A DNA stretch of 60,874 bases, the filler included, from Basidioascus undulatus (lineage: Eukaryota): NCBI GenBank assembly GCA_000826855.1. It is 5 parts of 5 records of this genome, joined end to end, with 100 filler letters (N's around TTAATTAATTAA, not from the genome) between each part and the next. Parts side by side here need not be neighbours in the genome. Positions count along the whole stretch, not along the records: positions 32,282 to 60,874 come from JTLS01000146.1; 4 more parts are not named here. One strand, written 5' to 3'. The notes under the pieces are model-generated. The model worked only from the letters and a program-made list of their open reading frames with translations. It was not told the DNA's origin and did no database searches. The position numbers and the translations under genes were made by a program. Positions 1 through 60,874 of this stretch are shown here, in pieces (within the stretch, counting starts at the first letter, position 1; each line of letters starts with the position of its first letter).

Positions 1-64
1 GAGGAGGTGGCTGGAACGTGAGGCGGGTGTGTGGAAGGAAAAGGTTGAGGCCGAGGACGAGTAG
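1..64 (+). CDS. Possible 3' end of an unidentified CDS (...RRWLEREAGVWKEKVEAEDE*)
   Basis: Coding-like frame ending at TAG 62-64, followed by AT-richer UTR-like sequence; too short to identify. Confidence 0.3.
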   Translation, partial: RRWLEREAGVWKEKVEAEDE

Positions 65-998
65 GGAGGGGGCCGATTTATTTATTTGCGAGGATTGAAA
101 TAGTGCGCCTGAGCGGGTGGTTGGGTTGAGAAACTTTATAAGTGTCGTGATGCTTCGAAGGTTCGTGGGGTCAACAACTGGATATTAACTTGACGCGTAC
201 TCTCGTACCGACGTCCGAGATTGCCGGTTTGCAGAAATGATCACGTTCTTTCAGAAACGCTAGTGAGGTGCGTTTCACTGCGTGTTGTTCTGAGGTTGAT
301 ACGTAGGCAGCCATGGCGGATCGCAAATATGGCTGGCTATGGAATTGCCGCTGGTTAAGGCCGTATCTAGATCGCTCGCTCGCTGTACGGGGAAAGATGG
401 AAAAGAAAACGTATTCGTCCTGCTGAGGGAGCCGGGCGCGCCTCGTAAGCTCGCACATGTCTGCGCCGACCAGCTGCCCCGTCCATGAGGGCGGAGCGGA
501 AAGCCCACCGGCGCAATTTGACTGCGTGGCACGCTCACCGTCTTCTTCTTCGCCATCCCGCTTACCCCGTGCTCTCTGCCACCACCCAGAGCTCTCTGCT
601 TGGCCCCACAAACCCACATTGAGAACGCGAGGGCTTCCGCGGCGCTTCAACCTGATTCTGTGTGCAGCGGCGCTCTGAATCGCAACATGGGCATGCGGCG
701 GATGTGTGCTTTGTGCGATATCGCTCAAGCCCGCGAGAGCCTCCCAATCACCGGGAAGGTGCAGCAGGATTTGAGCGTAGGTCCGCGTGGATCTCACAGT
801 TACAGAGCGAGGGCTTCACAGGCAATCACGGGTGCGATAGATCATCGTCAATTCAGTTGTGGCATTGCATTAAAGGCATGAGTTGGAATGCGCGTCTATG
901 GATATGCATGGCTGGATATGAAGAGGGAAGGGATATGCAGAGGGGCACAGAAACAAGAAAGGACAAGTCGCACGACAGTAGAAGAACGCGTGCGGGAA

Positions 999-3900
999 TC
1001 AACAATGAACAAGGTCTCGACTCTTCATCATGCGGTGGCGCGCGGCGAAGTACTTCTTGATGTCCTCCGAGACGAACGACTCGTCCTCGACATCGTGCTG
1101 CTCATCGCGGTTGGGGTCGTGGGACGCCTTGTAGAGGTCGTGTACTGTCGGAGGGGAAAGTGAGTCAAAAGGCGATCGAAAGTGCACAGGACGAACAGAA
1201 CGCACAAGCTTCGATCCGCTGCGTGTGGTCGAGCTCGGGGTTATAGTTCCGGCTGCGCTTGAGAACCAAGTGCTCCCACAAGCTGAGGTGTCGCGGGTGA
1301 ATGGCAACACCGTGGTACTCGTTTCCCCGGCCGGCGCGGACGAACTCCCCTGAAAGACCGGCGGTGCGTCAATCATGTTAGACGGAAGAAGTCGGCAGTT
1401 GCACACGTACAGTAACGCTCCTGCTCGCGGAGGTCGAGACCGGTCGTGTCCGGCACGAAGATTTCGGTGATCAACCAGCCGGCCAGGCCGAACCAACTCA
1501 CGACCCAGAACTTGGTGTGGTTGTCGATGTAATTGTACAGGATGGCGGGGGCAAGGGCACCTTTCAAAACGGCAGCGTTAGAAGCGAAGCATGCCAGGTT
1601 TCGGTCGATGCCACTTACCAAGCTTGCCCATTGCGGCAGAGAAGCCGTGCGCGGTCGAACGAATGGTAGAGGGGTATACCTCCGCAGCGAGGAGGAAAGT
1701 CGTTGAGTTGGGGCCGAACTGCAGGGGACGTCAGCCGATGTGACACCTAGCTGCGCTCGATTTGGAGACTCGCCTGTTGGAAGAAGGACGACAGGAAGAA
1801 CATGGCTTGGAAACCGTGGATAGGCACGCCGGGCTTCAAAAGGTGGTCGTAGATAGCGGCCGGGATGAGGAAGAGGACGAAACTGTTGCAGGAAGTCAGC
1901 ATCTTACGCCAGCTGAATGGCACGTTTCGTGCTCACTCCATCAGAAATCCCATAGACTGCATCCTTCGGCGTCCGACGAACTTGTGGTCAATCAGAAAAG
2001 CGGCCACTGAGCAGGAGGGTTCAGCTGTGTGCGTGCGTCCATGACAGCGCGAGGCGTACTGTAGTAGCCTGCCAAAGACACGCCGATGTTGACCAAGTTC
2101 CAGAGCCACTAAGGGTATGTTAGTACTGATTTCACTAAACACTTCAAAAGGTAACTTACGGTAGTGATAACGCTCTTGGAACCCGGCGAGATGATCCCAA
2201 TGAACTCGCTCGCGAAGATCTGCAAGATGGGACGTCTTCAGCACGGGCTGCTTACAATATCGGCTTCATCCAAGCGAAAATACTTTATTCCCGTAGAAGA
2301 AGAAATCGTTTGCTTGCGACGTTGTAAGAACAAGCGTATCAGAATATGGAAGGATACCGTGATGATGGGGGAAGAGCGAGCAAGACACACCGAACCAAGC
2401 CATGGCAGTCCCGAAGAGACTACGGCAAAGAACGTCAGCTCTCATATCATGCTTAATATAATGAGCAGGACTAACCGGCCGCCATAGTGCGAGATGGTCA
2501 TCTTCAGTGAGGCGCTGTCGTACCCGCTAGTGTGCAGTCGCTTCCGGGCCTTGACCAGCGCAGCGTCGGCGTAGCGAATCTTGTAGTAACCTGCAACACA
2601 GCACGTTACACAACGCTTCGAGCTAGATAAGTTGAAGGAAATCGGACGGTAGTAGGCAAGGTAAAGGGTCGGCACGGCAATGAAGGCGAACTGAATCCGC
2701 ATCGTCCATTGCGTGCTGGTGGCAGAGTCTACCAGCTCCACGAAACATGAGCCACATTTTTCAAGCGATGAGGTGATAATCTGATACGCACAGGGAGGGT
2801 TCCCACCACCGTGGAAAATCAAGAGCAGCACGATCAGAACCACCTGTATTGAGCCGTCAGTGCCTGCCATGCCATGGCGATGGTCCGACGCGGTACTGAC
2901 CTGGTTAGCAAGCTGGCCCCAACCTGCAATGCGAGGTCAGCGCCGTTTTTACACATAGAATGCACGCTGAACAGTACCTTGCATCAGGAACGAAAGGCCC
3001 ACATTACGACCGCGGTGCAAGCGATCGTGGGCACTGGCTTCTGCGGAGGCTCCCGTGCTCTCCATCGCTCTCCTGAACAGAACTCTTCAGCGATGGTCGA
3101 CTGGAACTAAGACACCGATTTTCGTACGTAGAAGTCATCGGGTATTCGCCTATGCACATTCTTTGTCAGCCACTCAATCGGCTATTATCAACCTCGGAGT
3201 CAATATGCCCACCACCGACGCCGAAGCCGTAGACCAACAGCGAGAACGCGTAGCAGATGACCCAGCCGTTCTGTAGGGAACACTGACTTTTAGCAACGGT
3301 TCGCGAACCTGCACGGTTAAAATTGACTCACAAGGGTGGTTCCCCACATTGCGATGAGCATGATGGTGCTGTGAAAGGGTGGAGGGTAAGCTCCTGAAAG
3401 CCCGTGATAAATGATGCCGCCAGTCAAGGGGCAATGTTACTCTAGAAGTGGATGATTACACACCCAAGGAACATCACCAACGCGTCCTGCACCATACCGA
3501 AGCGCCGACCTATCCAGTCTCCTTCGATACCGACAGCGACCTGGCCCACTGCGACAAGAGCTAAGCATCGTGCCATGACATTTAAGACTGCTGGTATCCC
3601 TACGCATGATGCCGATAATTTCTGTGATTGTTCCCGCACTTAGAAGTAATGCACATGCGAAAAGCAAAAGCAGCGTTACTCACGGAGGTAGTCCACCGCT
3701 GCTATCCAATTGGCATTGCAGACCTCGTGCGTCTTCCAGCACGCAGGCCAGACCGCCTGGAACAGCGCCTTGACATTCCCGATGGCGAAAAGGGTGTAGC
3801 CTGAAGCCGCCAGAGGGTCAGTTAATTAACCGACAGCACCGGAAATCGGCGTGGATGGCTTTGGCTCACCCTCGACGAAAAGACCCATGCCCGTCAAAAC

Positions 3901-4358
3901 ATAGCAACTGGCCCAAGGGATCAGCACCGATACTCAACAGAAATGTCCAGACACTACGGACTGGAAGTACTGGCGTGTCGGTTCCAACGGGTCCGCCTTG
4001 AACATGCGGTGCACCTCCTTCACCTCCCGCTCGGCCTCCGCGTTCGACTGAGCGTTCACGAACTTCACGCGTTCGCTGAAAGGAAGGTCCGCCCAGTACG
4101 TTCTCCCACTGCCTCCGGAGCATCAGAAAATCTCGATCCCTGCCAGCTCGCGAATGTAAGGAAGACGCACACGTAAATATCCCGAGGAAACAGCGTGCTG
4201 TCTAGCAGCGAGTCATCTGAGTGATCAAGAAGGCCTAGAGCGGACAAGCCGGTCGCCTTCTCGGTAGAAGCATGGTCGCCATGACCGCTGCTGAGATTGC
4301 TGTTGCTATTCGGCCGGGTCGCAAGGTTGAGTTCGGTCACGGCGGGCTTCTCCTCCAT
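999..4358 (-). CDS. MFS transporter, Pho84-like phosphate/anion:H+ symporter (many short exons)
   Basis: Spliced peptides [51 protein letters not shown] (MFS motif A-like), [47 protein letters not shown]; stop at 999-1001. Confidence 0.85.
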
Positions 4359-4597
4359 AGGCGGCGCTGAGTGACTGGCGCCGTGGGCGACCGGAAGTAC
4401 AGACTAGGGATAGAGGTGAGGATGAGTGGTTGGGAGCGGAAGCAGCCGACCACCAACCTGTGCTATTCAGGCTGCCCAGCAAATCTCGGAGGGCTTATGG
4501 AGCTCGATCTACGAGACATCGGGCCGCCGACTTACACAAGCGGGACAGTTTTCTCAGCCATCCCTCGCCCCCTGGACCAACAGATTTCGAGATGGAA

Positions 4598-4607
4598 CGC
4601 ACGTGCG
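4598..4607. promoter_or_regulatory. Palindromic E-box CGCACGTGCG, candidate Pho4-type bHLH site
   Basis: CACGTG at 4600-4605, about 240 bp upstream of the transporter ATG. Confidence 0.35.
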
Positions 4608-5747
4608 GTGAAACTTGTATGGAGACCCCGGAGGGTATATTGTTCCGCACAGATCGGCCGTCTGAGAGGGGATGAACGTCAGAGAAGGCAAGGCAGCAAG
4701 TTCCGAGGTTTTGAGTGCAAGATTAGCAGCACGATGACGCTATTCATGAACACTGCTTACTTCTTCTCTTGCTATATTTATTACACCTCTTTAACTTGAA
4801 GCGTCAGAAAACCACATTAAAGACACTGCAGTGGGTGGTACAGTGGCGCATAAGGATCTAGTGGAAGGGAAATTGCAGACGAGTGTGGCAATCCATGACA
4901 ACGGAGTGAGCGAGAGCGCGCCCCCTGCCTCTTCATGACTTCCACCCTCGCCCCCCGCAGTCGCTACCATGAACGCCTAGCTACTATAATGCTACAGGCT
5001 AAAAGACGAACAGATCGCAACGCCAACGGCCCGGATGACCTTGCGGCAGGTTAGGACACGCCAAAGCCAACTTACCAAAGTGCTGGGGCACTCGCTGAGC
5101 AGCTGCTTACCCCCCCAAACGCATGGATGCAACAGTCAAACATGACACACTCCGCGCATGTCGTTCTTCTTTTTAGAACCAGCTGGGGTTCATACACGGT
5201 GTAGCGATAAGAGGTCCCTGGATTAGAGAGCAAGCCTATCAGAAGCGACGTCGGGTCGTGTATATAGCATGTGATCGTTTGAAGCCACAGGGCATGCGAC
5301 TGCGACTGTGTCAGTCGTATGAGTGTATCCCCATATCAGAACTTTCAGGAACTTTTTCGGTTGGCGTTTCGGCAGTCGGCGCATGCATGCCACCACATGT
5401 TCGAGGGTTCCTCGGAAATAAGGAGCGCTGCGATTCGAGGGAAGGACTGGATCTCGCAGTGACCGACACAACCTGTGTATCTCCATGCTTCCAGGCGCTT
5501 CAAGATGGAAACATCCCGGAGCTGACAACAAGAACAGTCATGCGCTACGCAAGAAATATAAGGCACAAAACGAAATGACAGCGACACAAAAGGGTTTGAA
5601 CAGTGCCAGCGAATCTGCGGTCCGGCCAGCGGCGCCGTTGAAAGCGGCCAAGACAAATGAAAGAGCAAACGAAAGACATAGCCAAAGTGTCCAGCGGTGG
5701 TGCAGAAAGTCTGATGTACAAAGGCGAAGGTAGCGAGCCACGCGGAC

Positions 5748-7977
5748 CTAGTGCAGCGGAATGCCGGCAGCGAGCAATCTCCGCTCGAGGCTGCAACGAC
5801 AAAAAGAGGTGAGCCGCGTCCATAGTTCGAAATCTCAGGATCGCAAGCTTACTCTTCCCGCCTCCGAGCCTCAGCGTCCGCCCGGGCGCATTCCTCCTGT
5901 GCGCGCGCCTGCTCCGCACGCAGCTCGCGTTTGAGGTCTCTGTGGAACGATCCTCATTTCAGTCTCCGCCGCGCTCTAAAAATACATCGAACAAGTAGCG
6001 ACTGACCGGTTCTCCTTCAGGTATGCGTTTCGATGCAGCTTCGCCTCCTGGAGGTCCCGACCCATGGCTGCGAGTGCCTCGTTTTGCGGCAGGCCGACGT
6101 CGTTGTACATCGCGTCAAGCTCTTCGTTAAAGGACTGGGTGGTCGAGTCAATGAATGTGGCAACGAGGAGTCGGAACGTCTAAGCGCACCTCGTAAAGCA
6201 CTTCGATCTCAGCCTGCTTATTCTTGACCTGGACCTTGAGTTCGTCCCGTTCCTTCTCGGTCACAACCAGCTGTTTCCTAGCATCGCCCAACGCGTCGTC
6301 CTTCTGCACCCCGGGAAACAGGCCTGGATCAGTACCTACCAAAGGCGAACCTTGAGATGCGTAGCGGCTTTTGCGTACCTCCGCCAGGCTCCCCGCGAGC
6401 GTCTCCACGTCCTGCACGAGCGCCGCCCGGGAGGAGAGCCTGCCCTCGAGCCCGCTCTCCAGCTCATCCATGGCACTTCCGACATTCGTCATCCATGTCT
6501 CGAGGAAGGCGATGTCGAGCTCGCCCCGCCGTTGGGCGTCACGCGCTTGCTCGAACTTGTCGCGCAGGGCGAGAGTGGTTGAGAAGCCTTCGGCGGCGCG
6601 CTGCGTAAAGGTATGGGATTAGACTACAGGGTCAGACCATAAATGGTGGAAGGACGCACAGCCATATTACGGCCTCCGGGTGACCGAGGGAGGCCGCCCA
6701 CGGCGGTAGCCGAGCGCGCTTTCCCTGCGGAGAGCTCGCGCGCAAGCGACGTGCGAAGCGACTGCATCTCCGTCCTAAGTCGCTTGACAGCGCGGCTGGA
6801 GGAGTCCGCCTAATAGAGGAGTCAGCATTCTCGTAAGCCTCCGGTTAGATCGCGAGAAACCCACGTCATCACGAGCCGCCTGTGCTTCACGCACGACGCG
6901 ATCCGACAGCGGCAAGCCGTTGACCGCCGGTAACTTGGACGGTGATCCGACGCGCGGGAGGAGGACCGCGGGGCTCTCAGTGCCCGACACGCGTCTGCTG
7001 CTGCCCGCCGAGGCCCGGTGGCTGCCCGGCGCGGCAAACACGCCGACTGACGGTTCTCTCCGCGGGAGGACGTTCTCTTTCGGCGCGTCCGCCTGCTGCT
7101 GCTCGAACGTCCGCTTGGTTGCCTGGCGGGGCGTAAAGTTGAGCGGCTTGGTGGGCGTGAAGACGGCGGGGGGAATGGAGGGCGGCGGCGGACACGCGAC
7201 GAGCTCGTAAGGCGATCCGTGCGCGAGGGCGGTCGGCGTGACGGGTCGGGACGGTGGAGGGGACGTGCACTCGCGCGGGCCCATGGGCCGACGTGGGGTC
7301 GTGCTCGTGCTGGCGTGGGAGACGTTCGAGCGCGTCGTGCTGGTGTTGGAGAAGGTGGAGTGGGCTGTGGAATGCGCGACGGAGTGGGTGGTGGAGTTGG
7401 TTGGGGTGCGGGAGAAGGTCGTGGAAGGGGCGTGAACGGCGATGGAGGCGGACGGGGATAGGGGAGGGGATAGGCTCGGTGCTTCGGATGACGGCGGAGG
7501 ACGAGGAGGAGCGCTGGTGCTTCGGCGACGAGAAGATCGGCTGCGGGTACTGTCCACGCCTGTGTATCGCCAGATGAGCAGTTCAGTATCGCCTAGCGGT
7601 TGTTATCAGAAGGAGAAACACGACGCACCGAGGAAGGCGGCGGGCGACGACTGCTGGCTCTGCTGCGAGTTCTGCCTCGCCAAGTCAAGCCTCATGGCAA
7701 GATCCCTCTCGCTCTCATCGGCCAGCAGGTGGTCCACCTCCGCCGCGTCCTTCTCCGTGCGCTCGACCTCGTCCCATCCGGGGCTCTGCTTCCTCCTGAC
7801 CGGCTTGCGTTGCGGCGGCGTAGCGACCTGGACGGGGACGTACGGCTTGCCCGCGATCGAGCCGTCGAGGCTCGTCGGAGGCGTGGAGGCGCTGTTGGCC
7901 GCGGAGGACATGGAGGACGTCGACTTGGACGCGAGCGACTGCGAGCGCTTGAGCGGACTACTTCCGAACACGTCGCC
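5748..7977 (-). CDS. Hypothetical protein, Ser/Pro-rich N-terminal region and coiled-coil C-terminus; 5' end lost at gap
   Basis: Exons with canonical splice sites; MDELESGLEGRLSS, EKERDELKVQVKNKQAEIEVLYE, SFNEELDAMYNDVGLP, last exon LERRLLAAGIPLH* (stop 5748-5750). Confidence 0.7.
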
Positions 7978-8077
7978 NNNNNNNNNNNNNNNNNNNNNNN
8001 NNNNNNNNNNNNNNNNNNNNNTTAATTAATTAANNNNNNNNNNNNNNNNNNNNNNNNNNNNNNNNNNNNNNNNNNNN
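7978..8077. other. Assembly spacer N44-TTAATTAATTAA-N44
   Basis: Identical 100-bp structure at four places; linker has stops in all six frames. Confidence 0.97.
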
Positions 8078-8973
8078 CCTGCGCTGCGTCCAGCATCTTC
8101 AGGAGATGCAGCTGCGAGCTGGTCGCTGAGGGGTAATGAGCGGACTAGGGCGGAGTCAGCAGGGGGGGAGGAAGGAACACGCACGAGAAGAGCCTTTTGG
8201 TAGTAGTGCGTCGAGGTGACTATCCGGCCGAACGTCCTTGTTAGCCTTGCCTTCGTGCGGAACGGGGCAGCGGCATGGACGGACGAGGCTGTCCGAGGAC
8301 CTTGAGCATCTATGAGTAAAGAAAGTCAGTCACGCGATCCTGCAGGGGAGGGTCTTCAGAGCACATACGACGAAGAGGATGTGCTTGCCTAGAGTGTCCC
8401 ATCTTCATCAGTAACTACCACTGAGCGCAGACACTCCTCCGACTCACAATGGTTCCCCTTGACCGCGTCCGGGCAGTTACACCTCGGGAGCTGGTCCACC
8501 GTGACGGTGTAGACGTTGCCCGTCGAGCCCAGCACCTGAAACGAAACGATCTTAAGCTCGTCACAGTATTACGCTAGGCTAGAATGCCCATCCTCTCACC
8601 TGGAACGTCTCCTTCAACTCGTCTCCGACCCTGTCGCGCTGGATCATGTACATTCTTTGCGACATGACGCGCTCCACTGAACGCGTCCACAGGCGACCTC
8701 AGCTCGCGTCCTGTCCGCCTGCGCTCTCCCCCGCTAGTACGCACCGCGCTCGATGATGTTTTTGGGACAAGACTTGCGGTAGCGCGCGGCGCTGTACCCA
8801 GAATTATGAGTATAGGCAGCCGGAAAACACGGGCGGAGGTTCCAGGACACGCACCGCTTCTCGACGGGCTCCTTCGGCGCCGCGGTGGGCTTGCGGCGCT
8901 TGGGCTGGGCGACGGCGCCGGCGTCGGGCTCGTCGGCGGAACGCTTGGAGGAAGAAGGGGCGTGCGGATCCAT
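8078..8973 (-). CDS. SWIM zinc-finger protein (fungal SWIM/RING-type); 3' end lost at gap
   Basis: MDPHAPSSSKRS...ERVMSQRMYMIQRDR...FQVLGSTGNVYTVTVDQLPRCNCPDAVKGNHC/KHILFV (CxC-x7-CxH), LKVLGQP, YYQKALL. Confidence 0.8.
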
Positions 8974-9218
8974 GGTGTGTTGGTGGAGAAGCTTGCTGGT
9001 GGTGTGCTGGTCAAAGGGCAAGAAAGGCAGGGAGGGGACCTTCACGACCGAGTCGGACGCGTTCAGGGCGCGCCGCACTTTGAGCCGCGTTGCCCTCCGC
9101 ATCCATCCCCCGCCGCTCGCTTTCCCTCACTGCGCTCTCGCTGTGAGCCCAAGGCCCTCAGAATTTCCTTGCCAAATCCCTAAATTCCTCCTCACATTTA
9201 GCTCTGTTCTAGGACGGT

Positions 9219-10697
9219 ATGGGAGGGCCGAACCTAGACATCCTGCCCGACGATCTCATCCTCCTCCATCTTCTCCCGTTCATCTACTCACCGTCACCTG
9301 CGGATCAACCGCACGTCTTTCCTGACAAACGGGATCTCGTTTCTCTTTCGTGCACATGTCGATCGCTGCGAACAGCGCTGCTCGATATCCTCTTCTCGCA
9401 CACCTCCACGAGGTGGTTTCGTGCTGCCCTCAAAGAGGGGAGAGGGGATGCCGTCCGCTTGATTCGGTGTGTTTGACCGCATGCCCCTTCCCTTTCAACT
9501 TGTTTTTATAATTCAATGTCTGGTAGGACGCTGGTATTCGTCCCAGACACACCTGAGCCTTCCCCAAAGGCACCTCCGCTGGATACGGCAGTCGCCATGC
9601 CGCTCCTCCAAAGCGTCGTCCTCACCCGTCCATCCGACCTAGCGCAACTACCCAATCCTACGTCCACACTAACGAATCTTCATCTGACTCTCAGTGCGTC
9701 TTTCCGGGCCCACCACTTCCCTGCTATGCGCTCACTCTTCTTCCGATCGACAGCCAAGCTCTCGCCCTCCTTCTTACGTCCGCATCACGCCCCCCCAACG
9801 CTCACGACGCTGCACATCCACATCGCGCCATCAGACGTGCGAAACCGCTACGCGTTTCACCACGCCCACGCAATGTCGGACCTGACGTCCGCGCTCTCCG
9901 CGCTCCTCTCGCCGAGCCTGCGCACCCTCTCCCTCCGTATCCTCTACAACCGTCTTCTCGGCCTGACGCCCCGGCTCCCGCTCGAACGCTGCCCGAAGCT
10001 GAAGCACCTCACGCTTGACTACCTCCCGCGCGGAGGCGGGCTGGACGCGTGTCCGGAGATCGAGCATGTCGACGTGCGCGAGTACCTCGAACTCCCGGAC
10101 GCGTATGAGCTCGTGCACAGCTTGCGGGGCAAGCCCGTTCGGACGCTCAAGATTAACTTGCGAGGGACCGAGGTGCGGTTGGCGGAAGAGATCGTTGCGG
10201 CCTTGCCGGACGTCGAGGTCCTGGGACTGGGACCGCAGTACTACGCAGATTGGAAAGGAGACGTCGTGTGTCTTCCTTTTCATCAAATCCAGCGTACAAC
10301 TCACCCACACTCTCAACCTCCCCCGCAGGCCCTCTACGCCTCCGCCCTCTCACCGCTCACCTTGCTACACACGCTCTTCCTCGCCCTCCCGCTCGACCAC
10401 GCCGCGCGCGACCTGCAGCCCCTCTGGCCGGCGGACTACCCGCTCTCAGAACCCATCGGCGTCTGGTTCGAGCGGCGTACACAGCGCTACGCGCGCGCGA
10501 CGCGCCTCTTCGCGGACGCCTGCCCAGCGCTGCGGACGCTTACATGGCGGCGCGAGGCGGTGCAGGGGATGAGTGCGGAGAGCGTGGGCGAGTATCAGGA
10601 TAGCATTTGGGAGGTTCAGTGCGAGGGGGAGGGCGTCGTCGTTAGGCAGGTGGAGACGAGGCTTGTCGGGAGCTGGAGAACGACGGAGAGGATCTGA
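9219..10697 (+). CDS. F-box-like protein with LRR-like C-terminal region
   Basis: LDILPDDLILLHLL...DLVSLSCTCRSLR; repeated LxxLxL segments (LRTLSLRI, LKHLTLDY, LRTLTW); probable introns near 9468-9525 and 10264-10329. Confidence 0.65.
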
Positions 10698-12072
10698 TTA
10701 TTCGGCGTGGAGCTGCTTGGATCTGATGTGAGGGTTGGCATGCGAGATCGTGTCGGCGTTGGGCAGAACACCCAGCAACGCGTTCCACTAGCTTTCACGC
10801 GCACGACCACCGTCCACGCCGGCACATCAATCGAATTCGAGAGACTAAGTGCGTTATCTCCACGTCTTTCGCAGATCGGATCCCCATCAAGTCCCACGAA
10901 GTGCTCACCAATAGTCTCTCCAGCGAGAATGCCCTGTTGCGACCCACCCCACTCGCACGGTCAGCATCCGTTACACCACTACATTGTTGATAATGTTAAA
11001 TGCCAGCGCGACCGAGAAGAGTTCAGATTCCAGCTCCATGGAAAAAATGGACATCTCAGCGTGAAGGCCTTTGGCCAACACTTCGAAGATTGTTGCGTAT
11101 AATGGGGATCATCCGGAGAGCGACCGCGCGTCTGCACCAAGCTGCCTACAACGATGGGAGATAACGACGAACCTTTAGCGAATCGAGTTGGAGGTGGATT
11201 GTGGGTTGGAGGAAGGAGGGCAGGGAGAGAGAAGACATGTCGTGTGAGTGTCGGAGAAGACGCGCTATGTTATGTCTAACGGCGATATGGCAAGCTGCAT
11301 CGAAGTGTCCCAGCTTTAGGGCGTTTCTTTCGTTTCATGAACCGCTGTTGGCTTCTTCTTTCAAGGCATCCAGAAGCTTGATGCAAACAAACACGGGTAA
11401 TGAAATTCACTCCCTCAGCTGCAGCTGAGCGTGAAACGCAAAGGGACATGATCCTGCGACCATGAAACCAGAACGCAGCGGCCGCCTGCCAGTAATTCTG
11501 AAAGCCCGATTGTCTCTCGAGCCATGGGCAGGGTAAACTCCTTTGGACTTACAGAGAAACCTCGGAAAAGGGTAGTTTGTGGAATATCGAAAACTGCCGC
11601 TGTAGAGACCACCAAATTGCAAGTGGACTTTGTATGCTGTCGCTCGCAGCGTTTCAAGTAGGGTAGACCGAGCTTTCCTTCATTGGACTTTCAAATGTGA
11701 ATTTTCAACTAGTGTAAATGTAAACAAGGAGAAGAAAAAAACGTCTCAGGCTTACCGATCCGTAAACAAGCTTCCAGCTTGCCGTGCATGCCCCTCTTAC
11801 AGTTATCCGAGCCACCACCCCCCTAACACTGACGATACACCGGCGGCGGCCGCAGCTGCAGCTGTACCTCAGGACCTCCTCCTCTTGCGTGAGCCCACTA
11901 GCAGCGGCTCCCGAGCGCCCTTTGAGATCTGCGCGCCGCCCGGTCGGGGGTTCAAGAACTGACTGATCGTTTTAGCGCATATGTCGCACATACAGGGGCA
12001 GCTAGCCCGCAAGCGCATGCAACTCGACATACGCGGCTGGGACACCCACTCTCCCAAATTGAGGGTCAAGAT

Positions 12073-14016
12073 GCGGCCGCCGGCCAGGCCATCGTATGCA
12101 CAATTCACCTGCCCAAGTCAGTGTCCTTTCTATTCTAAACGCCGCAGCCTTCTGCTCATGCATGTCCGGATTGCACTGCGCCCTCCTCTTTGAGCAGTTC
12201 GACCGCCTCCTCCTCCTCGAGCGTGGTGGCAAGACCGTCTACTTCGGCGACGTTGACAAGGACTCCCACGTTCTGGTCAACTACCTGGCTAAACACGGTG
12301 CGCATTGCCCGCCTGATGCCAACCCGGCGGAATACATGGTGCGCGGTGCATTTTATGATCGCCGCATTGTCGTCACGGCCAACTTACGGCGAAATGCAGC
12401 TACGACGCTATCGGTTCTGGCAGCCGGAAGCGTGTTGGGCCAAAGCCGTGGTCTGAAATCTATCTCGAGTCGGAGGAGTTCGCCGAGAACAAGCGCGTTA
12501 TTGAGGAGCTCAACACCCAGGCGCTGAATGACTTCCCCGAAGAGAAGGCCGCCACGAGCCGTTGTACGTCCAGGACCGTCTCATTTTGGGGGAAATGCTC
12601 CGAGGTGACCATTTTTGCACCGGAGACAATACCCCCTTCTTCTTTCAGCTCAAGACTGTCGGCAAGCGCACGTTCTTGTCCTTCTGGCGCATGCCGGACT
12701 ATCGCTTCACTCGTCTGTACGTCGTCATTCCGCGTTCAAACATTTTTCCATCGCTAAATCGATATTTTTGCAGCTTCTCGCACATGGTCATCGGCCTCCT
12801 GACTTCGCTCACATTCCTCATGATCGGCGACTGTGCGCAATAACCTGCGGACAAGCTGGTTGGGATTTCGCATGCTGACTCTTTCTCCCTACAGCCGTCG
12901 CCGAGCTGCAATACCGCGTCTTCGTGATCTTCAGTGGGTGCCACTTCCAGATGGTAGTCCTCGGAAAATATCGATGATGCCGTTGCTTGCAGTCGCAACG
13001 ATCATGCCTGCGCTCATTCTTGCCCAGGTCGAGCCGACGTACATCATGGCCAGGTCCACGTTCGTGCGAGAAGACTCTTAGGGTGCGTACATTCTAAGCG
13101 TTCGCTACGTAGGATTGTCACTGATAGCAGACTGCACACAGATGTACTCGCCGTTCGTCTTCTCGCTGGCGCAGCTCGTATCCGAGATGCCCAACAGTCT
13201 GCTCTGCGCGACGGCGTTCTTCTTGCTCCTCACCTACCCCGCCGGCTTTAACACTTCATCTGACCGGGCTGGATACCAAGTCGGTCAACCGTCTTCACCC
13301 CCAGAATGTCCATGGTTCTGACAGTACTCTACACAGTTCTTCATCATCCTCATCACTGAGGTGTACTCGGTCACGCTTGGGCAGCTCGTCGCTGCCCTGT
13401 CTCCATCTGTCTATATGTCCTGCTATCCGTAAATTTCTTCGCTGTTTTCGCTTCTTTTTCTGTTGAGCTGATGCCCCGTCCAATTCCAGGTTCAACCCAT
13501 GCTGCATGTGTCCACCCCTCAGCACCCCGTTTACTAATGAGAATGTCTTCCGCTATTTAGCTTCCTCCTGGTAATCTTCTGGCTGTTTTGCGGTGCCACC
13601 ATTCCGAAGCCCAACCCATGATTTACTTGTGAGTCCGCGTTGTCCTTTCGAAGCGCGGACAGCAGCGCTGACGAGAAACCACGTCCTGCAACTGGCGTGT
13701 GTGGATGTGTAAACGTTCAATCAAGATAGCTGAACGTTCATTTTTATACTAATATCATCTGTGTTTTCTAGATCAACTCGACCCGTTCACACGCCTCATC
13801 TCCGGCATGGTGTTCACCGAGCTGCACGGCCTCGAGGTCCGCTGCAAGCCGGCGGAGTTCGCGGTGTTCCAGCCGCCTTCGGGACAAACCTGTGCCGACT
13901 GGGCACATCCGTATGTCGACATGATTGGCGGAGTACGTACTTCCAGAGCATGCATTTACCCATCGACATCGACGCTGACCGCTACCGCCATGCTGCAGTA
14001 CCTGCGCGACCCGAAC
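12073..14016 (+). pseudogene. Truncated PDR/ABCG (Snq2-like) ABC transporter fragment: end of NBD2 plus TMD2
   Basis: [87 protein letters not shown]; extra base at 12400, TAG 13079-13081, TGA 13619-13621; no upstream half. Confidence 0.85.
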
Positions 14017-14682
14017 CATGGCCGTTTCACAGCACGGTGTCCGCGGATTGAGCCGTATTTGTCTGTTCTTTCCCTGTAAGTTGAGAACCCAATGATAAGG
14101 TAAGGTAAGGCCGGGATGCTCAACGCAAGGACAGCGTCGAGCCTCCGACTGATTCACGCCGACGAACCCTGACACCTTACCTTGTCTTGGCTTTTAGTTT
14201 TAGGCGCATTGCAGCCCAACCCACCCCCCATATTGTTCATTACAGGTCCTTCAGATCGTTAGCTCGCAGCCCAGAAGAGCGTCAACGCTTCAATGAGCAC
14301 CGAGGTGTTGTGCCTGTCCTGGTCGCACGGGCGTGCCGATGCCTAATTAGTTCTGGCCGGACGATTCAACCTCAATATCAACCTTGCGAACGGGCCTGCC
14401 GACACCCGATCCCAAGGCTGCACCAGCCTCTAGCGTGAGGGCGATAGTCCGCGCGGTACGCTCGAAGTCCTTGCGCAGCCCGAGAACAGGCAGTACGCTT
14501 CTCGGCAGTCCAGGGCGAAGTGACAAGTGGTCTGTGAGTTTGACGACCGATCATGCTGGACCGTGAGCGTGAAAGAGACACGCCCACAGCCGGACCCCCG
14601 CCCCGCTGTATCGCAGTGACAAGCACAATACAGCTGCGCAGCAGTGCAAAATGCCTGCGTCGTTCATCGCAGCTCTCCTTAC

Positions 14683-15571
14683 TCACCACGTCGCCTCCCT
14701 CCCCTTCACCCACTCCCCCACCCCCTTATTCCCCAGCCAGTCGACCCGCACGTCCTCAAGGTGCTCATCAAAGTCGCCGAGCCTTTCATGCACGCCCGCG
14801 CGGAGGGCGTCGCGCGTGAGGGCGGGGTTGGGTGTCGAGACGGGATGGGAGGCGGAGGGGGCGTGGGATTTCGAGTCGAGGGCCTATTCTTGGTTGCATA
14901 GTCAGAGGAAATGAAGTATAGGGGAGAAAGGTGACGTACGACAAGCGCGGGAGATTCCGGGTCCGCGAGGTCCGCGGGGGAGAGGAGGAGGATGGAGGGG
15001 TTGTGGGGAGCCGTGGACTTTGCGAAGCGCGCGGCGAGCGCCTGGCCGGTCGGGGAGAGCGCCGCGGGGGTCGAGAGCGACTCGTCCGCCTGGTAGTACC
15101 CTACTAGCGCGAGGGAGAGCGCGGAGGCGTGAGAGGCTGCCTGTGGGTCGGTGGGTGGGGGGGTGCGAGCAGCAGGGTGAGGGAGGATAGACGGGGGAGG
15201 AGGGAGAGGGAGGGACGCACGAGCTCAAGCGCAACTTCCATCATGGGCGAGAGGGACGTCCAGTTGTGGAGGAGCGGGATGGCATCTTCCATGCGGGCCG
15301 GGCGGGTGAGCTTCGGAGGGCAATGGGTTGGAGGGAAGGGATGGACGCGCACCGACGACGTCTACCGCCCCATCCTGGCCAATCTTTCCGACTAGCACAC
15401 CATTCACGATGTGCTCGGGGTATCGCGCTGTCCCCCGTCCAGCGTCAGAAGATAACGATGGGGACGGGAATGGGGATGGGAAGGCAGGGACGGAAGGGGA
15501 GAGAGGAGCATACCGGCATGGAGGATGATCTTGGTGTGCGCCAACGGCGAGAGCGTCGTAGACGGCGGCAT
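14683..15571 (-). CDS. EMC8: ER membrane complex subunit 8/9 (UPF0172 family)
   Basis: MPPSTTLSPLAHTKIILHAARYPEHIVNGVLVG...DAIPLLHNWTSLSPMMEVALEL...LGDFDEHLEDVRVDWLGN; stop 14683-14685. Confidence 0.85.
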
Positions 15572-15945
15572 GATGCGTAATGGAGCGGTGAAGGGGAAGC
15601 GTACTAGGGAAGTCGCCATGCATGCGCCGTGGACGCGAGGCCGGCGGGGGTGCTGGGGGACGAGGGGGAGGGCTGTTGCGAGTGCGCCTGATGCCAGAGG
15701 AGTGGCAAACAGATAGACGGTCTGGTTCGTCTGCAGCTCCCCATTCCGGGTAACACCCAGGCATACCACTGTCCCCGGAGAAATCTCACGTCTCAGTTCA
15801 GAGTATGATCCCAGCTGCAGGATGTGCTGTAAGCTGCGTTACTCGACCACATAATACAAACAATCACGTGAATCCCAAGTCCCAAGTCGCTGCCGATGCT
15901 CCCTTGCTCTCTTTCCACATCCTGCACACACCCATTATTCTCCCA

Positions 15946-16050
15946 ATGCGTCCCCTCTGCCGCCGCCCTCAGAGCCTCCTCCGGGCGCTGCACACCTCCC
16001 CTTCCACCCCTCCCCCATTCTCCCCGCCCCCTCAACCCGTCCCGCTCTCC
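15946..16050 (+). CDS. Possible 5' start of a mitochondrial protein (MRPLCRRPQSLLRALHTS...), cut by gap
   Basis: Arg-rich, acid-free N-terminus, divergent from EMC8/9. Confidence 0.35.
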
Positions 16051-16150
16051 NNNNNNNNNNNNNNNNNNNNNNNNNNNNNNNNNNNNNNNNNNNNTTAATT
16101 AATTAANNNNNNNNNNNNNNNNNNNNNNNNNNNNNNNNNNNNNNNNNNNN
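16051..16150. other. Assembly spacer N44-TTAATTAATTAA-N44
   Basis: Same linker structure. Confidence 0.97.
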
Positions 16151-16199
16151 GGGCAAAACTTGTGTGCTGATGGCTGTTGGTCGGATGGATGGGAAACAG

Positions 16200-17923
16200 G
16201 ACGTCGGTCAGCACGCCCATCTGGTCCGGCGCCGTTGCGCTCTACCTCCAGGCGAACGGCAAGAACACCCCGCCTGCGACGGTCTCGGCCGCGTTTGCGG
16301 GCACCGCGAAGCCCGTCCCCGCCAGCGCTGACGGGGACGCGCTGTCGAGCGTTGCTGGGCAGGGCAGTGCGTCTTTTCCCTTTCTGTTTCTTCCTTCGCT
16401 TTTCTTCTTGTGATGATACTGACGGCGTTCGTATGTTTGGATGGATGTGCTGACAGCCGGCCTGATCGACGCGTACGCGGCCGTGCACACCCAGACGATC
16501 GTCTCCCCGTCGCAGCTCAACCTGAACGACACTGCCAACTTCAAGGGCACGCAGATCATCACAATCCGTAACAATGGCAACCGCGCAAAGTGGTATACGC
16601 TCTCGCACGTTCCCGCCCTCACCGCAAACTTCCTTACGCCCGTGCGTCATATACCCTTTTCTCTTCGTTTCCTTGTGATGGTGTGGCTGACTTTCCTGTT
16701 ACGCGTTGCGCAGGGCTATCTACAACCGAACCCGAACCCCGTCCCGACGACGAGCGCGGCCGCAACAGTCCGCTTCCTGACCACGCGCGTGCTCGTCCTC
16801 CCCAAGGTCTCGCTCCCCGTCGTCGTCAACTTCAGCGCGCCGGAGGACGTCGACGCGCGCGCGTACCCCGTCTACAGCGGGTTCATCGTCATCGATGACG
16901 GGCAGGGCGAGACGGTCCGGGTTGCTTACAACGGTGCGTAGCTCGCTTCTCTCCGTCGTGTTTGCCACCTCCATGTTCGTTCAAGCTGAATGAAAGTGGG
17001 TACGGCGCAGGCATCGCGGCGAAGCTCGGGGACCTCCAGGTGCTCGACAACACGGACGACTACTTCTTGCAGGGCTTCCCCGTGCCGTTCACCTACAAAC
17101 AGGCGAACCGCGCGCTCCAGTTTTCGAACCCCGTTACGTACACGCTTGCGAACCGGGATGCGCCGGCGATCGTCTACCGGTGCGTGGCTTTCCCCCGTCC
17201 TGCCACGGACCGGATCATGGCTGACTGGAGCGCAAGCTGAACCACAGCCTCTCCGCGCCCTCGCCCTACGTCCGCATCGACCTCATCGACACCGCCCAAA
17301 ACTTCACGCCGACTTACCCGATCCAAGCGCCCGCGTGGTTCAACGCCAAGCGCTCGCCCGCAGCGCTCGACGCGCACCGTCAACGCCTGGAGAAGCGTCT
17401 CCGGCTCGACCTCGACCTCAACCTCGGCGCCGGCAGCAGCCGCGGCGAGGACAAGGACAACGTCGTCTCATCCCTCGTCGGGAACGTTACGGGCCTGCTG
17501 TTCAAGTGGCTCGGCGGCGGCAACGGGAAGAACACGTTTGCGCAGACGCCGGTCGTGGGCGTGCTGGATGAAGATTTGGGCGTTAGTCGAAGGTCCGTCG
17601 TCTTCTCTGTTTCTGTTGCGGCAAGAGCGGTTAGTTGACGTGTAGGGAGGGAACAGCGGGTTCGTGAACAACGCTGAGGGCTTCGGCTACAACCGCTTCC
17701 TTTTCTCGGGCAACTTCCTGAACGGCACGGCCGTCCCCAACGGGACGTACAAGATCCTCATCCGCGCGCTCAAGATCACGGGCGACCCGGCGGACGCGGA
17801 CGACTGTGCGTCACACTCCCACTCCGGCCTTTCAATTTCTCCTCGGTTCGCTGATAGCGGTGTGGTTTTGAATCGACAGACGAGAGCTGGTTGTCCGGCC
17901 CGATGACGTTCGCCAGGCCTTGA
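16200..17923 (+). CDS. Subtilisin-like S8 serine protease, C-terminal part with Fn3-like domain; 5' end lost at gap
   Basis: Catalytic Ser region GTSVSTPIWSGAVALY; SVAGQGAGLIDAYAAVH; VSPSQLNLNDT; YPVYSGFI; VPNGTYKILIRALKITGDP; YESWLSGPMTFARP*. Confidence 0.85.
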
Positions 17924-18556
17924 TCACCGCCGCTCGTTGCCACCGCCTCCCTTTTTTTCCCCTCCCTCTCGGACTTTCCGTCGCTTCTCGCCTATCTTCC
18001 TCTTCTGGGAAGCCAGGACCTAAGGACTTTATAACTCTCTTTTTCTCCATTCGCCTTGCCCCGGAGCAGCCCACTCGATACCGCTCTCGCCTGCTTATTA
18101 CTGTACCTAGTCGCATACCCTTGCACTTATACATTCCCCTTGGCCGCTTGCTTTGTCTTGGTTTCGCTTTGCACGGGCCCTTTCATGTGCTTTTATTAGC
18201 CTTTGGACTTGTTGGAACAACTGTTGAACGCTATATATATTATACCTTGGTGCTCGCCAGTTCTTTAATATGAATGCGAAAGTGCGGGCTGGAACGGCCG
18301 GGCAGCGATCGTCTGGACCGACCTACCTCTGCTTCGTTTGAAAGGGGCGGAAGTTACGTGGATGCAGGCACAGCTGTGAAATCCAAGGTCACGGATGGAT
18401 CGTTCCAGTCGCAACAAAGCAATGACAAGAGACGTATGGAAGATTTGTTCATGGTTCGTGGCTAGCGTAAGGGTCGTGACACAAATGAGTAGCGAAAGAT
18501 ATGCAAGTGCGAGAGTACGGCGCAGTGCAAAAAATCAAAAAGTTCTGTGGAAATGG

Positions 18557-21500
18557 TCACGCCGCGGACTCGCCGCGCATGGACCGACTCATTGAGAGGA
18601 GAATGGATTCCATGCTGTGGTGAAGCGGTCGACATCAGCAGGCGACCTGCGTCAGGGTCAGGGAAGAAAAGAAACGTACCGCTTGCTCCTCTCGTTCAGC
18701 GCCTGAAGCTCCTCCCTGAGCTGAACAACCTCCGCATCCCTCTCCTTCTTCTCCGCGAGCTCAGCGCGTGTCGGAGCGGCAGCGATGCGCACCCTGTCCG
18801 CAGGCTCCGGCTGCTGGGAAACCCCAACTGGGCGGCCAAACAGCCGTGCAATCGGCGAGCCAAATAACCCATTCGCCTTCGCTGGGGACCTCGCCGACGC
18901 GCCGGAGGCATCTTCGAATACGGCTGAGCGCCGCTTGCGGGACGCGCTCGAGCGGGCGCGAGACGGGGCGCGCGAAGGGACCGGCGCGTCTTCATCGTCG
19001 GTGGGGCGGCCGCGGCGCGGAGAGGTGGGAGGAAGACCGCTGAATGAGACGGTGTCGGCCTCGGAATCGGACGAGTCGAAGAGGTCGAGGTCGGAGTCTT
19101 CATCCGGGTGGCTGTCGAAGATCGCTTCGAGGACCTCCTCCGTCCCGCTGCCGAGCAGGACGCTGTGCCAACCAAGATGTCAGTATTCGGAGCCGGGGAG
19201 CACGCGCATGCGCTCTGGCACGTACCCGAACAAAGTCGTCGAAGTGACCTGCCGCGGTAGACGGTCGAACAGCCGGCGGGCGGCGTCCCGGCCGTTGTCG
19301 AGCAGGGCGGTGGGCGACCCGTACCGCTCGTAGAGCGCGATCGTGATGAGCACCGGAGCGCCCAGTACACGGGTCAAGAAGACTGTGGCAGTTGTAAGTC
19401 AGCCTTCAGGACGTCCCAACAGGGAACGAACGATGCACCGTTCAGCGAGTGAAAGCGGCGCGGTGAGAGCACCCAGCTCGCCGGAAGCAGGACAGCGTAT
19501 CTGTTCAACAGCGTCAGTGATCCAGCGGTAGAGAGGAAGGAAACTGGGCTACATACGCGACGAGGTTAAGTGGTGGTTGATACGAGAAGAGGGCGTCGGT
19601 CTTGGACGTCGATTCGAGGGTGGAGACCGTACATTGGAAGAGGAGCTCTTCGGTCGCATTCGCTGAAATCTGTGAAAACGAGTTATTGGTCATTCAAGCT
19701 TTGTGCATTGAGAACAATGTAAACGAACCTCCGCGAACGTGTTGGAGAGGATGGAGATCAAGATCGTCAAGAGCAGGAACGAGCACTAGGAGAACGTGTC
19801 CGGTGCGGGTGAGCATACACTATCCTAACGGTGCCGAGGTGAAAACGTACAAGCGCCGCAAACAGTACAAGCAGAATAGGCCCGAAGATCTGTGGTCTCC
19901 ATCAGTACCTCGACCTCCTTGCCCCTTTGCGCCGGAACTCACAGGGTGGAACGAGTTGGCTTGCGAGAACGACAGCGACGAGTTACCGAACCTGGTCCAC
20001 GGCACATATTCAGCTGCGCGCTCCTGCATATCCACTCAACTTGGAACTCACCAGATCTGAATCATCAACCACACCACACCGCGGAGAGACCACTTTTCCC
20101 GCCCGAGCTGGACCAAGCAGAATGCGAAGCCCGAGAAGGAGATCACCGCCAGGGTGAGGAAGAAGAAGAGCTCTGCAGAGGGGGGCACGTTGCTTATGAG
20201 GATGAGCGTCAAGGGAAGACGAGCGGAAGTAGGTATGGAGGACGGACCGCGCAGCATCTGTCTCAGGCAGAGGGTGATCACGTTGTTCGAGACGGCGCTG
20301 TTGCGGTGGAGAAGGTTAGTGCGGCGACGAGCACAAAGGCTGGGGGCTTACCTACAAGAAGGCGAGCCTGCGGGGAGGGGCTCACTGTGAGTGCTGAGCG
20401 TTGGATGTTTAGAACGATATGGGGATGTACCGAGGGAAGAGGACGATGCTTGCGCAGGAGAGGGTATCGAACCCCGTCTCGGACCACGCCCAGCCCTTGT
20501 CGCCGCCGACGACGAGTCTGCGCAATCGCGTTCATGAGCTGTCGTACCAATGCGGACCTTGACGATGCTGTGAGAGAAACCCACCCGTGGACGCGGAAGA
20601 ACAGGTAGACGGTCTTTATTGAGGCGTGAGCATGGAGAAGGATCGCCGCTGAAAGTGCGCTTTGTGAGACGAACCCAGATGACGATTATGCATGAGTCGA
20701 AGCTGTTCCAAGTCTGTAGTTGTAGGAGCTTGAGCGCAAGCCTGAATCGCGCTCGGGAGTGACAGACACGCACGTTGGCGATGTAGACGTCGAACCCGCG
20801 TTCCTGCACAGCGGCCTATCGAAGAGGATCAGGATCACAGTTCAGCGGCAGTTGGTTGCGGATGGAGATCAATAACAGATGTACAAACTCGTCCAGCAAG
20901 AACCCGGCCATGAAGATGTTGAACAGACATTCCCAGATGTTGGTCTTTTCGTTCTCGCGATCTGCTCGCGGCTCCCGTTAGTCAACAGTACGGTGATTGT
21001 GTGGCTGGATGGGTGATGCACTGGCAAGACAAAGGACGAAGAGGACGAAGAGCGCGAGGAAGCTTGTGTGGGAAGTTACTCAGCACATGGCGTTGGGAAT
21101 GGAAGAAGTACCGGACACACTTGAGCGCTTCGAGAACGGCCCTATAACGGGGGACGCGGAGTCGTTGATGGTTGAGCCAGGACCTGAGTATAGCTCGTTA
21201 GCTTCGAATAAGCAGCAAGTGGTCTTCCCGAAGCGGCTTACGCGTTCTTGCTGTCGTAGAGCATTGTCGGTCGACGTTTGTAGGCTGCGTCACGCGGTAA
21301 GCGGTGCATCGAGCGGGTCAGATATCAGGATATCTTACTGTCGCTGATGATCGCCTTGCTGGACGTCGCTGCTATGACGACACGACCGGCCCAGATCTCA
21401 TCCACCACGCGCTGGACAAGCGGAGACTTTGTGAAGCGCTTGGCTTCTGACACGATGGCCATCTGTAGACGAGTCAGCCCCGCAAGGCGCAAGGTAAGTG

Positions 21501-22244
21501 ATGTCGCGAGAAATCTGGGACGCACCTCCAGCGCGTTCCCCGCTTCCGCACCCCAATTCTCATCATGCACGCGCTGGCGGACGTCTGGCGGCGCGCCAGC
21601 GAAAGGGTGCCACGGGCCTGCGCAGCAGTCGAGGTTAGCCACACGCGCCTGTGCCGAGAAGAGTAGAGCGCGCACTCGTCAGAGCGCTCACGAGGCGCAT
21701 GCCATCGTCCGAGAAGGAGCGGAGGAGCTTGATCGCGAGGAGCTCGCACACGCTCGCGCGCGTCGAGTTGATCGAGGCGAAGTAGAGGGACTGGCCCTCG
21801 CTGCGAATGCGTGAAAGGGATGAGCATGAGCAACGCCCGAGATTTGTAGACCAGTATTCAGCCGCACTCGGAGAGGAACTTGACGCGGTTGGCAAGCAGG
21901 CAGTAGACTGCGCGACACGAAACGCTGGATAAGCACGCGGGCAGACATGAAACGCGTCAGGGGCGCACTGATGGAGAGGTTTGCATTCTTGCCCCCGTAC
22001 GAAAGGAGAAGCGGCTCGAGGATGGAGAAGTAGAAGTCGGGCGCGGAGATCTGGTCCCAGTCGAGCGGAGAGTCGATGTTGCTCCGGATGTCCTTGCGGA
22101 TGCGATGGATGAGCGGGTAGATGGGCAGACGGGAGAGCTCGCTCTGGGTTGGGGGCAGGAGCGGGGCCCGCCTGGGGCGGTGGAGTCAGTACAAGCAGAT
22201 GGATATAGAGAGGGATTGGGGAGGCACTCTGAGTCTGGGTCCAT
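18557..22244 (-). CDS. Fungal TRP-family cation channel, Yvc1-like
   Basis: IYPLIHRIRKDIRSNIDSPLDWDQI, YCLLANRVKF, TRASVCELLAIKLL, NALEMAIVSEAKRFTKSPLVQRVVDEIWAGRV, HQRLRVPRYR, several TM segments; ATG 22244, stop 18557-18559. Confidence 0.85.
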
Positions 22245-22750
22245 GAGTCCGGCAGGGAAAGAGCGATAAGTCTGCGAAGGGAGAAGGCAAGCTGTGGCTG
22301 CCCTCATGAGTGCTCCACTTCAGCTCGCGGCACGCGGCAGGGAATCACACACACTTCAAACGTGATGTAAGGACCCTACACTTGTTGCTCCATTTCCACT
22401 CTTTCTTTCAATGTTCGCCAGTCGAACAATAGATACAAATTTATCTCGCCGTGGACTGCATTCTGCCGAGCAAGGATCACTTTGTTTTGGCGGCAGTTGG
22501 GGTGCATGACCGGCTCAAGTCCGGTGCTGCGAAGAAAGCTTTCACCAACTTTTACTGCTTATAAAGGATTAGACGTCTTCCTTTTTGATACTAAAATGAT
22601 CTATGAAAGAATTTACCACAAGTCTTCCTGGGGCTTACGCGGTTGCCAGGCGGATCTTTCAGCGTAGTAAGCGGCACCATGAGGCCGATATATAGTGTCT
22701 AGACACCCGCCGGCTTCGGGAGTACTAGTCGATCGGATGAGTTGTTGACC

Positions 22751-22793
22751 GCATCCTATCAGTGATTTTGATCAATTTTGCATCCTATCAGTG
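22751..22793. repeat. Direct repeat GCATCCTATCAGTG x2 (29-bp period) in divergent promoter; each copy holds a GATA site (TGATAG on minus strand)
   Basis: Exact 14-mer at 22751-22764 and 22780-22793. Confidence 0.8.
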
Positions 22794-23071
22794 GACCTGT
22801 TTGTGCGCCGCGAGGCGGCAGGCGACGATCACTGCCGGCAGGATGTGCGATGCGGCACGTGCCTTCCAATCTCAGTTCGCTTATCTTGGTCGCCTGAGAC
22901 GCTGTCCTCAGCGCCCCCCTCTCCCCATCGTTCTCACATCGTTCTTGATACCACCTCCTCGGACCACCCGACCGCTCGCTGGCGGACTACCCAATACTTT
23001 CCTCAGTAATTTTCTCTGCTCGATACGACTCGACACGCCGTGACCGCGACGATATAGCTTGCTAGACGCGC

Positions 23072-24117
23072 ATGAGCGGCGTATCGCTGAGTGCGGCGCT
23101 GGGGTACGCCAGTATCGCGAGTTGGCTGGGAGCACAGTTTCCGTGAGTCTTGAGGCATTGGCATTGTTGTATAATTGGGAGGGGCCTTTGGATGCAACAG
23201 GCCTATTATCTCAGTGTGAAGGGAGGAGTTCGATGGAAGCGAAGTCCATCTCCATGCCTGTGGCTAGACGCTCACACCGTCTGCTCGTCCCACAGTCAAG
23301 TGCTCACCAACATCCGGCTCAAATCCGCCGATGGCCTTGCGCTCCCTTTCCTCGTCAACTGGCTCCTGGGCGATGTGACGAACCTCATAGGCTGCTTGCT
23401 CACCGACCAGCTGCCCTTCCAAGTAGGTCTCCACCCAGTCCTCGCCCCCTGCTCCCTAAAGCTCAACGCCCTCCCCTCCCACAGGTCTACCTAGCGATCT
23501 ACTTTGTCTTTATAGACGTCACGCTCGTCTTCCAATACCTGCACTACTACCGTCCCCCCCCTCCATCCTCCCCCCTCGCGCACCACGCCACCCCGATCTT
23601 GCACCCCGCGCACCACCGCCGGCGCACGTCCTCGCCGCCCCTCCGCCGCTCGGACGAGGTGTACCGCGGCCTGGCCGCAGCAGCCGCGTACGTGGCGGGG
23701 CGCGGCCGGCGGCGGACGGAGGGGATGACGCAGAGCGGGCACAGCGCGCTCGGGCTCGAGGGCATCGAGCACGGGTCCTGGCTTTGCAGTGACCCGTCCA
23801 ACCGCTCTCTCAGTCGAGAACACCTCCCCATCACCGCCTCCCTCGCAACGCTCCCTACTCCCTCCAGCACCCGCACCCCTTCCCCCTCCCCGTCTCTCAC
23901 CACCCAGCGCGGCCGCACGGCCGAGCGCCCTATCTTCACTACCTCCCCCGCGGAGGAATACCCCGCGTACGAGGCGTTCCTCCCCCCGCCCGCACCGGGG
24001 CGGAGCATCAGCCGGGGACGGGCGCCCCGCAAGGGCACGCCTGGGAGCTTAAGGAGGAGCGCGAGCATCGTTCTCCTCGGCGTGTGGGCGGTGGTGGGCA
24101 TCGGCGGGCTGCGGGGG
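23072..24117 (+). CDS. PQ-loop transporter (Ypq1-like vacuolar amino-acid transporter); 3' end lost at gap
   Basis: MSGVSLSAALGYASIASWLGAQFPQVLTNIRLKSADGLALPFLVNWLLGDVTNLIGCLLTDQLPFQVYLAIYFVFIDVTLVFQY. Confidence 0.88.
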
Positions 24118-24217
24118 NNNNNNNNNNNNNNNNNNNNNNNNNNNNNNNNNNNNNNNNNNNNTTAATTAATTAANNNNNNNNNNNNNNNNNNNNNNNNNNN
24201 NNNNNNNNNNNNNNNNN
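24118..24217. other. Assembly spacer N44-TTAATTAATTAA-N44
   Basis: Same linker structure. Confidence 0.97.
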
Positions 24218-26769
24218 AGCTTCCGGCGCTGGTGAGACACGCAGCAGCTGTCACACCCCCAAGTTGGAAAACAGCCTGGCTGTTTTTTTGTTTCCTTGTT
24301 CGCACTTGCGATCTGCAAGGTTGTGATGTCTGAGGTTGAACCTCTCGAGGAGCAAGCACTGCAAGATGTTATGCTGAAAGAAAGAGCACTTTGAAGCACA
24401 GAGTTTGAGCTCGCGGCGCCACCGGAACATGGCATCCTCATGCGACAGTTGGGATCCTTACCAGCATACATCCAAATCTGACAGCTTTTGCACAGTTCGA
24501 AAGATGCCAGGTAGCCTTGAATCCTACACCGCAAGCCCTGGAGGGTGTTGCTCTGAGCTAGGCGTCTGTGCGCACCCACGAGCCTCCTCCACTCACCAAT
24601 CCTGGAAGAGTACTGAGTGGAAGTCATCCTCCTTTTCTTTAACACGGTGCATTTAAGCCTTTCAAAACCTTCAGGGAGGTTCAGATCCAATGGGACAAAC
24701 ACATAAGCAAAGAGGAAGGCATAGCAGCCTGATGCAGATGTATCCTCATATCAGCCCAATTCTGAATGATCTCTATCTTCCCCTTGAATAGGCTTCATAC
24801 TCGGCTACTCAACATAATCTCCATCTCTCCCTTTCTCGGGCCTTGTGCAGTCTTCCTCGACAGCGCAATCGAGGTAGCTGCCACTGGATGTCGCTCGGCT
24901 GGATCAAGATAGCTTGTTTGAGTGTTTCAAGTCGTGCATGATAGAAAAGTGGTACTTCCATGCATAAACCGTATAGTTCCCCACAGTGAAGTGAGGTACA
25001 AAGCGTACCTAGACGCGCCCGAAGATGCCAAGAAACGAGGAGCACTGATACGACACATCCAGAGCTCGTCGAGGAACATCAGAACAAGCCTATGCCTTTG
25101 TCTGGCCTTTTTTTTTCAAGGTCCATATCCCTCTACGGTCGTTGTATGACACCGTCATCCACAGGTTGACACGTCGCAAGCTGGAGTTGTTCATGCGAGT
25201 AGTTGTCACAACTTGACTTTTCGTTAGCGAGTATCCGTGCACTCAGAACTCTTGAACATCATGATCGTTCGAAGGAAACAGGAAGGAGGCACATGCGCTG
25301 CCAAGTCCTCGCGCATACAGGTAACTAGTCAAGCTGTCTTACTGCAGGGTGCACCGCTCGCGTCTGAAAATATGCGATTGCGGCGTTTGTTGAAGTGCAG
25401 GATTCTGAAGGATGCGTTCATTTGTGCCTTAATACCACACGAGTAGCGCCTGTATTAGTCAACGACGGCTATCGCGCTGTCATTGCGAGAGCCCGCTGTG
25501 GGATGATCCAAGATCCTGACATGATGGACGGTGCACGTCGCCAACAACATGATCTATATAAATTCTGTTGAGTCTTACAAGCATGCCTGCAAACTCTTTG
25601 CATCTGCTTGGGTGCCCGTGCAGAGCCGCCGCGTCAGTGAAGTCTGCATGTGGGAACCTCACATTTCCGTGACAATCAAACGTGAAGCCTCCATCCGCCT
25701 GGGCACAGCCCCGCTTTCAATTCAACAAATCCGCTTGGGACGGTTATGGGGTTCCCTCAGAAGCGCAGTAGCGCTGAAAACGTCAACCGCAGGGCTGTTC
25801 TGAAGACCGTCGGATGCGATTCAGTCATCTGTCCGTCCTCAGCCTCGCGTCCAAGACCAGTTTCGCATGACCGTACCGTTGACCAGTAACGTGGCATAGT
25901 GATAGGGTAGCCTATTCGTATGTTAACTGGATTATTGGTATGTGTTATGGTCGTTGAAGATCTCAAATGGAGGCAATATCCAGAGACGCTGCCTGGCAAC
26001 ACTCGGTGAATCCAAAGCATGACCTGGAGTTGCGTACGATCCCACCTTCAGTGACGACTGTCCGAACCGGCCGACCGTCAGCGCTAGGTACAGTCCCCAG
26101 AGAAGTCGGTTTCCATGGTTACCTTTGTAATACGGAATTTTAGATGCACACTGCAGGTTGCCAGTGCTTTACCTGAGGTGGAGGTTGCAGGAGCCGCTGC
26201 CGGCCCTGCCTTTTTCGATGGAGTGGAAAGGTCCGGAAGGGTGCTGCAAAGGAGGTGAGGTGAGTGGCATTGTCAGGCCTGGCTTATATGCGCTGTGAAT
26301 AAATGGGTGATCCCTGAACTTGGCTCTCCAATTCTTTCAAGTCAGAGACCACACCGCTTCGATCCAACAACTGGCTGTTGAACATACATTTCAGACCGCG
26401 CAGAGCTAGCGATTGTACCAAAGCAGAAGACCGCTGCTACTTGAAGGAACAAAGTTCATTCCGTTTCGAATTCCACAGTTCGGCGAACCCAACGGATCGG
26501 ACAATCGCAAGTCGTGCATGTACAATTTTCGCCGCGCCGCTGCCCGCTGGTTTGTCGGGCGCCATCACCACCTCCCGCCTCAACGTACCCTTTCCAGTCC
26601 AACGACTTCCTCAACCCCACTATCTCAGCATGGCTCCTTACGCCTGATCGCTCTGCCGCTGCCCGTTCCTGGCCGGGGACTGCCCACCCTCTCTCACTGC
26701 CGCGGACGCCGCGATCGCGCTTCAGTTAGACTCAGGAAGCCGTCGACCCCTATGGGCAAGGGCATATTC

Positions 26770-27720
26770 ATGTCCGGCCCGGCAGAGCTTCCCGGCATCG
26801 TCATGATGCGGTACGCATCCACTACCTTCAGCGGATTCAGCCGCTCTGATGTGCGCTGATGGTCATGATCATGGGTCGGGGCCGTCGGACGACTTCCCGG
26901 ACACCGGGATGTCCTTTTTCCAGGCATATTGCTTTGCTACGTGGCCCGCCTATCCTTGGCCGGCGACGACGAGATCACGCGCACCGAACTCGCGAGCCTC
27001 TCCTGGCAGCTGGACGTGGACAACGTCGGGAAGATCACCGGGCACCTCGACAACGCGACCCCTCCCAAGGTCTGCGTCAAGCTGAGTGCAGCCTCCAGGG
27101 CGGAGATAAAGCCTGCATTGTCCAACGAGGAGCAGTATGTGAGGGACCCGGGAAGGTGCGTTGAGCTGCGGGTTGCTTTCGCTCGGCGAAACGGAAAACT
27201 CACTGCCTTATCTCATTTTCTTACAACTGCAGGCTGCCTCTCTTCCAGGCTACCGTTGACCGCTCTCGCACCTTCCACTCGCGGCCGCAGACCGTCGCGT
27301 TGAGCACGCTCGAGAGCCTCCCAGATGACGTCTTGTCCTGCATCGTCGACAACCTGCCCGTGACCGACTCCCACACGCTGCCTAGGCTCATACAGCTCTG
27401 TACGGGCCTTCGCAACCGCTTTCTCCTTCTGTCCGCTTTCCAGCTCGCCTGCCGCGCTTACGCTGTCCACCTTCCCTGACCCGTCCGCCTCAACGGCCGG
27501 CTGGGCGCTGCGCTCACGCCAACGCTGTGGGGGGCTGGCATGCTTACCTTCTCGCTGCTTTCGCTCACACCTCGCGTGCGTCTCGTGCTCACGTCTTCAT
27601 GAAACTTCGAGATCATCGCTCGCCTCCTCGCGCGTTCGACGCACACTCTCCGCGGACGAGGCGGAGAGGCTTCGAAAGCTGCTCGACAAGGAGCCAGAGG
27701 ATCCCGAGCTCGCCATGAAG
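26770..27720 (+). pseudogene. Degenerate F-box-like gene
   Basis: Exon LSTLESLPDDVLSCIVDNLP...LIQL near 27300-27400; exons do not join cleanly and acceptors appear lost. Confidence 0.35.
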
Positions 27721-28632
27721 CTTAACGAGCTCAAGGCGTGCAACATCGCTTTCTAGATGGAACCATAGGTCGAGCTTACCAAAGCTTACTTGGCGACGGT
27801 AGCGTGGTGCAGTGCGGGTTGAAAATGACTGAGGGTTTGCGGGTCTGTCGGCTGCTTGAATATCGTTTTGAGTTGAACTTTGTTATGAAAATCATGTTTG
27901 CTCGCTTGAATCTTTTGGTTTTGCTTTCCGTGCTCCCCGTAGGAACCAAGTCTTAGAGAAAAATGCCTTGGGCCGAGAGGGAAGGTGCCAGTGCGTGCCT
28001 GTGAGCTGCGAGGGGAGGTAATTGTGCTCGTCTTGAAGAAGGTCGAGCACATCCTAGACCCTCAGAAATTGCGACAGATTCTTCGCAGAGCAGTGGCTGT
28101 CAGGGCCATGTGGGCTGGAGCTAGGAGAGAACAAGTGAGAGCGGGAGCTCGAAGGCAGCTGAAAAGCTTGACAGCTTCGCCGCAGTGCAGCCCATTCGCC
28201 GTGCAGGATTGAACGCACGTTGCTGAGCTACTATATGATCTGATATACGACTGTACGCATATTATCTGTTGCGTTCGTTTCCGGCCCAGTGACGAAGCGC
28301 TACGGGACTTTGCAGGTCAGAGCACCACTGTACCGACGGTACTTTCAAAGCTCGGCCAGGCATGCACCGCACCTCTTTCGGAATCGGTCGTGAGGATCAG
28401 GGTTACCCCCGGGCAAACGGTTTCCCAGCTACCGACATGCGACCAAGCACACGCAGACGGCCGAATCCGACGACGCGGTGGTATCGAAGCGTGTAGTGGG
28501 ATTTGCATGCAAGAACGAGACGAAAAGCGCTGGAAACATTTGCCAAAACTGGGAATGTGACGAGAACGGAGACGATGAGAGGTCGAGAATGCGGTGACGC
28601 GAAAGGCGCGAGCGTTTGGGGCTCGTAGCTGT

Positions 28633-29573
28633 TCAACCGGACTGGGACGGACGGGACATGTGGAAGGTGAGCGGAGGGGTGCTGAGCAGAGGGGAAGAGG
28701 CGGGGATGAAGAGCGGACCTTGAAGAGAAGGATGGCGATTTGGCCGAGGTAGAAGTAGATCTGTGCATGGGCGAAGCCAGGTCAGTGTCAGGAGCGGGAG
28801 TGGAGGAAGAGGGCGAGGGTGTGGGGATGTACGAAGTGCTTAGTCTCTGTTGGGAGTAAAGGAGAGAGTCAGCGGTATTCTATAGCATAACGCGTTGAAT
28901 GTGAAGTTGAATGGCTGTGGTATGCCTTGAGGTTCGCACCCAGCCCTCGCTGAAGACTCCTCGCCCGACCAGACGAGCTCCAGCCCGACACCCAACCGCC
29001 TTCCCTGAGACACCGCAGCATTCCGCACCCAAAACTCCAGTCTTCCCAACTCCACGCGCTTCGGTTGCCCATCAACTCACCGTGCGTGACATAGCTCCCG
29101 TAGTTCTTGCCTACCACGACGTGCCAAGTGGGCCCGTAGATCCTGTCAAACTCGCGCTTGATGTGCGCCGCAATGTCCTTCTCGATGTTGTACTTCTCCA
29201 GCGCCGCCGACCTGCAACGCTCAAGTCAGCTGTCTTAGTATCAACCTTGGTGCGGCGAAATGTGGGGGCCGAAAGGGGACTCACGCAACGTCCACCGCCT
29301 GCTGCTGCATCTCCTCGGACATGTCCACGTTCTACCCTCCCAATCCCACAACTCAACCGCTACGACCACAGCTCCTGCGCACAGCACAGCGCCGACGCAC
29401 CTTGATGACCGCTTTCGCCGCCGCGGGGGCCGGCGCAGGCGCAGCAGGCGCCGACTCGGTCTGCGGCTTCTCGTCCGTTGGGGCAGCGGAGGACCTGCGA
29501 TACAAGTTATTGTCAGCTGGCTGCATTTGCTGTGGCGTCCAAATATGGAGCTGGATTGTCAGTGTACGGACAT
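28633..29573 (-). CDS. DYN2: Dynein light chain LC8
   Basis: Spliced: MSSAAP...[85 protein letters not shown]. Confidence 0.95.
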
Positions 29574-29972
29574 GGGCGCGAGCGTTTGTGAGTGGAGAAC
29601 AGAACAGAGAACGAGAGGTTGACGGTCGGACGCGTGCCGCCTGGGCGATTGAGCGGCGGAAGTCGCGTCGGTGGGGCCGGAAAGTACGAGGGATTTCCGT
29701 GGACAGGTCTGTCGATCACTGTCGCGCGACGTCGGCCTGTATGGAATGATGTAAAGGAATTGGTCTTTGACAGAAAGGTGGTACTACGGATACTTTGATA
29801 TGCAGGTCCTTGCTGGTATCATCCTCAACACTGAAAGCGGGATGGCCAGGACAGGCCTGACAGCGCGGCCTCAGCGACGCCGCCGCCGCTTCGTCTCACC
29901 TTCCCATCCTCCTCCGTCCTCCTCACCTGCTGCCACTCACCTCTTGGCCACTTACCTCCAAAGCATTCCATA

Positions 29973-30760
29973 ATGATCCCTCCCCTTCGATCGCTCTTTC
30001 GCGAAAGATTGGCTATCGTATCGCTCCGAGCTTCCTTTTGCAGTGTGCCTCGATCGTACTCGTCTTCCTCCGTTTCGCGGTCGGCTCCCCCTCATAGTCC
30101 GGCACCCACCGAAGGTCCGCGAACAATAAACGGAAGACAATGCGAAACGAGCGGATTATCGCGCTGTAAGTGGTATTCCGCTTCCCAACTACGCTGGCTC
30201 ATCTCTCATCCTTGCAGAGAGGCGCTCGGATATCCAACACATGGCTTACGAAGAGCGAGGTGTGAATTTTTCTATTTCTTTGCCGGCCTCATGTTTCCTG
30301 GATCTTCCTCCTCACATATCATGCCCCATTGCAGGAGGCAAAGAACCTCCATGGCAGCTGCGTGTCTGCATCCAAGCGTGGGCTTGCTTTCGACTCGCCG
30401 GAGAACATGCGATTCCTTTCGCAGCGGGACGAGCTCGTCACCCACGGAATCATCTCCCCGGAAGATGCGACATAATCAGGCATACTCAGGAGATCAAGGC
30501 CATGCTCATACTGTACTCCCTCCGGGAGTCGATGCGCTTGGCCACTGCGAGCGCGGTACCGGGACTCGCGACGACGGTAGGGCTCATTCTTTTATGTGTC
30601 TTAGCCTCGATCAAGATTATCCCTCGGAGCTGACACAGTTTTCTGGAGTTAGAAAGCAGGCAAGCCCCGCAAAAATCTGCCGTTCGCGTTCACCAAGGTC
30701 CGCAACTTTCTTCAGTCCCTTTTGAAGCGTAACAACGCTCTATATGATCTCTTCGATTAA
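29973..30760 (+). pseudogene. Possible small gene with mitochondrial-type N-terminus, apparently disrupted
   Basis: MIPPLRSLFRERLAIVSLR...; several intron-like GT..AG units, but the spliced frames hit stops. Confidence 0.25.
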
Positions 30761-31617
30761 TACTGATGTGATTTGGCTTCCGGAATGGAAGATAGGACCC
30801 TGCAGAATATCCTGCGAAGCACGGGCTGGAAATCGTCGGGTGGAAGCCGGAATGGAGCTCTGAGTGTCAGCGAGTGCGCGATTTGCCCTCTGGTGGAGAA
30901 TTCTCCTGGGCTGCTAGTTCTGGCGCATGCGTTGCTGCACAAGTAGGTGCAGGTTGTTGGACGGAAACGGGTGAAGGGTGAAGCCATAGATGTGCCCGCG
31001 AACAGAACATCGTGTCTGCCGTCGCTCTGTGGGAAGTGTGAGCGTGCTTGCTTCCTGCTGTGTTGAAAATGATGTTTGGGAACTTTAAATTCAGACGCCC
31101 TACGACAGAACGTCACCATCGCTGATGTGCCCATGTGCGTCAGTGTTCACAAACGGGAGAGACTTGGTGCACTCCGCGACGCTCGGCCACTCTCTTTGGG
31201 AACGCTGAGCGCGATGTACCCAAGAAGATGGGATAAGGGTGCAAGCGCTGAAAACGAAGTCCGTGAGGGCCGAGATAATCCACAGCTGAGAAGGCGGGCG
31301 GCCTGGGCAGCCTGCGACTTTCTGCAATCTTGCAGCTTCGCTGTTGCATGGTTGCATGTAGCCGTCTCATCCAGCTGCCTCCAGCCATCATGCCCGCCCT
31401 CTTTGCACATTCTCAGAAATATATGGCAAAGAAATCATAGCTTTGGGAGAACAGACAGTAATTAATGATCTACTGCCCAGGGTACAACATCCTTCCGCCC
31501 TCCTTTCTACGACTCTTCATGCTGCTCGCCCGGAAAGTCCTCAATCCTCAGCCTCCCCCTCACAATATCCTCCATCGCCCCCTTAAGCCCCTCCTCGCCC
31601 CTCCTCCAGCCCCTACA

Positions 31618-32181
31618 TCACACCTCTTTTGCTCCCTCCTCAACGCGCCTCTCCAGCCCGAGGCGTTCCCACTCCTCATCGTCATCAACATCCACATACC
31701 CCTCCTGCAGATCATGCAAGTTGTAGCAGATAAGCTCGGACAGGTCGGAGTCGAGGAGCGTGCGCGTCCCGCATGGGCACGGGTACGAAGGAGGCCTGCG
31801 AACACGGCGGCGGGGGGCGGGGGTCAAGACTATCGCCTGGGCAATCTCGGAAGCGGGAAAGGCTGAGGCAGGGAGCAGTTCGTCGGGCTCGAACCCCATG
31901 AAGGGGGGTGGGTACAAAACGATGTGCTGTGCTGTGGGGGCGCCAAACGACCCCGCGGCATTGTAGAAGTGGCCAAGGGCGTAGACGTCCCCTCCCCAGG
32001 TGAGGAGCAGCTGAGAGGGAGGAGAGGGACGCAGGCCGAGGGATTGTCGAGATTTCGATCATCCAGGGACTGCTGTCAAACTCTGCTAGACTCGAGAGTT
32101 CAGGCCCCGAGTTCAAGAGTCTCAACGCGTTGTTTCTAATCGCTTCTGCGTGGTCGACCTCGTAGACAGAGTCTTCGATGC
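31618..32181 (-). CDS. 3' part of hypothetical protein, cut by gap
   Basis: Coding-like frame ...LYPPPFMGFEPDELL...DVDDDEEWERLGLERRVEEGAKEV*; probable frameshift upstream. Confidence 0.3.
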
Positions 32182-32281
32182 NNNNNNNNNNNNNNNNNNN
32201 NNNNNNNNNNNNNNNNNNNNNNNNNTTAATTAATTAANNNNNNNNNNNNNNNNNNNNNNNNNNNNNNNNNNNNNNNNNNNN
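32182..32281. other. Assembly spacer N44-TTAATTAATTAA-N44
   Basis: Same linker structure. Confidence 0.97.
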
Positions 32282-32342
32282 ACCCCGTCCCGACTCCGCC
32301 CCGACTGCCCTTTCACCGACTGACCCCCACCTCTCATCTCAG

Positions 32343-32797
32343 TGGTGGCCCGAGATCTCGCACCACGCGCCGGGCGTGCCGATCATCCTGGTCGGGACGA
32401 AGCTCGACCTGCGCTCGGACCCAGCGGCCGTGCAGGCGCTGCGCGAGCGGCGGATGGAGCCGCTCACGTATGCGCAGGGCGTGGAGCTGGCGAAGGATAT
32501 TGGGGCGGTGCGTGTATCCTCCGCGCAGGATGGACGTGGGAGGACGAGGGGCTGATGAGTGCGCGGGAGGTGGAGCAGATCAAATACCTGGAGTGCTCGG
32601 CTTTGACGCAGAAGGGGCTGAGTGCGTTCATCATCCTTCCCACCCTCTACATGCTTTCCTCCCTGCCCCCATTCATATTCGCTTACCCTGGGATCCGCCC
32701 GCGTCGAGCAGAGAGCGTCTTCGACGAAGCGATCCGCGCCGTGCTCGTCCCGCAACGGCCCAAGAAGCGCAAGCAAAAGGGCTGCGTCGTAATCTAG
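32343..32797 (+). CDS. RAC1: Rho-family GTPase Rac, C-terminal part; 5' end lost at gap
   Basis: [24 protein letters not shown]...[26 protein letters not shown]...[12 protein letters not shown] (polybasic tract plus CaaX). Confidence 0.9.
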
Positions 32798-33550
32798 CGC
32801 TCTTCCCTCCCTCAGTCCTCCTCTTCTTTCCCCTCCGCCTCACCTTCCTGCCTCTTCCCTCTCCCTCCTCCCCACGCCCCCACCTCTCACGCCCCGCTTC
32901 TTCCTGCCTATTAAATTTGCGAGCACCATACACGTTCACGTACCTCCTATTCCCTTCCGATCCCATCGGCGCTACACTTCCTTTTACGATACCCCGTCCT
33001 TCCCCTCCGGCCTGTCATCCATTTTTTGAGTTCCACCCATCGCTGTGAATGACCCCGAACCTTTTGGCCTACGACTCTCTTTCTCGTTTGGCGGAATCAT
33101 GATGCGTTTTGCTTGCTTGGTTTGTGCAGCGGTGCTTTGACGAGTTGGATGGGGTGGATGTGGGAAGCGAGAGTGACCAACCCGCTGCGTCGGTTTGCAC
33201 GGGTCGGGAAAGGTGAACAGGTCTTGCGTGGCCTCACGCGCACATGTGCCATAGTGTCGTACGCTTGTTCGGAAATCTCGGCCTGAACACCTTTCTTTCG
33301 ATCCCCCCTTCGCCTTCGCTCGGGACTTGCGAGGAATCTGTTGTTTATCGATTCCCAGCTAAAATGGGTAGCTTCAGACTTCCAAGTATGTTTCGCTTCT
33401 CATCGAGTTACATGTATTAGGGCTATGTGATCGCTACAAGGTATAAGGCATCCAGTCGTTTCGAGCGCATTCAGACTCGTGCGTCATTCGGAGCGCTGTG
33501 CAGGCCCCTTACTGGTGGCCGATCTGTCCTCACACCCAGCCTCGCGTTAT

Positions 33551-34075
33551 TCAAACGCCCCTGCAAGCAGCGACACTTTCCGGGCGACCCACGTGGAGCT
33601 TGCCCTTGACCTTGTCAAGGACGCCCTTGTCGCTCTTGTGTGAAGACGTCGCGGCGTCAGAGACCTGCTGCGTCGTGCTCTTGGTGCCCTGCGGCTGGAG
33701 GTCCGCGGCGGCTTTCTGCAAGTTTCGTGTCACGATAACCGGCAATGAGTTCGGGCACGGCGGTGAGGCGCGGGATCGTCTCGAGTGACAGCGCCCGCCG
33801 CGGACGGTGAGGGGAAGGGGGGAGAAAGGGGACAGACGTCGGCATGGCCCTTCACGTTGTCGCCAAGCTTCTCGGTGCCGGTCTTTTGTTCGTCGGGCTT
33901 GTGAAGGGGGAGATGTGGTGTAAATGTGTAAATTGCTGAGGATTAGAAGCCGGCATTATGCACCTTCAGCTTGTTCTCGACCTGTTCAGATGATGCGCTC
34001 AGTATGGGAACTCGGCAAGGGGCAACACATTGCACATACCTTGTCAGAGAGATTCTGGCGTCCGGCGTCGGTCAT
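33551..34075 (-). CDS. HSP12: Hsp12/Hsp9-like small stress protein
   Basis: MTDAGRQNLSDK/VENKLK/PDEQKTGTEKLGDNVKGHAD/KAAADLQPQGTKSTTQQVSD...; exact 3' end uncertain. Confidence 0.8.
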
Positions 34076-34661
34076 GGTGTCTAGGGTGTAAGGCGTATGT
34101 AGATATGTAAAGTGGTTTGGTAGTTGTGAATAAAGCTAGGTGTGCGTGGTGGCGGAGATGAATGAGGGCGTTCGCGAGCACGCAGCGGGTTTTTGAGCTG
34201 TGGCCATCCGCCGACTGCCGACGACTGCGCGGCCCGGAATTGCATCATGCGCTGAGGTATGATAAGGGTAGGCGGAGAGAGAGGCGGAACGGGATCATGG
34301 ATTGGAGAACACAAAAGTTCCGCTGCGGGTCAGGATTGCTCCACGAAGCGGACGGAAGACGCGTGTAACTGGGCTCCCCGTTGCCCGTCGCCTCCCAGCC
34401 CTTGCGACCCTGGCAAGAAATTCAAGCGAGATGCCAGGCTAGGTTTGATGTTCTTTAAATATTAATACATTTACCTATCTTCTTCAGTGGCTACGATTAA
34501 GAACAGCAGGCGAAAGGACCTTGAAGGACAGCAGCAAAGGCGGGGGAGCTACCTCGTGTTGTTGCGGTGGAGTCGCGCATGCGGGCCGCGACGGGATGGC
34601 GGGCGATTGGTGCACACGCGAGATCACTGCGCTTGGCCCCTTGAGCTTGAAAAAAGCAGCA

Positions 34662-34681
34662 GTGTGTGTGTGTGTGTGTGT
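34662..34681. repeat. (GT)10 microsatellite
   Basis: Direct reading. Confidence 0.9.
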
Positions 34682-35275
34682 TTAAAAGAGGAAATGAGGG
34701 CCTGGCTCCTGCACTCTCTTACCCGCAAAGCGCTATTAAGCAACCTACGAGAGGATGAGTAGTCCAGCAAAGTGCAGGCAGCCCTGAAGTGAGTGAACTT
34801 GCATCGTTGAGCGTGAGTATGCCTCAGAGCGAGGCCTCTCAGGCCTCCAACTCACTAGCAGTAGACACTCTGAACGACCATTCTACGATTTAGATAAGTT
34901 CGATACGGTAAACAGTAAACGGCAGTCATGGAGCCTGCACTCTGGCACGTCGGAGCATAAGTGCTTAGCACACCGTGGATTGCAAATACGAAGGCACGAG
35001 AAGACAACACAGAGATGCATCTATATTCGACAAGTGAGGAGTCTGGCAGCTGGCATTCGAAACGGATACAGGAGGAAGTAGAAGGTGAAACACTGGTTGA
35101 AAGACGCGAGATAGTGGGCAAAGTAGTGTGCCAGAGTAAAGGAGAGAGTCCGAGTGCTCATGTAGTAAGTAAAAGGCCAAAGGTCAAGAACGAAAGAAGC
35201 AGTTCAATGAGCAATGAGCGGCAGTATTGAACGAGAGTGAAAAAAAGTGTTCAGTGCAGCTCAGAATCGCGAACT

Positions 35276-37935
35276 TCAAGCGCTGTCGAGCGCGTACTCG
35301 TCCAGGAACGGGGGTAGAACGTCCATCCCTTGGAGGATGACTATAGACCGGAGACCCCGTCGTGAATCAGTTTCAGGGCGTTGCAAAATGCTGGAGCGCA
35401 AGACGCACCGGCCGCCATTCACCCGAACAAGTGGCTATCCAGACTGCGATAAGAGATAAGTTAGTGAGAAAAGCCTGGCATTTCTATAAACCTTATTGAA
35501 TGGACGCACTGGCAATGAAGGAGAGATGGTGTAGGAATGAAAGAGTAGTACCGCGCGACCATCCAGCTGTTGTTCGCGAGCGCGGGAAGCTTGGCCCAGC
35601 CGTCTGCAGTGCAACAAAAAGCTAAGTCAAGCAACGCACATGCTTACGGGCAAACCAAAGAAACTTGCCTCGGAGAGAAGCGTTGTAAAGGTTAAGCGGC
35701 AGTCCTGGGTCTGCGGCCAGAGCCTGAAAGGGAAGTCGTCGACGCCGCCGCCGAGCACTCAGACCTTCTCGTTGTGCTTGTGCATAGAGTGGGATGGTCT
35801 GTGAATGGAAGTTGATTATCCATATCGGCATTGGTTATGAGAAGCTAAGGAAAAGGACCCCGGACCTACTTCGCTACGCTGTGGAAAATCAAGTCGACGA
35901 TGGACCCGTTGGCGACGCTCGCGATGCTCGGGTCGCCACTCGCAAGGGCGGAGGCCGAGTCGTACAGGAGAGGGGGTTTGAAAGCGTCCCAAATTCTAAA
36001 GCCGGTTCTTGACAAGGTGCACCAGTTAATCGAGGTGGATCAGTATAAAAGGTAAAAGGAGGCACGAACCGTTCGAGGCCCACTCCGTTGCGCTCGGCCG
36101 GCTGAAGTTGAAGTGCAGGTTGAAGTCGGCGGGCCCGAGGAGAGGAGGAATGGCGGGCTAGGGCGAGTAGAGAGAGAGTCGGCGAAAGTTGCGTTGGGGA
36201 AAGAGTGGCTTCGGGTTGCCGAGGTAGTCCATCTACGGAGTCGAGGCGGGCAGCGGGGGTAGCCGGGAGACTGGGTGAGCTCGGCGCTGCTGCCGCAATA
36301 CTGCAGGATCGCGTATCCTGAACGAGTTAATATGGGAGATGGAAGGAACAGTCAGTGGCAGAAGCCTTGTCGCCCGAGGACTGAGAACTATCTCACCTGC
36401 AGCGCGTTGACAGCCGCGATTCGGACGCTGTAGGCGCCGAGCGGCTTGTCGAGCTTGACGAAGACCTGGCACCGCTGGGAGACGTGGATCTGAATCACCT
36501 CAGCTGTCAGAGACCGTTTTTCTGTAGTCGAACCCTCTTTCATACCCACCTCCAAAATGTCCACCGTCTGTGACCCGTGATATTGCCCATCAGCGGCTGT
36601 AAAGAACGGAGACCAAACATAGTTCAGCATTGTGCACCTGTAAGCACGAAATACAGGCCAAATCGCTCACCGTAGACTATCAAAGGATGCTCATCGATCG
36701 AAACGCATAGGCCGATGTCGACGCCGGAGTTGAGCAAAGAAAGGCTGACCCAGCACCTGCGTCCTCTCGATCGTCGTAAGCGGAGCGTCCAGCGTGGCCG
36801 TGCAGTGGTGTAGAATGCGGGGTCGACAGCGTCGGAAAAGCTTGGGAAAGCGCCGGTGAGGATGGGGCTGGTGAAGGGAACGCAGCTGGATGTTCAAGTG
36901 AGAACGATGAGCGGTCAAAGTTGTCTGGAGAGCGTAAATAAACTAGAGAGACTTACCCTTTCGCAGTGAGGTTAGCGAGCCCCAGCGTAGCCGAGTACGC
37001 TGCCATCTCCTCAGCGGAAGGGCAGACGACCGCCCCGCGGTCGCTGACAAAGATGGAGTCGGAGCAGCTGGAAAAGCAGGAGGAGGGTATTAGCAAACGA
37101 CGGAGCAAGCGGAAGTACGAAGAGGACAAGGAAGACGCACACGGCTCAATCTGGGTTGCTTCCCATATCCCGATGAGCTTTTCGCTGATCCAATGACTCC
37201 AGTCGCGCAGCATAGGACCTCGGGCGAGCGATGGGCTGCCTCGAGCGCGGCGATGTCGGAGGGGTCGAAGGAGATAAGGGAAAACAGCGAGGAGCGGTCG
37301 CGGGAAGGCCTGTAAGATAGTTGCAGCCGAGGTAAGTAATGGTTTCTTGGAGAGGTAGCCCGGGTGAAAGAAGACGCACAGGATAAGGAGAGGCCCCCGG
37401 CGCTCGTGGCTGTGGTACCAGTACTGCGAATATCCCATCCGGTTAGCCTCCCTAGCAAGTACGATCAAATGGAGGAAGGGGAAATTGTGAGAAGAGCACG
37501 CACGTATCCCGGCTGAATAGCCTTCCGACGGTAACAAAGCTCTCGCCCGGCTGAATGGGAAGCTGCGTGACGCCAGGGACGCCATCGGACCAGGGCGTCC
37601 CGACCTGGTCAATGCCATGCCAGTGGAGGGTGGTCGGGACGGAGATGTTGGTGTGGACCGCGACCTGCGAAACAAAAGATACTCCGATCAGCCAACAGAG
37701 AGAGAATGGGGCCAGACAGAAAGGAAAAACGCACCTCGACATCGTCCCCCTCTGTCAGCTCGACGAGCGGGCCAGGAAACATGTCGTTGACGAGTTAGAC
37801 CATCATGCTCCCGTAACCCCCCGACATAGGGCAAGAGGCCTTCCTCAAACCCAACGATTCCCAAAACTACGCACCTCTCAGGCCGTCGACAGAGCGCCTT
37901 CCCTCCGAGAGGACCAGTTCGAAATGCCGCGGCGT
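35276..37935 (-). pseudogene. Multicopper oxidase (laccase/ascorbate-oxidase-like) pseudogene
   Basis: [28 protein letters not shown]...[51 protein letters not shown] 37795-37797, TGA 35419-35421, frameshift near 37215. Confidence 0.85.
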
Positions 37936-38303
37936 TGTGGCGTCGGGCGAATTATGCGGGTTTCACCGCTACCGTCCGCCATGGTCCTCCTAAATATAAA
38001 CAGATACTCTGCCCTCGAGACATCAAGGACACCCGAAGTAGATTCGAGATGAACTGCGAAGCTCTCATTTGGACCTGCGCCTCCCCTTATTGCTGCTGTC
38101 AGTCTACTTGCATATCGACCAACACTTCAACTTCATAGGATTGTACTGAATCGAGAGGAAACGTGAATTTGACATAACGGACAAAACACAAGTTTACATA
38201 ACAGATTCCGCAGTGCACACATACTGCCACACCGTCTGTATGGCTATTACGGAATCGAGGCATGCAACAAGCATAACATGGGCCCATACAACGATGGAAG
38301 TAC

Positions 38304-39560
38304 TTAAAAAGTACAATCACGAACCATACGGGTAAGAGACCACACCTCTACCCCTTTGGAACCGAGCTCGACCATCAACGGACTAACTGCAGTTCTGAAC
38401 TCGAGCGTACATCTGGACGAGTAGCGAAAGTCTATGCGCTTCAGAGACTGCAGGTGAGCACCGTTGTTGCTTATCTCTTGAAGGATCTGAGTGAAGGTCT
38501 CGCTGAGCCGTAAGGGATGATTGCAGTGAGCGACGGAGGGAGCGCCTTGACCAGCGGACCGACTACATCTTGACATTGAAGAGTGAATGTTACGCTCCGT
38601 AGGCAGGGACAGAACGAGATGAGTTCGAGCAGCTTGAGTTACTCTTCCGCCTCATAGTCGAGTAAAAGGCGAAGTTTGTTGAGTCGAGAACCATGCGTTT
38701 GCAAAATTAATCGGCTGAGCTGGCGTCCAATGAAACTTCCCCCAAAGACGGAAGGCCGCATGGGGCCAAGGTTTGCACAAGATCGCCTTCATAGAATAGA
38801 TATATTATAAACTTCAGTGGGCGCAACTTGTGAAGATCGAAAGCAACGGCGGGTGACGGCATAGAAGCTTGGTCGAAGTCGACGATTTCCAGTTCACGGA
38901 GCTCGACGAAGTGGCCAAGAAGCTGAATAACTCGGGTAATTCGGACTTCAGCGTGATATCAAGGAAGGTAAGAGTGCGGCTGTTGTTCGTTTCGAGCGCA
39001 TGAAGCGTTGAAGGCACCATGGTCCCTTCGGAGGCAGCATGTCGGACTCGGGCGGTGGATGTGAGCATGTCGGGAATCGAAGCTCGATCATTGTAACCCC
39101 ATTCCTTGTCAGACTTTGCGCAGCAAGGTACCTCGAGCTTTTCAGTGTGCCGGAGCGGCTCACGCCCGATCAAGCTGAGGTCGACAACGAGCTTGACGAA
39201 AGCTTCGATGGTCTGCCATCCCTCGAGAATGACGGTGCGGTAGCAATGAGGCTCACACAGTTGCTGCGGGAAAAATGCGAACTTATGTGGCAAGAGGGCT
39301 CCACCAACCCTTCTATGGCAATTCCAAGCAGACTCACGTTCCAGGAGCGACACACCAGCGAGATACTAGCGCCCACGTCCTCGCCACTGTCCGCACGCGC
39401 CAGACCGGAGCTGGTGCTGTTGCCGATGGCGCGCTCGAATATGCGAGACCAGAGCTCAGCAGGGAAATATGGCCTGAACTTGTTTATTGCTTGAGTGGCG
39501 AAGTGAGCTGGAGGAGGTTGTGCGATGGTGGTGGTCGAGCAAGACTGAAACAGCGCATCG
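38304..39560 (-). pseudogene. Degenerate F-box/LRR-like gene
   Basis: PYFPAELWSRIFERAI...ISLVCRSWN followed by LRR-like pieces in shifting frames. Confidence 0.5.
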
Positions 39561-40347
39561 TGTTGGAAAAGCTCCGCGGTTGCGCGGGTGACGGTGCTGT
39601 CGGGGTAGCGATGCTGGTGCTTTGGAATTATGCTTTTTCCCGCAGATGGAGATGCATAATCAAGAGGTGCCAGATGGTTATCAGTACAATGGACTTGCGA
39701 AGTGGGCCGCATTCTCCAAACCGCCTGGTAGTGCTCCGCACGAATACCATTCGCAAAGAAAATTAAGGGCCAAGCTGGATGAAAGCCATGATGAGTTTTT
39801 AGTGTTCTAGGAAACCTCCTTGATCTGCTGCTGAAGGGAGTATTACATGCCCATGTGTTTGCGTGTCGCTGTCCCTCGACCGAGCACTCATCAAGGTGCC
39901 CGTGCCACTGACTAGCTTAGTTTACTGCTTCATACTTGGCTGGTGCGAAGCTTCACAAACGAAGTCTTCTGCCTAGTTTGCCTCTAAGGCCGTGAAGCAG
40001 CCTGCAGCAAGATTCTTCGAGGGCGTCCTCTCGCGCCATGCCGTTGTCCAGTCACTTGTCTGCCGGAAAGATGAAGTCGTCTTTGCTCCACCTGCGCTGG
40101 GCGAAGGCATTTCACAGATAATAGATACCATGAGAAATACCAGTAACAGACGTGATGTTTGGGGTTCTCAAAAAAAAACCCTACGAAGTTTAGCGGAGTT
40201 GAAAGAGACTGCATGTGCTTGTCCATCTCCGGCCAAATGTCCTCGCCAAAGGCGTAGGTTCTTTTCACATTTACCATTATTTACACCGTTCATCTGCTTG
40301 TAGGTAGACTTTGCGCGCACTGGGACGCTGCCGGTCTCGTAAGCGAT

Positions 40348-40383
40348 TTCGCGAAAGGCCGATGAGCCTCGAACTTTCGAGGA
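40348..40383. promoter_or_regulatory. Candidate heat-shock elements upstream of AHA1
   Basis: TTCgcGAA at 40348-40355 and GAActTTCgaGGA at 40371-40383, 115-150 bp before the ATG. Confidence 0.4.
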
Positions 40384-40498
40384 GGACTCTCACGCTCCGG
40401 CCCGGGGCTGTTTCGCTCGCTGCCTTCTCTGTCCAGCTTGCTCGCCATCGCCATTCATAGTCTCTTTATCCTCCCCGATATCCTCCTCCACGGACACA

Positions 40499-42322
40499 AT
40501 GTCTGACGCCTGGAACAAGAGTTCGTGCCTTCTGGGCGGCGAGGGAGGCAGGCATCGCACGCTGACCGGCTCTGCTGCTTTCTGCACCACACAGCGTACC
40601 ACTGGCGCCAGAAGGGATGCGACCGGTGGGCAAAGGAGTGGTTCAAGTCTCAGCTGGAGGGCCTCAAGGTCGAGGACTCCGGGGACGTTATCACCTTCAC
40701 CGAGCTCAGCGAGTGCGACGGGGACGTCACGCTTGGGTCTAGGAAGGGCAAGTGAGTCGCTGGCCCTTGGGGTTTCTTTCTGAGGGAGGGCGGTATTGCA
40801 AGAGGTAGAGGAGCTGGCGGGATGCTGGAGAGACTTCAAAGGTAGTGCGGTGCTGATGCTATGCTTGTCCCTGTGCGATCGCAGGCTGATCACGATCTAC
40901 GACCTCAAGATCGTCGCGAAGTGGGAAGGTGCGCCGGTCACTGATCATCGGCCGCCCCGCCCATCTCTCAACAATTCTCCTAACACAGGCACCGCTAAAG
41001 ACGGCTCGACCGCCTCAGGCAAGGTGCACGTCCCCGAGGTCTCGCACGAGGCGATCGACGGTCTCTCCGACTACGTTGTGCGTCCCCATCTCCCATCTCC
41101 CCTCTCCTCTCCCAACCACCGTCTCAGCACAGCCCCCCGTTCTCGCACCCACAGTTTGAGATCACCGGCTCCCCCGAGTCCTCCCCCCTCGTCTCCACCG
41201 CCAAGCGCGTCCTCCCCCCGCGCCTGACCGAAATCTTCAACGCGTTCCCCAAAGCGCTCGTCGCCGACCAAGGCAAGGAGTTCAACGCCTCGCCCTCCGC
41301 GTCCGGCGCGTCGACGCCCGCTACCCCTGCCGCCGCACCCACCCCGGGCGGCGTCGCGACCAAGGCCGCGGATGCCGCGAAGGGAGCCGCGCCCAAGGCG
41401 GAGGACCTCGAGCGCAAGGTCGCCGCTGCTGCTAGTGCCAGCAGCAGCAGCAGCAACACGAGCAAGGTTACCGTCGAGGGCCAGTTCATGGCGAGCGCGG
41501 ACGACCTCTGGGAGCTGCTGACGGACGAGAAGAAGGTGCCGATGTGGTCGAGGGCGCCGGCGCAGGTGCATCGCATCTTCTTTCTTCGGGCGCGAAGGAG
41601 GCGGCGAGCTGATGAGCTGGGGCGTGGCGGACACAGATCAAGCCTGAGCCGGGCAGCCAGTTTACGCTGTTTGGCGGGGGCGTCAAAGGCGAGATTGTCG
41701 AGGCGCAGCGGTCGAAGAAACTCGTTCAGAAGTGGGCGCTGTCGGGCGGGAACTGGCCGGAGGGTGCGTCTTGCCTCCCCCATCCTTGCCTTGTTTGCCT
41801 CTCCTCTTTTGCGTCCGTGCTGGATGAGGACTGATCGGCCCGGATGCGAGCGCGAGAGCAGGCCACTACGCGACCCTCACGTCGACGTTTGAGCAAGGCG
41901 CGGACTCGACCACCCTCCGACTCACGCTCGAGGGCGTGCCCAAGGGCCAGGAGGACGAGATCCAGCGGAACCTGGACATGTGTGTCCCTCTCCCCCCTCT
42001 TTCCCCTCCTTTCCGTCCCACGACACTCACAATTCTTGCTTCCGCCCGCCAGGTACTATATCCGCCAGCTCAAACAGTTCGGGTGGGTCACACAAAACTT
42101 TGTCGTCCCCCGCCCCTCCCCTTCCTCCCCTTCGCGCCCCTCGCCTCGTTCTCCCCCCTCCTCCTCCACGCCCGCATGGCTCCCGCCCCTCTCCGCGGCG
42201 CTCGGGATCGCCGCACTCGCTGCCACGTGGAATTACTGGTGGACGAGCCGTGGCTGATGCATTCTTTCTTTTCTTCTTCTGCACCCGTTTTGGCATCATA
42301 CAGGCTCGGCACGATCCTCTAG
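40499..42322 (+). CDS. AHA1: Activator of Hsp90 ATPase Aha1 (two possible C-termini)
   Basis: MSDAWNKTYHWRQKGC...DGDVTLGSRKGKLITIYDL...VPEVSHE...FMASADDLWELLTDEKKVPMWSRAPAQ...FTLFGGGVKG...YYIRQLKQFGLGTIL*. Confidence 0.93.
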
Positions 42323-43812
42323 CCGGATTCGACAGGGATTGCGACTGGGCAGGGTGGGAGAGGATGCAATTGTGTGGATGGGGCGTGGGCGGTTTTTTCC
42401 GAGAGGAAATGCGATGCGTCGGGGAAGGGAAGAACGGAGGGGAGTGCTGCGTGGGATGGGGGATTGGGCATGCCGATGCCGCTGATTTAAGAGCATGCTA
42501 TGTGTGGAAGGATCTCGCGCGAAGGTTTGTGATTCGTCCTCGGTCTGCGGATGGTGTAGATGAGAGGCTTGGTTGTAGGCGCTTGAGGAGTCTGCTCAGC
42601 CCGCCAGTGGCACTGCCTTATACGGGGGTATTGTTTTGCGGTATCTCGTCTCGCATATCGCAGCGGCGACCTTTCTTACCATTGTGATTATCTTTTGCAC
42701 TGCTGCTTGCTTTACACAAGTAATAATTTGGCGTGGATTGCAAGAAGTCGCGAGAATGTACGATGCAGTTTCTCACGTGAAACGAAGCACAGCTCCACCC
42801 TTCCGCCATTTCCTCCAGTCTATCCAGTCCGCTCCTCTCAAACTCTTCCCATCCACGAGCACTTCCACCCTCCCTTTCTACAGAGCAGGCTTTTAGTCGC
42901 CGGTAACCTACCAGCTAGTCCCACCGCCCAGCTGCAGCCGCCCAGCATGTCGTCCACCGCGCCCGTCGTGCTCTACCGCGAGCTCCACTACCCGCCGCAA
43001 TCGCGCTCCTTCCTCTTCTCCTCCTACCTCCCGCCCTCCCCGCGCTTGCGCATGCCCCACGCAGCCTGGACAGGCACGCTCTCGCGCAGGTTCGCTGATG
43101 CGTGCCAGACGCGCGTGGAAGTCATGGTGAGTCTCAGGCGCCGTTTCCTCATCTTCCCTCTCTGCTGTTTCCCTCTCTCAGAAAGCTGATGGATTGGCTC
43201 ACACCTTCGCTGTGGCTGCTTAGGTTGGGGATAAATTTGTTCCCGGCGAGGTCAGACTGGGCGTCACGGGCGAGAGCAGAGTTGCGCAAGAGCCCCCGGC
43301 CCCGTTCAAGAAGGGGCGGGTGATCAAGATTGGCTGGGTGATGACGTCGACTGGGGACTACGTGCCCATCTGAGGACTCCTGCGCTGTAGGAAATGAGGC
43401 GGCGGAAGGCAGATGGAACCATATGGTGAGCTGGACTGCTTGGTTAGGTCGGCGTCGGGTTGTACGAAGGGGAAGCCGGAACATGCACAGGACTGTTGGC
43501 GATTTCCGCTGCGCGGCCACGAGGGAACGATGGAACTGCACACCGCACACATGAGGCAGATAGCGTTGAGGCTGTATTCATTCAGGAGCTGATGTTACAA
43601 GACAGATTGGGGCGCAGGGTTGAGCTGCCGATGCGGATGCGAGAGAATCATGCGTAACAGGAACAAGAGCCTAGCAGGCCAGAATGTTGAAGGGAAAGAA
43701 GGACCGAGAGAAAAGAAAGAAAGCAGCAAGAAAGACCTGGGCAGTGTGGAGAAAGAGAAACTTGAATGTCTAAGATGCGATCGAGAGAAGGGGAGGATAT
43801 CGAGAAAGGCGT

Positions 43813-46800
43813 CTAGAAGAGACCAATGACCTGCGAGGAGAGCAGGGTCAGGACATGCGTGAGGCGGAATGGTAGACGGTGGGGATAGGAAGGGCGCCGT
43901 ACCTTGGGGGGGACCACAGAGGTGTCGAGGTCGATGTCGTAGTAACCGGGGCGGGTCGACAGACCGGGCATGGTCTGCGAGAGAAGAAGGGAACCGTAAG
44001 TACAAGCGGCGGAAGGGGATAATCGGGTGAATCGCATGCGCTGGACGTACCTGCATGTCACCGCAGAGCGGGTAGAGGAAGCCAGCACCGGCTGCGAGCT
44101 TGACCGAGCGGATGGGAACGGTGAAGCCTGATCGTCGAGAGAAAGGAGCCCGTCAGATGCCTGCGGAAGTAGCAGGGAACAAAGGACGAGACACGCACCA
44201 GTCGGGACGCCCTTGAGCTTGGGGTTGTGCGAGAGGGAGAGATGGCTCTTGGCCATGCAGATCTGCCGGCCCATCCAATCCACCGCGTCAGCATCGCGTC
44301 CACACCCGCAACTCCTCAAACCCTCGCGCAACGCACAGGCAGGTGGCCGTAGCCCTGGCGAGTGTAAGTCTCGATTTGGCTCTTCGCGAGCTCGCTGAGC
44401 TCGATACCGTCCGCGCCGTACATCTCACGCGCGATCACGGCGATCTTGGCCTCGACGGTCTCCTCGTCGCGGTAGAGGAGCTTGAAGTCGGCGTTCTCCG
44501 TCGCCTCGAGCGTCTCGCCGTTCGCGCCCTTGGGCTCGACGGTGTCGATCAGCGCCTGCGCGAGCTCGACTGCACCCTCGCCACCCTTCGCCCAGTGGTT
44601 CGCGGGGACGGCGGCGTGCGCGCCGGCCTGCAGGGCATACTTCTGCACGAGGTCGAGCTCGGCCTGGGTGTCGGAGCTGCAAGATCGAGAAACACACGCT
44701 CGTCAACATCCACACGATTTTGAACAGAACCCGAATGCAGGGCAGGCAAGAACGAGGGTGGATACGTACGCGAACTGGTTGATGGCGACGATGACCTTGA
44801 CGCCGAACTTGCGGCCGTTCTCGATGTGCTTGGCGAGGTTCTTGCAGCCCTCCTCAAGCGTGACGAGGTCCTCGTTGAGGTACGTGTCGTGGAGGGGCTT
44901 GCCGGGGGTGACCTCGGGCCCGCCGCCGTGCATCTTGAGCGCACGGACGGTCGCGACCAGAACGACGGCGTCGGGGACGAGGCCGGAGACGCGGCACTTG
45001 ATGTTGAAGAACTTCTCCATGCCTGTAATGGACCAAGTACTCATGAGTACTTGTAGAACTCGGAAATGAGACGGAGCAGCTTGACGGACCGATGTCAGCG
45101 CCGAAGCCAGCCTCGGTGATGACGTAGCCGCCGACGCTGGCGGATTCGCCCTCCTCGGTACCGGCGAGCTTGAGCGCGACGCGGTCCGCGAGGATGGACG
45201 AGTTACCGTGGGCGATGTTGGCGAACGGCCCGGCGTGGACGAAGACGGGCGTGCCCTCCAGCGTCTGCATGAGGTTGGGCTTGATCGAGTCCTTCATGAG
45301 CACGGTGAGCGCGCCCGTGATACCGATGTCGTCAGCCGTGACGGGCTCGCCCGCCTTGGACGTCGCGACGACGATCTGGCCGAGGCGCTCGCGCATGTCG
45401 GCGAGGTCCTTGGACAGCGCGAGCACGGCCATGATCTCGGACGCGACGGCGATGTCGTACCCAGTCTCGCGGGTGCGGCCCTGTCCACCCGGATGTCCGT
45501 CTCAGCATCCCATCCCAACGAAACTTAAGAAGGCGCTAGGAGGACTCACGAGCTCAGTCTGCGCCTGACCAACGGTGATCTTGCGAAGGAAGCGGTCGTT
45601 GGTGTCCGTGACGCGGTGCCAGGTGATGGTCTCGGGGTCGATGTCGAGGCGGGCGAAGCGCGTCTGCTCCTCAGGGGTGAGGTCGTCCGGGTTCGTCTTG
45701 TTGATGCCAAGCTTCTGGAGGCGCTTGAGCATGATCGGCGAGAACGTGCGCACGCCCTTCTTCGCGGGGCAGAGACGCGTGAAGAGCGCCTTATCCGACT
45801 GCGTCGACTCGTGGAACATCCGCGCGTCGATGGCGGCGGCTGCGTCGGGAAGCAGGGATGGTTAAGACAGATTTGGGTGGAAGACGAGAGGGAGCGACGC
45901 GTACCGAGGAGGTTGTTCGCGGCGGTGACGGCGTGGATGTCACCAGTCAAGTGGAGGTTGAACTAAAACGCATCCTCGCGTCAGTCCTGCCTATCCCACA
46001 AACCCAGAACGGCGACAACGCACCTCGTCCATGGGGATGATCTGCGCGTAACCACCACCCGCAGCACCGCCCTTGATGCCGAACGTGGGGCCCTGAGACG
46101 GCTGGCGGACACAGGCGAACGCCGGGCGGGCGAGGTGGGCGCCGAGCGCCTGGGCGAGGCCGACGGTCGTCGTCGACTTCCCCTCGCCGAGCGGCGTCGG
46201 GGTGATGCCCGCCACAACGACGTACTTGCCATCCTTGCGGTGCTTCAGGCGCTCGAGCAGCGAGAGCTCGACCTTAGCCTTGACGCGGCCGTACGTCTCC
46301 AGCTCGTCAGAGCGGATGCCGATCTCCTTTGCGAGCTTGGTGATCGGCTTGGGGGTCTGCGCGGAGGCGATCTCGATGTCGCTGATCGGGATGAACATTG
46401 AGCGAAATTAGCACCGTCTCACAGAAAGACATGTGGGTTGCAATGCAGGAAGGAAAGACGAACCTGGGGACCTTCTCGAGGATGGTGAGCGGCAGGGGCT
46501 CAGCGACACCGCGCCCACGGCCGTTGCGCGCCTCGTGCTGGCGCTTGGCGGCGGCAAAGGTGTTCTCCATGAGCATCGCGACGGTCATGGGGCCGACACC
46601 GCCGGGGACGGGGGTGATGGCGGACGCGCGCGCGGAGGCAGCAGCGAACTCGACATCGCCGAGCATGCGCTGGCCAGACTTCTTGGTCGCGTCTGTCAAG
46701 AACAGCCGAATGCAAGGGTCAGCTTGCGTGCAAGGCGTACAGGAGGGAAAGATAAGAGAACACGAGGACGAACCAGGAACGAAGTTGGCGCCGACGTCGA

Positions 46801-48038
46801 TGACCACAGCGCCCTCCTTGATCCACTCGCCCTTGACGAACTCGGGCGAGCCGATGGCAGCGACGACGATGTCGGCCTGCTTGACCTGTTTGACGCAACA
46901 ACACCTAAACTGTGAGCCAATCGCTGAAGGAGAACTATGGAGGCTGCGTACGAGCTCGGGGATGTTCTTTGTGCGGGAGTGAATCTGAACGACGGTCGCG
47001 TCACGGCGGCGGAGCATGGAGCACGCGGGGGTGCCGACAATGTCAGAGCGGCCGAGGACGACGGCGAGCTTGCCGGCAATCTGGACGCCCGTCTCGTCGA
47101 GGAGGCGGATGACACCGGCCGGGGTGCAGGGCGCGAAGAGGGGGTCCGCGGTACGCGAGGAGAGAGCACCGGTGGTGAGGGGGTGGAAGCTAGGCAGGAC
47201 AGAAGGGGTTCAGTCGGCGCTGTGCAAGAGAAGATATGAGTAGAAAAGCAGGGACTAACCCGTCAACGTCCTTCTCGTGTGCAATAGCCTCAACAACGCG
47301 ACGCTCGCCCTCCTTGCCGCCGTTGGCGAGCGGGAGCTGGACGAGGACGCCATGGATGCCCTCGTCCTCGTTGGCGTGCTGGACGGCCTCGACGATCTTG
47401 TCGACGGGCTCGTCGGCGGGGATCTGGAGGTGGGTGAACTTGAAGCCGGCCTCGGCGGCGGCGAGGCGCTTCATGCGGATGTAGGAGGTCGAGTCGGGGC
47501 GCGCGCCGTGCTGGATAATGAGGAGGTGCGGCTGGAAGGGGAGGGACGAGACCTGCGATTGCAGGGACTGGCGGATGGACCTGCATTATGAATTGATGGT
47601 GAGTGTCTGAAAGAATGGTCTTGAAGGCGAGAAAGATGGGAGCGAGGAGCGAAGGGGCAGCGAGGGAGATGGCCAGTTGCGCGAAGACAAGACGCCCAGT
47701 CATTTTTGTTTGCCTTCTCGCTCGCTGCCTTCGCACCCAGAATAGCTCAAAAGAGAGAAATGAAAGACTCACTTTGAAACAGCAGTGCCGTCAATGATCT
47801 TGGCCTTCGCGGCCGACTCGGCAGACGGGGGGACGCCCGTGGCCGCGGCGGGGTTCTCCTGGGAGGCAGACATGGCGGATGTCGTACGGAATCGGGCGGG
47901 GGAGGAAGACGAGAGAGTACGGGCGGTGCGAAGGGAACCAGAAGCAGCGGACTTGGACTGAAGAAGGGAGCGTGTGGTGTTGGAGGTCGTCGCGCGGTGC
48001 AAGGAGCGGACGGCGACGAGGCGGCGGGAGAGAAGCAT
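43813..48038 (-). CDS. ADE3: Trifunctional C1-tetrahydrofolate synthase (Ade3/Mis1-like) with mitochondrial presequence
   Basis: [94 protein letters not shown]...GLF*. Confidence 0.97.
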
Positions 48039-48599
48039 GAAGCCTCGGGGCGGGGCACGGACAGGCGAACGTTTGGGCAGTCAGGCGAGAAGACGCTTGC
48101 CAGCCTGCACGCGGAGCGCCGAAAATCACGGCAGCAAACCCTAACCGCTGCTGCACACTCTGAAACCGTTTTCTATGTATTCAGTTGCAACACAATAATA
48201 AAGCTGCATAGTAATCGTCCAGCCTGACAGGCGTTTTCCCTCGGACGAATGCGGGCATTCAAAATTTGGCAGTGGGACGAGGTGCTTGTTCTACAGTCGG
48301 GCAACTTGCTATCTTCAGCGTTATCGCAATGACTCGGAGGATGAGGATGCTTGCGCCATTCGACGCCCAAGTTCACGGCAAACACGAGTTGCGCGAGCGG
48401 CGAGGCCAGGAACAGGCAAAATGTTCAACAGGCGGCAGCCGAAGCTGGTCGCCCGACCCGGATCCCGGCAGTGCTGCTCGCACGGTTGTCTCCGGATGCA
48501 TTACGACGCTCTTGCGCTTCAGATAGGAAATGATAAAGATGTGCAGGATAAGAACACCATGTCTGCGAAAACAAGATCAAGTAGAAATGTCCGAGCCCC

Positions 48600-49960
48600 T
48601 TGGGCTCAGGCTCAGCTGTCGAGGACACTGGCAGACACCCTGCGTGCTGCCGGGGGTACCCACCTTGACCCAGACTCGAAAGCAGTTGAAACAAGATGCC
48701 GCGAGTCATAAAAATGAAGCCTGAGTCGCTGTGGAGTGCAATGAGCGACACTAACTAGTGCCGGTCGAGCCCTTGGCACCCACAGTCTGGAGGCTCTCAA
48801 TGTGAGGCGACCTGAGCAGGCCGATGTGGAAGAGAATTTCACCAGCCCAGGTTGATTAAGCTTGTCATGCGACAGTTCGTACCGGCCACCAACCGCTTGT
48901 TGTGGGATACGAGGTAGCTGATGGTGTACCTACAGAAGCTATGTTAGCACCTGGACGGCATCCAAACTAGAGGAACTGTTGGGGCTTGCCCTGCTGAGCC
49001 AGTAAACACCTGTGCAGCAGGAAACGTCAGCATCGAAGCGATCAATAACATACTTTGCTGCTCGCGGCGTGGGACGAACCATGACCAACAGCTTCCTCGA
49101 CTTACAACCTTGTTTGGTTACGGAGCGCCAGAACAGCTGGAACATGGGCGCAAAGAGGATGTCGTACCTGACAGGAGCGGCGTGGCCTTCCACCATGGTA
49201 CCGAAGCTGAACGATCGCTGAGTTAGACATAATGGCAATTGAACGGAGCATCAATAAAACACTCTCTCGTCGAGTGGGGATACGGCCAGACAGTCCGGGG
49301 TGTTGTTCCCATGCACCTACGAAAGGATAAAGGGCGATGCAGTCAGGAAACGCTTCAAGAAAATACGGAAATCCCCTTTTGTTGTTGCCTATGCACAGTC
49401 CCAGGTACTGATTTTCTGTTGATAAGGAACCAGAACAAATCTGGGCAACATGGGTTAGCAGATGAATGCAATGCAGCGGGTGCGGGAGTGTATGGCTCAC
49501 AGCCCAACGAGATGCCGAAGCCCACTGTAGACCTCAACAGAGCCAGAATGCCTGCAAGACCAAGTTTTTTTTTGTTAATTAAAGGAAGAAGATAACCCCT
49601 TAACAACAGGGCGTAGATGATACTATAGAACATGCGAACCGACCCGGCGGAGATGTTGCGCGACGTCAACTCGAGGAACCCGCATAGGATGATGAACCCT
49701 GCGATTAAATAATTGATATTGAGTTATCTGATAATTGAGGCGGGCAGAAGACATACCAGGCAGGATGAGCACAACGCTGCCGTCCACGACAGCACTGTAG
49801 CAGAAGACGCCCGAATACCCAAGGGCTGCCGCGATAAACGAGTTGATCGCCGAAGGCAAGATCCTACAAGAACCAGTGAACGTCAGTATTATTGCAAATT
49901 GAGGTGATTGGTAAAATCATACTCCAAGATGTTGCTGCAGCAATCCAAATCACCACGGTG
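48600..49960 (-). pseudogene. Remnant of Prm10-like (ThrE/DUF1212) membrane protein gene
   Basis: INSFIAAALGYSGVFCYSAVVDGSVVLILPG/FIILCGFLELTSRNISAGSVRMFYSIIYALLL/GFGISLG; no intact N-terminal part, downstream frames broken; ends approximate. Confidence 0.7.
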
Positions 49961-51222
49961 CGTCAGTATGGACCGCCTGATGCGACGGCAAGAGCGACTT
50001 GTCTGTAGAATTCCTTCTTACCGTAAACACGTTCAATGCACTCCAATCATCAGCCTTGAGACTCTGAAACAATTTGACAACGATCTACCTTTTTGAGCTA
50101 CGATCATCTGCACTCACCAGTAAATCGCCGAGAATGGCGGCTGACAGAGAGTCCTGTGAAGTGTTGACGGGGTTAGTTGAGGTGGTTGATGCATGTTATA
50201 CTCGGAGTAATTAGAAGTGATTACAGCGAACGCCCCGCCCAACGCAAGCGAAGTAACACTGGCATTTGATGCAACGTTAACAAAGGATTCTGGATGGAGC
50301 GTGATTGCCATCTCCCCCCACCGACTGCAGCACAAGAAGAAAGGACAGATACATTGAAGCAATTTAGATAAGTTTATACAGCTACGAACCATTGAGATTT
50401 TTCTTCTGCTTCCCGAGAGTCTTCTGCCGAGCTCTGAGCTCCCCACCAAGGACTGCCCCCCCAGCTCCTCCGCGCTGTTGCAGTCGCACGACTGTGGCTT
50501 TCCGTTCTCGGGCCGGACAAGAGCGGGGTGGAATCCTCAGCATTAAATGGAAGGTCTTCGGGGAGAGATTTGTGAAGACTTGGAGGCTCTTTGAAGATTA
50601 AGGGGGATGAAGGAGCCGAGGAGAGTGCCCGAAAGCGAGCTGTGACTGACTGACTGCATCAGAGATAGGCAGTGCGCATTTAGAAACAGACTTTTTTTCC
50701 CACAGTTATTTCGGCGCCAGACGACTAACTACCGACCATCCAAGCTCTCCTTTCCCTTCCCTCCAGTCTTCTGCAGAGCTCTGAACTCCGCGCCTGAACT
50801 TGTTCAACGTCCCTACGCTGTTGCCGCCACACGACCGGGTCTTATTGTTTCAGCACAAACAGCGGTGGCTTTAAGTTGTCAGCATTGACGGCGGGATCGT
50901 CAGGGCGATTATCCAGAACACCACCAGAGCCGAGCAGCTTGCCAAGTATTAAAGGGACCGAGGAAAGGGAGAGTGGTCGAAGCTGGGGGTGCGCGGGGTG
51001 GTAAGACGGAATATCGGCAGAAGTGTCTGTGGCAGCTATCGACACATATCAATCGGGAAAGATGGGAGTAAGTCATGGTAGACCCGAACGCTGCAGAGCA
51101 TTCGCAGAGGAGAAGAGTCAGCAGTGGCAGTCTTGTGTGAGTCAGCCATTGTCTCTGCGAAGCGTTGCATCCGGTGTCTGAAGCACGAACCAAGACGTTC
51201 GTGGATCTCGCATGTCAACGAC

Positions 51223-51560
51223 TTAAATTTGCATTCCCACTCTCCCCGGAGACTCAGTATTCGCGACATCAACCGACAGCTTTTCTGCAAGCAAGCTCTC
51301 ACGCAAAACCTTCCACCTCTCCTCGATATCTCTCTCCAACGTCGCTACGTCCTCCCTCGACCTCCTTCGTTTCTCCCTCTTCCAGAAACGGAGGTAGCTG
51401 CAGAAGCGTTTGTCCAGAACCTGAACGAGGCGGTTGCTCGCCGCCGCCTGGGCCACGTAGAGCGGCTCCCAGCCACCCAGTTCATCGCCGTCCAGCTGGG
51501 CATGCTTGCGCTGGCAGGCTAGGTCGCCTCTAGCTCCGCTGTCCAAATGAGCGGTGACCT
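51223..51560 (-). pseudogene. Decayed hypothetical gene, copy A of a local duplication
   Basis: PLIWTAELEAT*, then in another frame LYVAQAAASNRLVQVLDKRFCSYLRFW...ERWKVLRE. Confidence 0.5.
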
Positions 51561-52564
51561 GGGGTGGGACAGCAGCCAGGCGAAAACGACAGTCGTCAGA
51601 GCGCCAGCATTTCGGAGTGTCAAGTACACTGGGCGTGGAAGCATCGCGAAGTACAGGTGGTGAAAAGCGCGAAGACGAGAGCGAATCCCGAGTGGTGGAT
51701 CCTGGCCTGGACAGTAGTGATTTCCACTATTGTGACCTTGTTTTTCAAGGAGGTAAGTAGGTCTGCGGGTAAGTTACCCGCGCAGCTGCATACAAGACAG
51801 CAAAGGTGGCTGGACTTCTGATGTAACCTCTCAACATGACATAGTTCTCCCCCCAGAGATTTAAGCTGTATCGGGACAAAATTGTCCTGCTCAAGTTCTA
51901 GTATGCCCCCATGACGACCGCAGCGAAAGGCAGCTTGAAGCATTCGGCCAAATATCCTTCTGAATCCAGGGTGAGCATGCCTGCAAGCTCATGTGGATTT
52001 TACAGAGCGGTAACACAATTCCTTGCATACACTTCTCTCAGCCCCAGAAAGGTGTTGACCCACCTCACGCTCCTTCCGCCTTACTCTCGTCGCGACCACC
52101 CCCAGGATTGGTCCAGCGCTCCCATGTCGCTGCGACAGCACGACTGCTGTTGGGCGTTCTGGATCAGAACATGAGGGCCTCGAGCTCTCGTCGAGGGAAA
52201 TTTCTTTAGGGGATGCGGAAGATCAGCAGTCTCGATCAATGTGCTCGAGGATTCGGAAGCGGCCGAGGAAAGGGAGAACACGGGGCCTGAGAGTGCCGCA
52301 AGGAGGGCTGTGGTATCATCGTCGGACTGGATTTCGGAAGAGAGATCGGCGTGAGCTGTTAATGAGTCTGAGTTGGGAAGAACGTGGATTTAGCATTCTG
52401 ATAAACTTTCCAAAGGCTGCAGGTCATTGACGAGCATGAATAAAAAGCTCGGGCAGGTCCCACGTCCACATCCCATTTGCGTATGCCCATTGTCCACGGA
52501 CAATGTTTAAGCCTACATGACCCGGCAAGCTCAAAATTCCGTCAACCAACGGGGCCTTCCTCAA

Positions 52565-52950
52565 CCGCGCACTCACGCAAAACCTTCCATCTCCCCTCAA
52601 TCTCCCTTTCCAACCCCTCCATTTCCCTCATCAACCTCCTCCGTTCCTCCCTCACTCCAGAGCAGCAGGTAGGCGCAGAAAAGTCCATTCCCAGCCTGAT
52701 CGAGGCGGTTGACCGCCGCAGCCTGGGCCTCGTACAGCTGGGTCCCAGGCGTCTTCTTTCCTGCCAAGCTCGGCGTCCACGGGCTGGTAGGTCGCCTCCA
52801 GCTCTGCTGTCCAGACGAGCGGTGATGAGGGGCAGATCTTTCTCCAGGCGGCGAGGACAGTGAAGAGAGTGTGAATGTCGAAGGATTTACAGGGCTCTGG
52901 GAGGTGAAGCATGCTGAGGCGCAAGGGGATGCTGACGCGGAGGTGCAATA
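52565..52950 (-). pseudogene. Decayed hypothetical gene, copy B of a local duplication
   Basis: PLVWTAELEATY, then in another frame LYEAQAAAVNRLDQAGNGLFCAYLLLW...RWKVLRE. Confidence 0.5.
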
Positions 52951-53500
52951 CTGGCTCGACCTTATAAGGTTGTGCAACTGCATTCGAGACCGCGAAGGGT
53001 GCAAGATTCCCGCACGTCCGTTTCCAGCTTTGATATTTTCACAGAGTGGTCTTCATCGGACAAGGTCCAACTCAGGCCTGCATACAGGCCGATTAGACCA
53101 TAGCAGTGGCCTTTGGGTGTCAAAAGAGGCAGTGTGCATACCAACGTAGGCCCCCAATCAAACTCTGAACGACACCGCTACGGTGACGACTTCGAAGAAC
53201 GAGTTAACCGAGAAGATGGCCGGGCTGGGGATTTGACGTACTGCCCGACCTTCGCTTCAACATGTATCATGATTGGAGTTGTCGGTCGTACTGTTATGGG
53301 GGAAAGGTAAGTGCTTGCAGAAGCAATCGAAGTGGTCATCTGCATTCGGAACCCCCACCCTCAGCGCCCGCCTTACACTCAATAATAAGACACGCACGAC
53401 CATCATCGCTCAAAAATGCTTGTGTCAAGTACGCTCATACAGGAATGCCCACGACGCAATCAAATATTCATCCCCAAGAACCTCAAACATCGCTCCCCAT

Positions 53501-54449
53501 TCAACGGCCCTGATCGTTCCAGTCCGACTGTGGTCAGCGACCGCATCCCGCTCTTCCATTTCCGGAGATTGTACTCACGGTGAGCCACGACCACCACGAC
53601 TTCCCCTCGGCCTTCTTCTTCTGCGCCTCCGCCTCGAGCTGCTCCTTGCGTGCCTGAGCATATTGCGAGTCTGCGTATGCGACGACGGAGTCAGTATCGA
53701 CAGTAGCGCGAGGGAGGGGTTAAGAGACGCACCAAGCTTGGACTTGATGTCCGCCGTGAGCTCAGAGGTGGCGCCGATGGCACGGGCGTACGCTGAACAG
53801 CCCCACAAGATCAGCAACACACCTTCAAATGATCCCCCGAAAAGGAATAGGCGACTCACCAGACTCCGCCTCCGCCTTGAGCTGGTTCCCCGCCGTCTCG
53901 CTGCGGTTTCGCACGTCCGCATACTCCTGGTACGCCTTTGTCTTCGTCGCGTCCCACCCCTCCTGGACCTTCTCTTGCGCGTCGTCCACCGCGCCCTTGG
54001 CGCGCTCGGCCAGGCTGCCCGCCTGCTGGCGCGCCTGCTCGGCAGCCTGCTGGGCAGACTGCTTCCACTCGGCCGACTTGCCCTCCGCGGCGCGCTTGGC
54101 CGCCTCCGCAGACGCGATCGCCTCTTGCTTGGCTTTCTCCGCCTCGGCCTCTGGGTTCGGCGGCTGGTTGAAGTAGTAGTAGGCCCCGCCGGCTACGAGT
54201 GCCGCGCCGACGCCGAGCAAGATGGGAGAACCGCCGCCGCCGCCGGAGGAAGGAGGGGGTCGGGGAGGGGGAGGAGCGCCAGGGGATCCGCCGGGAGGAG
54301 GACGGGGAGGGGCCGCAGAAGCCGCACGGCGGGTCGCGGGGACCTGTTGGCGATGGGATGCGTTAGCTGGTATTCGGTCTATCGCGAGCAGCGGGATTGG
54401 AACCCACAGCGCGACGAGCGGCGAGACGAGAGATGGCGACACGATGCAT
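53501..54449 (-). CDS. LEA-like/coiled-coil protein with mitochondrial presequence and one N-terminal TM helix
   Basis: MHRVAISRLAARRA/VPATRRAAS, Pro-rich spacer, ILLGVGAALVAGGAYYYF, A/E/K/Q-rich helical region, C-terminus KSWWSWLT/GR*. Confidence 0.7.
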
Positions 54450-54941
54450 GATGTTAATGATTTGGTTTGTGATGGAAAGGTGCGCGTAAAGGTGTAAGAA
54501 GTGTTATGAAGGGATTGATTGGGAGAATATGGGAGGAGGGCAAGTCGCGAACGTGGAGCAGGGTGTCTTTTGGAGGCGAGACGAGTTCCAAGTGATGTCA
54601 TTTTGCGAGCGTGCGCAAGTGGCTATCTCCGCAATTGGACTTGATGCATGATGAAGTTAGTTGGAGTATAACGCAGATTAGGTTAGAACGTGTTCATAGA
54701 AGCACAGCCATACCAGACAAGTACGACCGAGATGGGGCGATGCAATCCGACGCGGCCACATAGTCTGACGTGTCCGCCTCAGTCCCTCAGAAACCTCGCT
54801 CACAATCACTGCGAATGGTCTCAAAAGATATCTAATGCACAATGAACCCTTCGTTTCCTGAAACGCAAGAAAATGAAATCGTATTCCTCATCCCCCTGCG
54901 CCCTATCTGCGCGCCCTTCCTCCTTCCCACATCATCACAAT

Positions 54942-57900
54942 CTACTGGTCCTTCTTGTCCTCAACCTCTTGCGCCTTAGCCGCCTCCTCCTCCGCCCGGC
55001 GCTTCTCCCTCCTTTCCCTTTATCCGGTCCGCAGAGTGAGCGTCCGGGGCCGAATGATTGAGCAGAAAAGCCACACGTACCGCCCACGCGTTACCATCTC
55101 TCTAGGCTTGAGGTCCGCAAAGAGGTACTTGCAGGTAATCTCGACGATCCAGCATAACCCATAGTCGAGCGCCATAGCGGCGCAGAGGCGGAACTGGAAC
55201 TGCTCATACACAAGTCACATCCGCGTCAGCATCGCTCCTGCGTATCTCAAGAAAGGGACGAGACGACGAACGCTGTAGTTCATCTGGACGATCTGCAGCC
55301 ACCTGTTGAGCTCGGGCACAAAGTCCGTCGCGCCGCAGACGGCCACCGCGCTGACGCCCATGAGGCCCCAGAACAGCGGCGGGTTCTCGCGCAGGCTCTC
55401 GCGGAACGGACGGCCCTGTACCACGCCACATCCGACCGACATCAGCGGTTCCGTCCTCGATCGACGACGCGGAGTTGAGGGGTGAGCGTAACGAACCTGG
55501 TAGTTGATCGCGAACGTCGAGACCTGCTGCGAGAGGCCGAGGAGGTACACCGCGGTGTTGAGCAGCGTCGGCTTGAACTCAGCCTCGAGGTCGATCGGGC
55601 CACGGCTGCACACACACACATCAGCCATCCATATACGTAACGACAAAGAGGGAGAGACCGAGACACGTACTCCTCGTTCAGGTTCGCTAGGTTGGTGATG
55701 TAGACGAGGAAGAAGATGTGGATCGCGAACTGGAGGAGGACCGAGAGGAGGATGTAGAAGTTGAAGATGTTGCCGAGCGGGCGCTCGCGCGAGAGCTTCT
55801 CGATCGGCTGTGTATCACCACACATTCTTTATCAGCGACAAATCCCGGCTCCGTTTTGGTTGGCGAGCGAGACTCACCTTCGCCTTGGAGATGCACAGGA
55901 AGCAGACGGACATGAGCATGCCGGTGATGGTCATTTGCTGTCCGCCGCAACGCCATCACGGTCAGACTCCCGCTCCTCATGCAGGAGACCGCAGACAAAG
56001 GGAACTCAAACACGCACGTAGTCGCCAGCCTTGATCCCGTCGAGGTACTGCACTGAGAGCGTGTAGGCGGTGATGAGGCAGTTGAGAGCGAGGATCTTGT
56101 ACATCTGAACGGTCGCGACGAGCGTGCAGCGGCCCTGGCGGATGATATTGGTGACTGTTCCCACCACCACACGTCAGCTCACTCTTCTCCAAAGGGACGA
56201 AGCCGAGAAAGAGGGGCCCAACGCACTAGCCGCGACGTTGCTCAGCTTGCTGGTGAACGGTGCCGCGCACGACGCGTCGCCGAGCTTGATCTGGGGCGGC
56301 TCTCCATCGTCCTCCATCTCCGCGAGCTTGTCGGTAATCGAAGCAATGTCGAACTTGGACTGTGGGTTCCGCTGGCGGGCGACGCTGTGTTCCTTCGCGG
56401 CCTTCTTCTGAGCCTCGACAACATCGGGGAAGAGGTGCGCGATCGCAGGCGGAACAGGGGGCGGGGGCTGATTGAAGCGCTGGGAGAGCTTGAGCTGCTG
56501 CTCGTAGACCTTCTTGAAGCGCTCGTTGCGCGCGTGCTCCGCGATCGCCTTGAGGTCCTCCTTCGTGCCCTGCAAGAGCGCGACGCCGATGTGCGCTTGC
56601 TTGAGCGCGCCGACGTCGTTCGTCCCGTCGCCCGCCATGAGCGTCGTGTACCCCAGGCTCTTGAGCGTCGTGAGGATGAACTCCTTCTGGCTCGGGCTCA
56701 CGCGCGCGTACACCCACGTGTTCTGCACGAGCTGGTGCCACTGCGTCGTGCGCGCCTCGTACTGCTTCAGCGCCGCGCCCGTGATGCAGATGTCGTACGT
56801 GTCGAAGAGCGTCGTGTCGAGCGGCGCGGTCGGGTCGACGGGGATGATTTTGGTCTCGTCCACGCTGCGCCAGACGAGGTCTGTCTCACCACCCTTCAAT
56901 CAGCCAGCTGCTACGCACTCTCCATCCCTCCGTATCACCACGCACCGTCCTCCTTCGTCGAGCCTTCAGCAACGTCCAGAATGAGCACCTCGCGGTCGAC
57001 GATCTCGACGTCGCGCGCGACGTGCACGGCCGTGAGCGGGTTGTCGCCGGTAATCATCACGCACTGCGCGACGACCCAACCACATCATCAGCCTCGCATC
57101 CTAGCCGCTCCTGAACTTCCTTCCGGGAACACTCACGCGGTGCGAAGCGTCCGAAAGCATCTTGAGTGTCTCGACTGCGTCCTCCTTAAGCGGGCAGTGG
57201 AAGACCAAGAAGCCCGCAAACCTGAGGTCGCTCTCGACCTGGTCCCTCGCAACAAGCGGGATCTGTCCCCCGCACCGCGCCATCCAATCAGCCTCTCTCC
57301 CCCTCCCCTCCCCTCCTGTCCCTTTCCCTCGTGTACGCACCTGCTCAGTGCCCAACTTCATCTCCTTCCACCCCAGTGCAAGCACGCGGCTGCCCCTCCT
57401 CGTAAACCACTTGAACGTCTCCTCGTAGCCCTCGGGGACAGTCGCAAGCATGCCACGGATCGTCTCGGGCGCGCCCTTGACGCTCACGAGCGTGCGGCAG
57501 TTCGCGCCGGACGGGTCGGACACGCGCGCGATCGTCGACATCCGCTTGAGCGCGGAGGAGAACTGGAAGCGCCGGCGGATATGGATCGCGTGCCGGTGCG
57601 GGGCGGTCTTGGACGTCGGAGCGATGTTGTCGCCTGACATCGAACACCGTCAGCATCAAGTCTGCCTTCCAAACGAGCGGATGAGGGAGAAAACGAACCC
57701 TTCCTGAGCTCCCACTCGAGTGCCTCCAGCGTAGTCTTCTCCATCGGGTCGCCGACGACGCCGCCCTCGTCAAGGAGGACGAGCGCGTGCGCCGCAGCAA
57801 GAGTCAACGTCGTGTCCCTCCCAGTCTCCTTAACCGGTACGAGCTTCTTCGGGTCCTTCGGGCTGTTCATCCCCACCATCGTCATCATTAGCACTTCCCA

Positions 57901-60066
57901 TTCTATCCCACGCTGCCATTTGCCGCCTCTCCTCTCTAAATGGAAAGACCGTCTCTCCTCTCAGAACAAAAGCACGCACTCGATCCCCGCCACCCCCTCC
58001 ACCACCAAATTCTCGCCCGTAATAGTGCCCGTCTTGTCGAAGCAGCAAACGTCGACGCGCCCGGCGCTCGGGATGCGGAACGGCTCCGTGCAGAAGATGG
58101 CAAACTTGCTGAGCGCGACGAGGGATGCGTTGACCGCGAGCGAGAGCTCCATCGGGAGCTCGGGCGGGACGACGGACGTGATGATCAGGATGCAGTCCAG
58201 GATAAGCTTCGACTTTTTGAGGCCGCGCTCGAGACCTGCGGGCAAGGGAGCAGGTGAGCTTTTTCATTGCCAGTCGCTATGGAAAGGGGGGAGAGGGAGA
58301 AGGGAAGAGAGGGAGGGGAGGACACACCCTTGACCCAAACGTAAGCGGACGCAGCGACGGCGAAGATCAAGAGGAAGCCGATGAACAAGAAGCTCTCGAG
58401 GTTGTTCGCGCTGACGCGCTCGGTCGAGAAGATCATAGTCCGGATGAGCTGGCCCTGGGACGTGCCGAACCCGGTCTTCAAGACCAGCGCAACCGCGTTC
58501 CCGTCCGGAGCTATCATCCCACCACCCGTGCGTCAGCCCCTTTCCTTCCATCTCTCCTACACAGACCGAAAGCAGAAGCAGAGTGAAACGCACCGGTCAG
58601 TCCGCCCCTTGCCTTCTGGTCTTCCGCCGAGGGGGGCGCAGCCTGGAGGACCTTCGTCCCGCCGAAAAGGACGTGCAGGTTGCGATCGGCGCTCTCGACG
58701 TCGAGCGCGTCCGCGTCCTCGCGCAGCTCGACACTCTCCTTCAAGAGGGGGGTCGACTCGCCCGAGAGCATCGCCTCGTTCACGATCGCGCTCCCGCGGA
58801 GGAGGAGGAGGTCGCAGGGGAGCGCGGAGGTCTCTTTGGTGCGGCCTGTCGGGGGGAGGAGGGAGAGTGGGATGTTAGAAGGGGAAGGGAAGGGGAAGGG
58901 AGGAAGGTACGCACTGACTGAGACGACGTCGCCCGGAACAAGCTGGTCCGACATGAGCTCCACCCACTCGTTCTGGCGGTGCACGAGCAGCTTGTACGGC
59001 GCGATGGACATCGTGCGGAACTCGTTGAGTGTGCGAAGACGCTGCGGGGCGTGAAATCAGCGTACGGGCGGGCGATCCAAAGTATTAGTAGGGATTGAGC
59101 GCACCTGCCAAACGACAGTGCACTCAAAGACGACGAGCATGAAGCCGGTGAAGAGGGAGTACCAGAAGTACTGTATACCGCGTTATACCGCGTCGCCTGT
59201 CAGACACAGCCAACGCCACGAGGATGGTGATGGAAGCGCACCTCGTCCATGCACCACAGCGCGACGCAGAACATCTGGAAGACGAAGAACGGCGCGACGG
59301 CGTGCTCGGCAAAGAGGCCCATGAACGTCGGGATCGGGATGTGGAAGATGTTTGCGCCGTATTGTTTTTGCAGCTGCCATCCAAAGCCCCATGATCAGTT
59401 TCCCTACCCCTCACCAACTCTTCCTCCTGCGGCCGGAAACGCACCTCGAGGACCTCCTTCTCCGACCCGATCCCGCGCGCGCCCTTGAGCGGGCCGATCG
59501 CCGGGCGGCTGTCGCACGGGTAGGGCAGGCGGCGGAAGGTGTGCGACGCGGCGTCGTAAATGTAAATGTCGGACTGGTACGCGAAGGAGTAGGAGGGGGT
59601 GGTGGAGCCTGGGGTGGGGGTGCTGCGCTGGATGGGGACGAGCTCGGGCTGGCCGCGGTGCGGGTGGGGCTCGACGCGGAGGAGGGAGGCGGACTGGAGG
59701 GAGGAGGCCTAGAACAAGCATAAAAATCAGCTTAGACTGTATAATTGGGGTGGAGGGACAAGATGTGAGAGAGAGAGCACGCACCTTAACGCACTCCGTC
59801 CTAACCCGCCAGCCCATCCCCCATCGCCCGCCGAGCCACCCAAGCGCCTGGCCGCCAACAACAACCAGAACAGCGAGGAACGTCCACTCCTCAGACTTGA
59901 TCCAGTCGTCGTAGCGGATGTAGTACGCGTACGCGAGGAGCGGGTAGAGCGCGGTCCAGAGGATGTATGGGCGGAGGGCGAGCGGGAGCGGGTTGTGGAG
60001 GGAGAGCGAGGCGATGGACGCGGACTGGGCCTGCGGCGGGCCACCCCGCGGGGAGGGGGGAGCCAT
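54942..60066 (-). CDS. SPF1: P5A-type ATPase Spf1 (ER transmembrane-helix dislocase)
   Basis: [84 protein letters not shown]. Confidence 0.96.
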
Positions 60067-60434
60067 GCTGAGGGAGGGTGTGGCGAGAGGTGGGGGAGAG
60101 ACGGCAAAGATGGGGAAGAGGGCAAGCTGGGGCTGCCACGATGCAGAAGACGACAGCGAGCTGCAGCGCACGCCACTGGAATTCAGCACCCACGCAGACC
60201 CGGTAATCTATGGGAAAGCAGCATACCTGTAAGCTGTGACCCTGTTTTGTCTACCGGCTACACTCGATCTTGAAGATGGCCGGCAAGGCGTGAGCGTGGC
60301 CTTCTCATTCCGATGCATTCTCCGCGTGGAGATGGACCGGGGTTACGGTTGCCCCTTCCTGAAACTTAGACGACCTGCCTGCCTTCCTCGTTCCCACTCG
60401 CTATCAATCTACACCCACCCCCATCCCACGCACC

Positions 60435-60874
60435 ATGCCCCCGCATATCAAATTCCCCTCTTCCAGCGCTGCGGACACCGACGTCGACCAGGCCGACGCC
60501 CACGCCGAGGACGTCCCCCTCGCGCAGGGGGACGCGCTTGAGCGCCTCGAGTACGCTGCGGAGCCTGAGCGCGAGGAGGAAAGCGAGAGCGAGAGTGAGG
60601 AGGAGGCGGATGAGCAGGATGATGAGGGTGTTGAGGAGGTTGGACTGGGGGCTGCGAAGGAGGCGGGCGAGAAGCGGCTGAGGGAGGAGGAAGAGCGGTG
60701 CGTCTCCCACCCCCATCCACCATCCATCATCACTCACGCCCGACTGACCTGTCTTACCGTTCAACGACGCAGCGCCGCCGCCTCCCACTCCCGCCTCCGC
60801 GCCCCTAAGAAGCGGCGCGTCTCCGCCTCCCCGCCTCCCTCCCTCCCCGCCGACTCCGCGTTCCCTTCCAAGCT
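60435..60874 (+). CDS. 5' part of an acidic nuclear protein, divergent from SPF1; runs off window
   Basis: MPPHIKF..., EEESESESEEEADEQDDEGVEEV acidic tract, intron near 60698-60773, then NLS-like PKKRRV. Confidence 0.6.
   Translation, partial: MPPHIKFPSSSAADTDVDQADAHAEDVPLAQGDALERLEYAAEPEREEESESESEEEADEQDDEGVEEVGLGAAKEAGEKRLREEEERCVSHPHPPSIITHARLTCLTVQRRSAAASHSRLRAPKKRRVSASPPPSLPADSAFPSK

Follow-up and report, generated by a model that had tools for sequence, protein, structure and literature searches.

We find that the last intron of the AHA1 gene of the fungus Basidioascus undulatus probably separates two forms of the Hsp90 co-chaperone Aha1: a soluble protein when the intron is spliced and a predicted tail-anchored, membrane-bound isoform when it is not. 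If the intron is spliced, a 19-nt mini-exon would end the protein in ...KQFGLGTIL, giving the ordinary soluble Aha1, which activates the Hsp90 ATPase. An intron left unspliced, either through retention or through cleavage and polyadenylation inside it, would let the ribosome read from a glycine codon through the donor and add 57 residues: about 30 of disordered Pro/Ser linker, some 22–24 that form a hydrophobic helix, and a final four. A single C-terminal hydrophobic helix with a very short tail, in a protein without a signal peptide, predicts an Aha1 that is inserted post-translationally as a tail-anchored protein; its two Hsp90-binding domains would then lie on the cytosolic side, held by a flexible tether. 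No stronger accelerator of the Hsp90 ATPase than Aha1 is known, and Aha1 is regarded as a cytosolic factor that diffuses freely.

The gene lies in a 60,874-nt stretch of B. undulatus DNA, filler included, which was analysed as a whole and is called the window here; the features discussed are collected in Table 1. By its sequence the gene is an Aha1/AHSA1 co-chaperone, an assignment that draws on both domains of the family. Pfam finds Aha1_N (PF09229) in the exon 2 piece (E 4.4e-10, 40.3 bits, cut-off 23.6), AHSA1/START-like (PF08327) is matched by the 38-aa exon 7 piece on its own at 20.1 bits, under the 22.1 cut-off, and the spliced product, 338 aa with the C-terminus FGLGTIL* (asterisk, stop), shows 45–48% identity along its entire length to basidiomycete Aha1 proteins in which PF08327 and PF09229 are both present; the best identity to any full-length match is ~48%. 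The N-terminus (MSDAWNKTYHW...) is polar, with neither a signal peptide nor any other membrane span, and the spliced protein reaches a maximum Kyte-Doolittle 19-mer value of only 0.76, with no further hydrophobic stretch. The preliminary description of this locus had placed the donor at 42083 and the acceptor at 42303, with a 221-nt intron and the alternative ends FGLGTIL* and TSRG*, and all of these coordinates hold; its remark that the intron is longer than most in the window agrees with the lengths inside the gene, the other seven AHA1 introns measuring 60–133 nt. Elsewhere in the window, a Pfam search of five long ORFs and of the short ORF 29244–29558 returns a tetrahydrofolate dehydrogenase domain as its sole match, and an ESM Atlas search with a 526-aa ORF yields no usable hit.

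Table 1. Features of the AHA1 gene and of its last intron in the window.
Feature	Position	Strand	Remarks
AHA1 coding region	40499-42322	+	9 exons, 8 introns; all GT..AG, frame intact
AHA1 exons 1-5	40499-40520, 40595-40751, 40885-40928, 40989-41077, 41155-41565	+	
AHA1 exons 6-9	41637-41763, 41862-41979, 42053-42082, 42304-42322	+	
Exon 8, 30 nt	42053-42082	+	encodes (M)YYIRQLKQFG; closes the final helix of the C-terminal domain
Last AHA1 intron, 221 nt	42083-42303	+	donor GTGGGT 42083-42088, acceptor AG 42302-42303; alternative coding 3' end
Tail residues 1-30	42084-42173	+	WVTQNFVV, then Pro/Ser/Arg-rich linker, predicted disordered
Hydrophobic C-terminal helix, tail residues 33-56	42180-42251	+	LPPLSAALGIAALAATWNYWWTSR; AlphaFold2 prediction
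Long-isoform stop TGA	42255-42257	+	inside CTGAT 42254-42258, likely branch point; 46 nt upstream of acceptor
Pyrimidine-rich tract and 3' splice site	42261-42303	+	GC 41%
Last mini-exon (exon 9), 19 nt	42304-42322	+	soluble end (G)LGTIL*, TAG 42320-42322

Translation onward from exon 8 gives 57 codons (42084–42254) before the stop, in the order WVTQNFVV, Pro/Ser linker, AWLPPLSAALGIAALAATWNYWW and TSRG; the segment AWLPP...WW marked in the preliminary description corresponds to 42174–42242. AlphaFold2 assigns the linker a pLDDT of 51–62 and no secondary structure, and places a 24-residue helix at residues 41–64 of the 65-aa piece modelled (pLDDT ~95), terminating one residue short of the C-terminus. 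In the relative P0012, a disordered stretch is followed by a terminal helix at residues 356–377, with the helix that matches exon 8 at residues 302–319, so that a terminal helix is predicted both in the window tail and in a relative. The window segment is the least hydrophobic of all tails examined: its best 19-residue Kyte-Doolittle mean is 1.34, under the usual cut of 1.6 and under the values of all 64 tails of relatives, and it contains two prolines. Its best 19-residue Wimley-White octanol sum is favourable, at −6.0, and falls inside the range of the relatives. GC content is ~70% across the tail-coding part of the intron versus 41% beyond the long-form stop. A GPI-anchor signal was considered for the hydrophobic end and ruled out because Aha1 is without a signal peptide. 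An Rfam scan of 41900–42700 gives no match at E up to 10, so the length of the intron is not accounted for by a known snoRNA or by any other RNA family hosted in it.

Taken by itself, the window provides weak evidence for a coding tail. The 57 in-frame codons emphasized in the preliminary description are present, but they are no evidence in themselves: the intron stays open for at least 57 codons in 3193 of 5000 dinucleotide shuffles, which is chance level, and among the 7 other introns of the gene 5 likewise have no in-frame stop. All three forward frames of the last intron are nearly stop-free because only 10% of its letters are A. A tail-anchor-like layout is rarer than the open frame and arises in 20 of 5000 shuffles; it was taken to require 45 or more open codons and a 19-residue stretch, with a Kyte-Doolittle mean no lower than 1.34, that ends no more than 16 residues from the stop; in a six-frame control, a comparably hydrophobic end is seen in 49 of the 906 stop-to-stop segments of the window.

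Orthologous introns were read in metagenome DNA of basidiomycete relatives, with 80 loci taken of 132 confirmed. Among these 80, the unspliced last intron is visible to its first in-frame stop at 60 loci, and 59 of the 60 read from the donor (GTAYGT or GTTAGT) into a linker and a C-terminal hydrophobic segment, scored as 47–75 codons in frame with a 19-mer Kyte-Doolittle value of at least 1.6 ending at most 20 residues from the stop. The downstream acceptor and a mini-exon of the form (G)L[GVA]xxL* are kept at 56 of the 59 tail-bearing loci. The prediction that orthologous introns would be free of early stops and would keep a hydrophobic segment is thus borne out; the sole locus without a tail (L068) has a 121-nt intron with a stop after 24 codons. 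Last introns in the relatives measure 206–316 nt (median 247). Both alternative C-termini are encoded at one locus in the window and at 56 of the 60 loci of relatives, and, as judged from these sequences, the alternative Aha1 ends and the coding character of the intron are conserved across basidiomycetes, among them many mushroom-forming and yeast-like fungi.

The tails of the relatives share a common architecture. Their hydrophobic segment is ~20 residues long, with Kyte-Doolittle values of 1.53–2.85 (median 2.31), and ends 1–16 residues before the C-terminus; a linker of 30–45 residues, always present, separates it from the folded domain, and the motif AAF-x-IPY recurs among the tails. One feature highlighted earlier is not shared: in the window the long-form stop does fall within the likely branch point CTGAT, but just 4 of 47 distinct relatives have such an arrangement, which rules out a conserved design in which the branch-point consensus supplies the stop. 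CTGAY motifs are also present in other AHA1 introns.

At the level of sequence the tails are diverse: grouping 123 of them yields 81 clusters with a 70% identity threshold and 36 with one of 50%. The window tail is colinear in alignment with those of relatives, its linker with the linkers of 29, and it shares 49% identity with the tail of P0120, the common end W-x-TSR included. A profile of the tails of 63 relatives, run against the six-frame translation of the window, is not significant for the AHA1 intron frame (full-sequence E 10); the domain score there is 11.1 bits (i-E 0.035), behind the unrelated ORF 29244–29558 on the minus strand. A direct search with the 67-aa piece made of exon 8 and the tail against longer proteins scored none of 853 candidates. 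With E at 10, the profile score was rejected as proof of sequence homology, and the homology of the window tail rests on position and architecture, not on a sequence score.

These comparisons bear on the possibility that the tail is a by-product, in that the intron is always spliced, or RNA that keeps it never leaves the nucleus or reaches translation, and the stretch is decayed or accidental here though the relatives use theirs. We regard this as unlikely, if still worth keeping in view. The open frame is indeed at chance level, but the tail-anchor-like layout is rare (20 of 5000 shuffles); no other tail examined has so weak a hydrophobic segment, but a helix is confidently predicted in it; and the tail has no significant match to the tail profile, but it is colinear with the tails of the relatives and has 49% identity to one of them. 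That L068 is clearly without a tail means that loss does occur, whereas the window intron, at 221 nt, has the long length typical of tail-bearing lineages, against 121 nt in L068 and 60–133 nt in its sister introns, and shifts in composition exactly at the long-form stop.

The tail-anchored reading is also consistent with the pattern of nucleotide change, for which a ratio below 1 had been anticipated and is observed. Over 7 disjoint pairs, which are not fully independent, two coming from one clade, pN/pS is moderately under 1: the linker gives 0.57 and the last 30 codons of the tail give 0.46 (p 0.003 and 0.0005, respectively, in one-sided binomial tests). Values only moderately under 1 would also be compatible with a long isoform that is made and conserved but whose hydrophobic end is not an anchor, acting instead as a degron that tunes Aha1 dosage or as a helix for self-association or partner binding. 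Quality-control systems recognise exposed C-terminal hydrophobic stretches, the case for membrane insertion comes from sequence-level predictions, and the window segment is under the usual Kyte-Doolittle threshold; the relatives, however, have segments that match typical membrane spans (Kyte-Doolittle median 2.31, maximum 2.85), their constant 30–45-residue linker suits a tether and would be needless for a degron, and a degron requires neither a conserved helix length nor the AAF-x-IPY motif. We consider a non-anchoring end quite improbable.

Long and short forms are both found among protein entries and on transcript-sized contigs. The best 120 of 524 basidiomycete Aha1 proteins comprise 71 short forms, 48 long forms with a C-terminal hydrophobic segment and 1 long form without it, proportions that are not unbiased, since the search profiles (A1 and A2) included tail columns and coverage extended to the top 120 among 524 proteins and to 80 among 132 loci. 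The tail starts with YV, the donor read in frame, in 46 of the 49 long forms with a membrane segment (the 48 and P0010). The long forms that carry a taxon name belong to Agaricomycetes, Kwoniella and Rhodotorula, and short and long forms are both annotated within the single genera Trametes, Ganoderma and Lyophyllum; seven representatives of non-basidiomycete-type Aha1 likewise end in a hydrophobic segment.

Transcript-sized contigs make up most of the 39 non-NCBI entries among the same best 120 of 524, which divide into 10 long and 29 short forms. All 10 long forms lie on contigs of 1235–1394 nt, too short to contain the upstream introns (~340 nt in genomic loci). Two of the loci, L014 and L018, have the full coding sequence contiguous with the last intron alone left in, and these otherwise fully spliced relatives lend some support to intron retention, one of the two routes to the long form envisaged in the preliminary description. 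The other, intronic polyadenylation, finds some support in one relative, L025, which carries a poly(A) run inside the intron, 72 nt past the long-form stop, although this contig has a chimeric appearance where homopolymers occur. L008 and L010 were ruled out as retention-specific transcripts and represent partly processed RNA or DNA, because other introns are also retained in them. That the long forms as a whole are artefacts, of gene finders reading on past the 19-nt last exon and of contigs from unprocessed pre-mRNA, is highly improbable, for while very short terminal exons are often missed by gene finders, such a miss can by itself yield annotated long forms, and L008 and L010 do retain other introns, an artefact leaves unexplained the hydrophobic helix near the stop in 59 of 60 independent read-throughs, an intron 3–5 times the length of its neighbours with pN/pS below 1, and 10 transcript-sized contigs that keep this intron alone. 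The main text of a paper on alternative splicing in Schizophyllum (PMC5034255) mentions neither Hsp90 nor a chaperone; its supplements might list the gene.

For the tail-anchored isoform, an mRNA that keeps the last intron would have its stop downstream of every exon-exon junction, and should for that reason escape junction-dependent nonsense-mediated decay and reach translation. We infer that the long form is expressed in B. undulatus and that it would insert into the membrane of an organelle; the ratio of the two forms may be regulated. The ER is our best guess for the organelle that receives the strongly hydrophobic long forms of the relatives; with the weaker segment of the window, the ER, the mitochondrial outer membrane and the peroxisome are all candidate targets. 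More broadly, we tentatively propose that in Basidiomycota as a whole, and perhaps more than once among other eukaryotes, a single gene may supply two pools of Aha1, one free and one tail-anchored to the cytosolic face of the ER or of another organelle. The tethered pool would speed the Hsp90 cycle locally for membrane-protein or import clients, and the split between pools would be set by last-intron splicing versus 3'-end formation or export.

If true, a membrane-tethered Aha1 would mean that Hsp90 cycling is organised spatially at an organelle surface across a fungal phylum, a form of organisation for which the basis has so far been anchored co-chaperones of other families, FKBP8 and Tom70 among them. 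Alternative splicing in fungi is mostly intron retention, to which a function is seldom readily granted; if the proposal is correct, this AHA1 intron would offer a clean and deeply conserved case of a fungal retained intron that codes, rather than noise. The comparison also flags an annotation problem, in that basidiomycete proteomes give a short or a long Aha1 apparently arbitrarily (71 versus 48 in the best 120 of 524), with both encoded.

A literature search found no report of a tail-anchored or membrane-anchored Aha1, and in the available text of papers in which Aha1 and "membrane-anchored" occur together, the term refers to FKBP8 and not to Aha1. The Aha1_N and AHSA1 domains are common to this gene and to yeast Aha1 and human AHSA1, and the spliced end ...FG-LG-x-x-L is as in other fungal Aha1; unlike soluble Aha1/AHSA1, this gene has a predicted second product with a 57-residue linker and hydrophobic helix. 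FKBP8 (FKBP38) is a membrane-anchored Hsp90 co-chaperone that links Hsp70-Hsp90 to membrane-protein folding (PMC13470449). Its placement at an organelle surface (ER, mitochondria) through a C-terminal anchor would provide a functional precedent for a tethered Aha1, but FKBP8 belongs to the unrelated TPR/PPIase family and its anchor is constitutive, whereas that of Aha1 would be optional and intron-encoded.

The unmasking of cryptic targeting signals in fungi reportedly goes back to original work in Ustilago. In such cases, alternative splicing or stop-codon read-through exposes an otherwise cryptic organelle targeting signal (PMC4207609; reviewed in PMC9549241). The likeness to Aha1 lies in the organisms, fungi including basidiomycetes, and in a minority isoform whose C-terminal signal gives a cytosolic protein a dual localisation; the signals themselves differ, being short peroxisomal tripeptides on metabolic enzymes, where Aha1, a chaperone cofactor, would carry an entire tail-anchor module. 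Immunoglobulin heavy chains are made in membrane and secreted forms by alternative 3' processing. Syntaxin 3 and its soluble form Stx3S are isoforms with and without a C-terminal membrane segment (bioRxiv 10.1101/162958). In both systems, as proposed for Aha1, one gene gives products with or without a membrane segment, as set by the splicing of a 3' intron or by a transcript end inside it, but there the anchored form is canonical or the protein is secretory. With Aha1, a cytosolic co-chaperone would gain an anchor, one that is encoded wholly in a retained last intron with the donor read as codons, and two Aha1 pools of this kind would form the chaperone-system counterpart of the immunoglobulin membrane/secreted switch.

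The AHA1 gene on the + strand of the window comprises nine exons with GT..AG at all junctions, which encode a joined product of 338 residues. The gene is an Aha1 family member: exon 2 matches the Pfam family Aha1_N (E 4.4e-10), the exon 7 piece contains an AHSA1 match (20.1 bits), and the computed protein is 45-48% identical to basidiomycete Aha1 proteins from end to end. Recomputing the gene model returns all of the AHA1 coordinates of the preliminary description and confirms its unusually long last intron, 221 nt vs 60-133 nt for the other seven. Splicing of this intron yields the end ...YYIRQLKQFG-LGTIL*, while the unspliced transcript continues for 57 further in-frame codons that specify WVTQNFVV, a Pro/Ser/Arg linker, AWLPPLSAALGIAALAATWNYWW and TSRG. 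The spliced protein has no second hydrophobic stretch (maximum Kyte-Doolittle 19-mer, 0.76), and Rfam reveals no RNA family in the last intron or its surroundings. A neighbouring ORF at 46310-47209 (-) encodes a tetrahydrofolate dehydrogenase/cyclohydrolase NAD(P)-binding domain (PF02882, E 8.5e-56) and represents a housekeeping gene.

Features of the AHA1 gene, in positions of the whole stretch
Feature	Position	Strand	Remark
Exon 1	40499-40520	+	
Exon 2	40595-40751	+	Aha1_N match
Exon 3	40885-40928	+	
Exon 4	40989-41077	+	
Exon 5	41155-41565	+	
Exon 6	41637-41763	+	
Exon 7	41862-41979	+	AHSA1 match
Exon 8	42053-42082	+	
Exon 9	42304-42322	+	
Last intron	42083-42303	+	221 nt
Long-form stop TGA	42255-42257	+	within CTGAT

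The coding potential of the last intron had been argued from the length of its open frame, an argument that fails, since in a GC-rich, A-poor genome (10% A in this intron) open-frame length is no evidence of coding. We find that 3193 of 5000 dinucleotide shuffles of the intron, with the donor hexamer and final 25 nt kept fixed, remain open for at least 57 codons, that five of the seven other AHA1 introns are fully open in frame, and that a plainly non-coding frame crossing the end of AHA1 (41893-42687) meets no stop for 264 codons. The open frame is at chance level and carries no weight as coding evidence. Over 41828-42687 (+), a region spanning the last part of AHA1 plus 3' flanking sequence, all three forward frames are nearly stop-free (164, 140 and 264 codons), and Pfam matches only one of the five longest ORFs of the window. 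Some weight against chance does attach to the hydrophobic segment close to the long-form stop. We took as tail-anchor-like a layout in which at least 45 codons are open and a 19-residue stretch with a Kyte-Doolittle mean of 1.34 or more ends no more than 16 residues from the stop; only 20 of 5000 shuffles produce it. Across the six frames of the window, 906 stop-to-stop segments reach 45 residues, and 49 of them have a comparably hydrophobic end. GC content is ~70% in the tail-coding part and 62% in the other AHA1 introns, and it falls to 41% over the 46 nt past the stop. Taken alone, the window provides a weak lead.

Relatives were surveyed by a scan of metagenome contigs, which gave 132 confirmed AHA1 loci, the best 80 of which were analysed from the end-of-domain motif onward. 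Six are fully spliced short-form transcripts (L001, L002, L003, L007, L013, L035), 14 are truncated by the contig end before an answer, and 60 display the unspliced last intron as far as the first in-frame stop. Both the frame and the segment are kept in 59 of these 60, where the frame runs on for 47-75 codons into a hydrophobic 19-mer (Kyte-Doolittle 1.6 or more) no more than 20 residues from the stop; an early stop and a missing hydrophobic segment, either of which would have counted against an anchored isoform, occur in just one, the metagenome locus L068 (4224-4420). There the intron is 121 nt long, has the donor GTGTGT, stops after 24 codons and lacks the hydrophobic segment, with the mini-exon GLGSVL* intact; it has the appearance of a purely non-coding last intron, and the anchored isoform seems to have been lost in this lineage. 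Downstream of the tail, 56 of the 59 loci have an AG acceptor preceded by a pyrimidine tract and followed by a mini-exon for (G)L[GVA]xxL*, which gives the intron a length of 206-316 nt (median 247); in L043 and L046 the sequence stops before the mini-exon position, and L025 reaches poly(A) first. The overlap of the long-form stop with the likely branch point CTGAT, correctly described for the window, is not general, being seen in 4 of 47 distinct relatives.

The 123 tails collected from loci and proteins fall into 81 clusters when grouped at 70% identity, or 36 at 50%, so the pattern is not one clade counted repeatedly. Nei-Gojobori counts over seven disjoint locus pairs of equal tail length, which are not fully independent, give a pN/pS of 0.57 for the linker and 0.46 for the last 30 tail codons (one-sided binomial p of 0.003 and 0.0005, respectively, vs neutrality), on the supporting side of the dN/dS<1 test that had been proposed for the tail. 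Such constraint is moderate, which is what a membrane span joined to a disordered linker would be expected to show; the persistence of frame and architecture over many diverged lineages is the stronger argument. We conclude that in basidiomycetes the last AHA1 intron very probably serves as a conserved alternative end with coding function.

A protein search, with an exon 5 query and then a profile, reveals that the Aha1 family is bimodal in length among the best 120 of 524 profile matches: 71 short forms of 323-347 residues end ...G-LG-x-x-L, and 48 long forms of 374-413 residues extend beyond that Gly with a linker and then a hydrophobic segment. Proportions here and among the metagenome loci are not unbiased, since the profiles of both the protein and DNA searches included tail columns and best-scoring subsets were used. 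The segment of the 48 long forms (Kyte-Doolittle 19-mer, 1.7-2.85) ends 1-16 residues before the C-terminus; P0006 is the sole long form in this set without one. The extension starts YV in 46 of 49 hydrophobic-end long forms (the 48 and P0010, from the exon 5 search), as results when translation passes from the GG of the Gly codon into the donor GTACGT or GTATGT, and an LVLVAAF-x-IPY-L-type motif is common to many tails. Named long forms derive from many Agaricomycetes orders, Kwoniella (Tremellomycetes) and Rhodotorula (Microbotryomycetes); in Trametes, Ganoderma and Lyophyllum both forms are annotated, in different species of each genus, and one database entry is titled 'Co-chaperone, variant 2'.

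A HMMER search of 1.84 billion representatives (best 150 of 3077 matches) gives additional long forms and a tail group ending ...YYGPSGPGGKK. Seven proteins, P0010, P0125, P0140, P0143, P0153, P0184 and P0202, a Rhodotorula protein among them, share the conserved tail end ...(F/I)YYGP(S/T)G(P/S)GGK(K), and in several the extension begins after G-LG and not straight after Gly; this group, known here from proteins alone, may use an alternative junction that differs from the donor read-through of Agaricomycetes and the window. The HMMER matches further include P0145, P0146, P0166, P0199, P0205, P0208 and P0212, Aha1-family sequences whose C-domains are not of basidiomycete type (...NW-x-x-YY[WF]...) and whose extreme C-terminus is a hydrophobic segment preceded by a basic or acidic linker; P0146 runs on ...FG-YV..., resembling an in-frame donor read. 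Membrane-anchored Aha1 may have more than one origin.

The transcript evidence comes from relatives, in which probable transcripts of both kinds are seen. The 39 non-NCBI entries among the best 120 of 524 profile matches comprise 10 long and 29 short forms, and the ten long forms, known here as protein entries, come from contigs of 1235-1394 nt, too small for a ~1150-nt coding sequence plus the ~340 nt that upstream introns total in genomic loci of relatives, such that these introns must be absent. Two metagenome loci, L014 and L018, contain a full-length contiguous coding sequence in which the last intron alone remains, followed by the mini-exons GLVSAL* and GLATAL*. L008 and L010 were ruled out as retention-specific transcripts, since other introns are kept too. 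In L025 (706-810), a run of 28 A's starts 72 nt past the long-form stop, with a pyrimidine tract and the branch-point-like ACTGAT just upstream and no acceptor before it; homopolymers of C and T as well as unrelated sequence come after it, and the contig looks chimeric at the homopolymers. The run is probably a poly(A) tail fused to other transcripts by the assembler, which suggests cleavage and polyadenylation within the intron as a second route to the long form. Two spliced short-form contigs, L003 (1172-2194) and L035 (717-1703), each contain, on the Aha1 strand, another long contiguous ORF, ending ...IETTAQIHYEAFRSKQLLALKE... in both; read-through transcripts may have joined a conserved neighbour to Aha1, or else the assembly is chimeric.

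An AlphaFold2 model of the long form P0012, from an alignment of 51 long forms, contains both Aha1 domains, a low-confidence region (320-355) and a terminal helix (356-377) at pLDDT ~72-89; the 65-residue window piece, aligned with pieces from 29 relatives, is modelled as an unstructured linker and a helix at tail residues 33-56 (pLDDT ~95). At 1.34, the Kyte-Doolittle value of the window segment falls below that of every other tail seen (1.53-2.85 in relatives, median 2.31), owing to its Ala, Gly, two Pro and Trp/Tyr-rich end. The Wimley-White octanol scale, which gives credit for Trp, assigns it -6.0, with relatives at -3.2 to -10.5 and 13 of 64 weaker. The closest pairwise match is the tail of P0120, a database Aha1 protein, at 49% identity, both tails carrying PRPSP-SSPSR and ending W-x-TSR, although a large share of this common sequence is of low complexity. 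A profile of relatives' tails does not return the AHA1 tail at significance from the six-frame window; its best match, a stop-to-stop ORF at 29244-29558 (-) (13.7 bits, E 0.0056) with no Pfam match, probably scores by chance through a hydrophobic stretch rich in Ser and Pro. By sequence, the extension of the relatives would clearly qualify as a tail anchor, and that of the window marginally.

The anchored isoform put forward in the preliminary description is therefore supported by the comparative evidence from relatives and not by the open frame, which, at chance level, gives no support. We consider it likely that the B. undulatus genome makes a membrane-anchored Aha1 from the last AHA1 intron. 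Two alternative C-termini, both conserved, are encoded by the one AHA1 gene, with removal of the last intron deciding between them. The unspliced or intron-terminated mRNA would be exported and translated; it should escape junction-dependent decay because no exon-exon junction follows the long-form stop, and its 3' UTR would be longer by only ~65 nt. Long Aha1 would then insert post-translationally via its C-terminal helix, leaving both domains cytosolic on a ~30-residue tether, and could locally accelerate Hsp90 cycling at the anchoring membrane. Among Agaricomycetes, the strongly hydrophobic tails resemble tail anchors of the ER type; for weaker tails (window, Rhodotorula group), the mitochondrial outer membrane or peroxisomes could be equally suitable.

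Isoform pairs in which alternative 3' processing adds or omits a membrane segment at the C-terminus are familiar from immunoglobulin heavy chains, which together with syntaxin 3/Stx3S appear to be the nearest mechanistic precedents for the two-end arrangement of AHA1. The available part of the syntaxin study describes the same kind of difference between syntaxin 3 and Stx3S (bioRxiv 10.1101/162958). No description of a membrane- or tail-anchored Aha1 was found in searches of openly available full texts and of the main text of PMC5034255. The nearest functional precedent seen is FKBP8, an anchored Hsp90 co-chaperone according to the accessible part of PMC13470449, and fungal cryptic targeting signals exposed through splicing or read-through, as covered in excerpts of PMC4207609 and PMC9549241, are likewise near. 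The anchored Aha1 isoform would be a variant on these known kinds of isoform switching and anchoring.
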